Part shown: piece by piece, positions 1 through 64,000 of the stretch
How positions within the stretch are numbered: position 1 is the stretch's first letter
Layout: each line of letters opens with the position of its first letter
DNA from: the human T2T-CHM13v2.0 reference genome, Homo sapiens
Assembly: GCF_009914755.1 (NCBI RefSeq)
Contig: NC_060931.1
Strand: one strand, 5' to 3'
DNA length: 64,000 nt
Made by a program: the position numbers and the translations under genes
Notes under the pieces: model-generated
Databases searched by the model: none
Seen by the model: the letters and a program-made list of their open reading frames with translations, nothing else
What the model was told of the DNA's origin: nothing

Positions 1-99
1 GAACTCATTGTACTTAACAATTTTCTCCCTCTTGAATTTTAAAGGAAGTTAACAGGCTTAAGGCTTTGAAGAGGAATTTATTATATCCTACACAAAAAT

Positions 100-2010
100 A
101 AGAATTACAGTAAACTTCTCATCAGAAACCACAGAAGCCAAAAGAAAATGGTCTGACCTTCTTTAAAGTGAAAATGAAGCAAATCAAGACAAAAATCTCT
201 GGCAATCCAAAATTCTATACTCAGTGAAAATATCCTTCACAATACAAAAGAGGTAAAAAACCTTTCCCAGACAAATGAAAACTGAAGGAATGCATTGCCA
301 GCAGACCAGCTCTACAAGAAACGTTAAAGAATATTCTCCAAGCAGAAGGAATGTGATAGCAGACTGAAACTTGAATCTGCACAAAGAAATGAAGCACACT
401 GGAAATGGAATAAAGAAGATAAGACAGAATCAATTTTTAAAAAAATTTTAGTTTCTCTAAAAGGTAAAGCAAAAATAGTGGCAATATATTATAGGTTTGT
501 AACATATATAAAAGTAAACTGTATGACAACAATATCAGAAAAGACAGGAGGGAGATATTGGAAAGACCTGTTGTAAGATCCTTACACTACACACAAAGCA
601 GTATAATGTTATTTGCAGTTGGATTTCAGTTAACTGTAGAAGCATATTATGACTATTAGGGCAACCACTAAAATTTCTTGAAAAGATGTTTTTATACATT
701 ATAAATATGAGATATATGTATAAGATAATAGAGATGATAAAATTGAATCATAAAAAATGATCAATAACCCCCCCAAAAGGCAGAATAAATGAAGGAAAGA
801 TGCAGAGAACAGATGGAACAAATAGAAAACAGTGATCAATATGGTAGATGTTAATGCAGCTACAGTAATAATCACAGTAAATGTGGACAGTCAGTCTAAA
901 CACATCAGTTAAAAGTCAGAGATTGTCAGATCAGCTTTAAAAATGGACCAAACTGTATGCAATCTACAAGAAATCTTTTTTAAAAATGTAAAGACAGAAA
1001 GGTTAAAAGTAAAAGGACAGAGAAAGCTATGTAACGCACACCAAAAGAAAGCTGGAGTAGCTATTTTAATATCAGATGAAGCAGACTCCCAGGCAAGGAA
1101 TATTAGCAGCCATAAGGAGGGCATTATATAGTGATAAAGGGATCAATTCTCCAAAAAGATAAAATAGTTTTGAATGTGCAAGCATGTAAAAATAGAGCTT
1201 CAAAATACTTGAGACAAAAATTGTTAGAACAGAAAAATAAAAGACAAGTTCACAATTATAGATCAAGTCTTCAATATTCTTCTCTCAGTAAGTTGATAAA
1301 ATAGGCCATAAAAATCAGTAAAAATACAGAAAATGTAAACAACACTATCAAACAACTAGACTTAATTGGCATTTATTGAACATGCTATTCAATAGTAGTA
1401 CAATGCACTTTCTTTTCAGGTACACATGGAATGTTTATTAAGAGAGACCACATTTTGGGCCATAAAATAAACCTCAACAAATTTCATGCAAAGTGTATAA
1501 TCAGACCACGACAAAATTAAACTGTAAATAGTAAAAGAAAGATTTCTGGGAAATCCCAAAATATAAACTACACACTTCTACATAACCCATGGATCAAAGA
1601 GGACTAAAGGGAAATTTTAAAACAGTTTGCGCCCAGCTGAATGAAAACAAAAATACGGCATATCAAAATGTACAGGGCAGGGCACAGTGGCTCATGCCTA
1701 TAATCCCAGCGCTTTGGGAGGCCAAGGCAGAAGGATCACTTGAGACCAGCCTGGGCAACATAGAGAGATCCCGTCTCTACAACAAATTTTAAAAATTAGC
1801 TGGGCATGGTGGAGCAGCTTATAGTCCTACTGACTCGTGAGGCTGAGGCAGGAGGATCGCTTGAGCAGAGGAGTTCAAGGCTGCAGTGAACTATGATCTT
1901 GCCACTGCACTCCAGTGTGGATGACAGAGCGACATCCTGTCTCAAAAAAAAAAAAGAAAAAGAAAGTGCAGATGCTGCCAAATCAGTGCTTGGCAGATTA
2001 GTAAACAATT
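100..2010 (+). mobile_element. Old L1 (L1M-type) fragment: ORF1 3' end, inter-ORF region and ORF2 endonuclease start; interrupted by an Alu
   Basis: A-rich, with L1 ORF1 C-terminal motifs (ttctcatcagaaacc...aaaactgaaggaat) and an ORF2 EN-like peptide (QKKAGVAILISD); degenerate. Confidence 0.8.
1676..1960 (+). mobile_element. Alu (J-like)
   Basis: Alu dimer with poly-A tail. Confidence 0.9.
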
Positions 2011-2323
2011 CAGTGGGGCCAATTAGGGCTTGGGGGAAGATTTCACTACAGAGGAACAGCACGAGAGGTGACTCGACCTTGGAGGATGCATTACCCTGTG
2101 CATTTGTTAAAAGGTATGCCACAAAGAGTGAGTTTCACTGTATGCAAAGGAAAAAAATCAACTGAATGTCAGGGGAACCCAGGTTGGAATGCAGACTGTG
2201 ACAAATGAATCTAACTGTACTGTATTGAAGGGAATGGAGAAGAAAGAGCTCACTCAGTTGCTTTGGGAAACTATACTGATTGGCTAAAGACCAAAAGAAG
2301 TGCATAAAAGCTGTGCTTTAGTT

Positions 2324-3015
<692 letters not shown>

Positions 3016-3164
3016 CTTTAGTGGGTAAATTTGCTTCTTACACAATATGGGTTAGCAATTCTGAAACTACATTACATTATAATGTTCAGCATATTAGGAC
3101 TGAACAAATAAGGAACCATCATGAGAGCCAGCTTTCTCACTGTCAGAGGAAGGAGTTCAAAATA

Positions 3165-4850
<1,686 letters not shown>

Positions 4851-5189
4851 CTGGCTGACTCCCTCACCCGCCACCGCCCCTACTGAGCAAGCCCTCTGTC
4901 TTTGAGAAGTTCTCTGATCTGCCTCATCCTTCATCCCTGGGCATCCTGCGATCCCAGAGCCTGGTGGGCTCACCTCTGTCTCCTTCCCTGCTTGCTGTCA
5001 CACAGCAGGCAGTAAGGCAGCTCCTCGTGGGACTCTGGGAAATGCAAAGGGCTACAATGGGGTTGGAAGGCTGCAGGTTGTATTATTGACATTCACTCTT
5101 CCATAGGCTGAAGATCCTGGGGTGATGAGGACTCAGGGGCCTGTCTGTAGCCTTTGTCAGAGGACATGGGGTATGCTCTCTCCTAAAAG

Positions 5190-5379
5190 TTTTTTTTTTT
5201 AACCATTTTATTGAGGTATGATTGAGATGTAAAAAGCTGTATATATTTAATGTATACAACTTGATGAATGTGGGTTAGGTATATACCTGTGAAGCCAACC
5301 TTACTACCGTCAAGGCCATAGACATACCCATCACCTCCCGAATTTTCCTTCTGCCCTATTATTATTATTATTGTGTGTA

Positions 5380-5410
<31 letters not shown>

Positions 5411-5990
5411 AAAGAATGTTCAATATAAGATCTACCCTCTTGGGAAATTTTAACTATATAGTACAGCATTGTTAGTGGTAGGCATGATGCCTCATAGTAA
5501 ATCTCTAGAACTCATTCATCTATCCTACAACTGAAACTTTGTACTCTTTGACCATCATCTCCTCATCTTCACCTCCCTACCCAGCCCCTGGCAATCACTG
5601 TTCTACACTCTGCTTCTATAAGTTTGACTAATTTCTTTTCTTTGAGAAAGGGTCTTTCTCTGTCACCCAGGCTGGAGTACAGTGTGGCACCATCATGGCT
5701 CACTGCAGCCTCAATCTCCTGGCTTCAAGCAATCCTCCCACCTCAGCCTGGGAACACAGGCCCTGCTAATTTTTATTATTACTATATTTTATTTTTAGAG
5801 ATGGGGTCTCACTATGTTGCCCAGGCTAGTCTTGAACTCCTGGGTTCAAATGATCCTCCCGCCTTGGCCTCCCAAAGTACTGGGATTACAGATGTGAGCA
5901 CCCTGCCCGGCCAAATATTTTTGATTCTGTGTATAAGTGACATCATACAGTATTTGTCTTTTTGTGTCTGGTTTATTTCACTAGGTCCAT
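5190..5990 (-). mobile_element. L1MA/MB 3' end containing a (TG)n tract (~5384-5410) and an Alu (~5633-5913)
   Basis: ttttattgaggtatgattga...aaactttgtactctttgacc L1 3' motifs. Confidence 0.7.
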
Positions 5991-6014
5991 GCATGCTCTT
6001 GCCTATGGCAGGAT

Positions 6015-6200
6015 TTCCTTTCTTCCTTTCTTTCTTTTCCTTCCTTCCTTCCTTTCTTGCTTTTTCTTCCTTCCTTCCTTCCTTTCCTTCCTTCCCTTCC
6101 CTTCTCCCTTCCTTACTTCCTTCCTCCTTTATTTCTCTCTCTCTCTTTCTCCTTCCTTTCTCTCCTTCTTTTCTTTTGTTTTCTTTTATTTCCCTCTTTC
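6015..6200. repeat. Polypyrimidine (TTCC/TC)-rich tract, expanded tail of an antisense Alu (~6200-6487)
   Basis: ~185 nt of almost pure C/T. Confidence 0.9.
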
Positions 6201-7039
6201 CAGGATCTCTGTGGCCTAGGCGAGAGTGCAATGGTATGTCATGGCTCACTGCAGCCTTGCTTTCCCAGGCTCAAGCGATCCTTTTGCCTCAGCCTCTCAG
6301 GTAGCTGGGGCTACAGGCACATGCCACTGCACCTGGACAATTTTTTTTTTTTTTTTTTTTAATTTTTAGTAGAGACAAGGTCTCACTATGTTGCCCAGGC
6401 TGATCTCAAACTCCTGAGCTCAAACAGTTCTCCCACCTCGGCCTCTGAAAGTGTTGGGATTATAGGTGTGAGTCATTGCACCGGGCCAATTTCTTTCTTT
6501 TTTAAGGCTGAGTGTCTCCTGAAAAATTTTAAAAAGCTCTCTTTTCTATTTGGAGGTGTATCCTATTCTCATGAGGTAATCCTTCGTCAAATCAGCCTGA
6601 AGAACTGAACAATGGTGAACCCAGCTGGGCTTTTCTGTCTCTAATGAGACAGTGCTGTGACTGATAGGGGATTTCTGAAGGTTTTTCTTGAATTGTTTTC
6701 TTCTACTCTTGAAGGGTTTTCTTGAATTGTTTTCCTGAGCTGATTTCTCACTCCCTCAGACTGCTCTTCTCCAATTTGGGGAGAGGGAGGGAGTAATTTG
6801 TGAGAACACGGACAATATTATTAATTAGCATTCTTTATTATCAGGCTGTCTCCAGATTTTATGTCTTTTCTACCCTTTGGCCACCTGACTTAACCTCTTT
6901 CTTTGTTAGGTTATCAATAGTTAATCTTTTGTTTTTTAAATAAACTACATACTTAATGCGTATGGCAAGGGGAGTCATTCTGTGACATAGCTTCTTCCCA
7001 CGGGTTGCTAATTGTCCATCAATATCCCTCATCCTTAAA

Positions 7040-7448
7040 TAATAAATAATTCTCCAGTTGTAGGTGGGCTCATGGCCACCCAGTGAAAAGCTACATTTCC
7101 CAGCTTCCCTTGTATCTGGGTGTGGCCCTGTGTTTGAATTCCGACCAATGGGATGTGAGCAAAAGTGATTATGCCATTTTCAGGTCATAGCCTTAAAAGG
7201 AATGAGTGTGAACTCCCCATTCTTTTCCCCCTTCTCACCGGCCAGGATGCAGACATAATGATGGCAGGAGCTGGAGCAGCCACCTGAGGACCCAGAGCTC
7301 AAAGCCACATGTTGAGAAGGGCAGAGATAACTGTATCCACTCTGGACTGCTGACCTTTGAACTATTATGTAAGAGAAAATCAAAATTCTATTTTAAGTCA
7401 CAATACTTTGGGGTCTTTGACTACCTGGACTACATCTTAAGTAGTACA
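7040..7448 (+). mobile_element. MLT1 (MaLR) solo LTR
   Basis: ctacatttcccagcttcccttg...ccaatgggatgtgagcaaaagtg; 3' end ttttaagtcac...tttggggtc...agtaca. Confidence 0.7.
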
Positions 7449-7883
7449 GCTTCATGCCACTACCTGCACCCAGAAGCCTGTACCTCTCCTTTATTTGCAC
7501 ATACTTATGTTTTCTTATTTCATGTTTTATGTCCATGTTTTTACAAAGTAAAATGTTTAGTGGTCCAACTAATTTTTTTCAAAGAACCAGCTTATGGATT
7601 TATTTTAGTGTGCTTAGTGTTTTGAGATTATTTTTGTTATATTTGAATGAATTTTAAGCCATTTATAGAATCATGGGGTCACATACTTTTCTTCTCAACA
7701 TTCTTTCTCCATTATTTCATTGTCCTATGCCATCTAAAGTTGCTGGAAAGAGGTCTGAGGCCAGTATCCTTTTATCCCCTGGGTAGACTGTCTGCTTCTT
7801 CTTTCTGGATGTTTGTAGTATAATGTTGTTGTTGTTGTTGTTTTAATATGGGGTTTTCCAGTGGAAACCAGAAAACATGCTAG

Positions 7884-8371
<488 letters not shown>

Positions 8372-8829
8372 CCTGCTAGACAAATTCTAAAAGAGCAGTA
8401 ACACTTAGCTAGTGCATTCTTTATGCCTAAGATTTAGGAACTTCACAAGAGCCAGTGGCTTCTTTGCTCACTTTACCTGCAATATAGTACATTCTGTTCT
8501 TTTGCTAAATCAGGACTTTTTTTGGTTTGTTTCAGAAATGGCTGTTTCTTTTTATGTTTTTCATTACTTTTTTGAATTTCATTTGTTCCCTAGTCACTAA
8601 GGACTCAATCTGTATGTTGGATCAACATAACTATTTTCTATATCTCTCATTTCTCCCCAGTCAGTTCATCTCTCTCCCCAGCTTTATTGTATGATATTTA
8701 TCCCAGCTTTATTGTGTCATATTCTCAAGCCTGTCATCCATGTTGCTGACTCAGTTTTCTGTCATGCCAGCTCTACTTCTTATGGCTTCTAACATGACTT
8801 CCAGATCTTTAGTGAGTTTTTCTTGTTTC

Positions 8830-9153
<324 letters not shown>

Positions 9154-9768
9154 TAATTTCATCTTATTTTGGTATCTCTATATTTTTGTTTCAGAGGGTC
9201 CATATTATATTTAATTTCCTTGAGAGTGCAGAGAAGAGTCTTGTCAAATATTTTCTTCCACTTCCTGGGATCATTATTCTTTTGATATGCAGTCGTCATG
9301 TGTACTTTCCTCCTGGCATGCTTTGGGAGAGAAGAGTAGCATCTTACGGAGATCTCGTGATAGAGCTTTACTAAGAAATAGTGACTATTTTAATTAAAAA
9401 AAAAAGTTTACCTTGAATCCAGTAACCCTTTAGATAGAGCTTCTATTTCACAGGAAATGAGTAGCTAGAGAATCAAGCTAAACATCACCCCATAGAAGCA
9501 ACCAGACAAACCTAGAAGGTAGGACGTGGTGTGGGACAACTCACTCAACTGCTCTCACTAATAAGTGTCCTAAAAAGGGGAATATACTAGATTAAAATAA
9601 GCTAAGGGAACATGCTTGGTCCTGTATTGGGTACTGACTTGGATAAGCCAGCTGTAGTAATAATTTTGGTTAATTGGAGAAAGTATAATATGGCCTGAAA
9701 ATTAGGTAAGATGAAAATATAGGGAAACTCAAAGGCAGAGAGTATCAACTAAATGAACCAGGTTGTTA

Positions 9769-10263
<495 letters not shown>

Positions 10264-10305
10264 TTATGCAATAATAAAGTGTTTTAAATAGTGACATAGA
10301 TTTAA

Positions 10306-10715
10306 ATGGGACAGACTTACCACAAAGATAATAAAACTTAAAGCTTCAGGGCCTCTAATTCATATGGGCCTTATGAGGCCCTAGGAGGACCTCTAGCAAT
10401 TTTGTATCATACTTTTGTAGGGGTTTTAATTTTATTTGTTAAGTTCTAGCATATTTTCACTGTGGTAAAATACACACAACATAAAATGTACCATTTTAAC
10501 CATTTTAGGTATGCAGTTCAGTGGCATGAAGTACATTCTCACTGTTTTGCAACCATCACCACCATCCATCTCCAGAACTTTTTCATCTTCCCTAACTGAA
10601 ACTCTGCACCCATTAAACAATAACTCCCTATGACCCCCTCCATCCAGTCTTTTTATTTTTAAGAGTTTCCAAAATTGTATAAACTCTTGGCTTCACAAAA
10701 CCTGGGTCCAGCCCC
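10306..10715. mobile_element. hAT-Tip100 (Zaphod/MER115-like) remnant interrupted by an antisense L1MB 3' end (~10440-10640)
   Basis: aagcttcagggcctc at the 5' end and caaaattgtataa...cacaaaacctgggtcc at the 3' end. Confidence 0.55.
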
Positions 10716-11177
10716 AACTGACAACCAGATGTCCTGGTAATTCCTGTGCAAGCTACGAAATGATACCTTGCACTGCCAAAGTGGCTTTAGCCTCAAACCA
10801 AAGGACAGTCAGCATGGTTGAGGCTGTCACCAAAGTTTTCATCACTAAAAGTGCAAACAGTAGTGATTGTGGCAGCATCAATATTACTGAATACACAAGG
10901 AGGAAAAAGCAATGTTTTCTCAAGTTATTGGAACCTACATCTATATAACTTTCCCCAGAAGCTACAAGTTTGTAATTTCTACAGTCCTAATTTCCTGTAA
11001 ATTAACCCTATTTTCTTCACTGCTTAAAGTTATTGGTAAATAATTTTACATCTCCTTTTCCAGAAGGTAGTCACATGGTCTTACCTAGCTGCAAGGGAGG
11101 CCAGGAAATGTAATCTTTCTTACAGGAGACCTGTGCCCAACTAATGATCAAGTATTCTATTACTAAAAAATCAGAAT

Positions 11178-11518
<341 letters not shown>

Positions 11519-12442
11519 CTAAGTATCTGTCACATGGTTTCTAAAAAGATTCAATATGCTTGTTTTTGAGGTTTGCAGGGGAAGTAGGAAGGGGTGCACA
11601 TCATTTTTTTGTTTAATAGAGACAGGATCTCATTCTCTCGTGCAGGCTTGAGTGCAGTGGCAAGATCACAGCTCACTGTAGCCTTGAACTCCTGTCCTAG
11701 AGTGATCCTCCCAGGAGCCTAGGCTTCCCAAAGCACTAGAATTACAGATGTGAGCCACCTTAAAGCACCATTTACAAAACTGCTTAGCATCTTGTTTAGA
11801 GCTAAAAAATCCTTTGCTCACAATCAGCTTTCTAGACTGGGCACCCAAGCCTTCTTCCTCTGAGGGTTGAACACCATAGAAGTGGGCTTAACAGACTTGT
11901 ATGGAAAAGAGAAGAAGTCATCTCCCCAACTGACTCTTGGGTGTCTCAGTGGCCAAGTATACTCAAATTGTATATCTAAACCAATGAGCTTTATTGTTGT
12001 GGTTAAGCTTTAACTGTGAACAGCAACGTATCAATTTATTAATTACTACGCTTTTGTGCTGTGTGTTCCCTTTCTAGGTTATTTCCAGGGAAATGCAAAC
12101 CAAAGGATGTGGTCTCTGATCTAATCCTTAGAGAATGTGACCATGAAGACACTTTTCCTACCTGGTAAACAAAAGATAATGAGAAAAGTGAGGTTGGAAG
12201 TTGGTTTACTGAGCCAGGAGCTATAACAGGTGCTGGAGCAGGGGTGTGATCTGAATGACCAGAGGGAAGGACTGATGGAATTGGATGGTGAGAGCCTCCA
12301 GGCCCTTTAGGCTTCTCCCTGACTTTATAATGAAATACAAAAGTCAGCCTCCATGCTTGTCCTTTGTGTGTAATGATTGTCAAACTCTGTCTATATGTGT
12401 TACATTTGACCTTGATGGTTAATTCATTATGTAATAAGTTCA

Positions 12443-12747
<305 letters not shown>

Positions 12748-13583
12748 TTTAGAATTCGGTCCAAATTAGAAAACAGTTTCTCCCAGGAATGGCCTTGAAT
12801 AGTGGTCAGCCTGCTTGGTTCTTTCTTCCTGACCTAGCAGCCCATGATTTGGGCTCTTTCCTCCTCTGGTTCAGGGGTGAGGGATGCTGTCACTCTCCAA
12901 GAGGGGGAACAGCTTGGGACCTAGCAGAGCTGCTCATCGGGGTTCTATTCCTCCCAGCCAGCGCCCTGACAAAGCCAGCCTCTGGATAAGAAACTAATTA
13001 CTTCTCCTGCTTCTTCAGTTTGACCTCCTAAGGGAAATAAGTCCTGCAGAAGTAACCAGCCTGCCGCGGCAGAATGCAGAGCAGGCACCAACTGTCCTGC
13101 AACTGCTTCCATAACCTGCAGATCCACCAGGGTGTCGGGGGCCCACATGCTGCAAAGCTTAGGAAGATGGGGTTTTCAATGGACATGCAGCTTTTAAAGT
13201 TGTGTGAGATAGGTTGCATTCAGAGTAAGGAAGGGTTGAAAGGCAGGAAGGGCATTTTCCTCTTAGCAGTGGAAGGATCTTCCTGACAGCCCTCCTTGCT
13301 TGCTTTCTGCCTGGCTCACTGCTTTCTCAGCAAGTTCCGGGAGGACTATGTCCTGGGGTTCCGAAAAGGGCTGGGGAATGTCCAGGCACGGATAAGGCAC
13401 ACAAGCTCTCTGGAGGAAAAGGGAGGCTCCTTTGCACTTCCCCTTCCTGCAGGTCTGTCCTGGTTTTTCATGATGTCATCCATTCATCATTGTGAGCTGA
13501 CTGGTGGTCCCAGGGCTTGGCCAGCTGCCCAAGGCCAGGAGGGGAGACAGAGATCCCAGGACAAATGTGCAGCAGGCCCCTGA

Positions 13584-13865
<282 letters not shown>

Positions 13866-14680
13866 TAGCACTCTTTGATTCTTCGAAACCTGTTCCCAAG
13901 ATATGACTGAGAGAGTCCATCCCTGAAACTGGGGCAGAGTGAGAATTGAGGCAAGGAGAAGCTAGTGGACCTGGAATGCAAGGCCACCCTCACTGACCTG
14001 GGCTTTGCTGAGCCCCAGACGGGGCTTCTCCTACAGACAGCTGTCACCCAGGGAGAAAGGTCAGGGGTCCTCTGCTCTGAGTGGAGAATTTGGTATTCTA
14101 ATCCCCCAGTTTACTTCAGCCCCCAGGCTGTCACCTGAAGTAGATGAACAAAGAGGCAGTAAAAAGAGACGCTTCTTGAGAACAATAATGCGGATTGGCG
14201 AAAGAACAGCACCTGGGGTCCCAGAGACAGCTGGGCTCAGATTCCAGTCCTCTGCCTTCTCCTTGGGAGGTGACTGTGCAAGTAACCTGTGCAGCCTGAA
14301 TCTGGCCCCTTGATTGTAAAAGGGTTGAACTGACCTGAGGATGAAATGCAAATACAGCAAGAAAAGTACCTTGTCTAACAGGCACTCGGTGCACGTTCGT
14401 CTCCTTGCCTGGGCTCTCCTCTGGTTGGATGGAAGCGAGAATGAACAGCACTTTGGAGTTAGAGAGGACCTTCCTGTTCAGTGAAGGTGCAGGAGATAAT
14501 AGGGCACCTCGGGGAAGGACCAAGAGGATACATTTTTCAAAGAAGGCCAGGAAACAGTCCAGGGAGGATTGGCAGAAATGACAGATGGCAGGGAACTCCT
14601 GGGTTGTAATTCCTGTGGGCAATTGTTAACAAATGGGTGGTTGAAATATTGTTTAAATACTAGTAGTTGTTTAATCAATA

Positions 14681-15153
<473 letters not shown>

Positions 15154-15524
15154 TGAGCAATGCAGATGAGAATGGAGGACAAGAGGGGTGAGGGGTGGAT
15201 GCAAAGTGGAGGTTGCTTGACTACTAAACTCAAGGAGAAGATAGAGATGTCATCAGCAGTGACATTGATTTTTTTAGACAACAGAGTATCCTAAGACAGG
15301 TGTTGCACTGGAAGGACAGAGGCCAAGTGGGACAAAGGGAGATGTCATGTGGACAGGAGTCAGGGGCTAGTCTACCTGCCCACTTTCTTTCTCGCTGCAC
15401 GGACGCCACTGAATTCATAGGAAATCTCTCAGCATTGGGCCCAAGGGCAAGGAGGCAGTGAGTCTGGCAGATGGAGCACTGGTTGGGGAAAGGAGATTAT
15501 TTCTAGTTCTTGGTGTACAACTAA

Positions 15525-15923
<399 letters not shown>

Positions 15924-16291
15924 TAATCAGTAAAATAAATGGGACTAAGTCTCACTTAGAGCTGTAGCATATAGTGACATCATGCTTGTCTGGGACGAAG
16001 TAGCCTTTTTAAATTTTGGGGCCTCTTTAAATAATCTGTAGGATATCTCAAGAATCTCTAGAAATTCCCAAAAGTCCAAGAAAACCCTTCATTTCTCCAT
16101 GCTACCTCAGTGACACACCTCTCCATGATGTTCTTGGTGTACCTCTAGCAAGTACCACCCAGTCCCAGCTGACTAATATTAGATCCAAAGCCAGATCCTT
16201 GAACTTTAACTCCCTTGGGAAGACTAACTGTGGCATTAAACTCAATAAATGCACAAGCCAGACAGTGGGGCAAGCTCCTTTGGTGCTTTCA

Positions 16292-16642
<351 letters not shown>

Positions 16643-16861
16643 CTATGACTAGCCACCTTACCTCCTAGGCTGTCTCTCTCAAATAGGGTCTAGGGCACAC
16701 GAGAATCATGGCAGGGTAGGTGGAAGTTACAATGCAAATTCCAGGGCCACACCCAATTCCTACTGAATCTGAATCTTCAGTGGTGTCTTCAGGTGTCTGC
16801 ATTTTAAACAAGCTCAGCAGGTGTATTTGGTCTCCCCAACAATTGAGCAGCACTGTGCTAA

Positions 16862-17284
<423 letters not shown>

Positions 17285-17344
17285 TAGAGCTTAACCCAGC
17301 TGGTATGTGAGTGCCCTATGAAGGTGATCTCAGTGTGAGGCCTT

Positions 17345-20390
<3,046 letters not shown>

Positions 20391-20679
20391 TTTTGCCCCA
20401 GAACATGATGAATGTAAGTCTGGCTTCGGCTACAACAGAAACTCCATGAAGGCAGGGGTTTCTGTTTGTCTTCTTTACTGCTATATCCCTAGTACCTGGC
20501 TCCTAGTTGGCATTCAATAAATACGGAGTGAATGAGTGACTATGGACATGGACAGCATGCACAACTGGAGCACTTTTGAGTATCACAGGCAGCAGGAAAG
20601 AAATTAATTTTGCCCCGATGTAAAAAGCAGCACACTATAGGATATTTCTTAGAGAAATTAAGTTTTAAAACACCAATTA

Positions 20680-20969
20680 GGCCAGGCGCGGTGGCTCACG
20701 CTTATTATCCCAGCACTTTGGGAGGCCAAGGTGGGCAGATCACGAGGTCAGGAGATCGAGACCAGCCTGGCCAACATGGTGAAACCCCGTCTCTACTAAA
20801 AATACAAAAATTAGCTAGGTGTGGTGGCAGACACCTGTAGTCCTAGCTACTTGGGAGGCTGAGGCAGGAGAATCGTCTGAACCCAGGAGGCAGAGGTCTC
20901 AGTGAGCCGAGATCGCACCACTGCACTCCAGCCTGGCTATAAGAGCGAGACTCTGCCTCAAAAAAAAAA
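20680..20969 (+). mobile_element. Alu (Sc-like)
   Basis: Alu dimer. Confidence 0.9.
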
Positions 20970-21352
20970 CTCCACTAATTAAATTTCTATAACAAATATA
21001 TGATTCCCCTACATTTAAGTATAAAACCAAACAGCATAAACTTTATTAAAGCTTATATTAATAGGCTATTCATACATTATATTAAGGTATATTAATAGGA
21101 ATAAGTATCTGTTAAGTAATGTTAAAAGTATGTAATGAAGATATTACCCTTAAGGCACAAAAGGACATTTTTACCAATACGAGGAGTGTAAACCAAAAAA
21201 TATGGCCTCAGAATTGCCTCTGTGAGCAGCTGGTGTGGCTGCACTTTGGAAAATTTTGAGTTCCAACACTTTAGAGTCTGGACCATGATATTAGGAAAAT
21301 GTGAAGACCCCAAGGCCTTAACCACCTGGTTCTGCTTTTTTTCTTCATATAG

Positions 21353-21484
<132 letters not shown>

Positions 21485-21587
21485 TAAATCAAGCCAGCCT
21501 CTGACATTCCCTCCTGCAACCCAGATGGTCTGGGCTGTGAGATCCAGAAACCAAATAGCTTGGTTAATGAGCGCAGGGTTTTACGTG

Positions 21588-22466
21588 ACCAGGCACGGTG
21601 GCTCACGCCTGTATTCCCGGCACTTTGGGAGGTCAAGGCAGATGGATTGCTTGAGGTCAGGAATTTGAGACCAGCCTGGCCTCGATATACTGCCACTCAC
21701 TATCCAGTCTTTTTTTTTTTTTTTTTTCCTTTTTGAGATAGGCTCTCACTCCGTCGCCCAGGGTTCAAGCGATTCTCCCTCCTCAGCCTCCTGAGTAGCT
21801 GGGACTACAGGCATGTGCCACCATGCCCCCAACTAATTTTTGTATTTTTAGTAGAGACAGGGTTTCACCATGTTGGCCAGGCTGGTCTGGAACTCCTGAC
21901 CTCAGGTGAGCTGCCCGCCTCGGCCTCCCAAAGTGCTGGGATTACAGGCATGAGCCACCGCGCCCAGTCACTGTTCAGTCTTTATCCTTGACTCAGGACA
22001 ACCTTCCTCCAGCTCTTCTTGCCTTGTTCTTCTTCTCCACACAGCAAGCATGGTGGGCTTGACTCCAGAGGAGGACTACTATAAAAAATGAAAAGTAGTT
22101 CTCCAACAATGAGGATAAGTTAGGTATACAGGTGAAAAAGTAAAACCTAAATTTCTTTTTGTTGTTGTTGTTCATTTGTTTACTTGAGACAAGAGTCTCA
22201 CTCTGTCGCCCAGCCTGGAGTGCAGTGGCACAGTCTCGGCTCACTGCAACCTCTGCCTCCTGGGTTGATGTGATTCTCCTGCCTCAGCCTCCCAAGTAGC
22301 TGGGATTACAGACACACATCACCACGCCCAGCTAATTATTGTATTTTTAGTAGAGACAGGGTTTCACCATGCTGGCCAGGCTGGTCTCGAATTCCTGACC
22401 TAAAGTGATCCACCTGTCTCAGCCTCCCAAAGTGCCAGGACTACAGGCGTGAGCCACTGTGCCCAG
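21588..22466. mobile_element. Alu cluster: partial + (~21588-21680), - (~21710-21967), - (~22155-22466)
   Basis: Alu motifs. Confidence 0.85.
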
Positions 22467-23496
22467 TCATGTAAAACCTAATTTCTAATCCAGTTTCTAG
22501 TCCTACAGGGAAATAACCAAAACCATTGTTTAAAACATTGTCAACTTATTGGATTTACTTACCTACTCACCCAAGGTCTCTGCTTGGACTTTATGGAGCT
22601 TCTGTGATCGTTTTCTTAATATAGAGTCTGTTCTGGAAAGCTCCATGCTACAGATCTATCTTCTTCATGGCTGAGGAAATGTCGCTGTATGTACAGATGA
22701 CTTAGCATTAAGTCTTGGTATAAAACTGGTTGGTTTAAAAGAGACAGGAGTTGAGCGTACTTAGACCAGAGGGTACCACAGAATATTCAGTCCCAGATAA
22801 AGTGGGATCCAGGGTCCTAGTGCCTATTACTTATGGTTTAATAGAAAGGAGAGAACAGAAATAAATTAGCAAATGTCACCAGGAGAGAAAAATGAGGTGT
22901 CAGAGAGGAGAATTTTGTCACAACAGGAACCAGTTGGACCAGCAGTTCAGAGGCAGAACAAATTCCCTTTCTTTCTGAGCACTGGTAATAAACTGAAAGC
23001 CAGTACAGCTTGGAGGAGGCAAGCGCTTATAGCAACGAAGAGCTCGCAAAGACATGGGCCCAAGTCATTGCTCTGACTGCACCCTTGAGCATATCGAAAC
23101 CTGGGGGCTCAGTCTTCAGATCTGTAAAATGGAAATGAAAATAGTGCCAACGCCATCCAGATGTCAGGATCCAATGAGCTCATATGCACCAAGCACTTAG
23201 AATGCTACTCAGCAGATTTAGAGGCAAATTGTAAGTAAGCTCTCAATAAGTATTAACTTGTATTGTTAATTCTAACTTGGCTGGAGGTAGAAAACTATTA
23301 ACACAAGAAAAAGACTTATCTGTTGCCCAGTATAAAGAATATATCCTGGAGATTGTCACTCCATATATCATACAGAGCTCTGTAATTAAGGAACTTCTCG
23401 ATGAGATGTCATATTGCTGAGCTAGAGGGCACTGGACTCTAATAGAGCAAGGTATTTTGAAACTGCTTTTTGGCTATCTCAAATTATCAAATCACT

Positions 23497-23820
23497 TTCC
23501 TTCCTTCCTTCCTTCCTTCCTTCCTTCCTTTTTCTTTCTTTTTTGAGACAGTCTCACTCTGTTGCCCAGGCTGGAGTGCAGTGGCATCTCAGCTCACTGC
23601 AACCTCTGCCTCTCGGGTTCAAGCGATTCTAATGCCTTAGCCTCCAGTGTAGCTGGGGTTATAGGCACTCACTACCATGCCTGGCTAATTTTTGTATTTT
23701 TATTAGAGATGGGGTTTCACCATGTTGGCCAGGCTGGTCTCAAACTCCTGGCCTTATGTGATCCATTCACCTCAGCCTCCCAAAGTGCTGGTATTATAGG
23801 AGGGAGCCACTGTGTCTGCT
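23497..23820 (-). mobile_element. Alu with (TTCC)n tail
   Basis: Antisense Alu. Confidence 0.88.
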
Positions 23821-24977
23821 CAAATCACTGATTTTTAAATTACTATTTAAAGAACCGTTTCTGTTTATACCTCATTGGCCACACTCAGTCACGTGACCTC
23901 ACTCAGCTGCAAGGGAGGCTGGGAAATGCATTCCCCATTTTGCATAGACATGTACACAACACAAAATTAGACACTGTGCTCCCCAGGGAGAAGGCAAAAA
24001 GGGTCACTGGGGGCCTACTGGCACTCTCTGGCACAGACAGCTTTTAATATTTCTAGAAGTTGAGAGGAGGCTAAGGTCTGAAGGAGAAAATAGGTAATAG
24101 ACAGCTAAAGAAAGGGTGAAGAAGGGCCAGGCAGGTTAAGGGAATGGGCAGGTGCAAGGCTGAGGCTTCCACAAAGGAAGAAGCTTGGTGGAAGGCCAGT
24201 GGGGAAAAGCGGGTAGTGGTGGAAGAGAATAAATAGAAGAGGGCAAGGAGTGAGCCAGGCGGGGCCTGGGAAGCCATGCGAAGATATTTAGACTTCCAGT
24301 ATCATGGGAGCCTTAGCAGCATTTTAAACAGGGAAGTGACGTGATCCAATTTACATTTTGAAAAGGTCATGCTAGCTGTTGCCTGACAGTTAATTTGAAG
24401 GGAAGGAGAGATGTGGAAAAACGAGCTAGGGAGCTATGGCAACCTACTCTGGGCAGATCGGAAGGATGTAAGAAATGAGGGGAGGAAGGGATTAGTTTTT
24501 GCTTCATTGCTATCTTGATAATTGCTTTGTACAGACATTTAGCTCTTTCTTGTTAGTTTCCCAGAATGAAGCCCCTGAGTGATGATTTTTCTCTCATTTG
24601 GGCTGGTTCTAGTCTGGTTGCAATTATTATCAGTTTTTGCACATTGGCAACAACATGCAACTTAACAGCAAATAAAATAAATAGCTGAGATGCAGAACTG
24701 AACAGATGGAGTCACCCCCTCCTCCTCAGCAAAATCAGCAGCATGGGCTCTGCTCCCCACCTCCCACCCCATTCCACCTCCCCCTTCCCGATTTTTTTTT
24801 TCTGGAACTTTAATATGCGTCACACCCATCCAATATAGCCACAGCTGGCCTTTTTCATATTTATATCTGTCTCTAAAGCTTTGCATCAGGAACTTTGGAA
24901 CAAGATCTGAAATACAAATTTAATGTTCTTTTCCTTTACTTTCAACTTTCATTTCCTTGATCCTGAAATGGCTCGAG

Positions 24978-25021
24978 TTTCAGGAGCAGCAGAAAGGTGG
25001 AGACCAACAAGAACAGCTCAG
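24978..25021 (+). CDS. GARIN1B: GARIN1B exon 5 (SFRSSRKVETNKNSSG); alternative acceptor at 24984
   Basis: gag|TTTCAG|G tandem acceptors, both in phase; strong donor CAG|gtaagg. Confidence 0.82.
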
Positions 25022-26311
25022 GTAAGGGAGGGCACAGGGTACCATGCCTCAAAGAGCTTTCTACTCTGGATATAAGAATAAGATCCCCTCCAGCCCCCAT
25101 CCTGGTTGTCCTGGTGCTGTCAGTATTGCCATTGTCCTTCCATGCCTTAGTTTGAATTCCTTTAGGCTCTCTGGCCACCACAATCAAGTTGGCACCAAGT
25201 CCTAACCAATTTCTTTCTTTGCAATGTATCTTGTATTCTTTACTTCATTTCTACACCCACAGACCCTACCCCAGCCCAGCCCTTCTCATCTCAAGCCTGT
25301 AGCACTCTTCCATAAGTTCATTTATCCATTTATTCATTCAAAACCACGCACTGAGTGCCAATTACTGTGATGGGCTCTAGGGCCACCATGTAGAAAGACA
25401 CCATGTTCCCGCAAGAAGTTTATAATTTGGTGGTGTCAGATGGGAAAATCCCCGAATTACAAAATGTCTCCTTCCAGGCAACATTCAAAGCTTGTGCCTA
25501 GGGTGCCAAAGGAGCACAAAGAAGGGGGTCCCTCATTCCTGCCAGGAAGCTTGCCTGGGAGGCATGGTTTCTGAACTGAGTCATAGACAATGAGTGCAGG
25601 TGAGCTGGCTGAAACAGGTAACGCAGGGCATTCTAGGAAGAAGAGACAGAGTCTGCAAGAGGGAGCATGACACATTCTGGAAAAAGCAGCCAGTTCCCTA
25701 TTTCCAGGTTCTAGTTCACCCCAAATCCACTCAATTCGGCATGCATGGCCCTGCACAATCTTCCCCCATCTCACCCATCTCACCTGCTCACTCACTCTTC
25801 CTCTAATAGCAGCCCTCTGCCTAATCATCTTCTCTAGCCCAAATCTTTTGCTCCAGCAAACCTTAGCCATCCCATGCCTCCTTCATCCCCCATCCACTCC
25901 CTTCCCCCGATGCTTCACTCTAAATCCTCCCTATCCTTCTAAATCCTACCCTTCACACAACACCTTCCTGCCAGGCTAATCCTTCCTCGGTCATAACCTC
26001 TCTTTCATTATTCCCTAGTTGTTTTATAGGTTTGAGGGATATTTCTTCAGTGAATACTAAATTGTTTTCAGGCTTCTCAATTATCCACAGCATGAAGCAG
26101 AGGCCTGAGAACACAATGGGAGGCAATTAATACCCATATACCATGGCACTAATAAATTATTCCTTCACGTTGGCTCAGTAGGCAGCCAAAATATCATAAG
26201 ATATTTATAAATTTAGAGAAGGCTGTAGGTCCCAGGGGAACTCTGCTAACTTTCGTCTAAATCAGGGATTACAAATGCATAGGACTGCAGGTGGTATAAA
26301 TGGGTAAAGGG

Positions 26312-26602
26312 GGCAGGGCGCGGTGGCTCACGCCTGTAATCCCAGCACTTTGGGAGGCCGAGGTGGATGGATCACGAGGTTAGGAGTTCGAGACCAGCCT
26401 AGCCAACATGGTGAAACCCCATCTCTACTAAAAATACAAAAATTGGCTGGGCATGATGGTGCGTACCTGTAGTCCCAGCTACTCGGGAGGCTGAGACAGG
26501 AGAATCGCTTGAATCTGGGAAAGTGGAGGTTGCAGTGAGCCGAGATCACGCCACTGCACTCCAGCCTGGTGACAGAGCGAGACTCAGACTTAAAAAAAAA
26601 AA
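26312..26602 (+). mobile_element. Alu (Sg-like)
   Basis: TSD aaatgg(g/a)taaaggg. Confidence 0.9.
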
Positions 26603-27480
26603 TGGATAAAGGGCTGGGTGACATGGATGTAAGAAAAGGTTAACTTTTCTCTAAATTCTGTTATAAGTAAAACAACTGCTGGCAGCTGACACTTGGTGTC
26701 AAAACTGAGAAGACAGCAGGGAGTGGTGGGGATAGTGGCAATGAGAAAGTGAAAGCTTCAATTAAGACTTCCATTCGTTGTTGCCATGCTGGAATCCAGG
26801 CCAAATATTCTGATTTTTCAAGAGAAGCCAAAAGATCTGGACATATGTGGCATACCACCTTCCCATAAAATATTCAAGCATAGTATTGGCTAACACTTAG
26901 TGGGCAAACAAAACATATCTGCAGACCACATTCAGCCTGGAGGCTGCCAGCTCACAGCCCCTGTTCTAAATGGTGAGCACAGCTGTGGCTGCCTCACATT
27001 TTGTCCAAGCCTAAGAATGTTTTCTCATGTTATGCGACTAATGACATGATGGTGACTCATTTCTCTGCATTTAAACATACATTCAAACACACATATGTAT
27101 AAACATACACACTCAAAACATACCCCATGACATTAGGGTTGAAGAAAACAGATGTGAGGAATATTTCAAACATTTCTGGGACTTGAGAAAACAGCTAGAA
27201 TTTTAGGGTCGCAGGGTATCTGGCATCATGGGACCTACCACGGCCAAGATGTTCCTAGGCTGAAATTGAATTGAAATTAACCATCCCAGGTGGCCTCCAG
27301 GCCCTCTTTTCTCATTCGGCGAGGGAGTGTAGTCTCTCAGTTTAAAAAGACTGTTATACCCCAGCCTCTGGAACTTTTGGATGAAAAAGAGACTTAAAAT
27401 TGGAAAAACCAGAGGCCCAACAGCACCTGTGTGGCTGAATCTTTCCACTCACCACCAGCAGGTGGTATGGCCTATTATTG

Positions 27481-27640
27481 CAGTGCTTCCCAAACTTTAA
27501 TGTCCAAACAGTCCCCCATAGATCTTGTTAAAAGGCAGATTCTAATTTCTTGGGTCTAGCGGGATTGAGACTGCGATTCTAACATGCTCCCAGGTAATGC
27601 CCAAGGTGCTGGGCTGTGGGCCATCCTTTGAAGAGCCAGG
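27481..27640. mobile_element. MER5A-like element
   Basis: cagtgcttcccaaacttt...cttgttaaaaggcagattct...tctaacatgctcccaggt. Confidence 0.65.
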
Positions 27641-27968
27641 GCCAAGTGGACCAAGAACAGGCTCTAGCTTAAGGTCTTCTGGGTTCAAGGCCATTGCTAG
27701 TTCAGCTAGATGAGTCTCCTGGGGAAATCCACTCAGTTAACCCATCTGAATCATATTGGGTCTCTCCTTTTACTGGTGCTGTCTTGTTCACGTGACATAC
27801 TGGTAAGAACGTGGACTCTGGAGCCAGGCTGCCAGGCTTGGAATTCTGACTCTGCTTCTCCTTGTGTGACAGTTGGTAAGTTACTCACCCTCTCTGACCT
27901 CACAGAGGTGAGGATTAAAGGACCATGAATGCACGTAATTGTTTGGAATGGTGCCTGGCACATCATAA

Positions 27969-28589
<621 letters not shown>

Positions 28590-28788
28590 TAGGTTAAGGG
28601 GGCTGGGGTGGGGTCAGACCTCCCTAAGGTCCCAGTCCTTCTGTCTTCATGCTCAAGGCCCATTCGTCCATCCACACATTCATTTAACAAACATTTGTGA
28701 AGTACTTCCTATGTGCCTCTGTTTGACCAGAGATAGATTTCCCTAAAAGGGAGGGGTGATTTCTGTTTTCTAAAGTAAAATGTCATGA

Positions 28789-29113
<325 letters not shown>

Positions 29114-29249
29114 ACCACCAACCCTTATAAGATACCTATTATAGATAGTTGACAATTTTTTTAAATTAGCATAAGTATCTGTGTGCCCACAAAAGAGCTT
29201 TTTAGGTAATTTATATCCTATCAAACACTTTTCTCTCCTACACTCACAG

Positions 29250-29263
29250 GAAATTCTATTTGA
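29250..29263 (+). CDS. GARIN1B: GARIN1B last exon, coding part (GNSI*)
   Basis: Polypyrimidine tract then cacag|GA AAT TCT ATT TGA; completes a 344-aa ORF. Confidence 0.85.
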
Positions 29264-29872
29264 GCCACCCTTCCGCACTGGGGAGAATCTATGCAAGCCT
29301 CATCAACACCACTTTGCAGCATTCAGCTGCTGAGGGATTATCGGGATGGAGAGTAGGAGAAAACTGCAACCAAGGAAGAATAGAGTCATCTCACGGTGAC
29401 AGCAGAGCCTTTCCAGCTGTACATAACCACGTCCTCGCCACTGCACCTCGGCATATGCCACCTCCATGCCACTGCCAGAGCTGGCCTAGCAAGATGTGCT
29501 CTCAGAATGGCCGGGCCCAAGAGATGAAGGAAAGGAGTGAAAGGGAAGTAGGACCAGAGAAGTGGAAGGAAGCAAAATGGAGGTGATGAGAAAGGTGGTG
29601 GGAGAAAGTCAGCAGATGAGAGACACAAAGAGAAGTGGTAATAGGAAACGGAAGAGACTTGGTAGACGAGATAAGGAGGACAAGAGAAGGGACACACCCC
29701 TGAGAGATGCTCACCAAGCTTCTATTTATCTAATTTAAAACTTGAAAGTAAAGCCATAAACAAAAAAAAGAAATGTTTTCTTCCCTGCTCAGACCATTCT
29801 GGACAAATGTGAACTGCCAGACACCTTCCATTTCCCTTTCTATCTGTTTTTCTTGCTAGTTCCTGTCTTCTG

Positions 29873-29878
29873 ATTAAA
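29873..29878 (+). terminator. Probable GARIN1B polyA signal ATTAAA
   Basis: Common variant hexamer ~610 nt after the stop, followed by U/GU-rich sequence. Confidence 0.6.
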
Positions 29879-30277
29879 GCTTCATTCCTTCTTTGTTGGC
29901 CTGTTCCCTAACTTGGACTTGCTAGCCCTGTTGTTCCTAATAGAGGTTTGGGTTTGAGCTGCAGAAAGGTTCTTATAGGAGGTAGTAAGACAAGGTGTGT
30001 AAGGTAGGGCGAATTTCTCTTTTGTGTTCAAATTCCCTAAGTTTGCTATTATCTCCGTGCCGCAAACACTGGCTCAACTTCTTTTTTGTATAACACTCCC
30101 TTGAAATGTCGACATACCTTGTTAGTGCTTTTTAAATTAGAGATTCCAGAGATAGGAGATATAGGCTCAACATACAGGTTAATCAGAGGTTTACCAATTA
30201 TAGATGAAGGGAGTCATGAAGGAGTGTTTGTCAGATGGTCTATGGACTGGCCTCTTTGTTTAAAATGTGCAATAGTG

Positions 30278-30574
<297 letters not shown>

Positions 30575-32287
30575 TCACATTTAATGAGAAACAGACTATG
30601 AGTATTTCAGGAAAGCTGTCCATCCCCCAGCTGGGGAGGGTATTTTGATTTGACTTAAGATATCCTAGCAGCATCTTTTTCCTCACTTAACTAGTTTTCA
30701 GCCTGAAATTGTTAGAAGGCTAAAAAATAAGCTCCTGGATCACCATTACTCAAAGGCTGAGTTATGTCCTAATTCTTAGTGATTTCAGCATCCACATGGA
30801 TGATCCTTCCCATACTTTGATCTCTGTTCCCTGAACTCCTGCCTTCCAGCAATGCTTTTTCCACCCTCCTCGACCACTGTCTCCCTTGATTTTACCCTAG
30901 TGTTTGTCATTAATAACTGCACCTAACCCCATTATTTCCACTCCCTAGCTATAACACCTCCTATTTTTTCCTGAGTCCAATAATCCATTGACCCACCAAT
31001 CCTACAATCTATTGCTTCTACCAGGTTTTCACTGTTCCTCGCTCTCTTCATGTTCTCATTTCCTTCCCCTGTAACCTAGATTATCTGTGATCAGTCATTA
31101 TTATTATCACTTCCTGGCATGCATTCTCAACATCTTTGTGACTCTCTCACTTTCTTCCCTTGGCTAAATTCAGTTCTCTACCAGCTCCATGCCTGTGTGA
31201 TGCTGCTGAACTTGCCACTGAACCTCTCTGGAGAAGATCACATGACATACTAACCAGTCTCCCTGCAAAGTCATCATCATGGCCTCAAGGGGGTCCTTGA
31301 TGTTGCCTGGAAATCATCATGTGTTCTCCTAAATCTGTTCACTCTGCTGAATGGCTATTTCACACCTCTCTCCTCTAACTGCCAATGCCTCCTCCTGATG
31401 ACCCTGCTTCCTATTTCACTGAGAACATAGTCAGAATTGAAAGAGAATTTCAGGCTCTCACCACCATATCTACCAATTACCTAGATCCAGACCCATTGAC
31501 TCTAGCTTCTCTCTTTGTTACTATGGAGGAACTGTCTCTCCAAGCAGAGTCCAGCTCTTCCCCTTTTGTAGTAGATCCCATTCCATCTCACCCAAATATG
31601 TCACACCAGCAACTTTTCCTTTTTCCTACGTCATCAGTTTGATCTCTACTTCCAGATCCTTCCCATCAGCAACGAACATACTGGCATGCCTCCTAAACAT
31701 ACTTATTTCTTACAATAAAAACAGAACAAAATAAAACAAAACCTCTCTTGGCCCCTCTGCCTCCTTGCTCCAGTTTTCTCCACCCCTTTACAGAAAACTC
31801 CATGAAAGGGAACCAACTTTTAAAAATCTCCATTGTCTCTTGAAGTCCTTCAACCAGGTTTTTGCATTCACTACCTTGACAAACCTGTCAAAGATTCCCA
31901 CACTGCTAAAGCCCATGGCCAACTGGGCCCCACCTCACTGTCAGCAGCATGCTTTCTCCCTGAACCTTTTCTTCACTTGGCTTCCAGGACACTCTCCTGG
32001 CTTTCCTTCTCCCTCATTGACCTTTTTCTCAGTTCCTTTGCTGATTCATTCTCATCAACACCCCCCAATCATATCTGAACATCAGAAATTCCCAGGATTC
32101 AGTCCTTAAGTCTCTTGTAATCAAAACACACAGATTTCATGCCACAAATATACTCGTAAATTTATATATTTAGTCCAGACCACCATGTACTCGAGATACA
32201 TATCCAACTGCCTAGTCGATATCTCTACTTGAATGTCTAATATGTATCTCAACATGCCCAAAACAAATCTCTCAATATTATCCCTCA

Positions 32288-32404
<117 letters not shown>

Positions 32405-33576
32405 CTACAGCCTGGGCGACAGAGCGAGACTCTGTCTCAGAAAAAAAAAAAAATTATCCCTCAAAACTTTGTTCTCTCTAAAGTCTTCTCCATCCTAATA
32501 AGCAGAAGCCTCATTTTTCTACTTGCTCAAAACCCTGGAGTCATCCTTAACTCCTCTCTTTCTCTCCACCCTATTTCCAACCCATTAGGAAATCCTTTCA
32601 AACTACTTTCAAAATATATTCAGAATTTGATATTCTCACTACTTCCACTGCTACCAACCTGGACCAAACCATCATCATCACTCACCTGGATTGTTGCAAA
32701 CACCTCCTAAATGCACTCCGTTCCTAACCTTACTCCCTTTCAGTCTAATGTGATCCTTTAAAAATCTTAGATCATGTTTCTTCTCTGCTCAAAACCTTCC
32801 AATGGTTTCCCTTCTGTATTAGTTAAGGCAATGCTAGCTCTGAAAGAGATAAATCCTAATATATCAATGGCATAAAATAGCTAATAGAAGTTCTACTTCT
32901 CATTCACAAAGAGTCCAAAAATGGTGTTCCTGGTTCAAAAACTGAGTGGCAGTTTCACAGGAACCTGGGCTTCTTCCATCTTGTGGCTCTGCCATCTGCA
33001 ATACACAGCTTCTAGCCACAGAAAGAGAATGAGCTTGGAGAATTACACATGGCAGGTCTGTATGGCCAGTACTGGAAGTAGTGTACAACATCTCCACCCT
33101 CCTTCCTTCAGTCAGAGCTCAGTCATATGACCATACTGGAAGGGAGGCTGGGAAATGTAGTCTAGCTGGGTTCACAGAAAGAAGAAGAAACAATTTAGCA
33201 AATAGTCAGTCTTCATATCCTCTCACTCATCATAGCGAAAGCTAAAGTCCTTGCAATAGCCTAAAGGCCCTACATGGTGTCCCTCTCTCCCTCCCTCATT
33301 CCTGTTGCTCCCTCTCTGACCTCATGTCCTCTACTCTCCTTGCTACTGTACTGCAGTCCCACTGGCTTCCAGTTGCTCCTCAAACACTTCAAACATACTC
33401 CCAACTCAGGGCCTTGCCTTGGTGTTCCCTTTTCCTGGAATGTTCACCACCTTCAGATGTTCACTCACGTGTCACCCTCTCATGAGCTTCCCTGGCCACC
33501 TTTTCTGAGATGGCAACGCCACTCCTGATAGTCCCAACACTCACTGTTCTCCTTTCCTGCCTTATTTTTCTCCTTA

Positions 33577-34457
33577 TGTAAGCAGACAGAGAGGGTCTGT
33601 ATTAGTCCATTCTTGTATTGCTATAAAGAAATACCTGAGACTGGGTAATTTACAAAGAAAAGAGATTTAATTGGCTCAGAGTTCTGCAGCTGTACAGGAA
33701 GCACAGTGGCTTCTGCTTCTTGGGAGGCCTCAGGGAAATTATGGCGGAAGGCAATGGGGAAGCAGATACGTCTTGCATGGCTGGAGCAGGAGGAAGGGGC
33801 GGGGGAGGTGCCACAGACTTTAAATGAACAGATCTCATTAGAAATCACTCACTATACAGTACCAAGCGGGGATGGTGCTAAACCATTCATGAGAACTCCG
33901 CCCCATGATCCATTCACCTCCCACCAGGCCCCTCCTCCAATACTAGGGTTTACAACACAGATCCAAACCATATCAGGGTCTCCAGGGATAAAAGGAATTC
34001 AATCAACTCGAGCAATCAGCCTGTTTTACAGCCTTCTGCCCTGCAGCCTGTTCTTCCCCAAACCCTGCATGGAATGTGGTCACCTTGTTGGTTTGAACCA
34101 GCTCCTTGCAGACCCTGGCAATTTATAGATGAACTGAGTCAACTTTTCCCTTGACCATGCCAAAGTCTCCACCCTAGGAGGAGCTATAGCTTCGTTGCCA
34201 TAACATGCCACCTATGTTCTGGCATAATGACTCACTCGTTTGTGCCACTGGGACCCCTCCTCTACATGTGATTTTGCACTCTCTCCATCACCCTGTAAAA
34301 CCCTCCTGTCACTTTCCCCTGGGGAGACACTGCTTTAGAGAACATTCCCAGTATCCTTCTTACATATGCCAAGTAATAAAACTGCTATTGATCACAAACT
34401 GCGTTTTGCATTGTTTGTTACTCACTAAGCGAACAAACCCTGGTTTTTCAGGTAACA
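33577..34457 (+). mobile_element. ERV1-like solo LTR (subfamily uncertain) interrupted by an MST LTR
   Basis: TG...CA ends (tgtaagc...gtaaca); AATAAA at ~34375. Confidence 0.65.
33598..33975 (-). mobile_element. MST (MaLR) solo LTR
   Basis: tgtattagtcc...aaatacctgagactggg...aaaccatatca; 5-bp TSD gggtc. Confidence 0.88.
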
Positions 34458-35142
34458 GCACCTGTCACCACCTCTCATTCTATGTATGTTGCTTTTTTGT
34501 CTTGTTTATGGGCTGTCTCACCTACCTCTACACACCAGAGTATAAGCACCGTGACAGACTTAATTTTGTTCACTGTTGTATCCCCAGTTCCTAGAACAGT
34601 GTCTGCACACAGGAAACATTGAAAGTTCAGTAGCACCCATGAGCAGAGATGGGAAGCTTGGAGATGAATGTCAGCCTTTTATGGTGACACCATCATGCCG
34701 GCCCCAAGCAGTCCTTCAGTGCTGCTCTCACTCGATGGCCTCGGGTGCAGCTATTGGCGGCATTTCTAATATGTGTTGTCCCTCAGGTCCTTTTCTTCCT
34801 TCCTCCACCTACTTTCTAACTCTGGGGCTCCCATGAGGCCTAATCTGCTTTCGTCTCCTCAAAAAGTTTATCTGTTCTCATGGCTCCATCAGCCATCTGC
34901 TAGCCAACAACCCCTCCCAAATATCTCCTCCAGGCTCTTGGCTCTTTCTCTTTGGCTATTCCGCCATCACATAGACTTCCTATGTCTTGAACTCAATTGA
35001 CTTCCCTCATTCCATGCACCTAGCTCATTCTCCTAGTCTCCCATGATTAAACCTTTTAACTTTTGAGTGCTCCTTCTTCATTTCTTTCATTCGAGTGGTC
35101 ACTAAGCTCAGGACTTATTTCCACTTTTAAAATCTCTCTTGT

Positions 35143-35434
35143 GGCTGGGCACCGTGGCTCATGCCTGTAATCCCAGCACTTTGGGAGGCCGAGGCAGGCG
35201 GATCACTAGAGGTCAGGAGTTCGACATTGGCCTGACCAACATGGTGAAACCTTGTCTCTACTAAAAATACAAAAATTAGCCAGGCGTGGTGGCACATGCC
35301 TGTAATCCCAGTTACTTGGGAGGCTGAGGCAGGAGAATCACTTGAACCTAGGAGGCGGAGGTGCAGTGAGCCAAGGTCGCACCATTGCACTACAGCCTGG
35401 GCGACAAAAGCAAAACTCCATCTCAAAAAAAAAG

Positions 35435-35465
<31 letters not shown>
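35143..35465 (+). mobile_element. Alu (S-like)
   Basis: Alu dimer. Confidence 0.9.
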
Positions 35466-35706
35466 CTCTTGTATATAAAGGTTCATTTCCATTTCCCTTT
35501 CCCTTGCTAGGCCAGGCCCTTCTCCATTAGGGAACCTCAGGGTTGGAGGGCCCTATCTCTGGCACCCTCACTACCTGTTTAGCCTTTACTAGGACAATTC
35601 CAGGATGGATGGCGCACCATTAAGCTGAGTTCCTTGAGGACAGGGACGATGTCCTGTTTACTTTGGGTTCACCAGCACATAACACAGTGCCTGACCTTAA
35701 GGAGTT

Positions 35707-35943
<237 letters not shown>

Positions 35944-37199
35944 TTAAGGAGGTATTTTAAAAACTGTTTTCGAAATAATGCCTCCTGAGGTAGCCTGTTT
36001 TATTGTTAATACCCATTAGATGGCTTCCCTGTAGGCACAAGCTTAGAAACTTTCCCAGGAAGACCCACAGTTCCCACTGTCTTCAGTTCAGGTTCCTCAA
36101 ATTGACAAGATCTTCCATTACCTCTCCAAACTTACTATCCATGCTTTTCTTTCATTGTTTCCCCCCACCCCTTTTTTTAACCTTCCTCATTTGCTACCTG
36201 GCCTGAGAATTTACCTCCCACTCTGCCCTCCACTTGTCCTTATTCCTATTACTCTTCTTGCTGAATAGTCCATTTGGGACTTCCTTAGTCCAGCCTTAGT
36301 CATATCTTCCTCTGAAGCCTTCCCTGACTACCACCAAGGGTCACTGACACTCCTTTGAATGCCAGAAGGATTAGTTGTAAACCTTTCACGTTGACAGTAA
36401 CTAGCTTGCTTTCATGAGCTTAACTGTTTCATGAGTTTACAACTTGTCTCAATTTGATTTTAAACTACAGAGGCTTTATGTGCTAAGAATGCCACAGGTT
36501 TACATTCCATTTGTGTTGAAGCTATAGTAGCCTTTATTTGATATTTGTTTTAATTTCATGACATGAAATTAAATTTTCAGGGACATGCAACGGGTTCGGC
36601 CCATTCCCTTCACTTAACATTACTGAGCTGGGCAGTAAGCTCAGAGTTGCAGATATAAAGATGAATAGACAGATACCTACCCAGGAGCTTACTCTAGAAG
36701 AGGACAGATGGATAAGCTACATTTTATAGCAGAATTTGGCAAAGTGTACTGAAGCTATAAACAGCTATGATGGTAAATAAGGTAAGAATTATGCTTAGTG
36801 AGGTCAGGGAAGGCTTCTAGAGCTAACATCTGAACTGGGACTTCTATTGGCAAGGCAGAAAATCAGGAAAACGCACTTATTCCTGGCAGAGGAAGCCTCT
36901 TGATCAAAAATCTTAAGAGATGAAAAAGGACCGGTTGTTAGGAAACAGATGATGGTGCCCAGAGCGCAAGATGAGGGGGAGTGTTGGGAGATGGAGCTAA
37001 AAGATACACTGGTGCCAAAGACTGAAGAGCCTCCTGTAGATAGCGCAGGGCGCAGCGCTGAAGGGAAAGAAAAAGTTGGGATTGTTCAATAAAGTTGGTG
37101 ACTGATTCAGTCGGATTAATTCCGCCCTGGTGGTCTTGTGGGAATGAAGATAACTAGCAGGATAGTCTAAGAAGCCCTGTGGAAGCAGAGTCATGAGCT

Positions 37200-37950
37200 G
37201 TGAATGGGGACGTGGCGGCCACACGGCCGCGCCCACGCCACCCGCAGTACGGGGCTGGGGCTGGGGCTGGAGCCCGCCGTCCCAACAATCCCGGGGACGA
37301 GAGTTGGGCGGGAATCCGCTCCACGCAACTCGGCGCGGTCCCGGGGACGTGGCGCTTTCCAGCCAATCCCGGCTATGCGATTGTTAGACCAATGGCTACT
37401 CGGGGACGCTATGCGACAGCGGCGGGTTTGCTGATGATTGGTCGGGAGGCCGCCGGCGAGGCGGATGAGGGCGGGGTGCGGACCCGCTTCCGGTTGGGCG
37501 GTGCTTGCGCGCGTGAGCTGAGCCGGTGGGTGAGCGGCGGCCACGGCATCCTGTGCTGTGGGGGCTACGAGGAAAGGTAAGTACGGTGATGCCCAGCCCC
37601 TTCACCACTGCCTCATCTTTATTCGCTTTCTTTCTGTCCCCGGTCTTGTTCTTGGCGCGGCAGGGGACTGCCTCACTCGGTGCCGCTGTCTCTGCTGGCG
37701 CCCGGGTCCCAGGCCTGATGCTGCTGGAGATCCCGGGACCCTCTGTGTGCAGCCTGGGATGGAGGCCGCCGCCCGTCTTACCGCGCGCTCTGGGAAGGGG
37801 GCTGGTCCGGTGGAACTCTGTCCCGTTGGGTACTGTTCTGTGCCTGGTTTGCTGCGTCCTGGTCCTCCATCTCTAGGTCACGCCACTCACCGAGTCTCTG
37901 GCACCAGAGGGTCATTTTTTGCCTCCGGAAGGTCGGAGGGCATTTGGATA
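37200..37950 (+). promoter_or_regulatory. CALU: CALU CpG-island promoter (TATA-less; CCAAT 37363, 37389, ATTGG 37437; GC boxes; ETS cttccgg 37487)
   Basis: Dense CpG; motifs read directly. Confidence 0.88.
37490..37576 (+). other. CALU: CALU non-coding exon 1 (start approximate)
   Basis: Consensus donor AAG|gtaagt at 37576/37577 within the CpG island. Confidence 0.8.
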
Positions 37951-40900
37951 GTGTTATTGTAAGAGTTCCTTGCCGCCTCCACTCACCATCCTGCTTGTAT
38001 CTGCCAGCTCCGCCCCAAGGCCACATCCCGACAGTAGGGTGCATCTGCCAAGGTCGTGTTCACTCACCTAAAGGGTGCAGAAACAAGGGGGGAGAGAACG
38101 AGTGACGACACTAGGTGATATCTATGATTTTAAAGAAAAGCTGAATGTTTAGAGCTTCCATATTTGGCTACGTACTTCAGTTAGCGACGGAAAATAGTTT
38201 TTAAAGCTTTATTGGGGAATTAATTTTTGTTACGTTTTTTGTTGCTTCTAGCCCCATATCCTACTGATTTTTAGCATGCTGCGGTCAGAAATAAACTTAA
38301 TTCCCTATAGCTGCCGCGATTAAGCGTAGAGTGGCTTGCAGTTTCAAAAGCTGCTTTTGCATCAAGGCCCAAGCTCCGTGGGTCTCCTGCTAAAACTTTT
38401 GAGCCTGTGATCTGAATTCCTAAGTGTATAAAATTCTAGAATAGTGTCTTCGAGAATTGAGTTGCGTTCATTTTCTGGTGTGGACCATGAAGTCAACGTT
38501 AATGAATTGGGAATAAGGTGGCTTCTAGTTGTTTTTTGTTCTAGTAGCTTATTCAGCTTGGAGGCAGAGAACCTTGGAATCTCTGTTAAATTAGTCTGCC
38601 ATAGAATGGAACTTGACACAAGACAAATGCAAGTTTGACCTCACTCAGTAGATTTAATTAACCAAATACCAAACGACAGTAATCACTGAAGAATTTATAT
38701 AGTATAATCCAAATGAGGGACCAGATATAACCTCTAAGTTGTATTTGTCAAGAAAATGAGTTTGCCAAGACCTAATCTGAGGTTTTACTGTGATTGGGGG
38801 GTGGGGGGGTTCCAATAGGATTCTTTTGAGAATCACAAGTAGGAAAGCCATGAGCTCACAAAAATGTATTGAGTATGCCTGAGTGAATAGTACTCAATAT
38901 AGCTTTGAAACCAACTCATTGTCACTCTCAATGTAATCATTGTTTGTTTTCATTCATCCAGTGATGTGTCAAGAAGTACTTATTGATAGCACTTAATATC
39001 CATTAGAGCAGTATTGGGATCTATATATTGGTGTTATTTTTTAAAATTTATTTATTTTAGAGTTGAGGGTCTCAGTATGTTGACCAGGTGGAGCCTTGAA
39101 CTCCCATGCTCAAGCAGTCCTCCTGCCTCAGCCTCCCAAGTAGCTGAGACTAGAGGTATATAACACCACACCCTAGTACATTGGTGTTAACACAGATTTT
39201 CTGTAACGTAGGTATACCAGGGATATTGAAAGGACAGAGGTGTAGCCAAGGATAGCCACTGGAAATGCTAGCTAGGCCACAAGGCCCTAGATTCTCACTC
39301 TCTGAACTCTTAAGTATGGATGTTGCTGATGCAGTAATTTATGTATTAGAGTTAAGACAGCTGAAATAACACTTTTGCCTGTTCCTGGCTGATTGCCAGA
39401 TCCAGTAAACGGAATTGGAAGTTGGAGAACACAGGCAGGCAGGAACCACATTGCTGCCAAGTACCGCCCAATTAATTCAGTAAGATGTATTAATCCAGTA
39501 AAATGTATTGGTATCAAAAAAGTGCAAGACAATGTATTAGGGACAATATAGGGGTAATAATTTGTATTAGAATGATATGTAGACATTCTTCCAGAAATGT
39601 CGATTCTAAAGGGGAGCTAAGGAGACAACTTAAGGTAACCTATGGTCATTGTTTTTGAGTGGTTCAGACGAGTTTTATAGAAGTTTAGATTGGATCATAC
39701 CCTTTTTGTCCAAAAAGAGAAAAAGATAACAGATCACTTCCAGCTAGAGTGATCATAGTAGGTAGGTCTTCTAGGATCTTAAATTTATTTATAGACATCT
39801 GGCACTGAAGGAAGTTTGAGCTAAAATAACTACCAAATTCTCAACAGTGTCACGCATGTTACACATGCACAGCAAAATTACAACTAGAAACCAAGGCTCC
39901 TATCCATACATTTCAAATAGCATTTCTCTCACAATTGATTATGTATTAAGGCTTGTCAACGAAAAGGAAACTTTTTTCTCTCAGAATTTCTAGAACTTTT
40001 TTCTTTAAAAAGTTTTTTATTCTGTAGCCAGAAAAATTTAAAGTTTGTGCTGGGTTGCTTTGGTTATAGAACTAATGAAGCTTGAGTAATAGTTTCAGAC
40101 ATTCTCAGGGTTTTTCTTCTGCAGCCAGATTTTACACTTCTATTATCTCAGCTGTCTTATAAATGTATTCCCTCCATCACACAATATAATTAGAATGTAT
40201 TGATGAACAGATGTAACTTCATCACTAGAGAGACGTTAAATAAATTATGTGTTGGTATCATGACTTTTATCAAATCATGAAGGATGCCATCACTTTTATG
40301 TGATAGTCCATTGGTATAGTACTAAAGTTTGTAAGTAAAGAATGTCAGATAGATAACAAGATAACTTCATTTTCGAGATCTCATAACCTGGGCCTTAGTA
40401 TAGTTAAATTGCTATCAGTCTGTTCCCTGTAATCTCCAATTGAAGTAGACAGTTAAACAATGAGATCCTGCTTTTGCTGCGTTATGGAGAAATAAATGCC
40501 TTTTCTGGTGAATATCCATCCAGCTCAGAGAACTGGAATTTTACTACCACACCCATTTCTCCCAATTGTTAACATTGAGCAATGGGTCTTTGGTCAACCA
40601 GAATAACTGTTGGATCACTCAGTGTTAACGTTCTTGTGAAGTTGAATTTAAACATCTAAATTTCCCTGAAACAATTTAAGTATTCTGTGACCAATGGCAC
40701 TTTACCAAAATTGAAAGTTTGGGCCATGTATTGCTCGCAATACTGGTCCAATGGATACACTATGGACACTAAGGACAAAAACTTCCTTGAAAGCTCTAAG
40801 TTCTTACCTGAAGGGTGGGGTAGGGAGAAGTGATAAGAATTTAGAGCTTTTAAGGACATTTTTGGATGGATCGAAGAAACCAATTCTTAAGACTCATTAT

Positions 40901-41064
40901 TATTAAAATCACACTTAACCCAGTTAGGCTTTTCTCTTTATAAATTACTGGAACGATTCATGAAAACAACTTTATAGAAGACCATTATTGGTGACATACT
41001 AATACTACAAAAGGATGATAGCTACTGGATATATTTTCTGTTCTAATCTTTTGGTTTGTGTCTA

Positions 41065-41293
41065 ACATGCTGTCCAATAAAAATATAATACAAGCCACAT
41101 ATGTAATTTTAAATTTTCAGGTGAAAATCTAAAACAGGTGAAAGTAATTTTAATAATGTTTAATCTAATACATATAAAATACCATTCTTTCAATATGAAA
41201 TGTAACACTTATACCAATCGCAATTCACACTAGCCACATTTCAAGTGCTTAGTAGTCACATGTGGCTAGTGGCTACTGTACTGGGCAGTACAG
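41065..41293. mobile_element. MER33/MER3-type hAT-Charlie element
   Basis: gctgtccaata...tagccacatttcaagtgctt...tggctagtggctac. Confidence 0.8.
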
Positions 41294-41663
41294 GCCTAGA
41301 TTTTTTTTTTTTCCCAAGAAAAAAATATTAGATGTTACCCTTCGTGGAAGAGGGACAGAATTTTAGAGAGAGAAACTCATTTGAGAAATGGGAGGTGGGG
41401 AAATTCAGTTTTCACAACCATTGGTTTACTTTCTAGATCACATGATAAAAGCTCATACAGCTAAGTCTTTTGTTTATGTGTATCATATTTTTCCTAATAT
41501 TATGTTGTCCATTATGTCCATAGTATATCCATTGGACCAGTATTGTGATCAGTATGTATGGCCCAATGGATACACAAAGATCTTTCCAGCTGGAAGTGAT
41601 CTGTACCTATTCCTCTAAACTTTTTTTTTACTTTTTGGACAAAAGTATCCAATTTAAACTTTT

Positions 41664-41947
41664 TTTTTTCTTTTTCTTTTTTTGAGACAGGGTCTTGTTC
41701 CCTCACCAAGGCTGGAGTGTGGTGGCATGATCATGACTCACTGTAACCTCGTGTCTCCGGGGCTCAGGCGATCCTCCCACTTCAGCTTCCCCGGTAGCTG
41801 GGACTATAGCTGCGCCACCACACCCAGCTAATTTTTTGTATTTTTGGTGGAGATGGGATTGCCTAGGCTGGTCTTGAACACCAGCATTCCATCCGCCTTG
41901 GCCCTCCAAAGTGCTGGGATTACAGGCTTGAGCCACTGCTGCTGGCC
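41664..41947 (-). mobile_element. Alu (J-like)
   Basis: Diverged antisense Alu; TSD caatttaaactttt (41650) / cagtctaaactttt (41948). Confidence 0.9.
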
Positions 41948-42024
41948 CAGTCTAAACTTTTATAAAGTGTTGAAGTGGGTGAGGAAAATGAGAAGGGCCA
42001 TTAACTTTGTATCATTTGGTTTCA

Positions 42025-42402
<378 letters not shown>

Positions 42403-43481
42403 TTATTTTTTACTGTTCCTTTCACATCTTCCCACGTAAGATATCCTTTGTCTTAGATGTCCTTTGTTTCTGCTTGAACATACATGCTCCATACCAAAAA
42501 CCATATGGTTTTAGATAAATCTAGTACAGTTTTTGGTATGGATGGTGTTTTTTGTTTTTAGTGTCTATATTCATAAAACAAGAGGGCTTTGTTAAAGTTT
42601 CTAATAGCCAGGAGTTGTTATATATGTGGGCACAAAGGACGTTTTGTTTTTTTTTAAGTAGAACTTCTTTAAAGTGCAGATTTTTCATTCCTCCCTGCAG
42701 AAAGATAAAGAAGTAAAGATGGACCATTGGCTTTGTCCATCTGGGTCCTTGATGACCGTTGTAGGCAGTTTCATCAATAGTAAGGAAGCCAGGTTTCAGG
42801 GTAGCATTGGACAGTGAGGAAGCAGAGGCAGCAGGGTAGAAACTGTGGGTGAGGGAAAGGGAGGAGCAAGCATGAAGGAACAGCACAGTCTGGGAAAGAC
42901 TGTGGGTAGTGGAGACCTGAGAAGCACTGATTGACAGAATGGAGGAGCCTGTTTAAGGGATGAGATTGAAAGTTTATTCAGGAGAGGGGAAGGAAGGAGA
43001 AATGGGTGAGTGATAAAGCTAAATCACTTGGCTTCTACTCTTTGGAATTCTGGTATCCTTGTATCAAGATATTAAGCCTGAAACATAAATGTAGTTTTCC
43101 CTCTAAATCACAGAGTAAACCAATCTATTACATTTCTGTATGCTACATGTCTCAAAACTTGGTACAGTATCCTTTCCAGGACCAGATTATGTTAGAGTGC
43201 ATAAGTATTTATTCATATTGTAATATTTGGGGTTGGCAAGAATTGTTAGGGTATTATGCTATATTTTATTTTGAGAATGTAATCATTTGTAAAATTTTCC
43301 TAAAGATAAAGTCCCCTTAGGCATAAGGAAAATCCTTTGTTGCAGTGACTCTTGATTTTACTTGATTCTGCAAGCCTCTGTCACTATACATATTGTTGGG
43401 ATATATCCCAAAACATCAACAACATATAATTCTGTTTTTTGTTTCCAAAGTTTTGTTTATCTAAAGAATTATTTGTTTATA

Positions 43482-43755
43482 GGCTGGGTATGGTGGCTTA
43501 CGACTGTAATCCCAGCACTTTGGGAGGCCAGGGCTGGAGGATCGCTTGAGACCAGTCTGGGCAACATAGTGAGACTCTACAACATTTTTTTTTTTTTAAT
43601 TTGCTGTGCATGGTGGTACACACTTGTATTCCCAGCTACTTGGGAGGCTGAAGTGGGAGGATGGTCTGAGCCCCAGAGGACCAGACTGCAGTGAGCTATC
43701 ATCACACCACTATATCTAGCCTGGGTGACAGAGTAAGACCCTGTCTCAAAAAAAG
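43482..43755 (+). mobile_element. Alu (J-like)
   Basis: TSD aaagaatt(a/g)ttt. Confidence 0.88.
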
Positions 43756-44296
43756 AATTGTTTATAGTTTGAGATAGAAGTTTCATTTTGCCCTGAAGTA
43801 AAGGCATACTCACTTTAATGTTGTATTTATAGAGCCGCTAAATCTCGGATTTTCTGTTTACTCTTTAACTGATTTGATTGATCAGTTGAATTATTGGAGG
43901 GTCAGCCAGAGTGTTGTTCACCCAGAGCAATATTTTACAAGTGGTGCACACAGAAAGCTAATAAACATGAGAGTGTGCTGTTCATACAAATTAGACAGTA
44001 CAGCAGGATACAGTATTAAAGTTCACTTTCACACCAATCTTACCAGCCCACCCCATTCCTGTCTCTTCTCCCATGAACCTTGAGGTTACCACTGTTTACA
44101 CATGGGTATTTGTCTTTGCACACCATTTATGTGCATGTTATATTTTATACAAATAAAAACAAGCTGGGGAGATTGTTTAATTTTGTTTTGCTTTTTATGT
44201 AAATGAGATCTTGACGTTGTTTTGAACCTTGCTTTTTTTGTTCACTTGACATATCTTGGTGAATTTTCCATTTCACTGCAGATAGATGCATCTCGT

Positions 44297-45211
<915 letters not shown>

Positions 45212-46498
45212 CATTCTTTTTAACCTTTGTGTATTTTTCCATAATCGAGATTTAATATATTTTACCAATTCTCTGTTTTTATTTGTTTTCCGATTTTTTA
45301 ATCATTGTGAACTGTCATCATTGAACATCTTAATACAAGTATCTTTGTCTGTAAATGTGGGTATTTTGATGGGATTGAATGAAACAATGTTGAGAAACAT
45401 AGCCAAGTTCTAACATTGATAGGAATAGAGTAATAAGTACCATCTTCTACCCATTTCTCTATGGGTTTCATGGTCTTGCTTTCACATTGCTTCTTCTGAT
45501 GGATTTTCCTAAGTCTTAACCTTCACGTCATCAGTAACAGTACCTTATTTGAGACTGGGGCACTTGGGAATGACTGCCCCCCAACCCCCGCCCCCATTAT
45601 CTCCTTAGGTACTTTTCTGTTTGTCTTACTGTGTTGTCGTATTTACTCTAGAACACTTTCCACTCTCTACTGATATGTCCTCCTCTGCCATTTCAGGACC
45701 TCCCACCCTCCCCCACTGAGCTGCCTTCCCAGTGATGAAAGAAAAAATGTAAAAGCCTGAAAACCCTTCTTCTTGATTTTTAATTTTTTTTTTTCCCTCT
45801 AAGACCTTAACCACTCTGGATAGTATCACGGGGTATCAGTAGAGTGTGCTAAACAGATGTGTACTCTGCAGCTTCTTTGCAGGTTTTTTGTCACATTTTT
45901 CAGTCAAGTGTTCCAGCTTTGTGCTTGTTCATTAGAGTCACCTGTGACTACAGAGATTCTGAAAGTTTGAATCAGGGCCTGGGAATCTGTACTTTGAACA
46001 GTACTACAGGTGGTATTTATGCCTAGGCAAGTATGGGAAACAACTGTGCAGAAGGATAAAGACGTTCTTATCTATGACTAGACCATCTGAATGATTTGGC
46101 CTTTGAAGGTGACTCAAGGTTGAGCCTGGATGTTGGAGACTTGGTGCTATAGACCAAGGAAGCTGCCAAGTATTTCGCTGGTTCCTAATCTCATGAACAT
46201 CAGAATCACCTGAAAAACATTTAAAGCTACGAATGTCTGAATTCAGCTTCAGAGACTCTAAATCAATAGGAGAAACTTAAAGCTTCCTAGATGATTCTAA
46301 TAACCAGCCATGTTTGAAGACCAGACCACCAATGCGTACAAGAAGTAAAGGATTTGGAGTCAACATTTAAACCTTGGTTCTTTCACTTTTAATTCTTATG
46401 AACTTGGGCAAAAGGATTAAAATTCTACTTTGGTATCTTTTGAAAGAAAACAGAAAGTGGACATTTTAACTATAAGTTTCTTATCAGCCTACAATCAG

Positions 46499-46511
46499 AT
46501 GAAGGAAACTG
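46499..46511 (+). CDS. CALU: CALU optional microexon, coding part (MKET + G; gives [14 protein letters not shown]-extension)
   Basis: ATG AAG GAA ACT G|gtaaaa joins in frame to the exon at 46717; acceptors ttatcag| (46488) or aatcag| (46499). Confidence 0.65.
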
Positions 46512-46727
46512 GTAAAAATTTCTCACTGTAATAATTGAAGAGTCTGATATTCCACCATACTTATTTTATGGATGAAGTAATATTTGGGATAATATAAAAG
46601 ACTTGCATAGATATGTATATCAAATTAATAGTTTAACTCGGATGTGAGCTTTTAATTTCTTATTTAGTTATTAAGCATACTGCCTCCTGAATTAACTGCT
46701 TTTCATTTTCTTCAAGATCTAATTATC

Positions 46728-46948
46728 ATGGACCTGCGACAGTTTCTTATGTGCCTGTCCCTGTGCACAGCCTTTGCCTTGAGCAAACCCACAGAAAAGA
46801 AGGACCGTGTACATCATGAGCCTCAGCTCAGTGACAAGGTTCACAATGATGCTCAGAGTTTTGATTATGACCATGATGCCTTCTTGGGTGCTGAAGAAGC
46901 AAAGACCTTTGATCAGCTGACACCAGAAGAGAGCAAGGAAAGGCTTGG
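46728..46948 (+). CDS. CALU: Calumenin first constitutive coding exon (exon starts 46717): signal peptide and N-terminal region
   Basis: [28 protein letters not shown]...[14 protein letters not shown] is calumenin; GG|gtaagg. Confidence 0.97.
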
Positions 46949-48088
46949 GTAAGGTACCACCTCTCAGGGGTCTAGTGTGGGTAATGACATTCTTTATAAA
47001 GGCTAATTCTTTTCTTTTCTGGCTCAGTTATGAGTAAAGTTATATTGAACTATTAATACATCTTCTGAAAGCTAACCATGGAATTACTACCTCTAAAATT
47101 TCATTAAATGCCTGATTTCATACATTTTTAATTGAATAACAGTTGGTGCCTCATTCTACAAAGCATCATTTTTGCATAAAAGTACCAAGTACTGCAAGAC
47201 CCAACTTGAACTGCATTATCTTGCTACCAGAAGAACATAGCATGGGGGGATTTCTCATCTCTTCTCATCTCTACTGCTTTTAATTTTTAAAAACTATCTG
47301 TGCCCTACTGACCTGGCACAAGCCAAGTCTTTGATGGGCTAATAAACGGCACATTGGATCCCTATAAAGTTTATGATTTCCCGAGGTGTCCTTCACCCTC
47401 TTTATTTTCATTCTCAGATATTTGTTTAATTAAAAAACAAAAATCAAACCAACTTTGTCTTTTAGAAAATTGTAACTTAATGTCTGAGTATGAGTTACTG
47501 TTTCAGTAACAGCAGGGCCATAGTCAGGTTCTTTGGCTCTCTCGGTAGACATCTTTTGTCCTGAAAAATGGATTTGGTAGAATCCCAGTTGATTATTTCT
47601 AATTGGGGATCTGAGAATGTCTTTTTTGGTCCTTCCAAAGCCTTCCTTTTGAAGAAAATGCAGGTCAATTTTGTAAAAATATTCTTCTCAGTGAGCACTG
47701 TTGGTGCAACTTCCTGATTGTATTCAAGAGATTTGTGTGGAAAGTTGTGCCACACATAGCAATTTCTAAAAATATTTTGCCTTGATGGGTAGCATTTTGA
47801 TCATAAGACGTTGTAGGATTTGCTTTGGAAGATGCTGCAGAATAGATGTATTTTTTCATTGGGTTATCTACTGACTGAAGGGTACAATGTTTTATTTTTC
47901 AACATTGACAGAAATAATAAAGATATTTTGCTATGTAGAATGAGCACTGTCACATAGCATTTGAAAGTAGATAGATATGCATCACAGAGTTAGTTTTCTA
48001 TTAGGTTGCTTTCCTTTGGGAGACCATCCTCACTTTCAGTTTTAATCTAATAACTGTACTAACATTCCAGGCTGAAAATAGAAATGCA

Positions 48089-48415
<327 letters not shown>

Positions 48416-49150
48416 TCATGTCATGCCCATTAATATTGTGCACGTCCAACCCACATTTTGGTCTGCACATATTTTTTCACAGAATTAACTCTAAAATAAT
48501 GAAAGGCCCTTAGGTTTGGTATCATTTAGGGTAGATGGTACTATAATGAGGATGTTCTGGCTCCTTGCAGGTAGGGAGAAAGCTCTGCTGGCACTTTTCA
48601 GTTGAAAGTATTCCTTTTTGTGATCAGTGGATATTAAAAGTTTGTCACATACGCAGATTCTGTATTTGATTAGAATAAGATGATAAAATCATGTTTTTTA
48701 TGGAATGTATGAATAGACTGTTTGCTTCTCCCAAATTTTGTTGGTAATGACAAATATCCCTACTTTATACAGTAACATACGGTTGGGAGCAAGAATCCCA
48801 CATGAAACTTTTAAAAAACTTATTTACTGTGGCATTTCAAAACATTGTTTTGGTGGGGTAATGTATACCAGCTGGGAACAACAGGTTCCCTCTTTTTTCC
48901 ATCTGTCTATATGGCACATAATTATTAAGAGATAAGTCATTGTTCATGCCTTTAGTTGCAAAAATTCACGACTTTTTGAAATCTTTAATAATAATAGCTA
49001 AAAGAACACAGGAAGCATTTTAAAACAATTCAATATACAAGTTTCAGGTATTTTTTCTTATTAAGAATGTTGACAAATAGGCGATTTTATGTATCCTTAA
49101 AATGAAGATTTGTTTTGAGGTAGTGGTTCTTAATATTAAAAAAGTTCTCT

Positions 49151-49885
<735 letters not shown>

Positions 49886-50831
49886 AAAATAAGAAAATTT
49901 TGCACACTGAAAATTTCAGGAATATTAGTCACCCTTCTGGAGCCCATTTATTGATCCAAATTCTTAAACAACTGAAGGGTTTGCTTTATGCTCCTTGAAA
50001 TGTAGAGGTATGTGCTACCTCCTAAAAGAAATAACATGAGGTGCACTAATGCACTGTGTCTGTCCTAGAATAAAGGCTTATTTAGTGGCGTCCATAGGGT
50101 TCTCCCCTGTCACAGGACTATGACACCATTAGCTTCATAAATTTACACAGGCATTTAAAGATGATAATTTAGAGCCTTATGCCTAAAATAGGATGTGCCC
50201 ACTTCCAGTGTACTTACATAACTGCCTGCAGGCTTGGTGCTCAGCAAGATAAGAATGGCTTTTACATTTTCAGAGGCTTGTTAAAAAAAAAATACACACA
50301 CACACACACCATACCATATGTTGCCCACAAAGTCAAAAATATTTACTATCTGTCCCTTTTTTAAAAAAGAAGTTTGCCTTGTAAACTATATTTCTGTTTA
50401 AGTAAAAAACAATAAATTTTTTTCTTAAGTTTGCCAACCCCTAGGTTAAACCATTTGAGTTGTTTGCATTGAATAGAATGCTCTTCAGTCAACTTAATTA
50501 AGAAAAGCCCACCTTGAACAGTCATATGTCTTTTTTTATCTGGGCGATCCTTCTCTTCAGGCTATTTATAATAGTTTAAAAATACCTTTTGGGGGTAGGA
50601 GGGGTTCTGGTTGCCCTTTTTCCTTGCCCTTTATTTCTGAACTGTACAGTGGCACTATTGGTAGCCAGTACCATTTGAGCACAAACTGCATTCCATTATA
50701 AATAATGTAGAACTTTTCAATATTGGTATAGCTTCATCTGTGAATAGTGTTAAAATTCTACAGGACTAAAGTTACAACAACAAAAATTGTCCTTATGTCT
50801 ATGTAGATAGAAGAGGATATTTAAGAGATAA

Positions 50832-51132
<301 letters not shown>

Positions 51133-52404
51133 AGAGATAACTTCTTACTGGTTTACCTTTCCTGTTAACATTTTAGAGCAAGATTACACATTCTCTGAAG
51201 GAAAATGCTAGTTACTTACAGGATTTAAGTAATAGTTGTATCTAACACCTGATCTGTATCAAAATGAGTCTCTTTTCTTAGAGTCACTAGTACTTTTCAA
51301 TTCTGATCACTTTCCTATGTTGTATTCATGAAATGAACACAAGCTGGGGAAAGACATTATTTGCTACCAAGTGACAATCTTTTCAATCCTGCAAATAATA
51401 GAGCATAGGACTATACCAAGATTTCTCTTCTGTTGGAAGTTTTGACTTCAACTTCATATTCCAAACTGGGCTGCTTACTTGGGTGACATTACATAGGATG
51501 ACTTTGCCCCTATAGTTAAGTGATTGCACCTTTAAACAGAAGTTTTCATATCATGGACATATTTTTAAATCCATAAGATGACAGATCTGGAAGAAAGACA
51601 CTTATAAAGCTTCATAAAGCCACTGATTCTTTAGCTTTGTGGTTTTGCTTTATAATCTACATACTAACCCTTTCAGCTTATTAACATTCTTATAATCAGA
51701 TATACATTCTTACCACATCATTTCCTCAGAGTTCTCTGTTTTCATGTAAAAATCCAATTCAACACAGTATTTAAAAGCTGCTAGCCATTTTTTAGACAAG
51801 CATCTTCCTGTCTTTTTATCTGTTTTTTAAAAATAATCTTGCCTTGAGATATAAATGATCCCAGAACTTTTCTGATATCTTTGTATTTTTATCAAAAGTG
51901 TTACTTTTTCTAAAATCAGCTAAATTTTTGAAGTCTGATGTAACTATTTTGAATTTTTAGAAAACCATGATTATTTACCAAGAATTGGAGTTTCTCTTCT
52001 GTAAGCAATAAAGAAAAATAAAGTTCAGCCACATCTTCACTAGAGAAAATAAAAATGAAAACAAGGAAAAACAAAGTTTTACATGTTGTTTGATGCAAAG
52101 AGTGGAGAACTTGGATAGGAATGGATATTCACTCCTGAATTCTAACCATAGGCTGAAATCTACCTCCAAAGAGATAGGCTGAGTTTGCTTTTGGATCCAA
52201 GTGCACCAGCCATGACTGTGTTGACCTTATTCACGTGGCTTATTACAGACCAGTAATGGACCATTTTTTTCAGTTGCTGGCCTGGCAGTTTTGTTTTGGA
52301 GACAATTTTTTATTTCTGTGCATTAGCCCTGGGCACACACCTGGCTAAGTCCAGAGTTCTGTGTCTTTTTAACCTTTTGCTGGATTTCTCTGCATTTTCT
52401 ACAG

Positions 52405-52598
52405 AAAGATTGTAAGTAAAATAGATGGCGACAAGGACGGGTTTGTCACTGTGGATGAGCTCAAAGACTGGATTAAATTTGCACAAAAGCGCTGGATTTA
52501 CGAGGATGTAGAGCGACAGTGGAAGGGGCATGACCTCAATGAGGACGGCCTCGTTTCCTGGGAGGAGTATAAAAATGCCACCTACGGCTACGTTTTAG
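52405..52598 (+). CDS. CALU: CALU mutually exclusive exon A (EF-hands 1-2; [12 protein letters not shown]...NATYGYVL)
   Basis: ctacag|A; TAG|gtaggt; 194 nt; two DxD/NxDG EF loops. Confidence 0.95.
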
Positions 52599-52671
52599 GT
52601 AGGTCCCTACTGTCTGGGGGAAAAAGCCTTGTGGAGCTGGCACCTTGAAACGTAACTGTTTTGTCTTGTAG

Positions 52672-52865
52672 AATGATTGTAGATAAAATAGACGCGGATA
52701 AAGATGGGTTTGTGACGGAGGGGGAGCTGAAATCCTGGATTAAGCACGCCCAGAAGAAATACATATATGACAATGTTGAAAACCAATGGCAGGAGTTTGA
52801 TATGAATCAAGACGGCTTAATCTCCTGGGATGAGTACAGAAACGTGACTTATGGCACTTACCTGG
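52672..52865 (+). CDS. CALU: CALU mutually exclusive exon B ([12 protein letters not shown]...NVTYGTYL)
   Basis: ttgtag|A; TGG|gtaagg; 194 nt; same phases as exon A. Confidence 0.95.
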
Positions 52866-53169
52866 GTAAGGGGCAAGATGTCAGCCTGGCAGGGACCGTG
52901 GTCTTGAGTCAAAGAAACAAATGGGTCACACAGTAAAGGAAAGGAAGCTTATCTTAAATAGTTCAATTCAGTGCTAAGCTGATTCCCTTTATTAATTTTA
53001 AATTTGTATATTATGTATTTTTAAATTTGTTTAATTTTTGTTTTCTGAAGTCTGGAAGTCTGGTATCTTCTACATTTTTAGCATTTTACATATATTTTAC
53101 CATTTTTTCTTTATGTCATCCCTCATAGAGACAATTTTTGGAGTAGATTTCATTTAAAAGAATACATTG

Positions 53170-53473
53170 GGCTGGGTGCCGATAGCTCACGCCTATAAGC
53201 ACTTTGGGATGCTGAGGCAGGAGGATTGCCTGGGCCCAGGAGTTTGAGACCAATCTGGGCAACATAGGGACACCCTGTCTCTACCAAAAAAAAAAAAAAA
53301 AATTTAAATTAGCCAAGCATGGTGGCACACACCTGTCCTAGATACTCAGGAGGCTAAGGTGGGAGGATCACTTAAGCCCAGGAGGTTGAGGCAGCTGCGA
53401 GCCATGATTGCACTGCTGCACACCAGCCTTGGGGACAGAGCGAGCTCTGTCCAAAAAAAAAAAAAAAAAAAAA
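53170..53473 (+). mobile_element. Alu (J-like)
   Basis: Alu dimer. Confidence 0.88.
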
Positions 53474-54933
53474 GAGGCTATGAGGCTACATACTTCCAAC
53501 AGTGCAAAGCAAGGGGCTTTGAGATGTTTCTTGACATGGTCCCAGTAAAGTGTTGGACCTAAAATTCAAACCAAATTAGATTTCTTTATAACTGGTGAGA
53601 AGTCTTAATAAAATAGTTTTCCTTAATAAAATTTAACTATTTCAGTATGTCTGCTTACTGAAGTTTGGAAATGAAAATTTCCCATTTGTTTTCTCTGGCA
53701 CATGAGTTTATCAGCCTGCTTTGCAAGTGCTTTAAGGCAAATAAATGTTAATTTGATTGCTTTTTGTTGATTTGATAGCTTGTATGCTTGGGCCACCTGT
53801 TAGTAATTTTCTTTTACTTGTAACACTTGCCTGCTGCTGAATACTAGGCAGTGAGTCTTACTGAGTTGATGATCCAGGGTGTTTTTATTTGTGAAATTCC
53901 TCTGTTGTACATGGTTACAGTTTAAGACAAGAATTGTATTAATATAAATGAATATAAATGGTACTTTCTCCATTTTAATCCTGGAAATTAGGCAACCTTC
54001 TGGGTTAAAGCAAGCGTTCTCCGCCACTGACTAACAGTGAGTGTATAATGGATCTGTTTCCCCACAGATAGCCAGCTGTCTGCATTAATTACAGGATTGC
54101 ATGCATTTCTGGTGAAGAGACTTTTATTTCTGTGTCAGGCTTGTTCTCATTCCTAAGACTAAAGTGGCACTCTCTCTCAATGCTTGACACTTAGCCAAGA
54201 ACCAAACATATCCTTCACCCAATTAAGAACACATGTATTAAACAGTCAGCACAGATGGAGAGGCATCCTGCTTCTTGCTCTGGCTGAGACCCAACACCTT
54301 CCTGATTTATTTGGAATTAATGATAAATACAAAGCAAAGAGTAGGCTATTGGTGATCTAAACAAAATGGTGTGTAAATAAATCTCAGCTCCGACCTAGGC
54401 ACTCACTTGCTGCCCGGAATGATTCTTCGGCGCTGTGTATGATTATGTGCATAAAAATCTGTTGAGAGCTCTGTTGCCTCACAAGGCAGATGATTCAACG
54501 TAATGGGTATTTCTGCTGCCTGAGACTGCATAAGCTGAAGCACTGGCTGGGAAGCAATGTCTTTATAAGGCATCTTTCCCCAGAGGCATGAGGGTGGACA
54601 GCACTGAGGGGGTCATGAGTCGGCTTAGAGAAGTGAGGAGTTTTTGTTACTGTGTGTTCTTGATTCAATTTGGAGTTCAGGTATAAATCATCATAGCTCT
54701 TAGTTAAAATCTGTCTCAATGAATCCGCTATCCATGAGAGAAAGGTTAACACTGTCTCTGCCACAAGGAAAATATGAAATACTGAGATCTACCCTGCCTA
54801 TAGCAAAACTAGATCAAGAGCCTACCTAAAGCTGTATACAGGCCAGCTAGGGCCAAAACTGGTGCTTAGGATAAATACAGCATTCCAAGCAGAGCTATAG
54901 GAAAATAGGTTTTGTCATTAAAAATAAAGTTTT

Positions 54934-55237
54934 GGACAGGCACAGTGGCTTATGCCTATAATCCTAGCATTTTGGGAGGCCGAGGCAGAAAGGTTGCTTG
55001 AGTCCGGGAATTCGCGACCAGCCAGGGCAACAAAGCCAGACCCCGTCTTTACAAAAAAAATATTAAAAATTAGCCAGGAGTGGTAATACTTGTCAGTAGT
55101 CCTAGCTACTTGGGAGGCCGAAGCAGGAGGATTGCTTGAGCCCCAGAGTCCAAGACTGCATTGAGCTATGATTGCATTGCACTCCAGCCTGGGCCACACA
55201 GAACAAGGACCTGACTATAAATTAAAAAAAAAAAAAA
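54934..55237 (+). mobile_element. Alu (J-like)
   Basis: Alu dimer. Confidence 0.88.
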
Positions 55238-55496
55238 TTGTATCTTCCTGTTTCCCTCCTTATATATATATGTGCATGTTGCTATTAGGCTATTTGAGTC
55301 CAGTCACCATTTTTACCTTTTACCCCAAGGAGGGGAGGAGAGCACTTATGTAAGAATCTAGTCTTAAAGTATAAGTTGTCTTGTTATGTTTCTTATTTAT
55401 GTTACATAGTCCTGAAACCTTGTTTAGAAGAGACACTTTAGTATCTGAGAAAGGCTTGTTTGCCTTACGTTCTCCATCTCAACCTATTATGGCTTT

Positions 55497-55498
<2 letters not shown>

Positions 55499-55540
<42 letters not shown>
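55499..55540. repeat. (GT)n microsatellite
   Basis: ~21 GT units. Confidence 0.95.
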
Positions 55541-55542
<2 letters not shown>

Positions 55543-56509
55543 ACAGGATCCCAAAGCCTTATGACTCGTTAAGCTGTCTGACTGAATTTTTGACACTCAA
55601 TAAAAAATGAAGCTTCAAAATGCTCAACTCTCAAAATAGTACAGTAGTTTTGTTTTTGTTTCTTTAAACTGTGCTTAAAGTATGGAAAGACTGAACAATC
55701 TCAAAGGTCAGCAGTAATGATGTTATTCTTAAAGGGGCCCTGTGGGTCTTTTTTATAAAAGCAGTGTCATATCCTTTTTATGTAATCAATATGTTGCAGG
55801 AACAATAATTTCTTACCATTAATGTGGTGTCTTTTACTTTTTAAAATATCTTCATGTCTGTTATCTTAATTTGGTTTATACAGGAACGCAGATTGAAAAA
55901 GAATTTTATTTTCTGCAGTTAACGCCACATTTTTTCAGCTTAAAAAACTAAATTTCACTTTTCTATATTCTTATATAGAGACTAGATAACTGCTGCTTGT
56001 GTAGCTCGATGTCGTAACAGATGGGTAGTTCCAAATTCAATTTGGTTGTAATCTAAGGGTTTTTTTTTTTGTATACCTTTGTCAAGTTATTATTGACATA
56101 AAGTGAACTGTATGTATTTAAGTGCATAATTGATGAGTTTTGACGTATGTATTTACCAGTGAAACCACCACTGCAATCACGATAATGAGCATATCCATTA
56201 CCCCCCCAACATTTCCTCATGTCCCTTGGTAATCCTTCTCATTCTCGCCATTCCCCCGTCCCTAGGCAATCACTCATCTGTTTTCTGTGACTCTAAGTTA
56301 GTTTGCATTTTCTAGAATTTTACGTAAATGGGGATGAACAATACCTGTCACTCTTGGTAGATTTCTGCGTTGACTGAAAAAAAACAGAATGTGACCTTCA
56401 AAGTGGTGGCATTCTATTGCTTGAATCCAAGTGTCCATTATGTGAGGTAGAAGGCCTTTGATTTCTATCTTTTTAATGAGATCCTAATGTTTAATAAAAG
56501 TAGCAATAA

Positions 56510-56720
56510 CTGACATTTGTTGAAAGCCAACTATGTGCCAGGCATTGTTCTAAGCACTTAGATATATTTTCTCATTTAAACCTTACAACAATCCTATGAA
56601 GCCGGCACCATTGCTAGCTCCATTTTACAGATAAAAGAGACCAAGACACAGGCCAAACAGCTAGAAAATGGTAGAGTTCAAACTCAGGCAGTATGGGACT
56701 TGAGAGCCACCACTGCCTTC
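56510..56720 (-). mobile_element. MIR
   Basis: actatgtgccaggcattgttctaagcactt...ccattttacagata. Confidence 0.75.
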
Positions 56721-57018
56721 CAGATGTAACTAGAAAATTCAAGCCTTCTAGTAGCCTTAATACCAATAGTGAAGCATAACAGTGAGTTACATAGTTCAGG
56801 AGCCAGAGTTCCATGTGAACTTGGAGCTGACTCTGAGATCTGATGCCTGGAGCTGTAGCCCAAAACTAAATGTCTTTGTACTGCTGCAGTTTTACCTGTG
56901 TCATCAATTATTTCTTCCTTGCATGGTTTTATCTTTATTGGAAATTGATTTCCCACCCCACACATTTTCATGTTTTCTGAAAGTCTTTTAAGATTTGACC
57001 TAAATTTTTGTTTTCTAG

Positions 57019-57185
57019 ATGATCCAGATCCTGATGATGGATTTAACTATAAACAGATGATGGTTAGAGATGAGCGGAGGTTTAAAATGGCAGACAAGGA
57101 TGGAGACCTCATTGCCACCAAGGAGGAGTTCACAGCTTTCCTGCACCCTGAGGAGTATGACTACATGAAAGATATAGTAGTACAG
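57019..57185 (+). CDS. CALU: CALU exon (DDPDPDDGF...EF-hand 3...DIVVQ)
   Basis: ttctag|AT; CAG|gtgggt; [14 protein letters not shown] loop. Confidence 0.95.
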
Positions 57186-57939
57186 GTGGGTGAGATGAAG
57201 GATTCTGAACAGGGACTCAGTTTCTCTTTTTGTGGCTTATTCTGTCTTTCCCCTTTAGCCTTATATAGCATATCTTATATATATATATGCTATATAGCAT
57301 ATCACTGTATATGCTATATAAGTATTGGCCAGATTCAGAATCCAAGGTCTGTCACTGTTTTTCTGTGACCTTGATCAAGGTGCCTTGGGCATTCTGTTTA
57401 GTATGATAATACCTTCTGTCATATAATGTATTTTGCCATTTCATTGGTAGCTTCATATTGTAAGAATGGGGGGAAATCCCATTATTTAAAATATCCCATG
57501 ACCAATAGTCAGACATTGAGTAATAACAGTGATACTAAAGAACTCTCACAGAAGGCAGTTACTGACAACATAGACTATCTATAGCTAAACACATAATCAC
57601 TGGTCACATCTCCTGTTAGTGTGACTTTAGCATGACTAAGGCTACCAGGTAGATCATCATGGGCTTGATGGGATAGTTTGTCATTAAGCAGTGTCAGTGT
57701 TCTGTCAGGAAGACTCAGTTATTTTAGATTGAAGCATAGGAAATTGCTCATGTTTTACCATTTCTTGGCTAGAAATGGTTTTAACCATACAGACACACAT
57801 GCATACATACATACATACATACATACATGTACAAGTGTGTTTAATGAATAATAAATGTTTACCTAAACTAGATACTTTACTTTCTTCTGGCAAATTCAGA
57901 GACCAACTTAATAGTCTCTTCTTATTCTTTCCTGTTTAG

Positions 57940-58363
<424 letters not shown>

Positions 58364-58489
58364 GATGTATTTGCCCATAGAAACAATTTACTCCAAGGGT
58401 CAATTCTCACTAGCTCATTAGCTGTCACCAGATCATTAACCAGACCAGTGTGATAGTGGGTTGTGATAAAGTATCCGTAGCCACATTGC

Positions 58490-58725
58490 CCAATCAAAAT
58501 ATAAATGTGAGCCCCATATGTAATTTTAACTTTTCTAATAGCCACATTAAAAAGTAAAAAGAAACAGATGAAATTTCAGTAGTTATTTAACCTAATATTC
58601 TAAAACTCTATAATTTCCACTTAATGTAAATTATTGAGGGTTTTTTTTTAATACTTAAAGCACATCCCAGCCACATTTCAAGTGCTTAATAAGCACCTGT
58701 GGCTACCATCCTCAACAGCACAGAT
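58490..58725. mobile_element. MER33/MER3-type element
   Basis: atatgtaattttaacttttctaatagccacatt...gccacatttcaagtgctt. Confidence 0.7.
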
Positions 58726-58774
58726 ATAGTGTATCCTGCATGCTCTATGGAACTGATGGTAAAGAGTTGCAGGG

Positions 58775-59193
<419 letters not shown>

Positions 59194-59485
59194 TTACTGT
59201 GTTCTGTTCATATTTTCTCTCTGATTCTCTGACTACTTTCCTTTTGTTTTTTAAGTTTCTCCCTTTTGACATTTCCCTTTTTAGTTGTCTAAATTTTTTT
59301 AAAAAAATTGTTTTGGATGTCACACCTTCAAGGCTAATTTCTCCCAAGTAAAGCTCTGTTTTATTATCATCAGACTAATTTTAAGATATTCTCATTGCTT
59401 TAAAAAAAAAAAGCTGTCTTTCTTACCAAGTAGTTGAGCAAATTGTTTCCCAATTACTGTGACAGAAATTAAAATGAGTAAAGGA

Positions 59486-59746
59486 GCTGGGTGTGGTGGC
59501 ATACCCGGTTACTTGGGAGGCTGAGGCAGGAGGATCACTTGAGTCCAAGAGTCTGGACTATAGTCACAAGTTCATCATCAATATGGTGACCTCCTGGGAG
59601 CAGAGGATCACCAGGTTGCCTAAGGAGGAGTGAACCGGCCCGGGACAGAATCAGAGCAGGTCAAAACTGTGCTGATTAGTAGTGAGGTTGTGCCTGTGGA
59701 TAGCAATTGTACTCCAACCTGAGCAACATAGCGAGACTCCATCTCT
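59486..59746 (+). pseudogene. 7SL (SRP RNA) retropseudogene
   Basis: Contains the non-Alu S-domain (catcaatatggtgacctcc...ccaggttgcctaaggagg.gtgaaccggcc...gagcaggtcaaaact); TSD aaa(a/g)tgagtaaag. Confidence 0.92.
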
Positions 59747-60784
59747 TTAGAAAAGTGAGTAAAGATGGAAAGTATAAGACTGTTACTACAAATGTCATTG
59801 TTACAAATACTTTGTTTAGAAAGATATTAGATATTTTAATATTTCACATACTTATTGTCATTTGTAATAACTTATTCTAGCACACCATTGGTTTTGTGTT
59901 TCAGATAAGCCCGTTTGTTTTTAGACCTCTGATAGTTACCTGAAATGTTTATTTGAAGCCTGAAAGGAAGACTTAATCCTTACCTCTATCACCTGTCATT
60001 AAACTGTATGGAGCAAGTCACTGCTTTACTTAGATGTTGTCTTATCATACCTGTTGTTTACATGCTAGAGTTATTCCAATTGAATTACTCCTTGACTGTT
60101 TACCTCCCTTTTCTTAGGTTCAGTGGCATACTTTGAACTTTTTAAAGAAGGATGAGCAATGGAAGATAGGATGGATGTTTTCCTAAACTGATTTTTTTTT
60201 TTTTGGAGAAGTTTATCAGGACAGTGGATAAGTGCCTAGGTGCATTTACTGAGCCCACGTTGATGTTACTAGGGTTTTCTACTTTTAAATGATTTATCTT
60301 TTTATTCTTGGCTTTTGCCATTTTATTGCCATTGCTAAAACTGAGGAACTCATTTGAACCTCCCAAGGAGAGGAATTTTTATAACTGTTAACTACATCAC
60401 TTATCAAGCATTGAGGCCAAATAAGGAGATATTTCTGTCTCCCTGTGTATCATATAGATTCAAGGGCAGAGGAGTTATATTTTGAAGCTACCAAAACTAT
60501 CTTGTGCATGTGTGCTTTTTTTTTTTTTTTTTTACAAGTCAGTAACTAATGCAAACACTTTTACATCTGGGATGCTGGGCTTTGTAAATCTAAAATTCTC
60601 CCAAACAGTATCTTTCAGCTTCTAGTGCCCTGTTGAAGGAGATCATGAAGAAACAAAGTTCTTCGCCTCATAAATTTAGCATTAAAAAGAAGCCCCATCA
60701 GTGCCTGTGGAAACATAGGGAAAGAAAAAAAAAAACACCCAAAGTTGTGCTGATAATTATTTTTATTTTTAAAATTTATTATAG

Positions 60785-61115
<331 letters not shown>

Positions 61116-61396
61116 CAAATTAGAATAGTATAATGAATCCCCATGTACCTATGCCTAACCTCAACAACAATCAACTTACAGCCAGTTTTTTCTCAGCCAC
61201 ATCCACTTCCTTGCTTCCTTCTTACTTTGAAGTAAATCCCAATCATTATGTCATTTCATCTGTAAACATTGAGGTATATATGTCTAAAATATATATGTGT
61301 TTCTAAAAACATTTTTTTAAAGATAATGTCAACCCAAGAAAATTAATAATACCTTCAAATCATCAAATAGACTGAGTCTTTTAAAAATAGAAATTC

Positions 61397-61819
<423 letters not shown>

Positions 61820-62293
61820 CTAATTCAGAACTTTCCAATCTGTATCCTGTGAGTAAGTCTTCTTGGCTTTCAGGACAGCTAGGGCAGGAACCTGATCCAG
61901 TGGACCGTACAAACTACATTTTCTGAATGTGCTGTAGCATGGGAAAAAATTGGCAAGTCCTGCTGTGAGGAATTTCTCTTGTGAGTTTAAGACAGAGGAG
62001 TACTTCTACCCTTAACCCTCAAGGTCAGGAAAATGGCAGCACTGACTAAATAATTACCTTTGCTTAGAACTTGCAGGAACTATTTAGATTTCTCTTTAGG
62101 TGTTTTCCCATACCTTACATGCAATGCAGGTACACTTAACTTAGATGTCGTATAACTCAAGCATTTTCAGACTTGTTCACTTAAATAACTCCTGAAAGAA
62201 TTTGACCAACAGCATTCCCTTATGTGTTTTAAAGTTGGCATCTGAAATATTTAATTAAGAAATTTAAACAGTTGTAAAGAATAGTCTCTGTTG

Positions 62294-62586
62294 GGCCGGA
62301 TGCCGTAGCTCATTCCTGTAATCCCAGAACTTTGGGAGGCTGAGGCAGGTGAATCACTTGAGCCCAGGAGTTTGAGAACAACCTGGACAACATGGCGCAA
62401 CCCTGTCTCTACAAAAAATACAAAAAAAAAGAAAAAATTAGCCAGGCATGGTGGCGTGTGCCTGTAGTCCCAGCAACTCAGGAGGATCACTTGAGCCTGA
62501 GGGTTTGAGGTTGCAGTGCACCGTTATTGTACCACTGCACTCCAGCCTGGGCAACAGAGCAAGACCCTGTCTCAGAAGAAAAAAGA
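62294..62586 (+). mobile_element. Alu (J-like)
   Basis: TSD aaagaata(g/a)tctctgttgg. Confidence 0.9.
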
Positions 62587-63079
62587 ATAATCTCTGTTGG
62601 TGATAAGCATTGACATTTTGAAAGTAATTCGGAAAGAAATCTATAAAATTTAAATACAAGATACCATAGCAACTTCTTACCTGCCGTCTTTCATATGAAT
62701 AATTTGGACACGACAACTTTAAAAAGATAATCAAGAAATTTAAATTCAGTCTGGGTATTAGATGATACCAAGGAATTGATTTTGTAAAATATGAAAGTGG
62801 CATTGTGGGTATATAAGAAAATATCCGTAATTTTTTACATTTCATAATAGTTAAAAAGGAAATGTTTCTTTGGTACTTTTTTTTTTTTAGTTATGGCGTT
62901 TGGTTAGCAACAATGTGACCATCACTTAATTGCCCTTTTTTTTGTTTAAATTTATAGGGATTTGGGGATATTTATACTACTTATCAGTCACCACATGATA
63001 TTGTCTTAAAAAAATAAATGAATAAACTGTTAACCAACTTGGACATTTTACACGCATCCTGTTTCTTCTTCTTCTTCTT

Positions 63080-63674
<595 letters not shown>

Positions 63675-64000
63675 TAGTCACTTTGACATTCTTATTTGCA
63701 AGAACATTGTGTATGTAAATTGAAATATGGAAAATGGTGTTCTGTGATATGGCTCTTAAGTGTTTTTAGAGTCTTCTGTGTTAAGTTACTATTACAATTA
63801 TTAATACACAATTGAACAAAATAACATTTATTACAGACGTTTTATGTTTATATATTTTTAAATGCATTTCTTTGACACATTTTTATTCAAATAGTTTCAT
63901 ATCCATGGATGACAATTACTTATCCCTAGAGTGAAATGGGATTCAGCACCAATTCCTAATTTTTATTTTTTAGAGGAAGTACTAACAGACCTTGTTTACA

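What the first reader, a model, noticed from the sequence alone, without database searches (positions are those of the whole stretch)
39620..42022. Candidate ~2.4-kb nested long-range RNA structure in unique sequence of CALU intron 1
Seen: non-Alu segments ~1.9 kb apart are exact reverse complements. acagatcacttccagct (39729-39745) pairs with agctggaagtgatctgt (41588-41604), 17/17. ttttgtccaaaaag (39704-39717) pairs with ctttttggacaaaa (41631-41644), 14/14. aagtttagattggat (39681-39695) pairs with 41647-41661. These colinear helices enclose a second ~50-bp helix (40719-40768 / 41515-41566) and several local hairpins, all properly nested. Many mismatches are G-U on the + (CALU pre-mRNA) strand. 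Inference: a large multibranch fold that may shorten the 9-kb intron, act as an ADAR/dsRBP substrate, or be a stable intronic RNA. I know of no description of it but cannot search.
Basis: partly seen in the sequence, partly recalled or inferred. Interest (0 to 1): 0.85.

Follow-up and report, generated by a model that had tools for sequence, protein, structure and literature searches.

The report
Old single-copy inverted duplication, CALU intron
Two nested pairs of reverse-complementary segments in the first intron of the human calumenin gene are real and not transposon copies, but they look like a decaying relic of an old local inverted duplication, not an RNA structure kept by selection.

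Summary
Arm A (39674-39759) pairs with 41574-41663 plus 41962-41966, a right arm split by an old antisense Alu. Arm B (40719-40778) pairs with 41505-41566. Chance is excluded, and these are the only non-Alu long-range inverted pairs in the 64-kb window.

Every non-Alu sub-segment except a separate MITE-like repeat (41068-41300) matches only itself or its partner in the 3.1-Gb genome. No target-site duplication or transposase remnant was found.

The + strand RNA is predicted to form both helices (about -81 and -86 kcal/mol), even beside a 218-pair Alu-Alu duplex. The - strand folds as well or better (z -7.8 against -6.4). G-U-compatible mismatches are 7 against 3 (p = 0.34). The arms carry 6 indels and tolerated an Alu insertion.

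Best reading: an old local inverted duplication, probably from replication template switching, that forms intronic dsRNA incidentally. Conservation, covariation, duplex-mapping and editing data could not be tested. Interest is low to moderate.

The parts
39674..39759 (.). Arm A, left copy
   Evidence: Pairs with 41574-41663 plus 41962-41966: 72 matches, 8 mismatches, 21 gap columns. Single-copy in the genome.
39760..40718 (.). Single-copy stretch of about 960 nt separating A from B on the left; it has no counterpart on the right
   Evidence: Matches only itself in the genome, with 1 first-look candidate. No significant inverted match to the right side.
40719..40778 (.). Arm B, left copy; also partly self-complementary
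   Evidence: Pairs with 41505-41566: 52 matches, 8 mismatches, 2 gap columns. Its own hairpin folds at -18.2 kcal/mol, z -2.4. A 31-mer core pattern with up to 3 mismatches occurs only in the two arms genome-wide.
40776..40864 (.). Local hairpin directly after arm B (31-nt arms)
   Evidence: I5. RNA fold -37.8 kcal/mol, z -6.2 on +; -31.8 kcal/mol, z -8.1 on -. Single-copy. Only a chance-level Rfam hit, E = 0.61.
41068..41300 (.). Separate high-copy MITE-like interspersed repeat in the spacer, with its own hairpin at 41228-41271
   Evidence: 1093 first-look candidates, with matches at 76-92% identity on many chromosomes. HSPs from 29 of 29 fetched copies cover 41068-41300. Second copy in the window at 58487-58705.
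41505..41566 (.). Arm B', the reverse-complement copy of B
41559..41575 (.). Direct 17-nt partial copy of the B core at the B'/A' junction; forms a local hairpin with 41523-41539
   Evidence: D2 (16 of 17 identical to 40744-40760). I17. Fold.
41574..41663 (.). Arm A', inner part, the reverse-complement copy of A
41664..41948 (-). Old antisense Alu inserted into arm A', flanked by a 13-nt target-site duplication (41651-41663 and 41949-41961, 11 of 13 identical)
   Evidence: Rfam SRP-like hit at 41682-41828 on the - strand. Duplication located. 26 of 225 private non-CpG differences from a 40-Alu window consensus, sixth oldest of 40.
41949..41966 (.). Second copy of the target-site duplication plus the last 5 nt (ATAAA) of arm A'
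   Evidence: I12. Alignment after Alu removal runs to 41966.
42069..42361 (+). Sense Alu that can pair with the antisense Alu inside arm A'
   Evidence: Rfam hits. I1, I2, I4, I6 and I9. 218 predicted Alu-Alu pairs alongside helices A and B.

Best explanation
This is a single-copy relic of an old local inverted duplication at the DNA level. A block of about 165 nt on the right (41505-41663 plus 41962-41966) is a reverse-complement patchwork of two left-hand segments, A and B, that lie 960 nt apart. The junction between B' and A' carries a short extra direct copy of the B core. This layout is best explained by replication template switching with more than one jump. Duplication followed by a deletion is the alternative. 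The event predates an old Alu that later landed in arm A'. Since then the arms have decayed by substitutions and indels, roughly as neutral DNA does. Occasional arm-to-arm homogenisation may have slowed the decay. When intron 1 is transcribed, the arms are predicted to form two nested helices closing a domain of about 1.9 kb next to an inverted-Alu duplex. That would make incidental intronic dsRNA, a plausible ADAR or dsRNA-binding-protein target, which is removed with the intron. Shown: the anatomy, the single-copy status, the order of events relative to the Alu, the thermodynamic pairing potential, and the lack of strand asymmetry. Inferred: template switching as the origin, neutrality, and formation of the structure in cells.
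For: Single-copy status: each sub-segment searched alone against the 3.1-Gb genome matched only itself or its own partner. These were 39660-39770, 40690-40880, 39760-40720, 41320-41661, 40860-41070 and 41949-42068. The B-core 31-mer with up to 3 mismatches occurs only in the two arms, with 0 control hits. The same search method found copies of the neighbouring MITE-like repeat down to 76% identity. Transposon hallmarks are absent. The best adjacent 8-mer target-site duplication is 6 of 8, a score reached by 288 of 500 random place pairs. The flanking direct repeat is not significant, with 684 of 1923 random pairs scoring as well. 0 of 18 stop-to-stop frames hit Pfam. Patchwork layout: B' and A' are 7 nt apart on the right, while A and B are 960 nt apart on the left, and a 17-nt direct copy of the B core sits at the junction (D2). 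Older than the Alu: the left arm matches the empty-site sequence on both sides of the Alu, including 5 of 5 nt beyond the target-site duplication. No RNA-strand signature: duplex energies are -80.6 (+) and -79.8 (-) for A, and -85.6 (+) and -82.7 (-) for B; G-U-compatible transitions are 7 against 3, p = 0.34. MFE z is -6.8 (+) and -8.4 (-) with 6 shuffles each, and -6.4 (+) and -7.8 (-) with 10 shuffles each on the Alu-free construct. Decay: 16 substitutions and 6 indel events; identity is 124 of 163 columns when gap columns are counted. [quoted passage not shown] Homogenisation of inverted-repeat arms is described in PMC8604942 (abstract and passages seen).
Against: Substitution divergence between the arms in ungapped columns is 16 of 140 (11.4%). 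That is about half of twice the Alu's private non-CpG divergence of 26 of 225, or 11.6%. Composition does not explain the gap: the Alu's rates are 10.1% at A/T sites and 12.9% at non-CpG G/C sites. Strict neutrality since before the Alu insertion would predict about 22-23%. This could reflect constraint or homogenisation. It could also reflect ascertainment of arm limits, gaps absorbing diverged stretches, or overestimated Alu divergence. A very old, low-copy transposon family would escape the pairwise searches used, and no Dfam or RepeatMasker run was possible. Template switching itself cannot be shown without outgroup genomes. The published short-range template-switch events are tens of bases long, not 60-90 nt copied over 0.7-1.9 kb.
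Confidence: 0.6

Rival explanations
1. It is the decayed remnant of an ancient, low-copy DNA transposon or foldback-type element. A and B would be its long terminal or subterminal inverted repeats, and the three occurrences of the B core would be subterminal binding-site repeats.
For: The architecture is nested and palindromic, with a motif present three times: 40744-40760 (+), 41523-41539 (-) and 41559-41575 (+). The sequence is AT-rich. The ends read TTTATA...TATAAA, so a palindromic TA target-site duplication cannot be excluded. Pairwise searches here would miss families whose copies are less than about 76% alike (one search shows that detection floor). No consensus library of human repeats was available.
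Against: No other copy of any arm or interior segment was found in 3.1 Gb. The 42 genome matches to the A 20-mer pattern, against 6 for the reversed control, showed no flanking similarity: the longest HSPs were 55-73 nt at about 70% in A-rich sequence, and the exact C13 match was 20 nt only. They formed no family with arm A. There is no target-site duplication beyond a possible TA and no transposase trace. Arms 84-90% alike imply an origin recent enough that sister copies should be detectable. The left and right ends are asymmetric by 960 nt of single-copy DNA.
Confidence: 0.2
2. It is a selected long-range RNA structure of the CALU pre-mRNA. It would loop out about 1.9 kb of intron 1 or act as a dedicated non-Alu dsRNA platform for ADAR or other dsRNA-binding proteins, with pairing maintained by selection.
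For: Both helices are in the minimum-energy fold in all three + strand contexts tried: A 66 and B 57 pairs, and A 63 and B 57 pairs beside the Alu-Alu duplex. Energies are about -81 and -86 kcal/mol. The arms are about twofold less diverged by substitution than the Alu clock predicts. The G-U bias leans towards the + strand, 7 against 3. Intronic complementary pairs are reported as enriched inside introns, with ADAR-edited sites much more enriched below -30 kcal/mol (PMC8052449, passages seen).
Against: The - strand is equally or more stable. The G-U bias is not significant, p = 0.34. There are 6 indel events (23 gap columns) in the arms, and an Alu insertion inside arm A' was tolerated. No annotated exon or splice site is enclosed or adjacent (hub table). 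No Rfam family matches. CALU has 0 occurrences in the main texts of PMC8052449 and PMC10691357 (listing) and 0 in the three held supplements of PMC8052449. Arm homogenisation without selection is a documented alternative for arms that stay alike.
Confidence: 0.12
3. It is a chance complementarity of AT-rich intron sequence.
For: Arm A includes low-complexity A/T runs. The 20-mer A core has 42 near matches genome-wide.
Against: E-values are 1.4e-10 for B and 2e-5 for A against the whole window. The two pairs are colinear and nested. The fold lies 6-8 sd below dinucleotide shuffles. No other such non-Alu pair exists in 64 kb.
Confidence: 0.01

Closest known systems
Inverted repeats and hairpins created by replication template switching (Loytynoja and Goldman 2017, PMC5453318; Monttinen and Loytynoja 2022, PMC8794818, search listing only)
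   Same: A reverse-complement copy of nearby sequence, made in one or a few steps. [quoted passage not shown]
   Different: The published short-range events are tens of bases long and very local. Here the copied pieces are 60-90 nt, lie 0.7-1.9 kb from their sources, and come from two sources 960 nt apart. This is closer to FoSTeS/MMBIR-type multi-jump events. The mechanism is inferred here, not shown.
Pairs of conserved complementary regions (PCCRs) and RIC-seq-supported long-range intronic structures (Kalmykova et al. 2021, PMC8052449; Margasyuk et al. 2023, PMC10691357)
   Same: Non-repeat complementary segments inside one intron of a protein-coding gene, with duplex energy far below the -30 kcal/mol class.
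   Different: PCCRs are defined within conserved intronic regions and are 10-50 nt long (passage). Here the arms are 60-95 nt, conservation is untested, and CALU is not named in either main text or in the held supplements of the first paper. The supplements of the second paper could not be read.
Inverted Alu pairs (IRAlus) as intronic dsRNA and ADAR substrates
   Same: Long, imperfect intronic duplexes formed by inverted copies within a few kb. One such pair lies directly beside and partly inside this structure (218 predicted pairs).
   Different: Arms A and B are not Alu and not any detectable repeat.
MITE or foldback DNA transposons with long terminal inverted repeats
   Same: Inverted termini enclosing an AT-rich interior with internal palindromes. 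A real MITE-like element sits in the spacer (41068-41300).
   Different: No other copies, no target-site duplication, asymmetric ends.

Membership tests
DNA transposon with terminal inverted repeats (MITE or foldback) | Multiple dispersed copies in the genome | tested here: not met
   Each sub-segment matched only itself or its partner. The B 31-mer with up to 3 mismatches gave 2 of 2 hits in the element's own arms. The A 20-mer near matches lack flanking similarity. Limit: families whose copies are under about 76% alike would be missed.
DNA transposon with terminal inverted repeats (MITE or foldback) | Target-site duplication directly flanking the inverted termini | tested here: not met
   The best 8-mer is 6 of 8, reached by 288 of 500 random place pairs. 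The gapped flank repeat is reached by 684 of 1923 random pairs. A 2-nt TA cannot be excluded because the ends are themselves palindromic.
DNA transposon with terminal inverted repeats (MITE or foldback) | Match to a curated repeat consensus (Dfam or Repbase), or transposase remnants | tested here: inconclusive
   Pfam gave 0 hits for 18 stop-to-stop frames. No Dfam or RepeatMasker library was on hand. The hub's masked list shows only the longest stretches.
Conserved long-range intronic RNA structure (PCCR type) | Stable complementarity between two non-repeat segments of one intron | tested here: met
   Duplex energies are -80.6 kcal/mol for A and -85.6 kcal/mol for B on the + strand. Both helices are present in the minimum-energy folds. 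The arms are non-repeat.
Conserved long-range intronic RNA structure (PCCR type) | Both segments lie in evolutionarily conserved sequence with compensatory substitutions | not testable with these tools
   No other eukaryotic genome or alignment is held; the window's genome has no relatives here (header). The internal Alu-clock comparison is ambiguous.
Conserved long-range intronic RNA structure (PCCR type) | Signature specific to the transcribed strand (G-U tolerance, better fold on the sense strand) | tested here: not met
   G-U-compatible transitions are 7 against 3, p = 0.34. z is -6.4 (+) against -7.8 (-).
Inverted-Alu dsRNA | Arms are Alu elements in opposite orientation | tested here: not met
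   Arms A and B have no SRP/Alu hit in Rfam and do not overlap the 92 Alu-like intervals of the window. The neighbouring pair 41664-41948 / 42069-42361 does meet this feature.
Local inverted duplication by template switching | Both copies single-copy, close together, in reverse-complement orientation and colinear | tested here: met
   with single-copy status.
Local inverted duplication by template switching | Ancestral state without the copy seen in outgroup genomes | not testable with these tools

The most novel reading that the evidence does not exclude
The two helices are kept alike by selection, not by chance or homogenisation. The arms show about half the substitution divergence that the embedded Alu's clock predicts. 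Together they would form a dedicated, non-Alu, roughly 1.9-kb structured RNA domain in CALU intron 1. Such a domain could recruit ADAR or other dsRNA-binding proteins, or set the splicing kinetics of the 9-kb first intron and the use of the alternative exon at 45697-46511.
Probability: 0.1. Interest if true: 0.5.

Novelty: new member of a known kind. Interest (0 to 1): 0.22.

Why it matters
If the helices form in cells, CALU intron 1 would carry a non-repeat duplex of 60-90 bp next to an inverted-Alu duplex. That would be a natural case for asking how unique-sequence dsRNA in introns is edited, sensed or cleared. As an evolutionary object, it may be a kilobase-range, multi-jump template-switch product that can be dated against an embedded Alu. 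It would bear on how long RNA stems arise without selection. As it stands, it is one more intronic inverted repeat among the many long-range complementary pairs already catalogued, and it shows no sign of function.

Tried and rejected
1. Transposon termini. Rejected as the leading reading after genome searches of every sub-segment, a mismatch-tolerant B-core pattern, target-site duplication tests and a Pfam scan.

2. The A-core 20-mer pattern gave 42 matches against 6 for the reversed control, including one exact match on C13. This briefly suggested a family. I fetched all 40 other places. Similarity did not extend beyond the core and the places formed no family. The reversed control contains a CpG, so it likely understates chance.

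3. A profile search of the genome with two-row arm alignments was not accepted for DNA and was not pursued further.

5. Rfam at E up to 1 gave only Alu-derived hits and one chance-level hit on the 40776-40864 hairpin.

6. An inward extension of the B pairing (40779-40971 against 41330-41504) appeared only as a low-identity tail of a local alignment. It was not recovered by blastn, so I did not count it.

7. Literature. Four searches found nothing on this locus or these sequence strings. Supplements of PMC8052449 held no CALU entry.

8. The Alu-clock test for constraint was ambiguous. It depends on whether gap columns are counted: 11.4% against 24%.
Full report
**The observation**

The quoted pairings are in the sequence at the stated coordinates.
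- 39729-45 and 41588-604 match 17/17.
- 39704-17 and 41631-44 match 14/14.
- 39681-95 and 41647-61 match 14/15.

The repeat finder lists them as I7, I11 and I12, and the inner helix as I3 (50 nt, 86%).

An antisense Alu (41664-41948) interrupts the right outer arm. It has a 13-nt target-site duplication, 11 of 13 identical. With the Alu removed:
- Arm A (39674-39759) aligns to 41574-41663 plus 41962-41966 with 72 matches, 8 mismatches and 21 gap columns.
- Arm B (40719-40778) aligns to 41505-41566 with 52 matches, 8 mismatches and 2 gap columns.

Chance is excluded. Against the whole window, E = 1.4e-10 for B and 2e-5 for A. In a whole-window self-comparison of 1614 minus-strand HSPs, six rows passed my filters. 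Two were inverted Alu pairs that slipped the filter, two were a local palindrome at 17372-17501, and two were A and B.

**What the span contains**

From left to right:
- arm A
- about 960 nt of single-copy DNA
- arm B, which is itself partly self-complementary
- a strong local hairpin at 40776-40864 (-37.8 kcal/mol, z -6.2 on +; z -8.1 on -)
- single-copy spacer
- a high-copy MITE-like repeat at 41068-41300, with its own inverted ends and hairpin (1093 first-look candidates; coverage by 29 of 29 fetched copies)
- more single-copy spacer
- B', a 17-nt direct partial copy of the B core (D2), and A', packed against each other
- the Alu, and then the last 5 nt of A'

A sense Alu at 42069-42361 lies just outside.

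**Is it a transposon?**

I searched the window's own 3.1-Gb genome with each sub-segment separately. These were 39660-39770, 40690-40880, 39760-40720, 41320-41661, 40860-41070 and 41949-42068. Each matched only itself or its own inverted partner. The same method found copies of the MITE-like repeat down to 76% identity.

A 31-letter B-core pattern with up to 3 mismatches hit only the two arms, with 0 control hits.

A 20-letter A-core pattern with up to 2 mismatches gave 42 hits against 6 for the reversed control, including one exact match on C13. This ran against my reading, so I fetched all 40 other places.
- Similarity did not extend beyond the core. The C13 match was 20 nt only. The longest HSPs were 55-73 nt at about 70% in A-rich sequence.
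- The places formed no family with each other or with arm A.
- The reversed control holds a CpG, so it likely understates chance.

No target-site duplication flanks the ends. None of 18 stop-to-stop frames hit Pfam.

The arms are 84-90% alike, so a transposon family of matching age should have left detectable sisters. A very old, low-copy family cannot be excluded without Dfam.

**Order of events and the clock**

The left arm matches the empty-site sequence on both sides of the Alu, including 5 of 5 nt beyond the duplication. The inverted repeat therefore predates the Alu.

That Alu has 26 of 225 (11.6%) private non-CpG differences from a consensus of 40 Alus in the window. It ranks sixth oldest of 40. 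From my recall of diagnostic positions it looks like an AluJ, but I did not test this.

Neutral decay would then predict about 22-23% divergence between the arms, and composition hardly changes this. The observed value depends on how gaps are treated:
- 16 of 140 (11.4%) in ungapped columns.
- 39 of 163 (24%) if gap columns are counted.

Indel events per 100 columns per lineage are similar: about 1.8 in the arms (6 events in 163 columns over two lineages) and 2.4 in the Alu (7 events in 295 columns).

The arms may therefore be somewhat more alike than neutral. The test is confounded by how the arm limits were chosen, by gap placement, and by the Alu estimate. Homogenisation of inverted-repeat arms without selection is also documented (PMC8604942; PMC5453318).

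**RNA structure**

| Construct | Strand | MFE (kcal/mol) | z | Shuffles |
|---|---|---|---|---|
| 39620-42022 | + | -678.7 | -6.8 | 6 |
| 39620-42022 | - | -666.3 | -8.4 | 6 |
| 39620-41663 (Alu-free) | + | -549.4 | -6.4 | 10 |
| 39620-41663 (Alu-free) | - | -553.6 | -7.8 | 10 |

- In the 39620-42022 folds, helix A has 66 pairs on + and 59 on -, and helix B has 57 on + and 52 on -.
- In the larger context 39400-42500, helix A (63 pairs) and helix B (57 pairs) coexist with a 218-pair Alu-Alu duplex.
- Duplex energies are -80.6 (+) and -79.8 (-) for A, and -85.6 (+) and -82.7 (-) for B.
- Of 16 substitutions, 7 are G-U-compatible on +, 3 on -, and 6 are transversions (p = 0.34).

The pairing potential is real and strong. 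It is a property of the DNA inverted repeat and not of the transcribed strand. Rfam has no family for the arms.

**Most likely explanation**

The right-hand block is a reverse-complement patchwork of two sources 960 nt apart. A short extra copy of B-core sequence sits at the junction. Everything is single-copy, and the event is older than an old Alu.

I read this as an old local inverted duplication made by replication template switching with more than one jump. Duplication followed by deletion is the alternative. Template switching is described as a one-step source of inverted repeats and hairpins, and long-range switches as copying from thousands of bases away (PMC5453318, passages seen).

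The mechanism is inferred, because no outgroup genome was available. In the pre-mRNA the arms would form incidental intronic dsRNA. At these energies, ADAR-edited sites are reported as strongly enriched in intronic complementary pairs (PMC8052449, passages seen). Editing here is plausible but untested. The helices enclose no annotated exon (hub table).

**Comparison and novelty**

The nearest kinds are:
- template-switch inverted repeats
- catalogued long-range intronic complementary pairs (PCCR and PHRIC)
- inverted-Alu dsRNA
- MITEs

It fails the tested transposon features and the inverted-Alu definition. It meets the thermodynamic part of the PCCR definition. Its conservation is untestable here.

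Nothing on this locus was found in four literature searches or in the held supplements of PMC8052449.

**Verdict**

This is a real, previously undescribed instance of a known kind, with no evidence of function. Interest is 0.22. The boldest reading still open is a selected non-Alu structured domain, at about 0.1 probability.

Noticed in passing
window 41068-41300 (also 58487-58705): A high-copy interspersed repeat of about 235 nt with inverted ends and an internal 12-bp perfect hairpin (41228-41239 / 41260-41271). It has over 1000 first-look candidates genome-wide at 76-92% identity. From recall it resembles a hAT-type MITE of the MER3/MER33 kind, but the name was not verified by any search.
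   Followed up: partly
window 41664-41948 (-) and 42069-42361 (+): An inverted Alu pair only about 120 nt apart, predicted to form a 218-pair duplex in CALU intron 1. It is a more conventional and much longer dsRNA than the reported helices, and it pre-empts the outermost 5 nt of helix A.
   Followed up: partly
window 40776-40864: A single-copy hairpin of pre-miRNA-like size with 31-nt arms (-37.8 kcal/mol, z -6.2 on +; z -8.1 on -), directly abutting arm B. There is no Rfam family beyond a chance-level hit (E = 0.61).
   Followed up: partly
window 17372-17501: A local non-Alu palindrome (40 nt at 90%; 128 nt at 69%) in GARIN1B, about 140 nt downstream of the exon ending at 17236. Seen in the whole-window self-comparison.
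   Followed up: no
window 15570-16632 and 62305-63351: Two further inverted Alu pairs about 1 kb across (Alus at 15596-15892 / 16317-16603 and 62308-62590 / 63069-63350). They passed my Alu filter by mistake.
   Followed up: no
L040 (G000:C7:135836359-135838378) and L041 (G000:C7:135873850-135875869): Two places 37 kb apart on the same chromosome are 91% identical over the 421 nt compared, which suggests a local segmental duplication. Both carry a 1-mismatch copy of the arm A 20-mer, but no further similarity to arm A.
   Followed up: no
window 41559-41575 against 40744-40760: A direct 16-of-17 copy of the B core sits exactly at the B'/A' junction, so the B core occurs three times (+, -, +). 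This could be a footprint of the rearrangement that built the right-hand block.
   Followed up: partly

What the first reader, a model, noticed from the sequence alone, without database searches (positions are those of the whole stretch)
41650..41975. An old AluJ splits one arm of the long helix, dating the pairing before the insertion
Seen: the Alu TSD copies are caatttaaactttt (41650) and cagtctaaactttt (41948). Removing the Alu rebuilds atccaatctaaacttttataaag, which pairs over all 23 nt (two G-U) with ttttatagaagtttagattggat (39673-39695). Looser pairing continues outward (atggtc / ggccat, taaggt / actttg). Each TSD copy has drifted from the partner arm by one change that still allows a G-U pair. 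Established: AluJ is the oldest Alu lineage. Inference: the complementarity is ancient yet still has perfect 14-20-bp blocks, which favours selection over a neutral inverted duplication.
Basis: partly seen in the sequence, partly recalled or inferred. Interest (0 to 1): 0.7.

Follow-up and report, generated by a model that had tools for sequence, protein, structure and literature searches.

The report
Old intronic inverted repeat clipped by Alu
Two stretches of the first intron of the human calumenin gene are reverse copies of each other and one was hit near its end by an ancient Alu, but nothing so far shows that the pairing is kept by selection, so it looks like an ordinary old inverted duplication.

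Summary
The sequence facts hold. An antisense Alu (41664-41947) sits between 14-nt target-site duplications at 41650 and 41948. The empty site pairs over 23 nt (21 Watson-Crick, 2 G-U) with 39673-39695.

The inverted repeat is larger than reported. Block A is 39674-39759 against 41574-41663 plus 41962-41966. Block X is 40719-40778 against 41505-41566. Both blocks are found only at this locus in the human genome.

The Alu landed about 20 nt from the outer end of the right arm, so it clips the helix rather than bisecting it. Beyond the duplication only 5 nt still match, and the "looser pairing outward" is at chance level.

The selection argument is unproven:
- Perfect 14-20-bp blocks are what 89% identity gives.
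- Both duplication changes being G-U compatible has a chance of about 0.11.
- G-U versus A-C mismatches are 7:3, which is not significant.
- Six indels put bulges in the helix.

The arms carry 5.7% substitutions per lineage against 10-13% for the Alu (P 0.0009-0.08).

The indel count fits full neutral age. Early gene conversion or chance can explain the substitution deficit.

Orthologues could not be obtained, so the decisive test remains open.

The parts
39674..39759 (.). Left arm, block A of the inverted repeat.
   Evidence: It aligns as reverse complement with 41574-41663 plus 41962-41966. 72 of 80 aligned columns are identical, and 21 gap columns fall in 5 indels.
40719..40778 (.). Block X, the inner left block of the inverted repeat, 960 nt downstream of block A.
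   Evidence: It aligns as reverse complement with 41505-41566. 52 of 60 columns are identical, with 1 indel. The genome search recovers the pair.
41505..41566 (.). Block X', the partner of X. It lies 7 nt from A'.
   Evidence: A 30-mer pattern with up to 3 mismatches finds only X and X' in the whole genome.
41574..41663 (.). Right arm A', the part inside the Alu. Its last 14 nt (41650-41663) are target-site duplication copy 1.
   Evidence: In the minimum-free-energy fold of 39560-42420 it forms 64 pairs with A.
41664..41947 (-). Old Alu (J-like). The T-rich run at 41664-41685 is its A-tail read on the + strand. The body is 41686-41947.
   Evidence: It aligns with 31 other Alus. It differs at 54 of 260 positions (20.8%) from their consensus. 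Its conservative private divergence is 40 of 260 (15.4%), or 29 of 223 (13.0%) at non-CpG sites. There is a weak 7SL match, RF00017, at 41682-41828 on the - strand (23 bits, below gathering).
41948..41961 (.). Target-site duplication copy 2.
   Evidence: 12 of 14 identical to copy 1.
41962..41966 (.). The outermost 5 nt of the right arm (ATAAA), now cut off by the Alu.
   Evidence: It matches the left arm at 39674-39678. The chance of such a match at a fixed place is 0.004. There is no significant similarity further out.
42061..42365 (+). Second Alu, in the opposite orientation to the first and about 110 nt away.
   Evidence: Two RF00017 matches on the + strand (51.3 and 46.7 bits). It forms 218 predicted pairs with the first Alu in the fold of 39560-42420. 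The cofold energy is -308 kcal/mol.
41067..41312 (.). Multi-copy interspersed repeat inserted in the spacer between X and X'. It is not part of the inverted repeat.
   Evidence: 1093 first-look candidates, of which 40 were scored. These gave 53 matches, most of them 76-92% identical and on many chromosomes.

Best explanation
This is the remnant of an old local inverted duplication (a palindrome with a spacer) inside CALU intron 1. It is not maintained for RNA pairing.

Two blocks survive. On the left, A and X are separated by 960 nt of unique sequence. On the right, X' and A' are contiguous. The simplest account is that the arms were once at least 1.1 kb long and the right copy later lost its middle. 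That step is inferred.

An old, J-like Alu then retrotransposed into the right arm about 20 nt from its outer end. The site looks like a typical L1 endonuclease site, and the insertion duplicated 14 nt. It removed only the last few pairs of the potential helix.

Both arms lie in one intron on the transcribed strand. The pre-mRNA is therefore predicted to form two imperfect long-range helices as a by-product (A:A' 64 bp, X:X' 57 bp). Next to them sits a much stronger helix between the two opposed Alus.

The arms show roughly half the substitutions that the Alu clock predicts. I attribute this to arm-to-arm gene conversion while the arms were long and nearly identical, to sampling error in about 140 columns, and to looking only at what is still alignable.
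For: Architecture and significance are shown.

The repeat is specific to this locus:
- The genome search over the whole human assembly with 39600-39800, 41440-41662, 40640-40900 and 39760-40720 finds only the local copies.
- The X 30-mer with up to 3 mismatches finds 2 of 2 local copies and nothing else; the control finds 0.
- The two-block A pattern finds the two local copies only.
- A 26-mer pattern with up to 3 mismatches finds 8 other places. None has extended similarity beyond the motif; scores are 14-24 against a shuffle maximum of 17.

Order of events: the left arm is continuous across the empty site.

There is nothing RNA-specific in the pattern of change:
- G-U versus A-C mismatches are 7 to 3, P=0.17.
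- 6 of the 16 substitutions are transversions that break pairs.
- 6 indels totalling 23 nt put bulges in the helices.

The indel count fits full neutral age. P(>=6)=0.14 at 3.5 expected events. At half that age it is 0.009 (the indel rate of 0.012 per site per lineage is my assumption from recalled primate ratios).

Perfect runs are as expected for this identity. Outward pairing is at chance. Rfam finds nothing but Alu/7SL-related matches and one sub-threshold hairpin hit (9 matches at E<=1).
Against: The arms are less diverged than strict neutrality predicts for anything older than this Alu.
- Arms: 16 differences in 140 columns. The pairwise value is 11.4% (95% CI 6.7-17.9%), or 5.7% per lineage.
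- Target Alu, private divergence: 13.0% at non-CpG sites (29 of 223) and 10.8% at A/T sites (10 of 93).
- Six Alus of similar age, A/T sites: 10.1% (68 of 675).
- One-sided Fisher P is 0.0036, 0.082, 0.018 and 0.0009 for the four comparisons.
- Simulations that include the local-alignment step give P=0.0017-0.0067 at Alu-clock rates and 0.027-0.035 at rates 25% lower.

Gene conversion is invoked, not shown. Today's blocks (60-95 nt, 87-90% identical) are short for conversion in mammals.

No cross-species data could be obtained, so constraint is not excluded.
Confidence: 0.7

Rival explanations
1. A selected long-range RNA helix. On this view the two blocks are kept complementary because the CALU pre-mRNA needs the bridge. 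It could loop out about 2.3 kb of intron 1, or serve as a dock for double-strand-binding proteins. The Alu was tolerated because it removed only the terminal pairs.
For: Substitution density in the arms is about half the Alu clock. The predicted fold of the present 2.86-kb stretch still pairs A with A' (64 bp) and X with X' (57 bp). The duplex energy is about 10 standard deviations below shuffles. G-U outnumbers A-C by 7 to 3. The Alu insertion cost only about 7 pairs.
Against: The 7:3 ratio is not significant (P=0.17). Six indels totalling 23 nt and 6 transversions interrupt the helices. The indel count is at or above full neutral expectation, which is opposite to what selection on a helix predicts. 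Perfect blocks, G-U duplication changes and outward pairing carry no weight. No exon or annotated element lies in or next to the loop, according to the hub's gene table. The neighbouring Alu pair offers a far stronger helix. Any inverted repeat would fold like this.
Confidence: 0.1
2. Each arm is constrained as DNA, independently of pairing. An example would be a duplicated regulatory element. Both arms keep AGCTGGAAGTGATCTGT, which contains a GGAAGTG core resembling an ETS-type site (a label from recall, not tested).
For: Low substitution density in both blocks. The longest identical run in A covers that motif.
Against: RefSeq lists no functional element here, according to the hub's table. 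No motif scan was run. The indels argue against tight constraint. The same data fit chance or gene conversion.
Confidence: 0.05
3. The inverted repeat is younger than the Alu. On this view a later inverted duplication copied X'-A' up to the edge of the Alu tail, and the 5-nt match beyond the duplication is a coincidence. The low arm divergence then needs no special explanation.
For: The arm ends within 5 nt of the insertion site. Per-lineage arm divergence (5.7%) is below that of this Alu.
Against: The left arm matches the empty site, not the Alu tail. The chance of the 5-nt match is 0.004. Six indels are too many for half the age (P=0.009-0.02). The palindrome's centre lies between X and X', not at the Alu edge, so a fold-back at the Alu does not give this layout (inference).
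Confidence: 0.04
4. The arms are the terminal inverted repeats of a very old, low-copy DNA transposon.
For: The layout is long inverted ends around about 1.8 kb. Short motifs recur in the interior: ATGTATT occurs 8 times on one strand, and there are X-like pieces at 38996-39028 and 42549-42569.
Against: No other copy was found in the genome. No duplication is visible at the outer ends by direct reading. None of the 8 ORFs scanned (the longer ones among 20) matches Pfam. Ends of a transposon older than the Alu should be more diverged, not less. The searches would still miss a family of fewer than about 100-200 copies at 70% identity or lower (my estimate).
Confidence: 0.07

Closest known systems
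Pairs of conserved complementary regions (PCCRs), long-range intronic RNA structures. Source: Kalmykova et al. 2021, PMC8052449. I saw the search listing with the start of the abstract, and a supplement search only.
   Same: Two complementary stretches lie in one intron, about 1.8-2.3 kb apart, with a stable predicted duplex.
   Different: PCCRs are defined by evolutionary conservation of both sides, which could not be tested here. CALU does not occur in the 5 supplementary files held for that paper. The full catalogue is not in those files. The arms here are plainly homologous copies, that is an inverted duplication, and not independently evolved complements.
Inverted Alu pairs in introns, the commonest source of long double-stranded RNA in human transcripts. 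Source: preprint 10.1101/2024.12.07.627371, listing and start of abstract only. The rest is from recall.
   Same: Opposed copies of one sequence lie in one intron and fold by default. One such pair (41664-41947 on the - strand and 42061-42365 on the + strand) lies right at the finding.
   Different: The A/A' and X/X' arms are unique sequence, not a dispersed repeat. They are shorter and weaker: the cofold gain is about -41 kcal/mol, against about -110 for the Alu pair.
Genomic palindromes or inverted duplications whose arms stay alike through gene conversion (from recall, for example sex-chromosome palindromes).
   Same: Inverted arms around a spacer, with arm-to-arm identity higher than their age predicts.
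   Different: Those arms are kilobases to megabases long and over 99% identical. Here 60-95-nt blocks are 87-90% identical, and conversion is only inferred.

Membership tests
Alu SINE insertion by L1-type retrotransposition | A 7SL-derived dimeric body of about 280 nt with an A-rich tail. | tested here: met
   It aligns over 260 positions with the consensus of 31 Alus. There is a weak RF00017 match at 41682-41828 on the - strand (23 bits, below gathering). The T-rich run at 41664-41685 was read directly.
Alu SINE insertion by L1-type retrotransposition | Target-site duplication of 7-20 nt directly flanking the body and the tail. | tested here: met
   A 14-nt duplication, 12 of 14 identical, with anchored-match shuffle P=0.007. 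The site reads TTAT|AAAA in Alu orientation, close to the TT|AAAA preference (the preference is recalled; the sequence is).
AluJ subfamily | Subfamily-diagnostic positions of the reference AluJ consensus. | not testable with these tools
   No reference library was available. Indirect evidence only: the Alu shares the state of the 10 most diverged Alus at 14 of 35 distinguishing columns. That includes all 7 non-CpG-type columns I picked out (108, 186, 212, 217, 228, 259, 309).
AluJ subfamily | Divergence from the source sequence of about 14-18% (recalled range). | tested here: met
   Conservative private divergence is 40 of 260, or 15.4%.
Conserved long-range RNA structure (PCCR type) | Stable complementarity between two intronic regions less than 10 kb apart. 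| tested here: met
   Cofold energy -84.9 against -44.6 +/- 3.9 kcal/mol for shuffles. The fold of 39560-42420 pairs A with A' (64 bp) and X with X' (57 bp).
Conserved long-range RNA structure (PCCR type) | Both sides conserved across species, with compensatory substitutions. | not testable with these tools
   No non-human genome was available. One scan of prokaryote genome contigs gave only a 23-nt chance match.
Conserved long-range RNA structure (PCCR type) | Changes biased towards those that keep pairing, such as G-U, and few indels. | tested here: inconclusive
   G-U to A-C is 7:3, P=0.17. There are 6 transversions and 6 indels.
DNA transposon with terminal inverted repeats | Further copies in the genome. 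| tested here: not met
   Only the local copies were found. The 8 motif hits show no extended similarity. Sensitivity is limited for very old, low-copy families.
DNA transposon with terminal inverted repeats | Transposase remnant, or a target-site duplication outside the ends. | tested here: not met
   None of 8 scanned ORFs (of 20 ORFs of at least 45 aa) matches Pfam at E<=1. The flanks cagacgag and gtgttgaa are unlike each other (read).

The most novel reading that the evidence does not exclude
A two-part long-range RNA bridge in CALU intron 1 (A:A' about 64 bp plus X:X' about 57 bp, closing loops of 0.7 and 2.3 kb). On this reading purifying selection has held it since before the AluJ burst. 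The Alu was tolerated only because it clipped the last few pairs. The halved substitution density of the arms would be the footprint of that constraint.
Probability: 0.1. Interest if true: 0.5.

Novelty: new member of a known kind. Interest (0 to 1): 0.25.

Why it matters
If the arms proved conserved and compensated across mammals, this would be a datable example of a long-range intronic RNA structure that survived a transposon hit. It would also give a handle on how CALU's 9-kb first intron is processed.

As it stands, the value is methodological. A transposon inside one arm of an inverted repeat gives a minimum age and a built-in neutral clock. Here that clock shows a two-fold substitution deficit, but it cannot tell selection from gene conversion or chance without other species.

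Tried and rejected
I then listed stop-to-stop ORFs (20 of at least 45 aa). I scanned 8 of them and got 0 matches. The other 12 were not scanned.
- Rfam at E<=1 over 38500-43000 gave 9 matches. Eight lie in the two Alus (7SL and Alu-derived miRNA families, all below gathering). One is a sub-threshold plant miRNA model on the local hairpin at 40776-40864.
- The window file carries no soft-masking, so NCBI's repeat calls for this stretch could not be read.
- I looked for an outward extension of the arms and rejected it. An earlier lenient alignment that seemed to extend the arms to 39579/42066 was an artefact of cheap gaps.
- I looked for a repeat family behind the arms and found none.
- One scan of prokaryote genome contigs, in case of host contamination, returned one MAG contig with a 23-nt chance match.
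- Four literature searches found nothing on this locus. The terms were calumenin/intron 1/inverted repeat; CALU/A-to-I/intronic/dsRNA; conserved complementary regions/long-range RNA structure/CALU; and CALU/RNA editing/editing sites. Most 'CALU' hits were the Calu-3 cell line.
- As a like-for-like control I read target-site duplications of other old Alus. They were recognisable (P<0.05) in 4 of 10. With the target, the recognisable ones differ at about 6 of 67 positions by my reading, which allows one indel. This shows how strongly recognisability biases such comparisons. It is too small and too biased to serve as a clock.

Full report
**What is there.**

The window is T2T-CHM13 chr7:130,014,001-130,078,000. 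The finding lies in CALU intron 1 (37577-46716, + strand, from the hub's table).

- TTTTATAGAAGTTTAGATTGGAT lies at 39673-39695.
- On the right, an Alu in antisense orientation begins with its tail, read as a T-rich run at 41664-41685.
- The Alu ends with the complement of its 5' end at 41947.
- It is flanked by caatttaaactttt (41650-41663) and cagtctaaactttt (41948-41961).

The two flanking copies are 12 of 14 identical. The anchored match beats 298 of 300 shuffles (P=0.007).

In Alu orientation the site reads TTAT|AAAA. That is close to the L1 endonuclease preference, which I recall rather than tested.

The rebuilt empty site takes one base from each duplication copy. It matches the reverse complement of the left arm at 21 of 23 positions. 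Both differences give G-U in the + strand RNA.

**The repeat is larger than reported and ends sooner than reported.**

Alignment with the Alu sliced out gives block A. This is 39674-39759 against 41574-41663 plus 41962-41966. It has 72 of 80 aligned columns identical, 8 mismatches, and 21 gap columns in 5 indels.

A second block is X, 40719-40778, against X', 41505-41566. It has 52 of 60 columns identical, 8 mismatches and one 2-nt indel.

X' lies 7 nt from A'. X lies 960 nt from A. The layout is therefore A ... X | spacer | X' A', a palindrome with its centre near 41.1 kb.

The spacer holds a later insertion of a multi-copy repeat at 41067-41312.

Outward of 39674/41966 there is no similarity beyond chance (P=0.49-0.95 against 1000 shuffles under three scoring schemes). 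An early lenient alignment of mine that seemed to extend the arms was a gap-penalty artefact.

The Alu therefore sits about 20 nt from the outer end of the arm. The only sequence beyond the duplication that still matches is ATAAA.

**Origin.**

The arms are not a recognisable dispersed repeat.
- Whole-genome DNA searches with four stretches return only the local copies.
- A 30-mer from X with up to 3 mismatches finds just X and X'.
- A two-block pattern from A finds just A and A'.
- A 26-mer pattern with up to 3 mismatches finds 8 other places against 1 for the reversed control. None shows similarity beyond the motif.
- No transposase remnant was seen in 8 of 20 ORFs scanned.
- The flanks show no outer target-site duplication.

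These searches would miss a very old family of low copy number. A local inverted duplication is the simplest origin.

I infer that the arms were once at least 1.1 kb long and that the right copy later lost its middle. A 960-nt deletion is more ordinary than a 960-nt insertion of unique sequence.

**Age of the Alu and order of events.**

I aligned the Alu body with 31 full-length Alus, 21 from the window and 10 from fetched loci.

| Measure | Result |
|---|---|
| Difference from their consensus | 54 of 260 (20.8%) |
| Old-group state at distinguishing columns | 14 of 35 |
| Old-group state at the non-CpG-type columns I picked out | 7 of 7 |
| Mismatches to both the overall and the old-group consensus | 40 of 260 (15.4%) |
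| The same at non-CpG sites | 29 of 223 (13.0%) |
| The same at A/T sites | 10 of 93 (10.8%) |
| The same at G/C non-CpG sites | 19 of 130 (14.6%) |

The 'old group' is the 10 most diverged Alus. This fits AluJ, whose age of roughly 55-65 million years is recalled. No reference consensus was available to confirm the label.

The repeat predates the Alu on two grounds. The left arm runs without a gap across the empty site. It also matches 5 of 5 bases beyond the duplication (chance 0.004). The evidence is thin but fairly strong.

If the repeat is older than the Alu, each arm has had at least the Alu's time to change.

| Sequence | Per-lineage divergence |
|---|---|
| Arms (16 differences in 140 columns; pairwise 11.4%, CI 6.7-17.9%) | 5.7% |
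| Target Alu, A/T sites and non-CpG sites | 10.8-13.0% |
| Six Alus of similar age, A/T sites | 10.1% |

- One-sided Fisher tests give P=0.0036, 0.082, 0.018 and 0.0009, depending on the comparator.
- Binomial tests against an expected pairwise 16-23% give P=0.083 to 0.0004.
- Simulations that evolve the arms at Alu-clock rates and then apply my local aligner give P=0.0017-0.0067.
- At rates 25% lower the simulations give P=0.027-0.035. The data fit about 5-6% per lineage.

So the arms carry roughly half the expected substitutions.

**Why I still do not read it as a selected helix.**

1. The deficit is not specific to RNA pairing.
   - Among 10 transitions, 7 give G-U and 3 give A-C (P=0.17).
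   - Six further differences are transversions that break pairs.
2. There are 6 indels totalling 23 nt.
   - At an assumed 0.012 events per site per lineage, 3.5 are expected for full neutral age (P of 6 or more = 0.14).
   - At half that age 1.75 are expected (P=0.009).
   - Indels disrupt a helix more than substitutions do, yet they are not depleted.
   - T-runs in the arm may inflate slippage, so this point is softer than the numbers suggest.
3. Perfect runs of 14-20 follow from the identity. The mean longest run is 23.5 for 8 mismatches in 80 columns, 16.6 with the indel breaks, and 17.3 for X.
4. Both duplication changes being G-U compatible has a chance of about 0.11. Only one duplication copy can be in the helix at a time.
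5. The comparison rests on about 140 columns chosen because they still align, in a repeat noticed because it is conspicuous.
   - Among 10 other old Alus, target-site duplications were recognisable in only 4.
   - Together with the target, those differ at about 6 of 67 positions by my reading.
   - This shows how recognisability alone pulls such figures down.
6. Gene conversion between arms that began long and identical would delay divergence without any function.

**What the RNA would do.**

With the Alu removed, the arms cofold at -84.9 kcal/mol. Shuffles give -44.6 +/- 3.9.

In the minimum-free-energy fold of the present 2,861-nt stretch 39560-42420:
- A pairs with the inner part of A' (64 pairs).
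- X pairs with X' (57 pairs).
- The Alu pairs with the opposed Alu at 42061-42365 (218 pairs).
- The outer 6-7 nt of the left arm fold locally instead.

Any inverted repeat would behave this way. The Alu pair is the far stronger duplex, with a cofold energy of -308 kcal/mol. No exon or annotated element lies in the loops.

**Verdict and odds.**

| Reading | Odds |
|---|---|
| Unselected old inverted duplication, neutral decay possibly slowed by early gene conversion | about 0.7 |
| Selected RNA helix | about 0.1 |
| Sequence-level constraint on each arm | about 0.05 |
| Repeat younger than the Alu | about 0.04 |
| Ends of an ancient low-copy transposon (a claim about origin only) | about 0.07 |

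**What could not be done.**

No non-human genome was available. One scan of prokaryote genome contigs, made in case of host contamination, gave a 23-nt chance match.

Four literature searches found nothing on this locus. CALU does not occur in the 5 supplementary files held for the PCCR catalogue paper. The full catalogue is not among them and may bear on the claim.

Noticed in passing
window 41664-41947 (- strand) and 42061-42365 (+ strand): Two opposed Alus lie about 110 nt apart. They are predicted to form 218 pairs (cofold -308 kcal/mol), by far the strongest double-stranded RNA candidate in this part of the intron. Closely spaced inverted Alus are also said to be unstable as DNA (recalled).
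   Followed up: partly
window 39341-40726: The 7-mer ATGTATT occurs 8 times on the + strand and never on the - strand within 39300-40800. Shuffles give a mean of 0.31, and the highest count of any 7-mer in 300 shuffles was 6. One copy lies inside block X. Unexplained.
   Followed up: partly
window 41067-41312: A multi-copy interspersed repeat sits in the spacer of the inverted repeat. It gave 1093 first-look candidates, and the scored copies are 76-92% identical. In locus L011 two matches lie in opposite orientation about 340 nt apart, as in a small element with inverted ends. The family was not named here.
   Followed up: no
window 38996-39028 and 42549-42569: Further short X-like pieces. The first is 84% identical to X' over 31 nt, as a direct repeat. 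The second shows an 86% complementary match to X over 21 nt. The X motif therefore occurs at least four times within 3.6 kb, and the X 30-mer was found nowhere else.
   Followed up: partly
window 40776-40864, 42477-42553, 39961-40022: Three local palindromes or hairpins of 60-90 nt. The first has 31-nt arms that are 87% complementary, and it abuts block X. Rfam gives only a sub-threshold plant miRNA match for it.
   Followed up: no
loci L024 and L025 (G000 C7:135.84 and 135.87 Mb): Two loci 37 kb apart carry the same old Alu with similar flanks, so they look like copies of one segmental duplication.
   Followed up: no
window 41781-41830, 42120-42180, 42262-42337: Sub-threshold Rfam matches to mir-1268, mir-1285, mir-3135 and mir-1304 all fall inside the two Alus. 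This is as expected for Alu-derived miRNA families.
   Followed up: no
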